Positions 1-37,397 are shown, counted from the first letter of the stretch. The stretch is DNA of 37,397 bases from a virus (IMGVR_UViG_3300035491_000235), one strand, 5' to 3'. Numbers and translations: made by a program. The notes: generated by a model from the sequence alone, not told the origin.

Positions 1-249
1 GCCTAGGGTCAGAGAAGCGCAAATAGCTGTATACTCGCGCGCCATTTTTTCCCTGCCGCATCATCGAGGTCCGGCCTGCTATGTCGAAGAAAGTCGGAAG
101 TATAGGATTTATTTCGCTAGGGTGCCCTTAGCGCACATTATCTATACTTGCTCAGCAAGCGAAGAAACGCGCGCGGGCTACGATGGTCGATAAGCGACAG
201 CCTTTCGAGAATTGAACATGTGCGGCCGCATTACCCAGTACCGCTACCC
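1..249. repeat. Terminal direct repeat copy 1 (identical to 37149..37397). Interpreted as circular-closure overlap or terminal redundancy.
   Basis: Base-by-base comparison shows 1..249 equals 37149..37397. The repeat cuts through the 5' end of the recombinase gene (minus) and the 5' end of the SRAP gene (plus), so it is a permutation overlap and not an att duplication. Confidence 0.9.
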
Positions 250-919
250 GATCGAATACACCGAGGCGCTTGGCCAGCAGGTGATCAGCGGCTTGGATCC
301 GGTACCGATCGGGCGGTACAACGTGCCGCCGCAGTCGCGGGTGCAGCTTCTGCATCAGGATGACGATGGTTTGCGCCTGGAGGGTGTGCGCTGGGGGTAC
401 GCCCCATTCTGGGCGCAGGGCAAAAGGCCGCCGGCGATCAACGCCAGGGTAGAGACTGCCGCGACGAGCAAGTTCTTTCGCGACATCTGGAAGAGCGGCC
501 GCGCGATCGTGCCGGCGGACGGCTGGTACGAATGGAAAAAGGACGAGGCCAACCCGAAGCTCAAGCAGCCCTACTACATCAGGCTGCGCACCGGCGAGCC
601 GATGTACCTGGCGGCGCTTGGGCAGTTTCCCCGCGGCGGCCAGGTCGACCCACGCGAGGGCGATGGCTTCGTGATCATCACCGCCTCGAGCGGCGCCGGC
701 ATGCTCGACATTCACGACCGGCGCCCACTGGTGTTCTCGCCCGAGTGCGCGGCGCATTGGCTCGACCCGGAGCTTTCGCCCACCGAGGCCGAGGACCTGG
801 CGACGGAGCACGGCTTATGCGTGGACGACTTCGACTGGTACCCGGTCGGCCGTGCGGTAGGCAATGTGCGGAACGACGGCCCGCAGCTGATCGAGCGCAT
901 CAGCGACCCGCTGCTCTAG
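218..919 (+). CDS. SOS response-associated peptidase (SRAP / YedK / HMCES family)
   Basis: The track ORF is 212..919. ATG 218 gives the N-terminus M-CGRITQY with the invariant catalytic Cys2. INARVETAATSKFFR, PADGWYEW and HDRRPLVF motifs fit the SRAP fold. Confidence 0.85.
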   Translation: MCGRITQYRYPIEYTEALGQQVISGLDPVPIGRYNVPPQSRVQLLHQDDDGLRLEGVRWGYAPFWAQGKRPPAINARVETAATSKFFRDIWKSGRAIVPADGWYEWKKDEANPKLKQPYYIRLRTGEPMYLAALGQFPRGGQVDPREGDGFVIITASSGAGMLDIHDRRPLVFSPECAAHWLDPELSPTEAEDLATEHGLCVDDFDWYPVGRAVGNVRNDGPQLIERISDPLL

Positions 920-956
920 CCGGCCGTCCGCCGTACAGCACGCGCGATAGACACAC

Positions 957-980
957 GATACTGTATAGAAATACAGTATT
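957..980 (+). promoter_or_regulatory. LexA (SOS) box, core CTGTATAGAAATACAG at 961..976
   Basis: gatACTGTATagaaATACAGTatt is a near-perfect palindrome matching CTGT-N8-ACAG. It ends 8 nt upstream of ATG 984 and overlaps a candidate -10 (TACAGT 972..977), with a candidate -35 at TAGACA 948..953. Confidence 0.75.
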
Positions 981-983
981 CGA

Positions 984-1541
984 ATGGACCTCTCCGACCT
1001 CTATCACAAGCGCCCAAGCCTCGACAGCTGGCTCGCCGCCTGGCATGACGGCCACGCCTGGCGCGGCCTGGCAGACGAGCATTACGCCTACCTGCGGGAC
1101 CGGGCGAACGAGCTGCTGCAGCTCGGGGAGATCACCCTCGAGACGCGCAACCGCATAGCACTGGCAGCGTTCAACAGTTACCTGGCATATGTGCGCCTGA
1201 ACGCCGAGGCGACAGAGCGCTACGCATGGCACTACACCTACCAGGTGTTCGAGGGTGACCAGCTGGTTGCCACGGTCGGGCCGGAGGGCCACCTGTACAG
1301 CCGCGACCGCACGCTGCTGGGCTGCATCAGCGCCGACCCGCTGCATGGCCTGCAGCTCACCCGCAGCGTGGACTATGTCACCCAGGTAATCGGCACGGTC
1401 GATGGGCTGCTGATCACGCGATCAGACGGGCCGCCGTGGCGTCTGGTGCTGAGCAGTACGCCGGCAAAGCGCTGGGCGGCAGAGCCGACCCCGGCGAACT
1501 ATCGACACACCTCATTCGCCGCGAGCAGCTCGCGCTCATAA
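984..1541 (+). CDS. Hypothetical protein (185 aa), putatively LexA-regulated and possibly leaderless
   Basis: Intact ORF with no recognisable family. The LexA box lies immediately upstream and there is no Shine-Dalgarno. The 3' end overlaps the convergent o-spanin gene by 43 nt. Confidence 0.6.
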   Translation: MDLSDLYHKRPSLDSWLAAWHDGHAWRGLADEHYAYLRDRANELLQLGEITLETRNRIALAAFNSYLAYVRLNAEATERYAWHYTYQVFEGDQLVATVGPEGHLYSRDRTLLGCISADPLHGLQLTRSVDYVTQVIGTVDGLLITRSDGPPWRLVLSSTPAKRWAAEPTPANYRHTSFAASSSRS

Positions 1542-1777
1542 CCGATCCGTTGGCGGCGTTCAGCCAGCAACGCCCTGACCTTCACCTCCAGGCTGTCGCT
1601 CTGGCGCAGGGCGGCCGACGCCCATGCCGGAACCGCAACCGGCTCGGTTCGGCACGGCACAGCGACCGGCACCTCGACCCGTACAACGCGCGGCTCAACC
1701 TGCTCGGCCGCCTGGCCGGCACAGCCGGCACAGCCGGCGAGCGCGGCAGCGAGGCACACCAGCAGTAAACGGTTCAT
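1499..1777 (-). CDS. o-spanin (Rz1-like outer-membrane lipoprotein)
   Basis: Signal peptide with lipobox (MNRLLLVCLAAALAG|C) and a Pro/Val-rich mature region. ATGA start/stop overlap with the upstream i-spanin gene. Last gene of the lysis cluster. Confidence 0.75.
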   Translation of the reverse strand: MNRLLLVCLAAALAGCAGCAGQAAEQVEPRVVRVEVPVAVPCRTEPVAVPAWASAALRQSDSLEVKVRALLAERRQRIGYERELLAANEVCR

Positions 1778-2163
1778 AGGCCCAGCTCCTCATCGATTAC
1801 GGCAGCGGCCGCCGCGCAGGCGTCGCCACCGGTGTGCGCCTGCTGCAGTCGATTGGCGGCCAGGTAGTCCTGTTCGGCCTGCTGCCGAGCGCCTGTCTGC
1901 GCCAGACGTGCCGCGTGCTGGCGTTGCTGCGCGGCCGCACGCAGCCCGGCAAGTGCATCGTTCTGGTCGCTTACCTTGGCAAGCAGATTGGTGCGAGTGA
2001 CGCGGCAGGCCGCCAACCGTTCAGCGGCTTTCCGCGACTCCGTCTCCGATGCCTGCAGGTCGCTGCGCAGCGAGCCGATGCGCCACTGCTGGCCACCGGC
2101 GACCACCATCACCACCAGCACCCACCACACCCACGCGGGCAATAACCGTAGCCAGCCGATCAT
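1774..2163 (-). CDS. i-spanin (Rz-like)
   Basis: Track ORF 1774..2322 trimmed to ATG 2163. MIGWLRLLPAWVWWVLVVMVVAG is an N-terminal TMD, followed by an Ala/Gln/Arg-rich coiled-coil region. ATGA overlap with the endolysin stop. Confidence 0.75.
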   Translation of the reverse strand: MIGWLRLLPAWVWWVLVVMVVAGGQQWRIGSLRSDLQASETESRKAAERLAACRVTRTNLLAKVSDQNDALAGLRAAAQQRQHAARLAQTGARQQAEQDYLAANRLQQAHTGGDACAAAAAVIDEELGL

Positions 2164-2792
2164 GCCAACACCTCCTGCCCCGCCTGCCACAACGCCAGGC
2201 GCTGCGCCTGGCCGTGGGTGCCGCCATTGATGCGCCGGGTGATGGCCTCGAACCGGCCGGCGTCGGCCAGTTCGTTGAGGCCGTTGCGGGCCCAGTACCA
2301 GGCGGCGGATAGCGCGGCCCACTCTGGCTGCTCGAGCAGGTCGGGGTAGTCCTCGAGGTTCTGGCCGATGGCCTCGCCGCAGGTGCGGTAATTGTCGCGC
2401 CCGGTGAGCTGGATCAGCCCGCGCCCGCGGTAGCGCCAGCCGTCGCCGCTGGCGGCCGGACCGTTACCCAGGCGATCGGCATAGACGTGGTTGGCGATTG
2501 CTTCGGGCTGTCGCTCCAGCTGGCTCGCCAGGTCGTTCGGCTGTCCACCGGCACCGCGGAACCGGGAAGGCCAAGTGGCGGCGAGACCGGCGGCGCTGTA
2601 GTTGAGGTTCTCCACCAGGCGCCGCAGCTGACCAGACTCATGCCCGACCTGAGCAAGGAATGCCGCGCGACGCACTGGGCTCTCAATGCGATAGCGGTTC
2701 ATCGCTCGATTGAGGGCAGGAACAAAAACGCCCGCGACAGGGCGGGCGTTGGGAAGAATGCGCAGCAGCTGCTGCTCTGTCAGGGGGCGCAT
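2160..2792 (-). CDS. Endolysin, GH19 / chitinase-like (COG3179-type)
   Basis: ATG 2792 is preceded by GGAG (ctGGAGaaaaacATG). FLAQVGHESG and YRGRGLIQLTGRDNY motifs are typical of GH19-type phage lysins. No TMD or SAR segment. Confidence 0.85.
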   Translation of the reverse strand: MRPLTEQQLLRILPNARPVAGVFVPALNRAMNRYRIESPVRRAAFLAQVGHESGQLRRLVENLNYSAAGLAATWPSRFRGAGGQPNDLASQLERQPEAIANHVYADRLGNGPAASGDGWRYRGRGLIQLTGRDNYRTCGEAIGQNLEDYPDLLEQPEWAALSAAWYWARNGLNELADAGRFEAITRRINGGTHGQAQRLALWQAGQEVLA

Positions 2793-2804
2793 GTTTTTCT
2801 CCAG

Positions 2805-2831
2805 GCAAAAAGAAGCCCGCACAAGGCGGGC
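2805..2831 (-). terminator. Rho-independent terminator (minus strand) upstream of the endolysin
   Basis: Minus strand reads GCCCGC-cttgt-GCGGGC followed by TTCTTTTT. Stems are at 2815..2820 and 2826..2831. Confidence 0.7.
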
Positions 2832-2849
2832 CTACGCAATTCGGTGCAG

Positions 2850-3053
2850 CTATTCGAAATCGAGATCTTCAGGACGCAGGCTCCCCACTACATGGCCTTC
2901 CTGATCCAGCAACACACCAATGTTCAAAACCGGGTGGTCGCCGAGATGATCGAATACTCTGGTGACAGTCCCGTAAGGGAGGTATCCGAGCGGTACCTTA
3001 GCGGGGTTGGTTATCCAAACCCGAAGCCCCTTGTGTATGTCATTCAGTTGCAT
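2850..3053 (-). CDS. Small hypothetical protein (67 aa from ATG 3053). The track ORF extends to a TTG at 3134.
   Basis: ATG 3053 is preceded by AGGGG (agctAGGGGcgcgaacATG). GC is visibly lower than in the flanks. No TMD. Divergent from 3134..3553. Confidence 0.5.
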   Translation of the reverse strand: MQLNDIHKGLRVWITNPAKVPLGYLPYGTVTRVFDHLGDHPVLNIGVLLDQEGHVVGSLRPEDLDFE

Positions 3054-3133
3054 GTTCGCGCCCCTAGCTGGCATTGTGCCATCCAATTGTACACGGCAGA
3101 CTGCGGACTCCCATTCATCAAGGAGTGATTGCA

Positions 3134-3553
3134 ATGCAAGGCTACGAAAATGGACACCAAGCGGCCCAGGCGCTGACTACCGCGAATCGTCGGTACAAGA
3201 AAATCGCCGAGTTTTTCTTTGATGTGGCAGAGGGTTGGCGCGGCCTTGCCACTAGGTATCTTGAGACAGCAGTGGTGCTCGACGCTCCCGCCGCGAGCAG
3301 CGTAACCGGCCAGGCGCTGGGCCAGTCATTTACAGCGACAATCTCTCCTCGATTGCTGGATGACGGCGTGATTGGCGTACTCGAGGTTTCCAAACCCAGC
3401 GTGAATGGAAAGCCGGTGTTATGCGCGACCTACCTGTTCAGCTTACATTCCGATGTTCTGCTTGAAGACGGAACGACTGTTGTCGCACTTGATCACCCTG
3501 AACGGGACTTCCTATGGCTCGCACATCTGGTGAAGGCCGTGCTCTCCAAGTGA
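3134..3553 (+). CDS. Hypothetical protein (139 aa), the only plus-strand gene inside the late region
   Basis: Track ORF 3074..3553 trimmed to ATG 3134, which is preceded by AGGAG (AGGAGtgattgcaATG). Lower GC. No family recognised. Confidence 0.6.
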   Translation: MQGYENGHQAAQALTTANRRYKKIAEFFFDVAEGWRGLATRYLETAVVLDAPAASSVTGQALGQSFTATISPRLLDDGVIGVLEVSKPSVNGKPVLCATYLFSLHSDVLLEDGTTVVALDHPERDFLWLAHLVKAVLSK

Positions 3554-4183
3554 TCAGCTGATCGCCTTCCAGGGGTTCACCTCGAAAGTGAAGCCCTTCC
3601 ACTGCTTCGAGGGGTCGGCACTGTAGTCGTCGGCCCAGTCCTCGGGTTCGCCCTTGAAGCCCAGCTGCACGACCAGGGCGCGCGTCGCCGACCACTGCCA
3701 CACCCCATAGAAGCCATAGAAGCGGCGGCCGGTCTTGCGGTGCGTGGCCAGCAGCAGCCGCCAGCCGCCCTTGCCGGGGTCATCCTCGACCGAGGCCTGG
3801 CCCCAATAGCGGTAGTCGCATTCGGTCACGGGGCAGCCGAACAGCGTGGAAAAGCGCGCGTTATTCGCCGGGTTGCGGATCGCCAGCCACCAGAACATCG
3901 ACAGCCAGTGATAAGCGCCCAGGCCGAAAGGCGCGTTCAGGTGCCACCAGCCGCGCTTGTCGCCAGCAGCGCCGTCGCGGTCATTACTCCACAGCCACGC
4001 CCAGGACGGCAGCAGGATCAGCAGCCAGTCGCCAGCGGCCTGGCTGAAGGGTTGCGCCGGGCCTTGCGTCACGCGGAACGGCAGCGCGAGCGGCACGACC
4101 ACCAGGCCGGCCAGGATCATCAGGACGCGCAGCGGCAGCAGGCAGGCCCATTGCAGGGCCGCCCGTAGTACATGGGTCAGCAT
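3554..4183 (-). CDS. Integral membrane protein, Trp-rich, unknown function
   Basis: Track ORF trimmed to ATG 4183 (GAGGaattacccgATG). About 3 hydrophobic segments (LMILAGLVVVPLALPF, WLLILLPSWAWLW, HWLSMFWWLAI), then a soluble W/G/D-rich C-terminal domain. Confidence 0.6.
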   Translation of the reverse strand: MLTHVLRAALQWACLLPLRVLMILAGLVVVPLALPFRVTQGPAQPFSQAAGDWLLILLPSWAWLWSNDRDGAAGDKRGWWHLNAPFGLGAYHWLSMFWWLAIRNPANNARFSTLFGCPVTECDYRYWGQASVEDDPGKGGWRLLLATHRKTGRRFYGFYGVWQWSATRALVVQLGFKGEPEDWADDYSADPSKQWKGFTFEVNPWKAIS

Positions 4184-4204
4184 CGGGTAATTCCTCGGGA
4201 TCAG

Positions 4205-4234
4205 AAACGAAAAGCCCCGCACGGGGCGGGGCTC
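4205..4234 (-). terminator. Rho-independent terminator (minus strand) after the tail fibre assembly gene
   Basis: Stem GCCCCGC (4227..4233) pairs with GCGGGGC (4215..4221) around a 5-nt loop. It is followed on the minus strand by TTTTCGTTTCT. Confidence 0.7.
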
Positions 4235-4253
4235 TTCAGGGGTTGCAGGCGGC

Positions 4254-4817
4254 CTAGCCGGCGGCCAGCCAGGCGGGCGGAACCGGGCGGCTCTCAGCGG
4301 CCGGGAACTGATCGGACTGCGGCCAGTCGCGCAGCAGCTGGATATAGCCCAGCAGCTCGGCGTAATGCTCAGCCGAAAGAGTGGTCGAAATGCCTAGTTC
4401 TACTTCGTCGCGGTGCCGATCACGAAGGGCGAAAAGATCGGGCATCTGCGCGTCACGCCAGGATCTTTCGGCGGCGGCCACCGCCGACTCGTCCAGCACC
4501 CAGGCTGAGCCGTCCCAAGCGTGGAAAGGTGAAGCGCGCGGCAGGGCTGTTAGCCCCTCGGGGATATCGCCGAGGGCGGCATGCTGCTGGGCGGCTCCGG
4601 TATCGGTTCTGTAAAGAGTGCCGCGATGGTCGGCGACCAGCTCCCAATCATTGCCCGATTCGGTACGGCGCACCGCTTGTCCAGCCGGGACAGGGGGCGG
4701 TGCATCGGGGTAGGCATGCGCAGGGACAAGCCACGCGCCGGGCTCCAGGGGGTCAGGGTCGGCGCTGAAGGCACCAATGTATTCGCGGGTCAGCGGGTGA
4801 GCTGCATAGACTTGCAT
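4254..4817 (-). CDS. Tail fibre assembly chaperone (P2 gpG / Tfa-like)
   Basis: ATG 4817 is preceded by GAGG and lies just after the fibre stop. The C-terminal pattern (ALRDRHRDEVELGISTTLSAEHYAELLGYIQLLRDWPQSDQFP) is typical of the family. Positioned directly after the fibre gene. Confidence 0.7.
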   Translation of the reverse strand: MQVYAAHPLTREYIGAFSADPDPLEPGAWLVPAHAYPDAPPPVPAGQAVRRTESGNDWELVADHRGTLYRTDTGAAQQHAALGDIPEGLTALPRASPFHAWDGSAWVLDESAVAAAERSWRDAQMPDLFALRDRHRDEVELGISTTLSAEHYAELLGYIQLLRDWPQSDQFPAAESRPVPPAWLAAG

Positions 4818-4825
4818 AGTGAGCC

Positions 4826-5500
4826 TCAGTATTTGATACAAGCGAGCAGAGCGATGTTTCGCGGGCGGGTTTCGGCGGCGGTTCGCGCAACACGGGAAGC
4901 GTCGAAAAGCAGATCACGGCTGATCGATGAACCGGCAGCAGGTGATTGATTAAGCCCAACGCCTTCTGAAGAAAAAGCACCACCACCGGATACTGCGGAA
5001 ACATTGGTTCGGTTTAGCGTCACGCGGGCGGTGATGTTCTGCAATGCGTCAAGCTGTGAACTGCCCAAGTCGCGGCCCGTATCGATACCCCGGCCATCAT
5101 CCCAGCCGCGCAAGAATTCACCGCGAAGGTCAGGCAGCGCAAACGTCGTAGCCCCGTCGCCGACGCCAAAGGTTGTACCGATTGCGGCGAACAGTGCGGC
5201 ATAGGTTGTGCGCGACACCAAGGCGCCGTTGGCTTTCAGCCAGCCAGTCGGCGGCGTTGAACGCGCAAAAGTCGCAACCTGGCCGGGGGCGCCAATTAAG
5301 CGGATCGCCTGAAGCAACTGGCCGTTATTCTCTTCGGCAGGCACAAGGCCTGCCGCCTGAATCACTGCCAGCAGCTCTTCGGTAACGGCATTGCCCCAGC
5401 TCGAAGGGATCAGCGAGCCAGGGGTTCCGGTTACTTGGTTTTCGTCGGCAAATTTGCCGTCGACCAGGCCCACGCCTGGCACGCTCTTCGGGTAATCCAT
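4826..5500 (-). CDS. Tail fibre protein with phage tail-collar domain
   Basis: The N-terminus resembles conserved fibre heads (GTPGSLIPSSWGNAVTEELLAVI). The collar motif TFALPDLRGEFLRGWDDGRG is present. TAATG overlap with the upstream baseplate gene. Confidence 0.8.
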   Translation of the reverse strand: MDYPKSVPGVGLVDGKFADENQVTGTPGSLIPSSWGNAVTEELLAVIQAAGLVPAEENNGQLLQAIRLIGAPGQVATFARSTPPTGWLKANGALVSRTTYAALFAAIGTTFGVGDGATTFALPDLRGEFLRGWDDGRGIDTGRDLGSSQLDALQNITARVTLNRTNVSAVSGGGAFSSEGVGLNQSPAAGSSISRDLLFDASRVARTAAETRPRNIALLACIKY

Positions 5501-6102
5501 TAAGGCGCCTCTTCATACAGGATGGTTTCAAGGGTGTGCGCCGGGGAGGCGCGTCTGATCAGGCATTCGAGCGCGGTCGCCGGGTTGGCGCCGAAGCGAT
5601 CGCCCCAGTAGCTCACGCCGAAGCGGCGGCCGCCTGACAGGCGTTCGCCGGCGTACAGCGTCCACATATGCTGTGCGGCCCAGGTGCCGAAGTGCGAACG
5701 GCCGAAGCGGGCGCGGCCGAAGCGCGGCGCGCGCCGCTCGATTACTCGGGCATTGGCGTAGCCCTGGCTGACCGCGATCTGCACGTACCGTGCGGGGGTC
5801 TGGCCGCCAAGTTCGGCGAAGCGCTGGCGGATGGCGCGCTTGCGGTCCTCCAGCGCAGGTGCCGGCCCCAGGCATGGGTCGGGCAGGTTCATCACCCGCT
5901 CCCAATCGGGCACCAGCTCATGCACGGTAAGCGGGTCAGCTTCGTTCACCAGCTCATCAGCGCGCGTATGGGCGGATGCCAGGCCGGCGGCGAAGCCCGC
6001 AAGCAGCGCCTCGGGGAAGGCATCCACTTCCGGCTCCCATGCCGGCCCCGGAGGTAGCAATGCCGTCAGTTGCTGCCGGTAGTCGTCACTGCTCATAGCC
6101 AT
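5500..6102 (-). CDS. Baseplate/tail protein, Mu gp48 / P2 gpI-like (DUF2313)
   Basis: N-terminal YRQQLTALLPPGPAW pattern and its position after the J-like gene. An alternative ATG at 6096 forms an ATGA overlap with the upstream stop. Confidence 0.7.
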   Translation of the reverse strand: MAMSSDDYRQQLTALLPPGPAWEPEVDAFPEALLAGFAAGLASAHTRADELVNEADPLTVHELVPDWERVMNLPDPCLGPAPALEDRKRAIRQRFAELGGQTPARYVQIAVSQGYANARVIERRAPRFGRARFGRSHFGTWAAQHMWTLYAGERLSGGRRFGVSYWGDRFGANPATALECLIRRASPAHTLETILYEEAP

Positions 6103-7160
6103 GTGATCGCCCCCATGACGGCGAACTCGCCGGTACCGAGCACCACGTCGGCAGCGGGTGCGCTCAGCACATGGTCGGTTTCGCCGGCCACCTGGCTGAT
6201 CGCTTCCTTGATGTGGCTCAGCAGCAGCGTGCCGCCCGGCTCGGACTCACGCCGCAGCAGATCAGCCAGGCTGCTGAGCACGCCCGCGCGGACCGCGGCC
6301 GTATCCGGAACGACGCGCAGGGTAAAGTCGACCGGCACCGCCACCGGCGCCACAACGTAGACTTCGGCCGTCACCGGGCGGACCTGCTCGATGTAAGCGG
6401 CCACCGCCTCAAGCACCGCGGCGGTCGGAATCGGATCATCCAGGCGATCGCACACCAGCCGAACGGTGACCGTGCCCGGCCCCAGCTCGTGGCGGTAAAC
6501 CCACGCCCGCGTGACGCTGGCATGGGCGGCGAGCGCCCAGCTCTCGTAGTCGCCGCGACTGCCACCACGCGGCGGTTGACGCAGGCGCATCAGCACCCGA
6601 CCGCGCAGCGACTCGACCTCTTCCTGATCGGCACCGCCACTGAGCCCCGCCGCCGTCACCGCTGCCCGAGATTGAATACCGGCAATGGGCGAGATGAGCG
6701 TCAGCACATTCCCCGCTGCAAGGTTCCCCGCCGCACCCGCCTCCGCCGCCATGACCGCTACCGCCTGGGTGGCGGCGGTGAGCGTTACCGCATCGACGGG
6801 CCGGTAGATGACGCCGGCAGCGGTCTGCCACTGGGCATCGACGTCGATCTGGCTACCGACCACACCGGTTACGGTGACCTCGCCGGTCGCGGCGCTGGCC
6901 GGCGCGTACCACAAGCCAAGCAGTCGCGCCCAGCGCTCTACGCCGCCTTGCGCCGCCAGGTCAGGCAAGTACTGTTCGGCCTGCCATTCCAGGTAGGCAT
7001 AGAGCCCATTGAGCCCTTCGGCCAGCACCCGGGCGAATACCTCGGCATCGTCGCGGCGCACATCGGAGAGGTCGAGCCGGCTCAACAGGTCGGTGCGCTG
7101 TCGCGCGACCAGCGTCGCCATGGTTGGGCGAGAGAAACTGGTTTCAGCCACGGATTGCAC
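6093..7160 (-). CDS. Baseplate J-like protein (Mu gp47-like)
   Basis: N-terminal FSRPTMATLVARQRTDLLSRL pattern, about 350 aa, with gene order gp46-gp47-gp48. Start is GTG at 7160 or GTG at 7151 (uncertain). Confidence 0.8.
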   Translation of the reverse strand: MQSVAETSFSRPTMATLVARQRTDLLSRLDLSDVRRDDAEVFARVLAEGLNGLYAYLEWQAEQYLPDLAAQGGVERWARLLGLWYAPASAATGEVTVTGVVGSQIDVDAQWQTAAGVIYRPVDAVTLTAATQAVAVMAAEAGAAGNLAAGNVLTLISPIAGIQSRAAVTAAGLSGGADQEEVESLRGRVLMRLRQPPRGGSRGDYESWALAAHASVTRAWVYRHELGPGTVTVRLVCDRLDDPIPTAAVLEAVAAYIEQVRPVTAEVYVVAPVAVPVDFTLRVVPDTAAVRAGVLSSLADLLRRESEPGGTLLLSHIKEAISQVAGETDHVLSAPAADVVLGTGEFAVMGAITWL

Positions 7161-7575
7161 TCCAGATGTCAGCGAAACGGATGTCCAGGCGTTGCCCGTC
7201 CGGCTGGTCGATCAGCACGCGCATGCCCAGCGTGTCATTGCCGATGCGTTCTGCCTCTACGGTGACGCGGACGGCCAGGCCATCTTCGGTGAGCCAGGCA
7301 AGCGCCTCGCGGGCCAGATCCCGCGCCTTGGCAACGGTCGCGGCGGTGAGGGTTTCACGGCTCAGCAGCCAGAGGCGCGAGCCGAACCGATCCCCGGTGA
7401 CTGGCGAATAGCTGTCGCCCCACCAGCCCATGCGCGGGCTTTCCGGGGTAGGCAGCTCATCGCCGGGGCGCGCCCGAGCCCAGGAAAACAGGCTGTTGAT
7501 GACGGCCTTGGCCAGGCGCGTGTCCTGCAGCTTGCGCCCGGAGCCATCGAGGATCAGCGGGAAGTCGAAGCTCAT
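7144..7575 (-). CDS. Baseplate protein, Mu gp46 / gpW-like
   Basis: 143 aa, with WWGD and SRLWLL motifs. ATGA overlap with the upstream gene. Conserved order within the module. Confidence 0.7.
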   Translation of the reverse strand: MSFDFPLILDGSGRKLQDTRLAKAVINSLFSWARARPGDELPTPESPRMGWWGDSYSPVTGDRFGSRLWLLSRETLTAATVAKARDLAREALAWLTEDGLAVRVTVEAERIGNDTLGMRVLIDQPDGQRLDIRFADIWSAIRG

Positions 7576-8096
7576 AGCACGGCCCCCGTAGTGCCACCGC
7601 TGTCACCGGGGTGGCGGTGCGATTCGTCGATGCGCTTGCCGTTCGCGGTCACGGTGCCGGTGAAGGTGGTATTGCCCGTGACCGCCAGATCGCCGGTCAG
7701 CGCGAGCCGGTCGGTCTGGATAGCCACCTCGGTGGCGGCGGTCATCTCGACGCGCCCGCCGTTACGCAGCACCACACAGGTGCCCTCGTGGTTGAACAGG
7801 GCCACCTCGCCCGGGGCCAGGTCGACGGGGCGATATCGCCGGTCCGTCTGCACCAAGGCAATGCCGTGGGTGCGGCTGCCATCGATGAAGGCCACCGCCG
7901 CCTCTGCACCTGGCAGCGCGTGCCCGGTGAGCCCGTACGGCTCGAACAGCTCAACGCCATCTTTCACCTCGCCGGCCAGCAGCTGCAGCTGCAGGGACTG
8001 CAGCCGGTTCTGCTGCACGCCGGCCAGTACCGCGCGCGCGAGCAGGTTGCCGAGGCCACGCTGCATCTTTTCGCTGAGTCGTCGCATGCTGCGCAT
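7572..8096 (-). CDS. Baseplate assembly protein V / spike (Mu gp45-like)
   Basis: 174 aa with the C-terminal HxHxGDSGGTTG-type motif (HRHPGDSGGTTG) typical of gpV/gp45 spikes. TGATG overlap with the upstream gene. Confidence 0.8.
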   Translation of the reverse strand: MRSMRRLSEKMQRGLGNLLARAVLAGVQQNRLQSLQLQLLAGEVKDGVELFEPYGLTGHALPGAEAAVAFIDGSRTHGIALVQTDRRYRPVDLAPGEVALFNHEGTCVVLRNGGRVEMTAATEVAIQTDRLALTGDLAVTGNTTFTGTVTANGKRIDESHRHPGDSGGTTGAVL

Positions 8097-9196
8097 CAGT
8101 TGAACTCCACCAGGGTTTCACCGGGCTGCAGGGAGAAGCCCCCGCTGCCCTTCTTCTTCTTGCCCTTGGGCTTGGGTACCTCGGGCAGCAGCTCGAACGC
8201 TGCCACCGGCGCTACGGTCAGCGTGGCGATCGTCCCCGCCTCGCTCTGGCTGTACTCAACTTCGGCAATGAGCATCTCCAGATCGAAACCGATCACCCCA
8301 TCGCGCACCGGTACCCGCTGATTCGGCAGCCAAAGCGCGCCATCGGCCTGGCGCCAGCCCTGGACGGTGTAGGTCGTCTGGTAACTCTTGCCGGCGCGGT
8401 AGGCGGCCTCCCAGCGCACGCGATCACGGCAGGCGGCGATATCGCCCTGCCCTTCTGCGCGCAGTTCGATAACGCGGCGACGGGTGATGCTGGCGTCGGT
8501 GACGCTGGCGGCCGACTGCGCGACCGCTGCGCCGAAGTCCTGGTCGTTACCGGCGCGCTGCCCTTTGCAGATGTACTCTGAGAAGCGTTCCTTGAAGTCC
8601 AGCGAGGCCGAGCCGGTGAGGATGTTCACCCCGGTTTCCAGTGCGGTACCGGCGCGAAGCCGGCCTGCGCGGGTGAGAATCTGCCGCCCCTCGCCATCAT
8701 CCGTGGCGAGCAGGGCCTTCTGCGTGATCAACCGGTCGATGCTTTCGAACACCGTTTCGCCCGGCTCGAGCTGATGCTCGGCGATATTGCCCGGCTCGAC
8801 CTCGGCCAGCACCGTGACGCCGTAGGGCGCTGCCAGCTCCTGCGCGATACGCAGTACGCTCGCGCTGCGCCACTGACCGGAACGGTGCTGCGCGGCGCAG
8901 TCCACCAGGTCGGCGGTCTTGCTGCGGCCGTTGACCGATACCGTCACCTGACCCGCCTCGTAGCTGATCGGCGTGGCGTCTATGTAGCCGGTCAGCATCT
9001 TGTCCGCGCCGAACCAGACTTCGCACAGGTCGCCGGGGCGAACCCGGCGAATCACTTCGTTACCTGGCCAGCGGTCGGTCACGGTGAGCGAAAAGTCGCG
9101 ACACTGGCGCTCGATGCCGGCCGAGAGCCGTACCTCCTTCCAGCCCGCATGTTCGTGGCCGTTGACCACCAGCCGCACGCGTTCGGTTGCCTTCAT
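8096..9196 (-). CDS. Baseplate hub / tail protein (Mu gp44, P2 gpD-like)
   Basis: 366 aa. The N-terminus (VVNGHEHAGWKEVRLSAGIERQCRDFSL) fits the gp44/gpD family. Conserved order between the DNA circulation gene and gp45. Confidence 0.75.
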   Translation of the reverse strand: MKATERVRLVVNGHEHAGWKEVRLSAGIERQCRDFSLTVTDRWPGNEVIRRVRPGDLCEVWFGADKMLTGYIDATPISYEAGQVTVSVNGRSKTADLVDCAAQHRSGQWRSASVLRIAQELAAPYGVTVLAEVEPGNIAEHQLEPGETVFESIDRLITQKALLATDDGEGRQILTRAGRLRAGTALETGVNILTGSASLDFKERFSEYICKGQRAGNDQDFGAAVAQSAASVTDASITRRRVIELRAEGQGDIAACRDRVRWEAAYRAGKSYQTTYTVQGWRQADGALWLPNQRVPVRDGVIGFDLEMLIAEVEYSQSEAGTIATLTVAPVAAFELLPEVPKPKGKKKKGSGGFSLQPGETLVEFN

Positions 9197-10482
9197 GCGT
9201 TGAGTACCTTCAGCGTGGTCGGGGGCACAAAGCCGGGATGTGCCAAGCCGTTGCGGCGGGTGATCTCCTCGCCCCGGCTGGCGTCGTCGTAGAGGTCATA
9301 GGCCAGCATCGCGGCCGGTGTGACCTGCCGCGGCGTGAGTTCAACCAGGCGCGAGGCGGTACCGGCCTCGGCGAGCACATAGCGGCTGACGGCGCCGCGC
9401 AGCTCTGCCAGCGCCTCGACCGTGGGCTGGGGTTGGCCGGGCCGGCCGATCTCGGTGTCGATCACGCTGACCAGCTGGCCCTTCCAGCCCTGCAAGTCGT
9501 CGTAAACCGGCTCCTCGACCACAGCCAGCTCGACCGCCGCCTTGGCGATCGCCGCCTGAGTGAACAGATCTTGCACCGCCGCCATGTTGCCCCGCGCCTG
9601 AGTGAGCGCAGCGGAGGAAGCACGCGCCGCCGGCAAGCGTGGCTGGGCGCTGTATGCCTGCGCCAGACTCAGCGCCGCCGTCGGGCCGGTGGCGCGGCGA
9701 TAAGACCGCGCGGATGACCCGCCGCCAAAGCTCGAGACGAAGGCCAGCATGCTGGTCGCCAGCGCACCGGGGGCGCCCAGCAAGGAAGGCCAAGTGCCGT
9801 TGAGGATCTTGCCGACCGCCGTTTGCGCGTAACCGACCACGCCGGCTACTTCATCCAACACGGCGCGGTCGACCCAGCCCGGCAGCGGCATGCCGCCAAG
9901 CAGGCCGGCATAGTCGCCCGAGACGAAATCGCCATAGAGCTGTTGCGCCGTGGTGAAGCCGGCCTGCACCGCCGCCAGGCTGTCGGTCGATACCCAGTCT
10001 GGCCAACCATCGATGCCGAACTTATCGGTAAAGCGATTGAATGCGGACTGCAGCAGGGACTCGCGGAAGGTGGCGATCTCCAGCTGCTGCACCGACCCGC
10101 CAGCCGGATACTGGTTCTCGCCGGCCTCGGTGAACGTCATCGAGACGCGCGCCAGCCCGCCCTCCTCGAAGGTGTGCCGCACCCGACAGCCCGACGCAAC
10201 TACCTGCAGCCGCCCATAGAACGGGTGCACCAGCTCACCGGGGCCTTCGGCACGCAGCGCCTTGAGCAGCTCGTCGAGCTGGGTCAGGTAGTCGGGACCG
10301 ATGACGATGGCCTCGAGGCTGATCTCCTCGACGCTGCGCCCCATGTCCTCGACGTAGGGCACGTCGCGCTTGGGGTACTCGTGCACCACGTTGCGCCGCC
10401 CGATGCCACCCAGGTCATCGGACTGGTACTCAAACGCCACACCCCGGAACGAGGCGGGCTGCAATCGATCACGCCAGGCCAT
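9193..10482 (-). CDS. DNA circulation protein (Mu gp43-like)
   Basis: N-terminal WRDRLQPASFRGVAFEY...HEYPKRD motif is characteristic of the DNA-circulation N-terminal domain. 429 aa. Located after the tape measure region. Confidence 0.8.
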   Translation of the reverse strand: MAWRDRLQPASFRGVAFEYQSDDLGGIGRRNVVHEYPKRDVPYVEDMGRSVEEISLEAIVIGPDYLTQLDELLKALRAEGPGELVHPFYGRLQVVASGCRVRHTFEEGGLARVSMTFTEAGENQYPAGGSVQQLEIATFRESLLQSAFNRFTDKFGIDGWPDWVSTDSLAAVQAGFTTAQQLYGDFVSGDYAGLLGGMPLPGWVDRAVLDEVAGVVGYAQTAVGKILNGTWPSLLGAPGALATSMLAFVSSFGGGSSARSYRRATGPTAALSLAQAYSAQPRLPAARASSAALTQARGNMAAVQDLFTQAAIAKAAVELAVVEEPVYDDLQGWKGQLVSVIDTEIGRPGQPQPTVEALAELRGAVSRYVLAEAGTASRLVELTPRQVTPAAMLAYDLYDDASRGEEITRRNGLAHPGFVPPTTLKVLNA

Positions 10483-10496
10483 GGCTTTTCTCCGGG

Positions 10497-10525
10497 CAAT
10501 AAAAAACCCCGCCGGGGCGGGGTTT
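10497..10525 (-). terminator. Rho-independent terminator (minus strand) after the secreted-protein moron
   Basis: Stem CCCCGC (10507..10512) pairs with GCGGGG (10517..10522), followed on the minus strand by TTTTTTA. Confidence 0.75.
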
Positions 10526-10540
10526 CGGTTAACGGTGGGA

Positions 10541-10858
10541 TCAGCGGCAGTAGGCCTTGCCCAGCTCGTGGAACTTGTTTTCGTTTACGACCTTAACGAT
10601 GTCGACGATCTTGATCATCGCAGGCGATGCACCGTGGTCCGGAGCGACCATGCATAGATACTCGGCAAAACCGCGACGGTTCGAACCATCGTCGATCACA
10701 CCAACGTAGAGATTGTCATCCGTCATCCAGGTCGCGTCCTTGACCTTTGGCTCCTCGTCGCTCTTGAGATACTCCACGAAGTCGAGCTGCGCCTGGGTGG
10801 GAGCAGCCAAAGCGCCGAGGCTCATCGCCGCCAGTCCGAGCAGTAGTAGATAACGCAT
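10541..10858 (-). CDS. Small secreted (periplasmic) protein, moron
   Basis: Track ORF trimmed to ATG 10858, behind a strong AAGGAGG. Sec signal peptide MRYLLLLGLAAMSLGALA|AP and two Cys in the mature part. GC is lower than in the neighbours. A TTGACT -35-like hexamer lies upstream and its own terminator lies downstream. Confidence 0.7.
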   Translation of the reverse strand: MRYLLLLGLAAMSLGALAAPTQAQLDFVEYLKSDEEPKVKDATWMTDDNLYVGVIDDGSNRRGFAEYLCMVAPDHGASPAMIKIVDIVKVVNENKFHELGKAYCR

Positions 10859-10924
10859 CGCAACCTCCTTGATTTGATAGTCCTGCCGCGATTGTCCACT
10901 GCAAACAGGCAAAGTCAACGAACG

Positions 10925-12601
10925 CTACGGCATCGCCAACGACCGGTACCCCACGTCCGCCTCCATGGCGAGCCCTGGCTGATTGGTTTTCGCTGCCTGC
11001 ACCTGCATGCCTGGCGGGGCATTCTCGAACTTGACCACCATCTGCCCATCCAGGCTCTGGCGATTCCCGGAAACCAAAGCACGCTGGCGAGCGATGGCGT
11101 CGGTCACCGCGCCGGGCGGAGCAACCCCACCGCCTCCGGCACCTGATGCTGCCGTTGGCGCCGCTTCTTCGTCACCGCCGAACCAGCCGCCGACCTTGCT
11201 CACTGCGCCGGTAATGGGTTCGATGAACTTCTTCACCCGATCCCAAAGACCTGAGAACCAGCCAACGAGCGGCTCCCAGTTCTTGATCACCAGGCCGAGC
11301 GGGCTAAAGCTGAAGAATGCGTCCTTCAGCCAATCCCAAGTCGCCGAGGCCACATCCTTGATGCCCTGCCACATCGCAGCGAACCACGGGCCGACCGTTT
11401 CCCAGTTGGCATAGATGAGCGCGGCAGCAGTACCGATACCGGCAAGGATCCAGCCAACGGGCCCCATGGCGAGCAGCACCCCCTTGAACCCGGTGGCGAC
11501 TGCCATCAGTGCAGGGCCGGCGGTGACACCCAGCGAGAACAGCCCCATCGTCAATCCGACAACAGAAGACAGCACCTGCAGACCAATGATGGATGCGATG
11601 ATGATGGCGATTCCCTTGAGCCCGCCGAGTGCCTTGGTCACATCGATCACGCCAGTGGTGAAGCCCTTGACGCTGTCCCAAACGCCCTGCCAGTCGATGG
11701 CCATTACCCAGCCCTTCAGCTCGCGGAACACGCTGACGAGGTTGTCGGATACCGCCTGCGCAAACTTCTTCAGCGAACCATCGGCCTCCATCGCCTGAAG
11801 CGAATCGAGCACGCCTTTCAGTTCACCCTTGAGCACATCGAAAATGCCGGCATCCCCAATCATCTTGAAGACGCGGGTAAAGGTGTCCTGCAGGTTGGAC
11901 CACATGCCGTCCCAGGTGGACGACAGCTTGTCCGCAGCACCACCGTAGTTGCCGTTCCAGATACCCTGGATTACCGCCTGAATCTGCTCGCGCGAGTTGG
12001 CCTTGGCGGTGGCCACCATCGCCTTGCCGTTTTGCTGCCAGCGATAGACGATCTGGTCCCCGGCCTTTACGGTGGTGATGCCGAATTGCTTGAGGCGCTC
12101 GTTCTCGCCGGTCATCGCATCGGCCAGCGCCTCCACCGCCTGCTCCAGTGGCTTGCCCATCGCGGCGGCAGCGTCACCCGCCGACTTCAGCGCGCCGGCT
12201 TGCGGGTCGATGCCATACGCCTTCAGCTTGACGAAGGCATCGGTGACCCCGGCCAGCTCATAGGGCGTTTGGGCGGCGAACTGGCTGATCCAGTCCATCG
12301 ACGCTTTGGCTTTGTCCGAACTCCCCTCGATGGTCGAGAGGATCGTTTCGAAGCGCTCGAACTGGGCCGACGTGCTGACGACCTTGGTGCCGAGCGCACC
12401 AATGCTGCCCAGCCCCGCCGCACCGAATACGGCGCCGAGCGGCGCCACCAGTCCGGTGATGGTCGCCTGCAGCCCGGAGGTGGCCCGGCCGATGTCCTGA
12501 AACGCCCGCTTGAACGGGCGCATTTGCCGCTCCATCTTTTTCAGCGGCCGGGTGACCCGGTCGATGACGTCGAGTACGGCAGTGAAACTTGCCTTAGCCA
12601 T
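10925..12601 (-). CDS. Tail tape measure protein
   Basis: ATG 12601 is preceded by GAGG. The N-terminal tape-measure domain pattern is present (QFERFETILSTIEGSSDKAKASMDWISQFAAQTPYEL...FVKLKAYGIDP), with Gly/Ala-rich hydrophobic central segments. Confidence 0.85.
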   Translation of the reverse strand: MAKASFTAVLDVIDRVTRPLKKMERQMRPFKRAFQDIGRATSGLQATITGLVAPLGAVFGAAGLGSIGALGTKVVSTSAQFERFETILSTIEGSSDKAKASMDWISQFAAQTPYELAGVTDAFVKLKAYGIDPQAGALKSAGDAAAAMGKPLEQAVEALADAMTGENERLKQFGITTVKAGDQIVYRWQQNGKAMVATAKANSREQIQAVIQGIWNGNYGGAADKLSSTWDGMWSNLQDTFTRVFKMIGDAGIFDVLKGELKGVLDSLQAMEADGSLKKFAQAVSDNLVSVFRELKGWVMAIDWQGVWDSVKGFTTGVIDVTKALGGLKGIAIIIASIIGLQVLSSVVGLTMGLFSLGVTAGPALMAVATGFKGVLLAMGPVGWILAGIGTAAALIYANWETVGPWFAAMWQGIKDVASATWDWLKDAFFSFSPLGLVIKNWEPLVGWFSGLWDRVKKFIEPITGAVSKVGGWFGGDEEAAPTAASGAGGGGVAPPGAVTDAIARQRALVSGNRQSLDGQMVVKFENAPPGMQVQAAKTNQPGLAMEADVGYRSLAMP

Positions 12602-13045
12602 TGGCGGCCTCGTTTTCAAGCTGAGCCAGGCGCAGGGCCTGCCGCTCCCAGAGCTCGCGCTCCGAGTGCGGCAAGTCCAGCACCACTTGAGGGGACACGC
12701 CGAAGTAACGGGCGATCTCGAAACAGCAGTCGATCAGTCCTCCTGATCCGCTGCCTGTTCCTCCACGTCCTCCGGCATCAAAAAAGGGAGCAGCCACAAG
12801 AACACCTTCTTGCGGTCGCTCGGTGCGAGCGCCTCGGCGGAACTACGGGGAATCTTTGCCAACTTGACGATGTAGTTGACGGTGATTTCCGGCAGCTCAC
12901 GAATGCTCCCGCCACCGCCGCCGCCCATGACGAATGGCTCGCCTAGCTTGATGACATGCTGCCCGGTCGGCTCGGTCAGGTGAATTTGCTCGACAGTCTG
13001 GCCGTGCGCTTCGATGGGCTTTTTAAGCGTGATGGTCAGATCCAT
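12594..13045 (-). CDS. Tail assembly chaperone, -1 frameshift fusion product (gpE+E'-like)
   Basis: The -1 frame after T TTT TTG continues as FFDAGGRGG...CCFEIARYFGVSPQVVLDLPHSERELWERQALRLAQLE. This resembles the P2 E' extension. It ends 8 nt inside the tape measure gene. Confidence 0.65.
12734..13045 (-). CDS. Tail assembly chaperone (P2 gpE / Mu gp41-like), frame-0 product
   Basis: 103 aa, positioned between the tube and tape measure genes. It contains the slippery heptamer near its 3' end. Confidence 0.75.
   Translation of the reverse strand: MDLTITLKKPIEAHGQTVEQIHLTEPTGQHVIKLGEPFVMGGGGGGSIRELPEITVNYIVKLAKIPRSSAEALAPSDRKKVFLWLLPFLMPEDVEEQAADQED
12779..12785 (-). other. Programmed -1 ribosomal frameshift site TTTTTTG
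   Basis: Minus strand reads CCT TTT TTG ATG. Slipping to TTT TTT GAT joins ORF 12734..13045 to ORF 12594..12797. This is the same heptamer type as P2 E/E'. Confidence 0.65.
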
Positions 13046-13395
13046 TTGCCTTCCTTCCCTTCGAAGCGCAGCGAGGTGTTGCCTTCGGCGCCGTTGATGG
13101 CGAGTTCACCGGCCAGCCAGGCTTCGGACAGCACACCGGTCATGCCGTTGGCCAGCTCGGCGGTGATCACCAGGCCGTCGCCGTCGCGGATTTTGGCCAG
13201 CGGGAAGCCCTTGGGCACGAAGCATTCCAGTTCGATGAAGGGCACCCGCGGGGTTTCCTTGTAACCGGCAACGCCGGAGAGGCCGGCGAGCCCCTCCTTT
13301 TCCGAGCTGTTCAACGACAGGCTCAGCGAGCCACCAAGCTCCAGCTGGTCGCCGTCGACGCTGACAAAGCAGGTGCCTGCAATGCGGTTTTTCAT
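13036..13395 (-). CDS. Tail tube protein (Mu gpM-like)
   Basis: 119 aa, immediately after the sheath gene. RBS tGATAGGAGccatccATG. Confidence 0.75.
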   Translation of the reverse strand: MKNRIAGTCFVSVDGDQLELGGSLSLSLNSSEKEGLAGLSGVAGYKETPRVPFIELECFVPKGFPLAKIRDGDGLVITAELANGMTGVLSEAWLAGELAINGAEGNTSLRFEGKEGKWI

Positions 13396-13407
13396 GGATG
13401 GCTCCTA

Positions 13408-14895
13408 TCAGTAATTCAGGCGGAACTGGTTGAGCACCGCGAAGATGCGCAGCTGGTTCACGAGATCCGGCGGATACAGCACGTTCACCCGGTTGGGGTT
13501 GGTTTCGTCGATCTCGACGATGAGGTTTTCAGCGAACAGGTCCGAACGCTCGACGATGCCGGCCCGCTCCATCGCGGCGTAATCCGCCACCAGGCGCGCC
13601 TTGATCATGCTCGGGGTGGCCACGCCTTCCGGCACGCGGATGCCGTCGCTGCGCAGGGCATGGCGGCCAAACTGGGTGGTCACGCCGGTGCGCAGGTAGC
13701 GCATGACGTACGCCAGTTGGTGCAGGTTTTCGCTGTCCAGATAGCTGGTGTCGTTCGAGCCCCAGGGGTTTTTCTGGTAGGTGGTAATGGAGCGCTCGAT
13801 GCGCACCACGCCGTCCTTGCCGCTGTAGTGAGTGGCGATACCGCTGGAAAGCAGCGTCTGCCGCTCGGTCAGGGTGAGGCGCTCATGCGAAGCCGGCGCC
13901 AGCACGCCGCTGATCTCGCCGGTCTGGGTGGGCCGGGCTACATGTGCGGACAGCAGCGAGGCCTCCCGGGCAACCCGGGCAGCGATGTACTCGTGGTCGC
14001 ACGCACCTACTCGCGGCTCGACGCCGAACAGGGTGCAGTGCTGGTCGTTCCGGGTGGCGCCGTAGGCCTGCAGCTCAGCCAGTGTGCCACGGCGGGCACT
14101 GTAGACATGGCCGTAAACCTGCCGCGCCCAGCTCCAACGCCCGGTGGTATCGTCCATCTCCGCGCGCAGCGCGTCGAGGCTGACAGCATCGCTGAAGGCG
14201 CAACCAATGAAGTCGTATTCCTCATCGCCCAGGTTGGCGATCACGCCGGACAGATCAGGCGCACCCGCGCCGGCCGTCCCGACAGTGACCGCCCCGGCAC
14301 TGATACCGCCCGGGAACGACTCGCCCCCCGCAAGGCCGCGGCGATTGAGCGCCAACGGCACGCCGTTGCCCGCTTCACCCTTGAAGCGCGAGGTGAGCGT
14401 CAGCGTGCCATCCAGCGCGGTTGCAGTGACAGGCAGCGACGGAGCTGCATTCACGGCGGCAGCGAATGCAGCCGCGACGTCAGCGGCGGTATCAGCAGCA
14501 CGGATTGTGATCGCCACGCGCGCCGCGCCAACGTACAGCGCCGCAACGGTGCTGGCAGTCGCGGCTCCGGTGAAGGTGATGGTGCGCACCGCCGCAACAC
14601 CGGCAGCCGGCTCAGCTACGGGAGCCACCCACAACTCGGTGAACAGGTTGCCCGCACGGAACGCCTCGACCATGGCGGCGGCCATGGAGCCGCTACCGAA
14701 CAGGCTGCGCGCCTGCTCGGCGCTGGGGCAGATGACCGGCACATCGGCCTCGGCAGTCGCATCGGCGGCCATCAGGCCGATCAGCAGCACCCGCATGGTC
14801 TGGCTGAAGCTGTTGGCCTTGCTGCTGTCCAGTTCGATGTAGAAGAACGGCACCCGCAGCCCCGCAGGGATTTGGCTGAAACTCATCGACGACAT
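13408..14895 (-). CDS. Contractile tail sheath protein (Mu gpL-like)
   Basis: 495 aa. N-terminal IPAGLRVPFFYIELDSS pattern is typical of Mu/P2-type sheaths. Followed by the tube gene. Confidence 0.85.
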   Translation of the reverse strand: MSSMSFSQIPAGLRVPFFYIELDSSKANSFSQTMRVLLIGLMAADATAEADVPVICPSAEQARSLFGSGSMAAAMVEAFRAGNLFTELWVAPVAEPAAGVAAVRTITFTGAATASTVAALYVGAARVAITIRAADTAADVAAAFAAAVNAAPSLPVTATALDGTLTLTSRFKGEAGNGVPLALNRRGLAGGESFPGGISAGAVTVGTAGAGAPDLSGVIANLGDEEYDFIGCAFSDAVSLDALRAEMDDTTGRWSWARQVYGHVYSARRGTLAELQAYGATRNDQHCTLFGVEPRVGACDHEYIAARVAREASLLSAHVARPTQTGEISGVLAPASHERLTLTERQTLLSSGIATHYSGKDGVVRIERSITTYQKNPWGSNDTSYLDSENLHQLAYVMRYLRTGVTTQFGRHALRSDGIRVPEGVATPSMIKARLVADYAAMERAGIVERSDLFAENLIVEIDETNPNRVNVLYPPDLVNQLRIFAVLNQFRLNY

Positions 14896-15053
14896 TACTT
14901 TTTCTCCTTCGAGGGCTTGGCTTCAGTCACGTCGCCATCAGCGATACGGCGCAACCAGTACTGAGTCGGCTCAACCTTGGCGCCGTTTTCGGGCAAAGGC
15001 TGGCCAGTAGCCGGGTCGATAACGACGCGGCTACGGGCGGGTTTGAGATGCAT
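14895..15053 (-). CDS. Small protein (52 aa), Mu gp38-like (DUF2635-like). Not in the supplied ORF track.
   Basis: Hand translation gives MHLKPARSRVVIDPATGQPLPENGAKVEPTQYWLRRIADGDVTEAKPSKEKK. GGAG lies 6 nt upstream. The TAATG stop/start overlaps the sheath ATG. Its position between the gp37-like gene and the sheath matches Mu. Confidence 0.65.
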   Translation of the reverse strand: MHLKPARSRVVIDPATGQPLPENGAKVEPTQYWLRRIADGDVTEAKPSKEKK

Positions 15054-15056
15054 GGG

Positions 15057-15632
15057 TTACTCCAGGGTGATGTCAGCGCCGGCTTCGATGCGGCCATCTG
15101 GCCCGCGTGATGCCAGGTTGGGGTCGTACATGGGGTCGATCACATCGGCACGGACATCGATGCCAGCAAGCCGTGGCATTTGCTCGACCATGCCGGGCTG
15201 CGCGGTGTCCTCGATGCCGATTTCCGCCTCGGCCGAGAACTCGAACTGGTAGTAGAGCCGGGCGGCATCCATGTCGACGCCCTGCCCGCCTTCGTACACC
15301 AGCCCGTCATATTCCGGGCCCGGCTGCCATAGCAACAACGCGCGCCATAGCTCGGCACGGATGTCGTGAATCTCCGTCACCGCCGCCTGGCCGCGCCGGT
15401 CGGCGCTGTTATCCAGCACGACGACGATGGCGATTCGATCGGTAATGGTCTGCCGGTAGCGGTTCTGGCTTTGCTGCTGGCCAGCCTGGTCGGCATTCGG
15501 GATGACGAAGGCCGCCGGCAGAGCGACTTTCGAGTTCGGCGGCAGGCCCGCAAACTCGGCAGCACCCGCCACCCGCCCGGCGAAGATGGGGCACGCTACG
15601 CGCAGCCGCGTAATCACATTGTCGAGGTTCAT
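15057..15632 (-). CDS. Tail completion/terminator-type protein, Mu gp37-like (DUF1834)
   Basis: 191 aa with N-terminal ITRLRVACPIFAGRVAGAAEFA pattern. ATGA overlap with the upstream gene. Mu-like gene order. Confidence 0.65.
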   Translation of the reverse strand: MNLDNVITRLRVACPIFAGRVAGAAEFAGLPPNSKVALPAAFVIPNADQAGQQQSQNRYRQTITDRIAIVVVLDNSADRRGQAAVTEIHDIRAELWRALLLWQPGPEYDGLVYEGGQGVDMDAARLYYQFEFSAEAEIGIEDTAQPGMVEQMPRLAGIDVRADVIDPMYDPNLASRGPDGRIEAGADITLE

Positions 15633-16102
15633 TTCGCGGCCTCAGGCTTGATGCCTTTTTCCATCGCTTTCTTCAGTTCACGTGAGAACCGCGCCAGATG
15701 CTTGCGGCCGGCCACGCTGGTGGCGCTGAGACGGCGCTCGATCTGGTCCCGGCCGGAGATGAGAAACTCGGGGTAGAACTCGCCCTTTTTGTACGAACCG
15801 CGGCTGGGCCCGATCCAGGCCTTCAGCCCGTCGCGCTTACTGACGCGCGCAAGGATGCTCTGCGCCAGATGGCCCGTACGGCGCGCCGGCAGCGCACCGG
15901 GCGCTGAGGCCCGGTACTGGCCGCCACCCGGGCGGTACCACAGCCGTCCGGCACCAGTGCTGCCTTCCAGCAGCGCGGTGGAGTCGCGTTGAATGTTGCC
16001 GGCCGTTTCGCGGACCAGTTTGCGGATGTACCGCGTGTCCAGCTTCCAGCCGAGGTAGCCCTTGGTCGCAACGCGAACCAATGGCGAGCGGTAAACGGTC
16101 AT
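15629..16102 (-). CDS. HK97 gp10-family neck / tail-completion protein
   Basis: Trimmed to ATG 16102, which forms an ATGA overlap with the upstream stop. RRTGHLAQSI resembles the gp10-family TGxLrxSI motif. Confidence 0.6.
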   Translation of the reverse strand: MTVYRSPLVRVATKGYLGWKLDTRYIRKLVRETAGNIQRDSTALLEGSTGAGRLWYRPGGGQYRASAPGALPARRTGHLAQSILARVSKRDGLKAWIGPSRGSYKKGEFYPEFLISGRDQIERRLSATSVAGRKHLARFSRELKKAMEKGIKPEAAK

Positions 16103-16437
16103 CGCTGCAACTCCTCGCAATCGAGCACCGTCCAGCGCCCACGCTCCTCCCAATCGCTTACGCGACGGATGCGGAAGACGCGACTGCCGTAGGTGACCTC
16201 ATGGTCAGCTGTGAGCAAGGGGCGATGCCTGACGACGATGCGGTGGGTAATCTGGCTGCCAACCTGCTGCGACCCGATCCACGTCGCGCCGGAGACTGGC
16301 AGCAGCGCCGCCCATACGGTTACCGGCGCCAGGTGTTGCGCATCGAGGCCGGTGAAGGCGTCGGGCACGTCACTGCGCAGTGAGATAGATACCCGGTGCC
16401 GCAGCTGCCCCGCTCGGTAACCAGTTTGCGCAGCCAT
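16099..16437 (-). CDS. Head-tail adaptor / head closure protein (HK97 gp9 / SPP1 gp16-like)
   Basis: 112 aa with N-terminal AGQLRHRVSI pattern, positioned after the gp6-like connector. Confidence 0.65.
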   Translation of the reverse strand: MAAQTGYRAGQLRHRVSISLRSDVPDAFTGLDAQHLAPVTVWAALLPVSGATWIGSQQVGSQITHRIVVRHRPLLTADHEVTYGSRVFRIRRVSDWEERGRWTVLDCEELQR

Positions 16438-16439
16438 AG

Positions 16440-16772
16440 TCAGAACCTCTTCCGATACCAGAGCAGGCGCTCGAAGCCCAACGGAAGTGCGCTTGTAATG
16501 GTGCCGATGACCACGGCTTCACGGTTGGCATACCAGTGAGCAACCAGCAACAGCACGGCCTGCCAGACATCCGGGGTGAGTGCCATCTGGTCGGGCGTCG
16601 GCTCGACACCCGGCTCGGGCACCACCAAGGTGCGGTCACAGTGCTGCTCGACATGGGCCAACGCCGCTTCGACGTAGCCCTTGAGCAGCTCGTCCTCTTC
16701 GTCCGTATCGATGCGCGCCTGGAGCTTGAGCTTGTCGAGCAGTTCAGGCTGCGCGGCCCAGTCGATGATCAT
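16440..16772 (-). CDS. Head-tail connector protein (gp6-like, DNA-packaging QLRG-type family)
   Basis: 110 aa. LKLQARIDTDEEDELLKGYVEAALAHVEQHCDR is a typical N-terminal helix pattern of this family. Confidence 0.65.
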   Translation of the reverse strand: MIIDWAAQPELLDKLKLQARIDTDEEDELLKGYVEAALAHVEQHCDRTLVVPEPGVEPTPDQMALTPDVWQAVLLLVAHWYANREAVVIGTITSALPLGFERLLWYRKRF

Positions 16773-17167
16773 CAGGCTTCACCACCCGCTTCGGTGTTCA
16801 CCGGATTGGCGGCGTCGTCGGTATCGCTATGCGAAGCGTCAGCCGGGGCGGCGTTACCCTCTTGTACTGCACCAGTTGCATCAGGCGGCGGGACCAGTTG
16901 GGGCTGCACGGGCCCGGAAGGTTCGGTTTCCTTCGGCGCGGCAGGTTTGGTTTCCGTCGGCGCGGCGGGCTTGTTGATGCGCTGCGCGGCGGGCCTGGAT
17001 TTGGGCGGCGCTTCGTCAGCAACCTGCTGAGCCAGGCCTTTGCCGATTAGGGTGTGGGCATATTCGTCGTCGACGCCTTCGAGCACCTGCCCGGCTACCA
17101 CCTTGGCCGATGCCGCACCCAGCAGGCGGGCGTTACCGATGAAGCCCCATTGCGCTTTGATCTTCAT
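16772..17167 (-). CDS. Hypothetical head-module protein with a Pro/Ala-rich repetitive acidic tail
   Basis: 131 aa: about 50 aa of ordered N-terminus, then KPAAPTET/KPAAPKET repeats. These are encoded by a 24-bp x2 DNA repeat at 16925..16972. Follows the capsid terminator. Confidence 0.55.
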   Translation of the reverse strand: MKIKAQWGFIGNARLLGAASAKVVAGQVLEGVDDEYAHTLIGKGLAQQVADEAPPKSRPAAQRINKPAAPTETKPAAPKETEPSGPVQPQLVPPPDATGAVQEGNAAPADASHSDTDDAANPVNTEAGGEA

Positions 17168-17177
17168 ATCTGCTCCG

Positions 17178-17207
17178 GAAACAGAAAGGCCGGCTACGTG
17201 CCGGCCT
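17178..17207 (-). terminator. Rho-independent terminator (minus strand) after the major capsid gene
   Basis: An 8-bp stem AGGCCGGC/GCCGGCCT (17187..17194 and 17200..17207) with a 5-nt loop, followed on the minus strand by TTTCTGTTTCC. Confidence 0.7.
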
Positions 17208-17226
17208 CATATGGCGACGGGGAGGT

Positions 17227-18420
17227 TCAGGCGGTCGGGAACTGGCCCTTGACCAGCGCCTCGCGGCGGCGAACACCAAGGCCCAGACGCTCTTCCACGA
17301 GCAAGGCGCGCTCGTTCTTGATGAACTGATCGTTGATCAGGCCCATTTTGAACAGGAACGACATGCGGTCGAAGAGGATCGCGGCGCGCGCGAAGTTGGC
17401 CACCAGGAACTCGCCGCCAGTGGCGCCATCGCCCTCGTCCATGCTGTCGGAGGTGATGACCGGGCGACCCCAGAGCACCGGCGTAACCAGCCCCTGCAAG
17501 TTGGCGAACAGATAGCGGTTCTCGCCGTCCTTCTGCAGCTCGATGTTCATCCAATCGAGTTCGGTCATCACCAGGCCATCGGCCGACAGCTTGGACTGCT
17601 TGCGCACCTGGTAGATGCCGCGGCGCATGATGTCGATCGCGGTGTCGCCTGCCTTGGTCAGCGCGGCATCGTAGGTGGTGGCCTGGGTCATGAGGCCGTT
17701 GAGGTTCTCACCGGTACCGTCGCCCTTGAGGATCTGCGCCTCTTCCTCGAGCTTGAGGTCATAGCGCAGCAGCTCCTGGATGTAGCCGAACAGCTGCGGG
17801 ACGTCGTCCAGTGCTTCGTCGGTCACCGGCATCCACACCGCGATCTTCTTGATGCGGTCGGTGACCGTCTCGAACGTCACGTTGCTGGTCGGCTTCAGCG
17901 CTCCCTCAGCTACGGTCGCGGCGCCACGGGTATGCAGCAGTTCCTTGAAGTAGCTGTAGCTCTGGCCGCTGACCGGGATCGCGGTGAGCAGGTCGCGAAT
18001 GCGCAGCTCCTGCCGGAGACCGGGCTGGATGGTGGGATCGTAGTTCGGTACCACGAGGCCAGCGCTGGTGACCTTGGTTTCCTTCATGGTGGCCAGGTCG
18101 GACTTGGTCACCTCGATCTGCGCCAGACCGGTTTTCTGGCGATCCTTGTAGCTCTCGTCGCCCTTGACCATATCGATGAAGGATTTGCCTTCGCCCGGGT
18201 GGCCGCGCAGCTTGACGCCCTTCTGCTCGAGGTCCTGCACCTGGTCGATGACCTTCTGCAGTTCTCCCTTCTGTGTGTCGATCTGCTTTTTCAGGTCACC
18301 GGTGACCACGTTGCCTTTCTCGACCTCTGCGATGGCAGCGTCGTATTTCTTCTGCAGGCCCTCGAAGCCCTGCTTCAGTTGCTGCTCGAGGGATTCCTTC
18401 AGTTCTTTTACTTCGTTCAT
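17227..18420 (-). CDS. Major capsid protein, HK97 family
   Basis: 397 aa. A long coiled-coil delta-like N-terminus (about 100 aa) is followed by the HK97-fold region. Directly after the prohead protease, with an ATGA overlap. Confidence 0.85.
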   Translation of the reverse strand: MNEVKELKESLEQQLKQGFEGLQKKYDAAIAEVEKGNVVTGDLKKQIDTQKGELQKVIDQVQDLEQKGVKLRGHPGEGKSFIDMVKGDESYKDRQKTGLAQIEVTKSDLATMKETKVTSAGLVVPNYDPTIQPGLRQELRIRDLLTAIPVSGQSYSYFKELLHTRGAATVAEGALKPTSNVTFETVTDRIKKIAVWMPVTDEALDDVPQLFGYIQELLRYDLKLEEEAQILKGDGTGENLNGLMTQATTYDAALTKAGDTAIDIMRRGIYQVRKQSKLSADGLVMTELDWMNIELQKDGENRYLFANLQGLVTPVLWGRPVITSDSMDEGDGATGGEFLVANFARAAILFDRMSFLFKMGLINDQFIKNERALLVEERLGLGVRRREALVKGQFPTA

Positions 18421-19061
18421 GGCGATACTCCGAAATGGTGGGTGAACAGGTTGGAAAGGTCTTTCAGCTCATCCACGATCGCCGTGGCCTCGCTGCCGCC
18501 GTCACGGCGGAGCGCGGGGTAGCCGAGCGAAGCGACTGCGGCCGCTTCCTTTTGCGAGAGCCCCATGCGTTCGCGCAGGGCGTTCTCGAATAGCCGGATG
18601 TCCGACTTGACGCTGAGCACCTGGGCTTCAGGGTTCATGCCGAAGGGCACGAACGACGCCTCCCAGAGTTCAGCGGATTTGATGACGCGGACATTGCGGC
18701 CGGCGCGCTGCTGGTAGTCCGCCTCCAGCGTGTTGAAGCCGATGGACATGCTGTCCAGCGAGCCGTCCTTCATCAGCTCGTAGGCGTCGCGCGCATAGCT
18801 AACCGCGAGATTCACGCGACCCTTGAGGTACAGACCGTGCTCGTCCTGGCTGAACTCGGACGTGCCAACCAGCCGGGTCAGGTCGTGATACAGGGCCAGC
18901 TTCAGGCGACCGTTGCGCGCAGTTTTCACTCGGGTGAAGGCACCCTGCAGGATGACGTCGTCGCCCAGGTCGACGTTGTCGAACACCGCGGCGTAACCCT
19001 CGAAGTTGCCGGCGTCGTCGGCTGCCTTCACCTCGAACGGGCAATCAAGTTTGGTCAGCAT
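18417..19061 (-). CDS. Prohead maturation protease, HK97 family (S78)
   Basis: N-terminal FEGYAAVFDNVDLGDDVILQGAF and ...DSMSIGF... motifs. Lies between the portal and capsid genes. Confidence 0.85.
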   Translation of the reverse strand: MLTKLDCPFEVKAADDAGNFEGYAAVFDNVDLGDDVILQGAFTRVKTARNGRLKLALYHDLTRLVGTSEFSQDEHGLYLKGRVNLAVSYARDAYELMKDGSLDSMSIGFNTLEADYQQRAGRNVRVIKSAELWEASFVPFGMNPEAQVLSVKSDIRLFENALRERMGLSQKEAAAVASLGYPALRRDGGSEATAIVDELKDLSNLFTHHFGVSP

Positions 19062-20262
19062 TGGTTTTTATCTCCCATCGGGTGACCTGGTTGTATTGCT
19101 CGCCCTCGAGCGGCGGCAGGTTTTCTTTGCGGCGCACTTCGTTGATGGTCATCCAGCCCGAGCCACCAGAGCCGCCCAGGGCGGCGGCGAACAGCGTGGC
19201 TCGGCCGGCGCTGTCGGCGCGCTGCAGACCTTCGAGCACGAACTCTACAAAGCGCCCGCTGCCACCGAAGAGCTTGTCGTTGAGCTCGTCCTCGACGGCG
19301 TCGGCATATGGCTTAAGGCCGAAGGTGACGTAGCCGATCAGCTGCTGCTCGAGGTTCGAGCCCATGATCGAGGTCTTGCCCGCGCGGTTGGCGAGCCAGA
19401 GCGGCACGCCGTAGATGCCCGCGAGCGCTTCCTCTTGGAACTGCTGCGATTCGATGAACTGGGCGTCTTTCTGGCTCAACCCCGCGGGAACGATCTTGGG
19501 GTTGCCTTGGAGGATGGCCATCTTCCCGATGTCATCAGCATCGCCTTCGCGGACGTCCGGGAACTTGGCCAGGATCTGCTTCTGCTGAGCATCTGTCAGG
19601 AACTGCTCGTAGATGACATAGCCGCCGGTAAAGCCGCCCTTGCGCATGAAGCGCGATGACCACTGCTGGCCCGCCTTGGCCAGGCCCATGGTTTCGGCCT
19701 GGTACTCGATGGGCGACATCCCGACGAGGCCATCCAGGCTGAATATCTTGAAGTGCAGCATGTTCTCCGGCGATACCGGAAAGCGCGCTCCGTCCTTGGG
19801 TTGCACCCAGTAGAGCAAGTCTTCATCGGTGTCGATGGTGACCGAGTCGATGCTCAGCGGGACTAGGCCGATAGGGTCACCGTTGCGGTTGCGCTCGATC
19901 AGGGCGAACGCATTGCCGCGCAGCGCCATGTTCACGACGACGAACTTGAGGAAGTTCAGCATCGTCATGAAAGGGTTCGGCTTGCGCAGCAGCTTCTGCG
20001 ACCGGTCCGTCCCGGCGACCAGCCGACGCTCGCCATCCGCATCCTCGTACAGCTTGAGCGGCAGGCCGCTCAGCGACTCGGAAAGGATCTTCACGCACGA
20101 CCAGACCATGCTGATCGACAGCGCAACCGTAGTGGTGACACGAACGCCGGCCTTGGTGCTCTTGCCGCCGACCTCCATATCCACTTCGACGAAGTCACCA
20201 GTGGCCGGGTCGGAATAACCAAACATCCGCCAGGTGCGCGGGTTGTACCAACGAAAGGTCAT
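19045..20262 (-). CDS. Portal protein, HK97 family
   Basis: 405 aa, positioned after TerL. Typical portal pattern is present (VWSCVKILSESLSGLPLKLY...). Confidence 0.85.
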   Translation of the reverse strand: MTFRWYNPRTWRMFGYSDPATGDFVEVDMEVGGKSTKAGVRVTTTVALSISMVWSCVKILSESLSGLPLKLYEDADGERRLVAGTDRSQKLLRKPNPFMTMLNFLKFVVVNMALRGNAFALIERNRNGDPIGLVPLSIDSVTIDTDEDLLYWVQPKDGARFPVSPENMLHFKIFSLDGLVGMSPIEYQAETMGLAKAGQQWSSRFMRKGGFTGGYVIYEQFLTDAQQKQILAKFPDVREGDADDIGKMAILQGNPKIVPAGLSQKDAQFIESQQFQEEALAGIYGVPLWLANRAGKTSIMGSNLEQQLIGYVTFGLKPYADAVEDELNDKLFGGSGRFVEFVLEGLQRADSAGRATLFAAALGGSGGSGWMTINEVRRKENLPPLEGEQYNQVTRWEIKTNADQT

Positions 20263-20264
20263 GG

Positions 20265-21944
20265 TCAGCCTATGAGTCCGAAGAAGCCGTTGTTGAGGTA
20301 GTCGTCCATGCCGCCCAGCGCGGGCGGGTTGGCAGCCATCAGCGATACCGCGTTGAAGAGGGCCATGAGCGGGTCAATCTTTGCCGTGCCGCTCGCCTGC
20401 TTGGTGATCAGGATGGAGTTCGCCCTGGGCTCGACCTTGGCGTTGCCGCAGCACCAGTCCATCAGCGGCTGAGCGGCGTGATGCAGCCCGCCTTCAGCGA
20501 GCTTGCGCTCGGTGGTCTTGATCGCGCCGCCCATGCGCCAACCCTGGCTGACGCCGACGACCTTTTCCGGATCGATGCCCATGCCGACCAGCGCTTCGAG
20601 AATGGCCCCGATGCCGGCCGGGTCGAGCCCGGCCTCGTGCAGCAGCCCGGCCTGGTCGATCTGGAATACGATCGAAGCGACCTCGGCGACGTCCTCACCG
20701 ATGTGCTCGACCAGCACCAGGTCGCCGGACTTGGCGAAGTCGAGCAGCCGCGGCGCAATTTCCTTGCGCCGCTGCAGCACGGACGGGTGCGCCCATGCCC
20801 GACACCAGACGAGCCAGCGCCGCGACTCTCGTTCGCGGCCGACCACTGCCAGGCCAAGCAGGTCATCAAGCCCGCCGCCATCGATGCCGACGGTGACGAC
20901 CTCGCAGCGCTCGAGGATGCTGTCGAGGGAGATACCCGGGCGCGCCATGGCCTCCCAGTATTCGGCGCCAGCCCAGTTGTCCGAGCGCAGGGCGAGGCCG
21001 ATCTCGACGTTCAGGTGCTTGGCCAGGAACTGCTGGAAGCTGCCGTCGGTATTTTGCTGGTTGCGCCGTAACTGATCTTCCAGCCATTCCCGACTCACCG
21101 AACGCCCCAGGTTGGGGTTGGTGATGTGGAAATTCTCCGGCAGCAGGTAGGCCTTGCTGGCCAGCAGCTCGGGCGGAAACTCGTACAGAATGCCCAGCGA
21201 GCGTGGGTCGTGGATCTTGCCGTCACGCACACCACGGTGGTAGAGCAACTTTTCGCGGAACACGCCGGCGGGCGGCTCGTCGCTCTGGGTGGTCAGAAAG
21301 ATCACCCAGCCCTCGGGGCGCGACACCTGCCCACCCAACGCCTCCATCAGCATGGCCGATGCGTTGGCCTTCTTGCCCAGCAACCACAGCTCGTCGACCA
21401 GGATGCGCCCGGCCTTCTTGCCGGACACGGTATCGGTATCCGCCGCGACAACCTTCAGACTCGCCTTCGTCACCCGATGGGTGATGGTCCGGACATGGTC
21501 CTGGACGTGGAACAGCGCGGCCAGCTCCGGGTCCGCCCGGATCATGCCGGCGGCGGGTTTGAAGCTGTTGTCCGCCACCTCTTTGGTTGGCGCCAGGATC
21601 AGGTGCTCTTCGTCCTCACGCCAGCAGAGGATGACGGCGGTGATCATGATGCCCGCGGCAACCGTCGACTTCGTGTTCTTCTTGCTGATCAGCATCATGT
21701 ATTCGCGGATCAGCTGTTGCCCTGTCTCGGCATCGTAGGCACCGAAGACGGCGGCAACGAAGTCGAACACCCACTGGTCACTGCACTCGCCGAAGGTAGG
21801 CTTACCAGGCAAGTCGACTACGCGCAGTTCCTTGAAAATGCTTAGCGCCTGCTCGGCCTGAGCCGGGTAGATCGGCGCCGGGATGATGCTTTGCCCAGCC
21901 ACGAGCCGATCTGCCCAGTCAGGGCACGCAGTCTGCCATTGCAT
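20265..21944 (-). CDS. terL: Terminase large subunit
   Basis: 559 aa. Walker A-like region (ISKKNTKST) and Walker B (RILVDELW). The C-terminal nuclease region contains VGIDGGGLDDL. Confidence 0.85.
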   Translation of the reverse strand: MQWQTACPDWADRLVAGQSIIPAPIYPAQAEQALSIFKELRVVDLPGKPTFGECSDQWVFDFVAAVFGAYDAETGQQLIREYMMLISKKNTKSTVAAGIMITAVILCWREDEEHLILAPTKEVADNSFKPAAGMIRADPELAALFHVQDHVRTITHRVTKASLKVVAADTDTVSGKKAGRILVDELWLLGKKANASAMLMEALGGQVSRPEGWVIFLTTQSDEPPAGVFREKLLYHRGVRDGKIHDPRSLGILYEFPPELLASKAYLLPENFHITNPNLGRSVSREWLEDQLRRNQQNTDGSFQQFLAKHLNVEIGLALRSDNWAGAEYWEAMARPGISLDSILERCEVVTVGIDGGGLDDLLGLAVVGRERESRRWLVWCRAWAHPSVLQRRKEIAPRLLDFAKSGDLVLVEHIGEDVAEVASIVFQIDQAGLLHEAGLDPAGIGAILEALVGMGIDPEKVVGVSQGWRMGGAIKTTERKLAEGGLHHAAQPLMDWCCGNAKVEPRANSILITKQASGTAKIDPLMALFNAVSLMAANPPALGGMDDYLNNGFFGLIG

Positions 21945-21945
21945 T

Positions 21946-22404
21946 TCAGTTCACCAGTTTGAGTTGCCTCGACGGCGGCGCAGCTGGCGCGAAGCGGCCA
22001 GTCGCAACCGACTCGGCGGCATTAGCCTGCTGCTCTTTCTTACCGGACTCACCGCGCTTCTGGTGCTCGAAGGGGAGCAGCGCGACGGCTGCCTGGATAC
22101 GTGTCTTCGGATCCAGGCGCCGATCGTTCATGGCGTGGCGAAGCAGGTCCTTCGGGTCCTCGAAGAACTCATCCCCGAGCTGTACGTCTGGAGGGAGCGC
22201 ATCACGGCCAGCCGCTGGTTTCGCTTCCGACTCCAGGTGTTTGAGGCGAGCCAGGTGAGCAAGCACGTTCGGGTGCTTCTCCAACCGGGAACCGGCCTGC
22301 GATGCGGATCGGGCGGGGCAGCCGGCCGCCAATGCCGAGTCCCTGATGGATGCACCTGACATCCGGGCTTCGGCATACTTGCGCTGCTGTTCAGTTAACG
22401 CCAT
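21946..22404 (-). CDS. terS: Terminase small subunit (P27-type)
   Basis: 152 aa with an N-terminal HTH-like segment (TEQQRKYAEARMSGASIRDSALAAG). Immediately upstream of TerL. Confidence 0.7.
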   Translation of the reverse strand: MALTEQQRKYAEARMSGASIRDSALAAGCPARSASQAGSRLEKHPNVLAHLARLKHLESEAKPAAGRDALPPDVQLGDEFFEDPKDLLRHAMNDRRLDPKTRIQAAVALLPFEHQKRGESGKKEQQANAAESVATGRFAPAAPPSRQLKLVN

Positions 22405-22499
22405 GCCTTAACCAAATCCGTTAAAGGGGATTAATTTCACGCGTGGGAGGGGGCGAGGTTTCCGCTACCGGCTCGCCCAATATTTTTGCCCGCCCCCGG
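22405..22499. other. Candidate cos / packaging-recognition region
   Basis: Non-coding gap between HNH and TerS. An AT-rich stretch is followed by GGGAGGGGGCGAGG, a hairpin (22451..22457 with 22472..22478) and GCCCGCCCCCGG. Position is analogous to cos of HNH-dependent HK97-like phages. Termini cannot be read from the sequence. Confidence 0.25.
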
Positions 22500-22811
22500 T
22501 CAGCGCATGCCCTGCAGGTCGGACTCAGTCTTCCGTCGATGACAGCCGATCTCGCTTCCGTCCGGGCTGTCGACGCACAGGATCTGGCAGTTCGCCTCGA
22601 CATCCTCACCGCCCATACCGAGCGGCACCTTGTGGTCAAGCTCGAAGCCACCAGGGAACAACACCCATCGCCCGCATTCTGCGCAGTGCGGGTTGGCCAG
22701 CCACATCTCCAGTCGCCTCGACTGCAGTCGTCGACCAGTAATTCGCCGATCAGCCACAACACGCGCCACCGGCCCGCTCGCCTTCGCCATCTTCAGGCCA
22801 GACCCACGCAT
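22500..22811 (-). CDS. HNH endonuclease (packaging-associated)
   Basis: CAECGR...ELDHKVPLGMGGEDVEANCQILC...CHRRKT is an HNH/zinc-finger motif. Start is ATG 22811 or 22790 (uncertain). Adjacent to terS. Confidence 0.8.
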   Translation of the reverse strand: MRGSGLKMAKASGPVARVVADRRITGRRLQSRRLEMWLANPHCAECGRWVLFPGGFELDHKVPLGMGGEDVEANCQILCVDSPDGSEIGCHRRKTESDLQGMR

Positions 22812-22824
22812 CTTCAGGCGAGGC

Positions 22825-23178
22825 TTATTCACGGTGATCACTCTGACTACCGACACCGGAAGCGCCGCCAATCCCAGCCCTACGCTTCAACCACTGCTCA
22901 TACAAGCTGCTGGCCATGTCCGCGCCCATCGTCGCGATCACGCAGCCGATGGGCACGGCCACCAGCATCTGGCTACCCATGCCCAGCAGCAGCAGGAACG
23001 TCGCCATGCCGAACACTGCCGAAGCACCGGCCCGCAATACGATCCGCTTGATCAACGCCCAGCCGCTCAGCCCAGCCTTATCGCCGCGCCACATTTCACC
23101 GCTCAGCGCAGCCAGGACGAAGCCCAGGATCACAGTCCAAAGCGGCGCATCCGCCAGCGTCTGATGGTTGTCGCTCAT
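22825..23178 (-). CDS. Holin (three predicted TMDs)
   Basis: Track ORF trimmed to ATG 23178 (GAGGcgatccgcATG). 117 aa with TMDs LWTVILGFVLAALSG, AGASAVFGMATFLLLLG and MLVAVPIGCVIATMG, plus a charged C-terminus. First gene after the late terminators. Confidence 0.65.
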   Translation of the reverse strand: MSDNHQTLADAPLWTVILGFVLAALSGEMWRGDKAGLSGWALIKRIVLRAGASAVFGMATFLLLLGMGSQMLVAVPIGCVIATMGADMASSLYEQWLKRRAGIGGASGVGSQSDHRE

Positions 23179-23191
23179 GCGGATCGCCTCG

Positions 23192-23216
23192 AATAAAAGG
23201 CCCGGCGAAACCGGGC
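23192..23216 (-). terminator. Terminator-like hairpin (minus strand) just upstream of the holin
   Basis: Minus strand reads GCCCGG-tttcg-CCGGGC followed by CTTTTATT. Confidence 0.5.
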
Positions 23217-23242
23217 AAAGCAGCACGCCGTGGTTCGTGCAT

Positions 23243-23280
23243 ACAGAAAAGACAAAGCCCCGCACAATGGCGGGGCTTTG
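23243..23280 (-). terminator. Strong rho-independent terminator (minus strand) between the Q-like gene and the late genes
   Basis: An 11-bp stem CAAAGCCCCGC/GCGGGGCTTTG (23253..23263 and 23270..23280) with a 6-nt loop, followed on the minus strand by TCTTTTCTGT. Confidence 0.8.
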
Positions 23281-23429
23281 AGAGGTGACCGGCAGGGGAA
23301 CCGGCCTTTGCCTGACACAGCAAGTTAGGCTCGTTTCGGTCATCGCCTTGGCGCTGCTCTGACCTGTTATGCGCTTTGTACCCCCCGACTGCGGCGGCGT
23401 AAACGGTGAGTTAACGCCACCCGGCAATG

Positions 23430-23463
23430 TTCCGGTTATCTACTGCTTATCTTCCGGTTATCT
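23430..23463 (-). promoter_or_regulatory. Two identical 12-bp direct repeats, 22 bp apart, just downstream of the Q-like gene. Candidate late-promoter / Q-loading element.
   Basis: TTCCGGTTATCT occurs at 23430..23441 and 23452..23463 (plus-strand spelling). The repeats lie between the Q-like stop (23486) and the strong terminator. Confidence 0.35.
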
Positions 23464-23485
23464 CCCGCCAATGTGGCCCAAGGAA

Positions 23486-23977
23486 TTAAGCCACGTAACG
23501 CCCGCCATGCACCCGCTGCATCCGGCGGCGGCATTCCAGCTCCGCCCTCACTCGCTCGTGCAGCTGCTGCACACGCTCGTGATAGGTCCGTTCCGACCCG
23601 ATCCGCACCCGCCGCATCTGCTGCTTAATCGTCGGGATCGGGTCAGGCAGGTAACGCACCATCGCCAGCTTCACCAGCTGCGTCTCCAGGCAGAACGGCG
23701 GGCGAGTCGTGTTCCCAGCCTGCCGCCACGCCTTAGCCAGCTTGCGGTCCTGCACCAGCCCCGCCTGCTTGAGCGTCCCGATGGCCGCATCCACCTCCTC
23801 GGCAACCTGATCGACCGCGCCCGCCAGCCCCATCGAGCCGCGACCAGAAGAGGGGATCATCCCGCCGTACTGCATCGCCGCGGCCAGCGGTGACGAACCC
23901 GACGCACCTGGCGAACCCAGCCCGCCACGGCACCGCTCTCCCCAGTACTGCAGCAACGCCTCCACTGCCTCAATCAC
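23486..23977 (-). CDS. Late-gene antiterminator, Q-like (phage antitermination Q type-2-like)
   Basis: GTG 23977 is preceded by GGGGAGG. N-terminal AVEALLQYWGERCR resembles the LERWGAW signature of 82/QuuD-type Q proteins. Positioned between the replication genes and a terminator-guarded late operon. Confidence 0.5.
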   Translation of the reverse strand: MIEAVEALLQYWGERCRGGLGSPGASGSSPLAAAMQYGGMIPSSGRGSMGLAGAVDQVAEEVDAAIGTLKQAGLVQDRKLAKAWRQAGNTTRPPFCLETQLVKLAMVRYLPDPIPTIKQQMRRVRIGSERTYHERVQQLHERVRAELECRRRMQRVHGGRYVA

Positions 23978-23999
23978 GGCCCACCTCCCCTGCAACGCC

Positions 24000-24294
24000 A
24001 ACCCAACACAAAAAGTCCAAACCCAACACAAACCCAACACACTTAAAACCCTTATAAATCAATGCCTTCAAAGCAACTGTGTCGGGTGTGTTGGGTTTGT
24101 TGGGTTTTTCAGCCCTCGCGTAAGAAAAATTACGCACCACCCTCAAACCAACCAGCCGGCACACCGCATGCACGCGTGCGCGCGCGGCAAACCCAACACA
24201 CCCCGCACACCGGCCGCAAAGCCCCGCCGTTACTGGCTCGCAGCTGTGCGGGGTCGCAAAACCAAACCCGACACAACCCAACACACCCGACACA
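24000..24294. repeat. Iteron array, putative origin of replication
   Basis: The motif AACCCAACACA occurs at 24000..24010, 24020..24030, 24031..24041, 24190..24200 and 24275..24285. The variant ACCCGACACA occurs at 24265..24275 and 24285..24294. Inverted copies lie at 24078..24088, 24087..24097 and 24098..24106. An AT-rich patch (24042..24075) sits between the direct and inverted clusters, and the palindrome GCACGCGTGC is at 24170..24179. Confidence 0.6.
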
Positions 24295-24307
24295 CCATCG
24301 CGCGCAC

Positions 24308-27010
24308 TCATGCTGCCTTCCCCTTCACATGATCCCAGCCATCCACGTCCCAGCCCGCCTCACGCGCCTTCGCACGCCAATCCTTCACCATCTGGCCGAG
24401 CGCAGCGCTCGTCAGAGATGGGGGCAGGGAAGAGTTCGGATCGTCAGGGATGAAGAACGCGCCAAAGCGCCGTGAGTTGCCATCCGTCCAGGGGATCGGT
24501 CGCGCCGTCTTCTCCACCTCGGAACTGATGAACAGGCTGAACTTCGTCTGGCTCATCGCGTGTTCACGGTTGCGCTGGCACCACTCGAGGAACAGCGAAT
24601 AGAGGTCGCTCGACAGGCAGCCACCCCACAGCCCGCGCCCCAGCTCCTGCGTACGCCACTGGTGCAGAAAGGTCTGCCAGCCGGCCCGGCTCAACGCCAC
24701 CAGGCGCTGCCGCGCATCGGTATGCGGCGGGCGCGTCCGCTCGTTGAAGTCGCCCAGGTCGACCGCCAGCAGCCACGCATACAGCGCCGCCACACCACCA
24801 TTGGCCAGCTCGCGCCCGATCGCCTGCTGCCGCTCCGGCGGCAACGTCTCCTGTGGCCACATCACCAGCAGCCGCCGGTCGCTGTCGCTGATCGGCCACG
24901 GCAGAATCTCGTTCGAGAGGAACACCGCATTCATATGGTTGGCTTCCTCCCAACCATTGATGAACTTCGACTCCATCCGCACCGTCTTGCCGGTGATCAG
25001 ATGCTTGATCTTGCCCACCTGGTTGTACCGCTGGTCACGGCTGACCACCTCCTCGAACACCGCCCACAGCTTCCGGCTCTGCCACGCGTTGAAGTTCGAC
25101 TCCAGCTGCGTCTGCCCCACCGTCGCCGCGTACTGCCCATACAGCGCGCCCATCGTGTCCGCGAAGAACAGGCTCTTGCCCGAGCCCTCCATCACCGAAT
25201 GCATCAGCACCGCCGTATCCATCTTCGCGCCCGGGTACTGCAGCGGGAACGCCAGCCACTTCGTCAGCCAGTCCAGCGCCCCGCCATCGTGGTTGCATAG
25301 AAAGGCGATCAACCAGCGCAGGTTCTCGCACGCCGCGTCATCGCGCACCGGCTCAAGCGGCAGGCCCTCGAACGTGTTGATGTACGTCGCCGGGTCCTTC
25401 GTCATCGTCGGGTCGAACACAATGTGGTCCACGTCCACCGTGCGGCGCTCGGCGCTGTTCAGCCACAACGCATAGGCATCGCCCAGCGCCATCTTCACCG
25501 CACCTTCCGGGATACGCCGCTTCTTCTCGCGATCCCACACATCCTTCGTCCCGTCGATGTACACGTACCGGTCGATGGGCGTCATCCCCAGCGCCGTGGC
25601 CTTCTTGCCGGCCATGCGCCGCGCCTGCTCCAGCTCGCGCACCGTATCGGCACCGATCAGCTTCTTGCCCACGTCATCTGCCCAGGCCTTCGCCAGCGGC
25701 TTCGTCACCAGCGCCTCGAACGCGGTCTTCTTCATCACCGCTTTCTTGTCCTGGTCCCAGACGTGCGTCGTGCCCTCCACCAGCGCAAAGCGCCGCAGCA
25801 CCTGCTCCGCCGTAAAGCCCACCCCCTGCCCCCCGGTGTCGGAGGAGCCGGCCGGCGCGGCGGCATCGGCCTCGGATGGGGCCGGGGAAGGCACACCAGC
25901 GGCCAGCGCAGCCTCCAGCTGCTGCGTCACGGCCTCCAGCCCCCAGCCCACATGCAGGTCATTCCAGTCACCGCCCGCCGCCTCACCCGGTAACACCGGG
26001 AAGGCCGGCAAACCGCCCACCTGCCCCGCTGCCGCCTCGGCCTTCGCCCGGCCCGGGTTGCCTGCCACACTCGGGTCATCATCACCGGCAATCACCAGCT
26101 GGGCCGCCGGGCACTGGTCGCGTAGCGCAGCGGCCACCGCCGGCAGGTTGCCGGAATCGATCGCCACCGCCACCGGCCAGCCCATGGCCATGTGCACGCT
26201 CGCCGCCGTCGCATAGCCCTCAGCCTCACCGAGTACAGGCGCACCATCGGGCTCGCCCAGCACATGAAAGCAACCCGCCTTGCGCCCGTACCGAGGGAAC
26301 AGCTTCGTGCCCTGCTCGTTGATCGCCTGCAGGCTCCACAGCTTGCCCGCCGCATCGCGCAGCGGCACCGCAATGGTCCCGGCCTTGAACATCAGAAAGC
26401 TGATCGAGTCCGGCCGGGGCTTCGGCAGGCTGGCGAAGAACTCGCGCACCTCGCTGCCCACCCACACATCGCAGCGCTGCCGCGCATCATCGATGGCCAG
26501 CACAACCGTGTAATGGAAAAAGCCAACGCCAAAGGCCCCCACCTGCTTGCGCGCGAGGTAGGGGCTGTCGCCCTGGGGCTTGCAGTGCTTCGTCCAGATC
26601 AGCTCGCAAGCCTGCGCGACGGCCTCGCGCATCACCGCCAGCCGCGCCTCGTCCGCCTCGATCTCGGCCTGCCGCGCCGCCCGGCGCTTTTCGGCCTCAG
26701 CATTCAACTGGCGCTTTTCCTCGGCCGACATAGGCTCGCGCCGCGGGCTCCAGCCCTTATCGCGCGCCAGCTTGATCACCGTGCCCATGCCCGTGCCCGC
26801 CTTGCGGAACGAGCGCCACACCGCCTGCGCATCGGCGGCCTTGTAGCCCTCCCCCGTTGCGCTCCAGGTATCCCACGCATCGAACCCCGCGCCGCCGAAC
26901 TCGGCCTTGATGCCCATGCCCACCTGCAACCAGGTCTCGCGGTCATCAGCAGAGATGTACTGCAGCAACTCGGGGAGATCGGCCAGGGTGAGAGGTACGC
27001 GCTCAGACAT
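24308..27010 (-). CDS. Replication protein: PriCT-2 + Toprim primase + SF3 (D5/P4-alpha-like) helicase fusion
   Basis: Track ORF trimmed to ATG 27010 (MSERVPLTL). The PriCT-2 pattern is DDRETWLQVGMGIKAEFGGAGFDAWDTWS...WRSF. The Toprim region is EAEGYATAASV...VIAGDDD. The helicase region has Walker A MEGSGKS and Walker B-like LWAVFEE. Confidence 0.8.
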   Translation of the reverse strand: MSERVPLTLADLPELLQYISADDRETWLQVGMGIKAEFGGAGFDAWDTWSATGEGYKAADAQAVWRSFRKAGTGMGTVIKLARDKGWSPRREPMSAEEKRQLNAEAEKRRAARQAEIEADEARLAVMREAVAQACELIWTKHCKPQGDSPYLARKQVGAFGVGFFHYTVVLAIDDARQRCDVWVGSEVREFFASLPKPRPDSISFLMFKAGTIAVPLRDAAGKLWSLQAINEQGTKLFPRYGRKAGCFHVLGEPDGAPVLGEAEGYATAASVHMAMGWPVAVAIDSGNLPAVAAALRDQCPAAQLVIAGDDDPSVAGNPGRAKAEAAAGQVGGLPAFPVLPGEAAGGDWNDLHVGWGLEAVTQQLEAALAAGVPSPAPSEADAAAPAGSSDTGGQGVGFTAEQVLRRFALVEGTTHVWDQDKKAVMKKTAFEALVTKPLAKAWADDVGKKLIGADTVRELEQARRMAGKKATALGMTPIDRYVYIDGTKDVWDREKKRRIPEGAVKMALGDAYALWLNSAERRTVDVDHIVFDPTMTKDPATYINTFEGLPLEPVRDDAACENLRWLIAFLCNHDGGALDWLTKWLAFPLQYPGAKMDTAVLMHSVMEGSGKSLFFADTMGALYGQYAATVGQTQLESNFNAWQSRKLWAVFEEVVSRDQRYNQVGKIKHLITGKTVRMESKFINGWEEANHMNAVFLSNEILPWPISDSDRRLLVMWPQETLPPERQQAIGRELANGGVAALYAWLLAVDLGDFNERTRPPHTDARQRLVALSRAGWQTFLHQWRTQELGRGLWGGCLSSDLYSLFLEWCQRNREHAMSQTKFSLFISSEVEKTARPIPWTDGNSRRFGAFFIPDDPNSSLPPSLTSAALGQMVKDWRAKAREAGWDVDGWDHVKGKAA

Positions 27011-27200
27011 CACGCGCCTCCTCGGCAACCTGCTTTGTCCCAGCCGGCTTGTTCCAGTTTTCCGCCAGGCCTTCAAGTGTGAATGCGGTAACGCTGCGCC
27101 CGCACTCGGGGCAAGCCAGCGAGAAGAAAAGCCCCTGATGCTGAGTGCCGGCGAGCGCGCCGGTGTAGCCGCAGTGGCAGGCATTGAGGACAGTGCTCAT
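27003..27200 (-). CDS. Lar-like zinc-ribbon protein (restriction-alleviation family fold)
   Basis: 65 aa with CHC...CPECG and the C-terminal AENWNKPA (compare the AWNRRA signature). 8-nt overlap with the primase start. Confidence 0.45.
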   Translation of the reverse strand: MSTVLNACHCGYTGALAGTQHQGLFFSLACPECGRSVTAFTLEGLAENWNKPAGTKQVAEEARDV

Positions 27201-27727
27201 GCCTCACCCCCTTGGGCGGACAGGGCGGAATCTGCGACTCCAACCCAGTGCGCAACCGTAACAAGATCTGGGCGTTCGCCTTGCTCGACATGCTTTGCCG
27301 CGCTATCGGCTATCCGGCGAAGCGCCTGCGCCAGCCTGCTCTGCTCCGGCTGCGGGGCGGTCTGCGCGATGGGGGCAAGCGCGGTGATCGTCACGATGCA
27401 CTGACGCCCCTCGTAGTGCTCACGGAATCCTTCCGCTTCGTCTGCGGTCACGGCAAAACGGATGTGCGGAGTTATCGAATCCTTTTCGGCCTTGCAGAGC
27501 CACGCCACCGGCTGCTGCTCGGTCTGCCCGGAGCGCTCTGCCCTTCGGTTCCACTCATCTGGGTGCCAGTACGAGAAGTGCGCGCCGCAACCATCATGGG
27601 AGCAAGACACCTTTCTAGATCCAGGGAATCGAGTGGCCCTTTTTCCGGCAGTAGCGCCCGGGCGGCCACAAAACGGACACGGCAGGAGATCAACCTTCGA
27701 ATGATCAACCACGGCGCACCCCCGCAC
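27197..27727 (-). CDS. Lar-like zinc-ribbon N-terminal domain fused to an unknown C-terminal domain
   Basis: LLPCPFCG...CSHDGCGAHFSYWHPDEWNRRAE closely matches the Lar-family pattern. The C-terminal ~110 aa are unassigned. Start is GTG 27727 or GTG 27712 (uncertain). Confidence 0.55.
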   Translation of the reverse strand: MRGCAVVDHSKVDLLPCPFCGRPGATAGKRATRFPGSRKVSCSHDGCGAHFSYWHPDEWNRRAERSGQTEQQPVAWLCKAEKDSITPHIRFAVTADEAEGFREHYEGRQCIVTITALAPIAQTAPQPEQSRLAQALRRIADSAAKHVEQGERPDLVTVAHWVGVADSALSAQGGEA

Positions 27728-27926
27728 TCATCTTGTCAGCGAACGCCTGGCACTCGGTGCACAGCCGGCACCCCCTAACCGCCTCGCGCCGGGCCTGCGG
27801 AATCTCCACGCCGCACTCCTCGCACTCGGCCAGGCTCACGCCCTCGTAACGCACACGGGCGGCAATCGCCGCCTCCCGTTCGTCCATCTCGCGCTGTTGC
27901 GCCATCTCGAATGCGCGCTCATCCAT
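27705..27926 (-). CDS. TraR/DksA-family C4 zinc-finger protein
   Basis: ATG 27926 is preceded by GGGGAGG. CEECGVEIPQARREAVRGCRLCTEC is a zf-dksA/traR motif. Confidence 0.75.
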   Translation of the reverse strand: MDERAFEMAQQREMDEREAAIAARVRYEGVSLAECEECGVEIPQARREAVRGCRLCTECQAFADKMSAGVRRG

Positions 27927-28422
27927 GGCACACCTCCCCGGCCGCCACGTGCTCCAGCATCGCCAGCTCCGCGCCGGCCACAATGCCCAGCACCTGCCCG
28001 ATCACCCGGTTCGCGTGGTAACGCAGCGCCTCCACCTCATGCGCCTGCCATACCCGGTCGGCCAGGCCATCGTGCAGGCTCGCCACAAACTCACCCTCGG
28101 CATGCAGCAGCGCGGCCAGCGCCCGCAGCGCCTCCGGCGTCGCCGGTACCGGCTGCGGCACATAGGCCACCGCACCGGCCGGGCGCACCAAAGCCGCCAG
28201 CAGGCGCGGGTCGCGCGTGGTGGCAACGATCTCCTCGATGAACTCAGGGTGAATCGGGCGGCCGCCCGTTGGGTTGACGCGCTTGCTCAGCTCGTCCGGG
28301 TCCATGCCAATGGTCAGCGCCACGGCAAGCTGCCCGCCCTCGGCGTCCCGCGTGGCGCGGTACAGCGCCTGGCGGGTGGTCAGCACCGGGCCGGCGCCCG
28401 GCAAAAGGTCTTTACGGCTCAT
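27919..28422 (-). CDS. cII: CII-like lysogeny-establishment regulator (coliphage 186 CII / CP76-type)
   Basis: 167 aa. The segment LAVALTIGMDPDELSKRVNPTGGRPIHPEFIEEIVATTRDPRLL parallels 186 CII (...LRNKLNPEQPHQFTPPELWLLTDLT...). Positioned downstream of cro. Confidence 0.55.
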   Translation of the reverse strand: MSRKDLLPGAGPVLTTRQALYRATRDAEGGQLAVALTIGMDPDELSKRVNPTGGRPIHPEFIEEIVATTRDPRLLAALVRPAGAVAYVPQPVPATPEALRALAALLHAEGEFVASLHDGLADRVWQAHEVEALRYHANRVIGQVLGIVAGAELAMLEHVAAGEVCHG

Positions 28423-28616
28423 AGCGTTAATGCCCCTGTAACGCTGTAGCCAACCGCCGGGCCGTTGCCCTACAGTTCACCTACAGCACGCGACCCTCAT
28501 GACTGCTGTGTCCACGGGTCGCGGGTTGAGGTAGCCGGCTGGTAACCGGTTACCGGACCGTCGAGGCTGGGGTTCTTGCTGTGGTAAGTGGGTCCCCAGT
28601 TCTCGACCTCTATACA

Positions 28617-28650
28617 AGCCTGCCGCCGTAGCGACAGGCTTTTGTGTTTC
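28617..28650 (+). terminator. Orphan plus-strand intrinsic terminator in the cro-cII spacer
   Basis: AGCCTG(c)CGC-cgta-GCG(a)CAGGCT is followed by TTTTGTGTTTC on the plus strand only. No plus-strand CDS lies upstream. Confidence 0.45.
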
Positions 28651-28759
28651 TAGGCTGCTTGCCCGGCGCCGGCCCGATGGCGTTGGTAAGACTCTCGGGC
28701 CGGCTCCCGCCTGATACGTATGCTGCGGTGCTGTGTCCTGAAGACGGGCTGTGATTCGG

Positions 28760-29044
28760 TTAGGCGCGGCGTTCGCCTTGGCGCCGCTCTCCGCGCCTAC
28801 GCTCCGCCTGGCGGCGGTCAGCTTCGAAGCCGGCGCCGCCGCTCTTCTCGGCATAGAGCTTTTCCAGCTCCTTACCGATGCAGTAACGGAGCTCAGCGCC
28901 ATTCAGCGCCCGGAAAACGGTCGGCTGAGTAACGCCAATAGCATCAGCGATGCCTTGCTGGGTCATCCCAGCTTCGATAAGCGCTTTCAGCATTTCAGTG
29001 ATCGAGGGAGTAGTCATGACAAAGGAATGTATCCGGCTACGCAT
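28760..29044 (-). CDS. cro: Cro-like HTH repressor with an Arg-rich C-terminal tail
   Basis: HTH segment MTQQGIADAIGVTQPTVFRAL. Divergent from cI. Start is ATG 29044 (possibly leaderless) or ATG 29017, and neither has a Shine-Dalgarno. The tail reads RRQAERRRGERRQGERRA. Confidence 0.7.
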   Translation of the reverse strand: MRSRIHSFVMTTPSITEMLKALIEAGMTQQGIADAIGVTQPTVFRALNGAELRYCIGKELEKLYAEKSGGAGFEADRRQAERRRGERRQGERRA

Positions 29045-29106
29045 TGAGCAAGATAATACGCATCGGAATTGTCAGCCGCAATACGCTTTGCATAATTCGC
29101 AAAGGA
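29038..29106. promoter_or_regulatory. Divergent immunity promoters and operators (OR-like)
   Basis: Minus-strand PR candidate: TTGCGG (29081..29076), 17-nt spacer, TATTAT (29058..29053). Plus-strand PRM candidate: TTGTCA (29069..29074), 16-nt spacer, CATAAT (29091..29096). There are three (A)TACGC(A/T) repeats, a 25-bp operator at 29039..29063, and an inverted repeat CTTTGC-N7-GCAAAG at 29088..29106. Confidence 0.55.
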
Positions 29107-29117
29107 ATAATCTCGGC

Positions 29118-29780
29118 ATGGCTATTTCGATCGGTCACATCGCCGCCACGCTGGCGGCAAGGCGCGAAAAGCTGGGCTGGAGCGAGACAGAGCTGGCCAA
29201 GAGAGCCGGCCTTAACCAATCCACCGTGCACCGCATCCTCAAGGGTGAGTTCCAGAACCCGCAGATCAATTACATCGAGCGCCTCACTCGCGCCCTTGGG
29301 TTGGACATGGCTGAAGTACTCGGCCTCCGCCAGCCCGATCCGCAAACCCTAGACTCGACCTTGGGACCTGGTCCCGCCTTGCATCAACGCGTACCTCTGA
29401 TTTCATGGGTGCGCGCCGGAGATTTATGCGAGGCGATAGATTTGTTTGAACCTGGCTTTGCCGATGACTGGCTGGACTGCCCTTTTCCCCATAGCCCCTC
29501 CGCCTACTGCCTAGAGGTCCGAGGGCTGAGCATGTCCCCAGAGTACAGAACCGGGGAGATTCTTCTCGTGGAGCCCGAGCTGGTCCCGATGCACAACGAT
29601 GACGTTGTCGTACGCACTCCGGATGGCCAGGTAACGTTCAAGCGCTTGCAGATAACCGAGGACGGCACATACCTTCTGGCCTTGAACCCAGAGTTTCCAA
29701 ACCGGATTCTGCACATGCCAGAACACACGAGCTTCTGCGGCGTAGTGACTGGCTCGTGGATAAAGCGGAAGCGGCGATAG
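29118..29780 (+). CDS. cI: CI-type repressor (HTH_XRE + S24 LexA-like autopeptidase)
   Basis: Track ORF trimmed to ATG 29118. HTH segment LGWSETELAKRAGLNQSTVHRILKG. The S24 domain has GLSMSP (Ser nucleophile) and FKRL (Lys). Confidence 0.85.
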   Translation: MAISIGHIAATLAARREKLGWSETELAKRAGLNQSTVHRILKGEFQNPQINYIERLTRALGLDMAEVLGLRQPDPQTLDSTLGPGPALHQRVPLISWVRAGDLCEAIDLFEPGFADDWLDCPFPHSPSAYCLEVRGLSMSPEYRTGEILLVEPELVPMHNDDVVVRTPDGQVTFKRLQITEDGTYLLALNPEFPNRILHMPEHTSFCGVVTGSWIKRKRR

Positions 29781-29784
29781 CTCA

Positions 29785-30633
29785 CTAAAACAACCAGTAA
29801 ACAACCAGAGCTACCAATACGACCGGGAACGCCAAGCCGACCAAGAAAGTTTTGACGAGCCGTCGCGCCGCCTGCTCCTGCATGGCGGCAACGCCGTCCT
29901 GACTGATAGCCCCTGCAGGGGACACGTCGGCATCGAATACCTCGGCCAGCACCACCGGCACCGGCCCGCTGGCATAGCTCAAAACCTTCTTGAAGCTCGC
30001 GCTATGGCTGCAGCCGCGATCCAGCAACGGGCCTATATCGCGGGCAAACTCTTCAGGTACGTAGCCGACGCAAGAGCCATTTTCCGTCAGGACCTTGGTT
30101 GCATACCTGCTGTGCTTATTGTCTGACTCACGAAGTAAAAAAGCGCGCTCACCCGCCTGCACTTCGTCTTCTATGATTTCCGCACGGCCATCATGGCGGG
30201 TCCCCGCAACCATAAAATCCGAGCGAAAGAGAGGTCTAAGCTTGGCCTGTTCAGCCTTATAGGCCGCCTTTTCAGCCGACGCTGCGGCTTTTGCTGCCGC
30301 CTTATCCTCGTGTTCGACCTGCCGGCGAAGTAAGCCTGCGAACTTCCTATCTGCTGGCGGCAGCACAGCCTCAACGGCCTTTGCGACCGAAAGCCGCTCT
30401 TCTGCGGTGATGACTCCATCCGCCAGCACACGCTCCAGTGTTGCCGCCAGGAACCTAACAGCAGGTAGCTCAGCGGCGGTGTTCCGATCAATCCAAGCTC
30501 GCAAGGCATGAATCTCTTCATCAGCAACCCGCCCATCGGCCGTAATTGACTGGCAGATGCTTAGTAGCTCTAGGCCCACCTCGGTGCCAAGCTGTTTCTT
30601 TGTTAACGAAGTTCGCGACTTGGTGGCTTCCAT
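29785..30633 (-). CDS. Tail-anchored membrane protein with a TerB-like N-terminal domain and a HIRAN domain
   Basis: 282 aa. The N-terminus (ADGRVADEEIHALRAWI...GVITAEERLSVAKAVEAVL) is TerB-like. The HIRAN-like core is FMVAGTRHDGRAEIIEDEVQAGERAFLLRESDNKHSRYATKVLTENGSCVGYVPEEFARDIGPLLDRG. The C-terminal TMD is LVGLAFPVVLVALVVYWLF. GC is lower than in the neighbours, and the gene is convergent on cI with a 4-bp gap. Confidence 0.7.
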   Translation of the reverse strand: MEATKSRTSLTKKQLGTEVGLELLSICQSITADGRVADEEIHALRAWIDRNTAAELPAVRFLAATLERVLADGVITAEERLSVAKAVEAVLPPADRKFAGLLRRQVEHEDKAAAKAAASAEKAAYKAEQAKLRPLFRSDFMVAGTRHDGRAEIIEDEVQAGERAFLLRESDNKHSRYATKVLTENGSCVGYVPEEFARDIGPLLDRGCSHSASFKKVLSYASGPVPVVLAEVFDADVSPAGAISQDGVAAMQEQAARRLVKTFLVGLAFPVVLVALVVYWLF

Positions 30634-30715
30634 GCATCATGACCTTTCAACGTTGAGCTGAGTTAAACCCGAAGGGAATTATCGACGGCATAGTAATGCC
30701 TGCTTTTTCATCCCT

Positions 30716-30751
30716 ATGCGTATTGACTAGCTCAATGCGTTAACGGATTAT
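30716..30751 (+). promoter_or_regulatory. OL/PL-like operator-promoter for the plus-strand early operon
   Basis: ATGCGTATTGACTAGCTCAATGCGT (30716..30740) is the reverse complement of the operator at 29039..29063, with 22/25 identity. It contains TTGACT (30723..30728), a 17-nt spacer and GATTAT (30746..30751). Confidence 0.55.
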
Positions 30752-30784
30752 TGCCGCGTACCCACTTACCACGGGATCGCGACA

Positions 30785-30979
30785 ATGGACACAGCACAAC
30801 ACCGCAGCACCCGCTGCCCGGTCTTTTTGCACCCGGCAGCGGCATCCAACCCCTTCACCGTCCGCCGCATCGAACGTGAAACCGGCCTGACCGCTCACGT
30901 CACTCTGCGCACCGCACAACTCAAGCGCCACACCCTGCCCGCCTTCGAGGACTTCGGCCCGTTCGGGGGTGCAGCATGA
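30785..30979 (+). CDS. Hypothetical small protein (64 aa), possibly the first gene of the early-left operon
   Basis: ATGA stop/start overlap with the next gene suggests coupling. The RBS is weak and no family is recognised. Confidence 0.35.
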   Translation: MDTAQHRSTRCPVFLHPAAASNPFTVRRIERETGLTAHVTLRTAQLKRHTLPAFEDFGPFGGAA

Positions 30980-31911
30980 GCGTCTTCTCCCTCACCAAGG
31001 GCAGCGAACACGCCCTCCAGCTGCTCGCCCTCACCGGCGGCAGCGACACCCTGCTGCTCATCCAGCCGGCACGCGAAGTTCGCGCCGAGATCAGCGTGCA
31101 AACCGCTGCCGAGCAAAAGCTCGAGGCCGAGCTGCGCCTGCGCGAGCAACGCCACAACATGACGCTCCAGGCCGGCGACCGCGCCAACGCCCAGCACCTG
31201 GCCGATTGGGTCGAAGCAGTAGCCAACGGCACAGTCGATACCGCTGAGGCGATTCCGCAGCGCGCTGCACGCGTACCGCTTCTGCCTTGCTGCAAGTGCG
31301 GCCGCGAGGGCATTGGTTACCAGTACCTCCCGAATGGCAGTAAGCCTCTTTACGGGGTGAAGTGCCGCTATCACGACTGCCACAAGGTTGAAGGTGCTGA
31401 TACCGAGGCCGAAGCGCACGCCACCTGGAACGCCATCCAGCGCAAACAGCTGGTCGAGCCGAGCGATCTTGCTGCTGCCGCAGCGGCATTCAACGCTGCC
31501 GCGCTGGCTCTGAATGCAGAGCCCGACATGGTCAACCACCCGCCGCACTACACCGGCCACCCAAGCGGCGTGGAGTGCATCGAGGTCGCCGAGCATCTGC
31601 CGTTCTGCCTGGGCAATGCCTTCAAATACCTGTTCCGCCGCGATGCCAAGGGCAATCCGCTGGAGAACATCGAGAAGGCCATCTGGTACGTCAACCGCCA
31701 CAACGAGACGTACCCGGAAAAGCCCGAGCTGCCCGAGGATGCCCGCGAAGCGCTCGGCATGGTCGTCGTGCACGAGCCGCACCCATTCAGCACCGCCATG
31801 CTGCTGATCGCCAGCCCGAGCCAATGCGGCGGCTATGACGCCTGCATCACCATGCTCGAGCAAGAAGCGGCACGCCTGCGCAGCGGCGCCGAACCGCTGC
31901 GCGCAGCCTGA
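30976..31911 (+). CDS. Lar-like zinc ribbon + DUF3310 domain protein
   Basis: The middle segment LLPCCKCGREG...VKCRYHDCHKVEGADTEAEAHATWNAIQ is Lar-like. The C-terminal VNHPPHYTGHPSGVECIEVAEHLPFCLGNAFKYLFRRDAKGNPLENIEKAIWYVNR matches the DUF3310 pattern. Confidence 0.65.
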   Translation: MSVFSLTKGSEHALQLLALTGGSDTLLLIQPAREVRAEISVQTAAEQKLEAELRLREQRHNMTLQAGDRANAQHLADWVEAVANGTVDTAEAIPQRAARVPLLPCCKCGREGIGYQYLPNGSKPLYGVKCRYHDCHKVEGADTEAEAHATWNAIQRKQLVEPSDLAAAAAAFNAAALALNAEPDMVNHPPHYTGHPSGVECIEVAEHLPFCLGNAFKYLFRRDAKGNPLENIEKAIWYVNRHNETYPEKPELPEDAREALGMVVVHEPHPFSTAMLLIASPSQCGGYDACITMLEQEAARLRSGAEPLRAA

Positions 31912-31922
31912 GGCCCGCCACC

Positions 31923-32198
31923 ATGAACCGCACCCTCGACCAGGCAGCCGCCGTGCTCGGCATTGGCCCGCGCAAGCTCCGCGCCCGTATGCGTGAGCTG
32001 GGCCTGCTCAACCACGCCGGCGAGCTCATCAGCACCGAGCGCAGCCGTGGCCGGCTGTTCGTCGACACCCGCAGCCGCTGGAACCCGGCCATCAGCACCT
32101 ACAGCCATTACGGCGTGGTCATGGCCACCGAAAAGGGGATCGGCTGGCTGGCCGAGCAGCTGGGCATCACCGTCACCAAGAAGGACGCCGCCGCATGA
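31923..32198 (+). CDS. KilA-C (ANT)-type DNA-binding domain protein
   Basis: LDQAAAVLGIGPRKLRARMRELGLL...GRLFVDTR...VVMATEKGIGWLAEQLG follows the KilAC pattern. Confidence 0.5.
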   Translation: MNRTLDQAAAVLGIGPRKLRARMRELGLLNHAGELISTERSRGRLFVDTRSRWNPAISTYSHYGVVMATEKGIGWLAEQLGITVTKKDAAA

Positions 32199-32593
32199 CA
32201 ATCTCTGCCAACCAACACGCAATCGGCGCGCTCAAGCTCACCAGCCTGCATCTGGACCACCCCGGCGTGGTTCCCGCCACCGTGCTGCGCGACGCCTGCG
32301 CCGATGCGATCGCCCTGCTGCGGCTCAATCATCCATGCGCCGCTGACTTGGGCAGCTTCTTCTGCAGCCTGCTCGCCGTCACGCCGCGCGGCTACATGCC
32401 CTACGTCACGCTGACCACCGACCCGGCCACGCCCTACGCCTGCGTAATCACCGATGCCGACGGCAACATCGTCGACCGCCAGCTGGGCAAGACCATCGAA
32501 GGCATCACCGAGATGATCCGCCTGCGCCACACCGAACCCAGCCCGGCACGCACCGCAGCGGCGCGCGGGGAGATCGGAGGGCCAGCACCGTGA
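32195..32593 (+). CDS. Hypothetical protein (132 aa)
   Basis: ATGA overlaps with both neighbouring genes. No family recognised. Confidence 0.5.
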   Translation: MTISANQHAIGALKLTSLHLDHPGVVPATVLRDACADAIALLRLNHPCAADLGSFFCSLLAVTPRGYMPYVTLTTDPATPYACVITDADGNIVDRQLGKTIEGITEMIRLRHTEPSPARTAAARGEIGGPAP

Positions 32594-32853
32594 GCAGCAC
32601 CTACCAGCAACTGCTGCGCCGCTACGACCGGCCCTGCCTGCCGCTGGACGAAGTGCGCGCCGAGTACCTGCCGCACATCGGCGACGTCGAGTCGCTGATC
32701 AAGCTGATCCACCAGGGCCGCGTCCGCCTGCGCTACACCCGCACGGACGTCACCCGCAAGGCGCCACCCGTTGTTTACCTGCGCGATCTGGCCGCCTGGC
32801 TGGACGCGCACGACCCGAGCAACACCCAACCCGCCACTCACCGCGTGGCGTAA
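32590..32853 (+). CDS. PrtN-family (pyocin activator-like) small DNA-binding protein, possibly an excision or activator factor
   Basis: 87 aa. The pattern YQQLLRRYDRPCLPLDEVRAEYLPHI...KAPPVVYLRDLAAWLDAHD resembles PrtN-family proteins. Confidence 0.5.
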   Translation: MSSTYQQLLRRYDRPCLPLDEVRAEYLPHIGDVESLIKLIHQGRVRLRYTRTDVTRKAPPVVYLRDLAAWLDAHDPSNTQPATHRVA

Positions 32854-32874
32854 CCAACCGCAAGGACACAGCAC

Positions 32875-33222
32875 ATGAAAGCAACCGATACCAGCGAGTT
32901 CATCAACAGCCTCAATGCCGGGGTGTTCGCCCAGCAGGTCGGCCGCGCTCTCTCCGACGTCGCCGCCGGCGTGGTCGACCACGGCAAGAAGGGCAAGGTG
33001 ACCATCACCTTGGAGCTGTCGCAGATCGGCGAGAGCAACCAGGTGAAGGTCAACCACAAGCTCGACTTCACCCAGCCCACCAAGCGCGGCAGCAAGCGCG
33101 AGGACACCGCCCTCGACACGCCCATGTACGTCACCGCCAACGGCCTCGAGCTGTTCCAGACGGACCCGACCGCGCAGATGTTCACCCGCGAGCAGGCGCC
33201 CGTCGTCGCCCGCGAAGTTTGA
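32875..33222 (+). CDS. Hypothetical protein (115 aa)
   Basis: RBS AAGGAC lies upstream of ATG 32875. Precedes the DUF2303-like gene. No family recognised. Confidence 0.55.
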   Translation: MKATDTSEFINSLNAGVFAQQVGRALSDVAAGVVDHGKKGKVTITLELSQIGESNQVKVNHKLDFTQPTKRGSKREDTALDTPMYVTANGLELFQTDPTAQMFTREQAPVVAREV

Positions 33223-33260
33223 CCGAGCAAAACCCACCTACCACACAAGGAAGCAACACC

Positions 33261-34073
33261 ATGCCACTGAGCAAAGAAGCCATTCAGCATATCGAAGCCA
33301 ACGCCATCGCCGCTGCCGACATGCTGCCCGATCAGCTCGTGCCGACCATCGCCTTGCCCAAGGACATGGCCGTGCACAACCTCGAGCGCTTCGCCGAGCA
33401 GCGCTCCCGCTTCCGCGGCGAAATGCTCACCGCCAGCATCGCGGACTTCGCCAGCTACGTGCTCCACCACGGCGAGGCGAACACCGCTGCCTTCATCGAT
33501 CAGGAGCGCATGGCCTGCCGCGCTTTCTTCAACCTGGGCACCCAGGCCGCGCCCGGCCACGGCGACGACACCGCCATGCTCCTGCTGAAACCGACCGCCG
33601 CCTACTCCGCCGTGCTGGCCATCGCCGGCAAGCCGCTCACCCAGCGCGAACTGGCCGAGTGGATGGAGGACTGGGCGCACTGCCTGCAGGTGCGCGCCGG
33701 CGAAGAGGTGCTGGCCGTTGCCGCCGCCTGCGCCGCGGTGCGCAACATCACCATCAAGGCCGGCAGCGAGCGCACCCACACCGAGCACAACTTTGGCGCC
33801 GCCCGCTCGGCGATGGACGAGATCGAGGCAAAGAGCCAGGACCGCCTGCCCACCGAGCTGGTCGTGGTCACCGAGCCCTACGACGGCCTGCTGCCGCAGA
33901 CCATCGTCCTGCGCCTGTCGGTTATCACCGGCGAGAAGCCGCAGCTCAAGCTGCGCTGGGTGCGCGAAGAAGCCCAGCACGAGGAAATCGCCCAGGACTT
34001 CAAGCGCGTGATCCAGCAGGAAGTTGGCGGTAGCGCCATCGTCACGCTCGGCACCTTCCGCCTGGGCGAATAA
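33261..34073 (+). CDS. DUF2303 (YfdQ-like) protein
   Basis: Track ORF trimmed to ATG 33261 (AAGGAAGcaacaccATG). The length and the C-terminal pattern (LPTELVVVTEPYDGLLPQTIVLRLSV...LKLRWVREEAQHEEIAQDF) resemble YfdQ-type prophage proteins. Confidence 0.5.
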   Translation: MPLSKEAIQHIEANAIAAADMLPDQLVPTIALPKDMAVHNLERFAEQRSRFRGEMLTASIADFASYVLHHGEANTAAFIDQERMACRAFFNLGTQAAPGHGDDTAMLLLKPTAAYSAVLAIAGKPLTQRELAEWMEDWAHCLQVRAGEEVLAVAAACAAVRNITIKAGSERTHTEHNFGAARSAMDEIEAKSQDRLPTELVVVTEPYDGLLPQTIVLRLSVITGEKPQLKLRWVREEAQHEEIAQDFKRVIQQEVGGSAIVTLGTFRLGE

Positions 34074-34137
34074 CCACCACGCCACACCCCGCCGGCCTTA
34101 CCACCCGGCAGGCTCGACACAACAGGGGACACAGCAC

Positions 34138-34641
34138 ATGAACGTCACAACCTTCCAGATCATCGCCCTGCTCGGCTCGCTCGCCTCGCTGGCGCTGCTG
34201 TTCGGCATCGGCTACCACGAAGGCCGCCGCGCCGCGCGCAACGACCTGGCACAGGCCTCCAAAGCCCACGAGGAACTGATCGAAAACCTGCGCCACCAGC
34301 GCGACCGAGCGGTGCACGAGCACACCCTCAGCCGCCTCAACGCCGCCCAGGCGCTCGAAGCCATCACCAGCGAGCTGGACGACGCCCGCCGCCAGATCGC
34401 CCTGCTCGAACGCCAGGCCCTCACCGACGCGGACGCCCACGCCCTGGCGGAAATCACCGGCCAACTCAACCTGGCCGCCACTACCTACCAGGCCATGCAC
34501 TCCAACCAGGCCACCCACGCCCGCCGCCTCGCCCACGCTGCGAGCACCCTCGCCGAGCGCTATTGGACCGCCGCGCCCCGCTCCACCTGGGAGCGCGTCG
34601 ACGCAACGTTGGGCAGCCAATCGGCTGCGATGAGCGCGTGA
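34138..34641 (+). CDS. N-terminally anchored coiled-coil protein, unknown function
   Basis: Trimmed to ATG 34138. TMD FQIIALLGSLASLALLFGIGY, followed by helical heptad-rich sequence. Confidence 0.55.
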   Translation: MNVTTFQIIALLGSLASLALLFGIGYHEGRRAARNDLAQASKAHEELIENLRHQRDRAVHEHTLSRLNAAQALEAITSELDDARRQIALLERQALTDADAHALAEITGQLNLAATTYQAMHSNQATHARRLAHAASTLAERYWTAAPRSTWERVDATLGSQSAAMSA

Positions 34642-34651
34642 GGTGAGGTCA

Positions 34652-35302
34652 ATGAACAACCTCTACCGCCTCCACCCCCAGCCAGCGTTCAACTTCAACG
34701 GCCTGGTGATCGACAACTTCGCCGGCGGCGGCGGTGCCTCCACGGGCATCGAGCTCGGCCTTGGCCGTCCTGTCGACATCGCCGTCAACCACGACCCCGA
34801 AGCAGTGGCCATGCACGACATCAACCACCCGCACACCAAGCACTTCTGCGAATCGGTATGGGAGGTCGACCCGCGCGTGATCGTCGACGGCCGCCCTGTC
34901 GATCTCTGCTGGTTCTCGCCCGACTGCAAGCATTTCAGCAAGGCCAAGGGCGGCGCCCCGGTGAAGAAGGAGATCCGCGGCCTCGCCTGGGTCGCCATCC
35001 GCTACGCCGCCACGGTCAAACCGAAGGTGATCATGCTGGAGAACGTCGAGGAGTTCGTGACCTGGGGGCCGCTGGCCACCGACGGCCGACCCTGCCCGAA
35101 GAACAAGGGCCGCACCTTCTCCAGCTTCGTCAACGCGCTACGCCGCCTGGGCTACCAGGTGGATTGGCGCGAGCTGCGCGCCTGCGACTACGGCGCGCCG
35201 ACCATCCGCAAGCGCCTGTTCATCATCGCCCGTTTCATCAGCTACCGCCTGACCTGTCACGGCGGCACGAAGAAGCATCGCAAGGGAGGCAAGCGGCGAT
35301 GA
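34652..35302 (+). pseudogene. DNA (cytosine-5)-methyltransferase, C-terminally truncated after motif VIII
   Basis: Motif I is DNFAGGGGAS, motif IV is FSPDCKHFS, motif VI is ENV and motif VIII is PTIRKRLFIIAR. The ORF then ends 22 codons later in unrelated Lys/Arg-rich sequence. The TRD and motifs IX-X are absent in all three frames. Confidence 0.6.
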
Positions 35303-35586
35303 AAAACTCAGTACCCAATCCGCAGCTGCAGGCCGCCCGCATCAGTGCCACCGTCAGCACAGGTTTCAGCGCAACGACTGCCGACGGCCGCCCGGCCCGC
35401 CTGGCTATCATCGACGAGGCGGGCAACGTCATCGAGGCGGGGCCGGAGGTTGCTTGGGCGGCCTGGAAGGTCTGCATTGAGGTGCAGGAGAATTTCTGGG
35501 AGGGCATGGGCCATCTGGTCGTGCACAGCAGCCCACCCGGCGACCCCAAACTGGCGGAACTGCTGATCGGCAAGAAAGCCGCCTGA
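35299..35586 (+). CDS. Hypothetical protein (95 aa)
   Basis: AAGGGAGG RBS and an ATGA overlap with the truncated methyltransferase. Its stop abuts the recombinase stop (TGATCA). Confidence 0.5.
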   Translation: MKNSVPNPQLQAARISATVSTGFSATTADGRPARLAIIDEAGNVIEAGPEVAWAAWKVCIEVQENFWEGMGHLVVHSSPPGDPKLAELLIGKKAA

Positions 35587-37212
35587 TCACGCGTGGCGGT
35601 CGCGGCTCGCCTTCCAGGCGCCCGACCGCCGATCCACCTCAAGCATCACCCGCTGCCCCGCCCGTGACACCAGCATTACCGCAATGGTTTTGCTTTTCGG
35701 CTCCGGCACGATTCCCCGCATGTACACCACGATCCGGCTGAACGTATCGAGCACCAGTTGCCGCAGCTGCTCACGCGCTGGGCTGTAGATATCGGCCGAA
35801 TCGGCCGCCAGCTGCTGCCACTGCTCGGCGGCCGCCGGGGTATGGCCCAGGCCCTGCACGGCCTGCTCACGCTCGAGCTGCTCCGCCTCGGCTTGCAAAC
35901 GTTGCAGCTCGGCCTCCAGCTCGCGCGCTTTGCGCACGAACGCCAGCGGCGCCGCCCCGCCGTCGTCGGCTAGCAGCGCCTCCGTCACCCGAGCGAGCTG
36001 CCGCTCGACATCCGCCTGCTGCCTACGGCACGCCTGCAGGCGCTGCTGCAGCTGCCGGCCATCGTCGGCCGGCTCCAGCAGGCGCGTCAGGTTGAACTGG
36101 TCCGAGCAGTACGCCAGCACGGCCCGCTCAACGGGCACAACGCTGCAGCTCGCCGCCTTGCAGCCCGTCCCGCTGCCGTAGGAGGTGCAGTGCAGCCGGC
36201 GGTGGCCATCGGCCAGAGTGCCGTCCGCCTTCATCCGGCTGACCAGGTTCTGCGCCACCACGGCGGTACCGCAGTAGCCGCACCAGGTGATGCCGATGCC
36301 AGTGACGATACCCACGATGTCACTCGCCCCACGCCGCCCGTGCCGCGTCTCGGCTGCCGCCTGTAGCTCGTGGAATTCATCGTCGCTGAGCACACGCGGG
36401 TAGTAGTCCTCGAGCAGGTAGTCCTCGCCGTCCACGCTCAGCCGCTTGGCGCCGCGCAGCGCCGGCAGCTTCACCAGGCGGTACAGCTGCTGGCCAGCCA
36501 GGCCCCAGTCGCTCAACGCATAGCCACGCTCGGCCAGCTTGCGCACGGCCCGCGTCGCCCCAACACCCTGCTTGTAGAGCTCCAGCGCGTAACGCACCGC
36601 CTCCACCCGCTCGGGAATCAGCTGCCACGCCTGGCCGTCCCAGTGCAGCCACTGCGGATCCTTGCCGTTGCGCACCAGCCCCCGGTAGGTGCCGGCTACC
36701 CAGCCTTCGCACTGCTTGCGGATCGCGGCCTTTACGCGCTTGCTTTTGGTGTCGCTCTCCTCGTGCGCGCGGATCATCACCAGCAGGCTATAGACCAGGT
36801 CCATCGGCTGCGCCTTGAGCTGCGCCCGGTTGTACTCACGCCCGTCGCTGGCCGTCACCACGGTGATGCCCGCGTTGATGATCTGCGCCAACTGCGCCTG
36901 CGCCTGTATCGGCTCCGCCCGGCTCAGCCGGTCCAGCCCCTCGACGATCAGCACCGAGCCATCGGGAATGCGCCCCTCGTCCACGGCCTTGAGAAACGTA
37001 CCCAGCGCGCCCTGCTTCACATGCCGCTGGTGATACGCCGACAGCCCCTCGTCGCGCAGCGAAAGCGACTCATCGAGCACCAGCCCCCGCTCCGCGGCCC
37101 AGCGCTGCGCATACTGCAACTGACGATCGGCGCTATGTCCCGCCGCTTGCCTAGGGTCAGAGAAGCGCAAATAGCTGTATACTCGCGCGCCATTTTTTCC
37201 CTGCCGCATCAT
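35587..37212 (-). CDS. Large serine recombinase (phage integrase)
   Basis: 541 aa. The N-terminal resolvase domain (VYSYLRFSDPRQ) carries the catalytic Ser. A recombinase domain follows, then a Cys-rich zinc ribbon (WCGYCG...LHCTSYGSGTGC) and a C-terminal coiled coil. Confidence 0.85.
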   Translation of the reverse strand: MMRQGKNGARVYSYLRFSDPRQAAGHSADRQLQYAQRWAAERGLVLDESLSLRDEGLSAYHQRHVKQGALGTFLKAVDEGRIPDGSVLIVEGLDRLSRAEPIQAQAQLAQIINAGITVVTASDGREYNRAQLKAQPMDLVYSLLVMIRAHEESDTKSKRVKAAIRKQCEGWVAGTYRGLVRNGKDPQWLHWDGQAWQLIPERVEAVRYALELYKQGVGATRAVRKLAERGYALSDWGLAGQQLYRLVKLPALRGAKRLSVDGEDYLLEDYYPRVLSDDEFHELQAAAETRHGRRGASDIVGIVTGIGITWCGYCGTAVVAQNLVSRMKADGTLADGHRRLHCTSYGSGTGCKAASCSVVPVERAVLAYCSDQFNLTRLLEPADDGRQLQQRLQACRRQQADVERQLARVTEALLADDGGAAPLAFVRKARELEAELQRLQAEAEQLEREQAVQGLGHTPAAAEQWQQLAADSADIYSPAREQLRQLVLDTFSRIVVYMRGIVPEPKSKTIAVMLVSRAGQRVMLEVDRRSGAWKASRDRHA

Positions 37213-37397
37213 CGAGGTCCGGCCTGCTATGTCGAAGAAAGTCGGAAGTATAGGATTTATTTCGCTAGGGTGCCCTTAGCGCACATTATCTATACTTGCT
37301 CAGCAAGCGAAGAAACGCGCGCGGGCTACGATGGTCGATAAGCGACAGCCTTTCGAGAATTGAACATGTGCGGCCGCATTACCCAGTACCGCTACCC
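37149..37397. repeat. Terminal direct repeat copy 2 (identical to 1..249)
   Basis: Same comparison as copy 1. It contains recombinase codons 1-21 (37212..37149) and the SRAP start (ATG 37366). Confidence 0.9.

Follow-up and report, generated by a model that had tools for sequence, protein, structure and literature searches.

What is known of prophage genes under host LexA concerns mainly induction, reached through antirepressors, as with Tum of phage 186 and in the Gifsy phages. The CI repressor of 186 has no S24 domain. The antirepressors of the Gifsy/Fels-type Salmonella prophages and AntC of N15, which are LexA-silenced accessory genes located away from the immunity region, serve repressors unable to cleave themselves. 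The lambda cI transcript made from PRM is the example of a leaderless phage mRNA. The bacterial partners of SRAP/YedK are still poorly defined. SRAP was described as an SOS-associated domain, noted in prophages and found repeatedly beside SOS genes, with UmuDC, ImuA-ImuB-DnaE2, DinB and Ku/ligase as partners (Aravind et al. 2013, PMC3765255). DUF1654 (PF07867), a small Pseudomonas protein with a LexA box, is required by Pseudomonas fluorescens for resistance to cisplatin and was predicted to be LexA-regulated (Price et al., bioRxiv 10.1101/072470).

We analysed a 37,397-nucleotide stretch of viral DNA (the window, taken at its whole length), in which a putative LexA operator stands in front of a gene coding for a 185-aa protein of an uncharacterised Pseudomonas-phage family. 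The layout resembles that of the 186 SOS operon (p95, LexA box, tum, orf97; NC_001317), since in both cases a host LexA operator, putative in the window, covers the -10 of a dedicated promoter, away from the immunity region, and would give an input that depends on LexA and is distinct from the main lytic promoters. The window also carries a 186-type CII (PF06892 match), as stated in the initial annotation. The products differ: Tum is a DinI-domain protein, whereas the window protein is unrelated to it and the window CI is self-cleaving. The window gene appears to have neither leader nor Shine-Dalgarno, and orf97 of 186 is not an SRAP; this identity, under which the 186 SOS operon would have matched the window in gene positions as well, was tested and rejected. 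The Gifsy/Fels and N15 AntC systems differ in that all the phages checked in this work have an S24 CI. With respect to the SRAP/YedK neighbourhoods of PMC3765255, SRAP is again a recurrent neighbour, often apparently co-transcribed behind the LexA box, but the 185-aa family is not among the partners listed there and it is the family gene, not SRAP, that always carries the box. DUF1654 shares with the family a LexA box, but it also occurs on chromosomes while the family has been found only in prophages, phages and short metagenome contigs; a relationship between the two was rejected (hhalign probability 0.2). As in lambda cI/PRM, the -10 lies 6-7 nt from an ATG without Shine-Dalgarno, with the difference that the promoter would here be occluded by host LexA and not run by the phage repressor.

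Genome layout and the putative LexA-controlled promoter

Positions 1-249 of the window are identical to 37149-37397, and the window therefore represents a complete circularly permuted phage genome of 37,148 bp without host flanks (Table 1). On the circle, the order is serine recombinase, SRAP, LexA box, 185-aa gene, convergent lysis cassette, then tail-fibre and baseplate genes. The lysis cassette consists of the o-spanin-like lipoprotein, an Rz-like gene and a GH19 endolysin (2160-2822), and the convergent arrangement of the family gene and this cassette is also found in F116, in the related loci L001-L005 and in others. The SRAP/YedK-type gene matched PF02586 over its full length (positions 1-214 of 214), its product starting with MCGRITQY with the cysteine as residue 2; the 185-aa product is not itself an SRAP. 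The CI repressor, whose true start is probably near 29115, possesses the S24 autocleavage domain previously attributed to it and is the first, direct SOS input of the phage.

Table 1. Coordinates of the window features discussed in the text
Feature	Position	Strand	Basis and remarks
SRAP/YedK-type gene, Met-Cys-Gly-Arg N-terminus	218-919	+	PF02586 E 3e-49; upstream of the LexA box, outside its control
-35-like hexamer TAGACA	948-953	+	Promoter consensus scan
LexA (SOS) operator (putative) TACTGTATAGAAATACAGTA	959-978	.	Core CTGT-N8-ACAG 961-976; arms 958-966 and 971-979
-10-like hexamer TACAGT	972-977	+	Inside the right arm of the LexA box; consensus scan
185-aa gene, uncharacterised Pseudomonas-phage family (phrog_8717)	984-1541	+	ORF, profile match, model
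o-spanin-like lipoprotein, LAGC lipobox, last gene of the convergent lysis cassette	1499-1777	-	43-nt overlap with the 3' end of the 185-aa gene
CI repressor, HTH and Peptidase_S24	28950-29780	+	S24 E 5e-21; Ala-Gly, GLSMSP and FKRL motifs
Serine recombinase	35587-37212	-	Followed on the circle by about 150 bp to SRAP

The segment 957-980 reads gatACTGTATagaaATACAGTatt. The 20-mer at its centre matched the E. coli-type LexA consensus at 18 of 20 positions and is the sole site with at most three mismatches in the 37-kb genome. The runner-up 20-mer in the window reached 12/20, and none of 100 dinucleotide-preserving shuffles yielded a site within three mismatches. The arms repeat each other perfectly in inverted orientation over 9 bp, and the 4-nt centre between them is non-palindromic. 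The gammaproteobacterial LexA pattern, a 16-bp CTGT-N8-ACAG palindrome with an AT-rich centre, near TACTGTATATATATACAGTA, is present, and 14 of the 16 positions of the P. aeruginosa consensus CTG-TATAA-ATATA-CAG (as quoted in PMC7427096) were also matched. The bare CTGT-N8-ACAG motif occurs once in the window and constitutes weak evidence when taken alone, given that 0.29 occurrences are expected by chance. The near-palindromic SOS box of the initial annotation was thus confirmed, with its core at the position given; the distance of 8 nt to the ATG was not, as 7 nt (977-983) separate the core from ATG 984. Rfam matched no family on 1-3000, and the palindrome is not a terminator, since its RNA form would be a 9-bp hairpin without U-run.

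An independent consensus scan returned the promoter that had been proposed earlier, TAGACA and TACAGT with an 18-nt spacer, as the only plus-strand promoter-like site in 1-3200. Six nucleotides lie between the -10 hexamer and ATG 984. On the consensus match, the operator would overlap the promoter that it regulates, the -10 being in the right arm of the box. GGAG, GAGG and AGGA are all absent from the 25 nt before the ATG (tactgtatagaaatacagtattcga), where no Shine-Dalgarno-like purine run is seen, in agreement with the original description of this start codon. In a survey of the window genes, about 23/33 showed a 4-nt Shine-Dalgarno motif, a count that is contaminated by spurious high-GC ORFs and is qualitative only. 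The window gene shows both features expected of a leaderless gene, no Shine-Dalgarno and a -10 about 7 nt before the start codon; the transcript is therefore predicted, from this geometry, to start at the AUG, probably at or beside A984. The position of the -10 inside the box is consistent with the earlier proposal of a LexA-occluded promoter and a probably leaderless mRNA ahead of a real gene, which would constitute a second, CI-independent SOS input.

The 185-aa protein and its family

The ORF 984-1541 is a real gene, with an in-frame GC3 of 0.84 and a dN/dS of 0.20-0.40 in comparison with its relatives (dS 0.8-1.4). The product matched phrog_8717, a phage family with no assigned function, with an E-value of 1.2e-16 (protein residues 12-150 against profile positions 13-152 of 170). 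No match was obtained in Pfam, NCBIfam or PADLOC for the 185-aa protein or for F116 gp69, and Pfam searches at E up to 5 with all 15 family members returned scattered single matches only, so that the description of the ORF as one without recognised family still holds beyond the phrog_8717 match. A sequence-profile search of the PDB with the 185-aa protein gave nothing significant (best E 0.04), and neither an obvious catalytic motif nor a DNA-binding motif was found in it. A profile search identified 16 relatives among 1.84 billion representative proteins. By tblastn, the family was detected in 39 Pseudomonas phage records, every one annotated as hypothetical, including the members F116 (gp69) and H66 (H66_0070) as well as LKA5, phiC725A, PA8, Presto, Lodos, Fyn8, Haddon and JBD90. 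All occurrences of the family were in phages and prophages of the Pseudomonas group or in short metagenome contigs; a profile search of contigs with the family returned a single locus. Protein identity falls to 23% among conserved relatives. Neither the family nor its LexA box is described in the literature searched on F116, H66 and LKA5, on SRAP in prophages and LexA, on SOS boxes with leaderless genes and on morons and JBD phages.

Structure prediction, suggested in the initial annotation, gave with AlphaFold and a 15-sequence alignment a confident model (pLDDT 90.4, pTM 0.78). Three helices make up its N-terminal domain (about residues 11-76) and eight strands the beta domain behind it (86-156), and the final 20 or so residues are an extension absent from the relatives. 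Foldseek found no significant counterpart of this model in the PDB (best E 0.037, TM 0.26-0.33, a DUF4909 protein), and a first model with a pLDDT of 71 had found none in the PDB and BFVD. As modelled, and set apart by these comparisons, the family has a new two-domain fold, which is soluble in appearance, the model having no membrane segment and no signal peptide. A function as recombination directionality factor is unlikely, because phages carrying the family have serine integrases in some cases and tyrosine integrases in others.

Conservation of the box and gene neighbourhood

Loci were taken from assemblies, IMG/VR and GenBank phages (numbered with L, their proteins with P), and the DNA upstream of the family gene was scanned for boxes. 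A LexA box was found just upstream of the gene in 75/79 loci (31/35 loci and 44/44 further IMG/VR loci with upstream DNA). It is retained in front of F116 gp69 and of proteins just 23-33% identical, in flanking DNA that is unrelated, and in nearly every locus of 2-12 kb it is the sole box scoring at least 15/20. In the 75%-identical relatives (L001-L005, L015, L016), both arms and both promoter hexamers are retained, as is the 6-nt distance to the ATG, and the box centre and the remaining intergenic spacer have changed; between the window and L001 the arms are identical despite a dS of about 0.8, the rest of the spacer having diverged. A -35 reading TAGACA, TAGACT or TGGACA is found at the same distance in L001, L016, L012, L006 and L021, with unrelated DNA upstream. 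The in-box -10 placed 6-7 nt from an ATG without Shine-Dalgarno occurs behind three unrelated upstream sequences, those of the window clade, of L006/L021 and of L012, the latter two being quite different with the geometry unchanged, and it is also present in L032 and L037.

The leaderless geometry is not common to the whole family, as the F116 and L034 clades have a leader of about 34 nt with GGAG. In the F116 group (33% identity), ACTG[T/G]ATATTCATACAG is followed by CATAAT, the leader and the GGAG Shine-Dalgarno, an arrangement seen in 10/10 GenBank phages examined and in 44/44 further IMG/VR loci with upstream DNA. The most distant members (P0008, P0010, P0011, P0012, P0014 and P0015, 23-43% identity) have a box 7-33 nt before the corrected start. 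The start codon itself can be considered fixed, because the N-terminus is conserved and in L007 the same N-terminus stands behind a canonical GGAGG Shine-Dalgarno. The deposited protein of L006 (P0004) starts 12 codons early and is translated through the LexA box, and its start codon is flagged here as mis-annotated.

The exceptions are of two kinds. In L007-L009, the box is found 138 nt upstream, abutting the divergently oriented gene of a Dam-type methylase, and a GGAGG Shine-Dalgarno precedes the family gene. In L017, the family gene has lost its 5' end and carries a frameshift, and the one box present stands between SRAP and a umuD-like gene of divergent orientation. The initial annotation had named loss of the box in close relatives retaining the gene, together with the lack of a phenotype, as an outcome that would refute its SOS-effector reading; such loss was not observed, and the sole box loss, in L017, goes with decay of the gene.

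The family gene always occupies accessory positions. In most loci, it comes first or second when the genes are counted inward from the prophage end, with att/int on one side and the distal end of the lysis cassette on the other. Phages with this att-proximal placement are of myovirus, siphovirus and podovirus type, and their integrases are of the serine or the tyrosine kind; in L037-L039, the gene instead follows cI at a distance of a few genes. SRAP/YedK is a recurrent neighbour, in either gene order and across the deepest splits of the family. It lies directly upstream in the window clade and in L038 and L039, and downstream, in apparent operons, in L006, L012, L018, L021, L034-36, F116, Presto, Fyn8 and E220, with gaps of 2 to about 40 nt (L034-36, L006, Fyn8) or behind a 30-codon ORF (F116, Presto, E220); Lodos has a SRAP fragment. 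The box stands between the two genes when SRAP is upstream, and SRAP lies behind the box when it is downstream. Of the two, it is therefore the family gene that would always be under LexA control, and, as an upstream SRAP is outside the box, the two genes are not always co-regulated. In the IMG/VR sample, SRAP was present in 40/78 loci (33 full-length and 7 fragments), leaving about half of the family without a SRAP neighbour, and PG1 and pAN have SRAP without the family gene.

Other genes related to DNA damage recur close by. A LexA-boxed DUF1654 gene with its own box is directly beside the family gene in L038 and L039, umuD is divergent from a LexA-boxed SRAP in L017, and LexA-boxed Dam-type methylases are found in L007-9 and Lodos. 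An AcrIF11-type gene lies near the family gene in L007-9. Between L038 and L039, the family protein is 31% identical and SRAP 83%, the family evolving much faster, and this divergence looks, on sequence comparison, more like contact with a variable partner than like a core repair factor.

Possible roles of the gene and their meaning

The segment 959-978 is, in our view, very probably a host LexA operator controlling the 185-aa gene. In an undamaged lysogen, host LexA bound there would cover the -10 and the start site of a sigma-70-type promoter and block it; once DNA is damaged, LexA cleavage stimulated by RecA would free the promoter independently of phage CI. Since LexA cleaves more readily than lambda-type CI repressors, the gene would be on in lysogens at damage levels too low for prophage induction, which is the logic of a conversion gene. 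A transcript starting at or next to the A of the ATG would also leave read-through transcripts from an upstream SRAP poorly translated, because the internal AUG has no Shine-Dalgarno and the palindrome could form a hairpin just before it, and expression would be tied to the LexA-controlled start.

The best reading of the gene as a whole is a mobile, LexA-gated DNA-damage-tolerance cargo gene, its function suggested by its neighbours. The pairing with SRAP/YedK, which shields abasic sites, and with other LexA-boxed damage genes leads us to propose that the product acts, jointly with SRAP or in parallel to it, in the handling of damaged or single-stranded DNA. Such a role in DNA-damage handling, for which the neighbourhood is the evidence, is proposed tentatively, as somewhat less probable than its opposite; the LexA-gated gene and the damage-tolerance cargo function considered together come close to an even chance without reaching it. 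The gene would be of the lysogenic-conversion type, serving the phage genome too after induction, and would be carried at variable accessory sites, either beside att and where the lysis cassette ends or behind cI; its product would not inactivate CI. A more specific version appears unlikely at present, namely that the family is a hitherto overlooked, obligatorily LexA-controlled partner of SRAP/YedK, a new part of the pathway shielding or resolving abasic sites and DNA-protein crosslinks in single-stranded DNA, and that temperate Pseudomonas phages spread the two as a damage-tolerance cassette that raises lysogen survival at sub-inducing damage. With half of the loci lacking SRAP and SRAP occurring without the family in PG1 and pAN, the pairing could reflect a shared niche of SOS cargo.

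The same loci could be read as carrying an SOS-gated effector of host manipulation or competition and not of DNA repair, which would block cell division, lysis by pyocins or other prophages, superinfection or defence during the damage response, SRAP simply sharing the slot. This is also an unlikely explanation, for which several observations speak: the att and lysis-cassette-end positions are classic moron positions occupied in many unrelated phages, the sequence diverges rapidly, the family is restricted to the Pseudomonas group, an AcrIF11-type gene is nearby in L007-9 and half of the loci are without SRAP. Against it, PADLOC gave no match, the model predicts a soluble two-domain protein devoid of membrane segment or signal peptide, and the adjacency to SRAP in both orders across the deepest splits is beyond an easy shared-slot explanation.

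The initial annotation had seen in the gene an SOS-induced effector and had offered several roles. The modulator of host damage responses fits best, given the neighbours SRAP/YedK, DUF1654, umuD and Dam, which leaves the damage-tolerance cargo gene as the preferred reading, and the antirepressor comparable to 186 Tum did not find support. In that second case, the product would act after LexA cleavage as an antirepressor or induction helper, functionally Tum-like, binding CI or speeding lytic commitment and so reinforcing CI self-cleavage. The resemblance of the layout to 186 p95-tum, the 186-type CII, the place of the gene a few genes downstream of cI in L037-L039 and a fast evolution that would suit contact with a variable repressor all speak for it. 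However, Tum matched PF06183 (DinI) at E 2e-17, whereas the 185-aa protein has no PF06183 or other Pfam match and aligned to Tum by BLASTP at E 0.087 over 19 residues, and homology to Tum was rejected. Moreover, a repressor lacking a self-cleavage domain, the setting in which Tum operates, was not found: CI carries an intact S24 domain in 5/5 phages with a visible immunity region (window, H66, L037, L038 and L039), and an antirepressor is therefore not needed. The CIs of the window and of H66 have no detectable sequence similarity, although each of these phages has a member of the family. One 169-aa protein (P0002) is found in identical form in a myovirus-type and a siphovirus-type prophage, and the neighbours that recur consistently are genes for DNA damage and not for immunity. 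From the sequences compared, the CI and Tum evidence appears to remove the need for an induction-related role and its founding analogy, and we regard the antirepressor as improbable.

Still less probable, and by a wide step, is that the transcript and not the protein is the main product, a LexA-released antisense RNA running into the convergent lysis cassette and tuning lysis timing after damage. In the window and in most att-proximal loci, the gene runs towards the o-spanin gene and abuts or overlaps it, and a plus-strand scan found no terminator-like site between 1541 and the lysis genes; but the protein is under purifying selection and conserved down to 23% identity, the gene keeps its LexA box in L037-L039 where it is not beside the lysis cassette, and SRAP lies between the gene and the lysis genes in many loci. 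That the palindrome is a chance or vestigial match of no regulatory role, as the expectation for the bare motif might allow, is hardly credible when the full 20-mer is absent from all the shuffles, the box overlaps a promoter and is conserved across unrelated flanks, and the sole relative that lost it is a frameshifted pseudogene.

For the damage-tolerance cargo gene, what is new is a LexA device attached with unusual constancy to a family without recognisable fold, in phages that do not need an antirepressor, and recurrently coupled to SRAP. The signal from comparing loci is unusually clear and offers a lead on SRAP biology that can be tested, with a mechanism that we infer. In practical terms, the predicted promoter is compact, conserved, LexA-controlled and probably leaderless. 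If the link with SRAP is functional, the family would offer a handle on how lesion shielding of the SRAP type is regulated or completed in bacteria, and temperate Pseudomonas phages, including the common F116-group prophages of P. aeruginosa, would carry SOS-tuned damage-tolerance cargo, with relevance to fluoroquinolone survival and mutagenesis.

Start, 3' end and decay of the family gene

We found that in the related locus of Ectopseudomonas hydrolytica (L006), the deposited start codon of the family gene (ACRS3X_16995, 6001-6546, protein P0004) is misplaced by 12 codons in the 5' direction. The additional residues, DKNTVCKYSIC, are a translation of the LexA box; the conserved start lies at 6037, 7 nt past this box. 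At its 3' end, the 185-aa gene of the window overlaps a convergent o-spanin-like gene by 43 nt (1499-1541), and its product carries a C-terminal extension of about 20 residues, disordered in the model, which its relatives do not have. The copy in the related locus L017 (1245-3361), located downstream of the SRAP gene and 95% identical to that of the window, is 5'-truncated and frameshifted, and is the sole case of a family gene having lost its own LexA box.

Genome ends, integration and mobility of the module

The first and last 249 bp of the window (1-249 and 37149-37397) are identical, which shows that the contig represents the whole of a circular phage genome of 37,148 bp without host flanks. 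The attP site is probably located in the spacer of about 150 bp (65-217) between the serine recombinase and SRAP genes, within which the palindrome CTTGCTCAGCAAG was found near 160-172. The module formed by SRAP, the LexA box and the family gene is common to the window, a serine recombinase phage, and to the L001 and L002 prophages, which are integrated at a tRNA 3' end. Comparison of L001 5000-5233 with window 60-217 showed that homology starts only at the SRAP start codon, which, together with the different integration, indicates that the module moves between integration systems. The region 2850-3553 of the window, also found in L001 and L002, may be a second cargo island; its two ORFs gave no family match.

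Coordinates of the features in the window and in related loci
Feature	Location	Strand	Remarks
HIRAN-domain protein, 282 aa	window 29785-30633	minus	PF08797, E 5e-13
Serine recombinase	window 35587-37212	minus	divergent from neighbouring SRAP
ORF, 159 aa	window 3074-3553	plus	within otherwise minus-strand late region
Small ORF	window 2850-3134	minus	within late region
DUF7338 gene	window 3554-4222		next to the region holding both ORFs
umuD-like S24 gene	L017 1245-1670	minus	divergent from LexA-boxed SRAP
LexA-boxed SRAP	L017 1771-2475		
Second strong LexA box	L038 4982-5001		directly 5' of DUF1654 (PF07867) gene adjoining family gene
Second strong LexA box	L039 5857-5876		directly 5' of DUF1654 (PF07867) gene adjoining family gene
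LexA box	L007 5845-5864; also L008, L009		Pseudomonas prophages; abuts start of Dam-type DNA adenine methylase (PF02086)
LexA box	L023 (Lodos) 3662-3681		abuts start of Dam-type DNA adenine methylase (PF02086)
H66_0014, 69 aa	L031 (phage H66) 9507-9716	minus	LexA-type DNA-binding domain alone

Possible damage-related genes of the window and of related loci

The cI ORF as listed includes about 55 N-terminal residues ahead of the HTH domain (28950-29114), and translation probably begins instead with the Met at about 29115 (MAISIGHIAATL...). The HIRAN-domain gene immediately follows cI on its downstream side, in convergent orientation. Since HIRAN domains recognise and bind the 3' ends of DNA where forks have stalled, it is possibly another damage-sensing accessory gene. 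In F116-like phages, a protein of 69 aa (H66_0014) is made up solely of a LexA-type DNA-binding domain and might be a competitor for binding to these LexA boxes; the window has no homologue of it. Among the genes preceded by a LexA box in related loci, DUF1654 has been reported to play an important part in the resistance of Pseudomonas fluorescens to cisplatin (bioRxiv 10.1101/072470). The LexA boxes abutting the starts of Dam-type genes suggest that these phage methylases are under SOS control.
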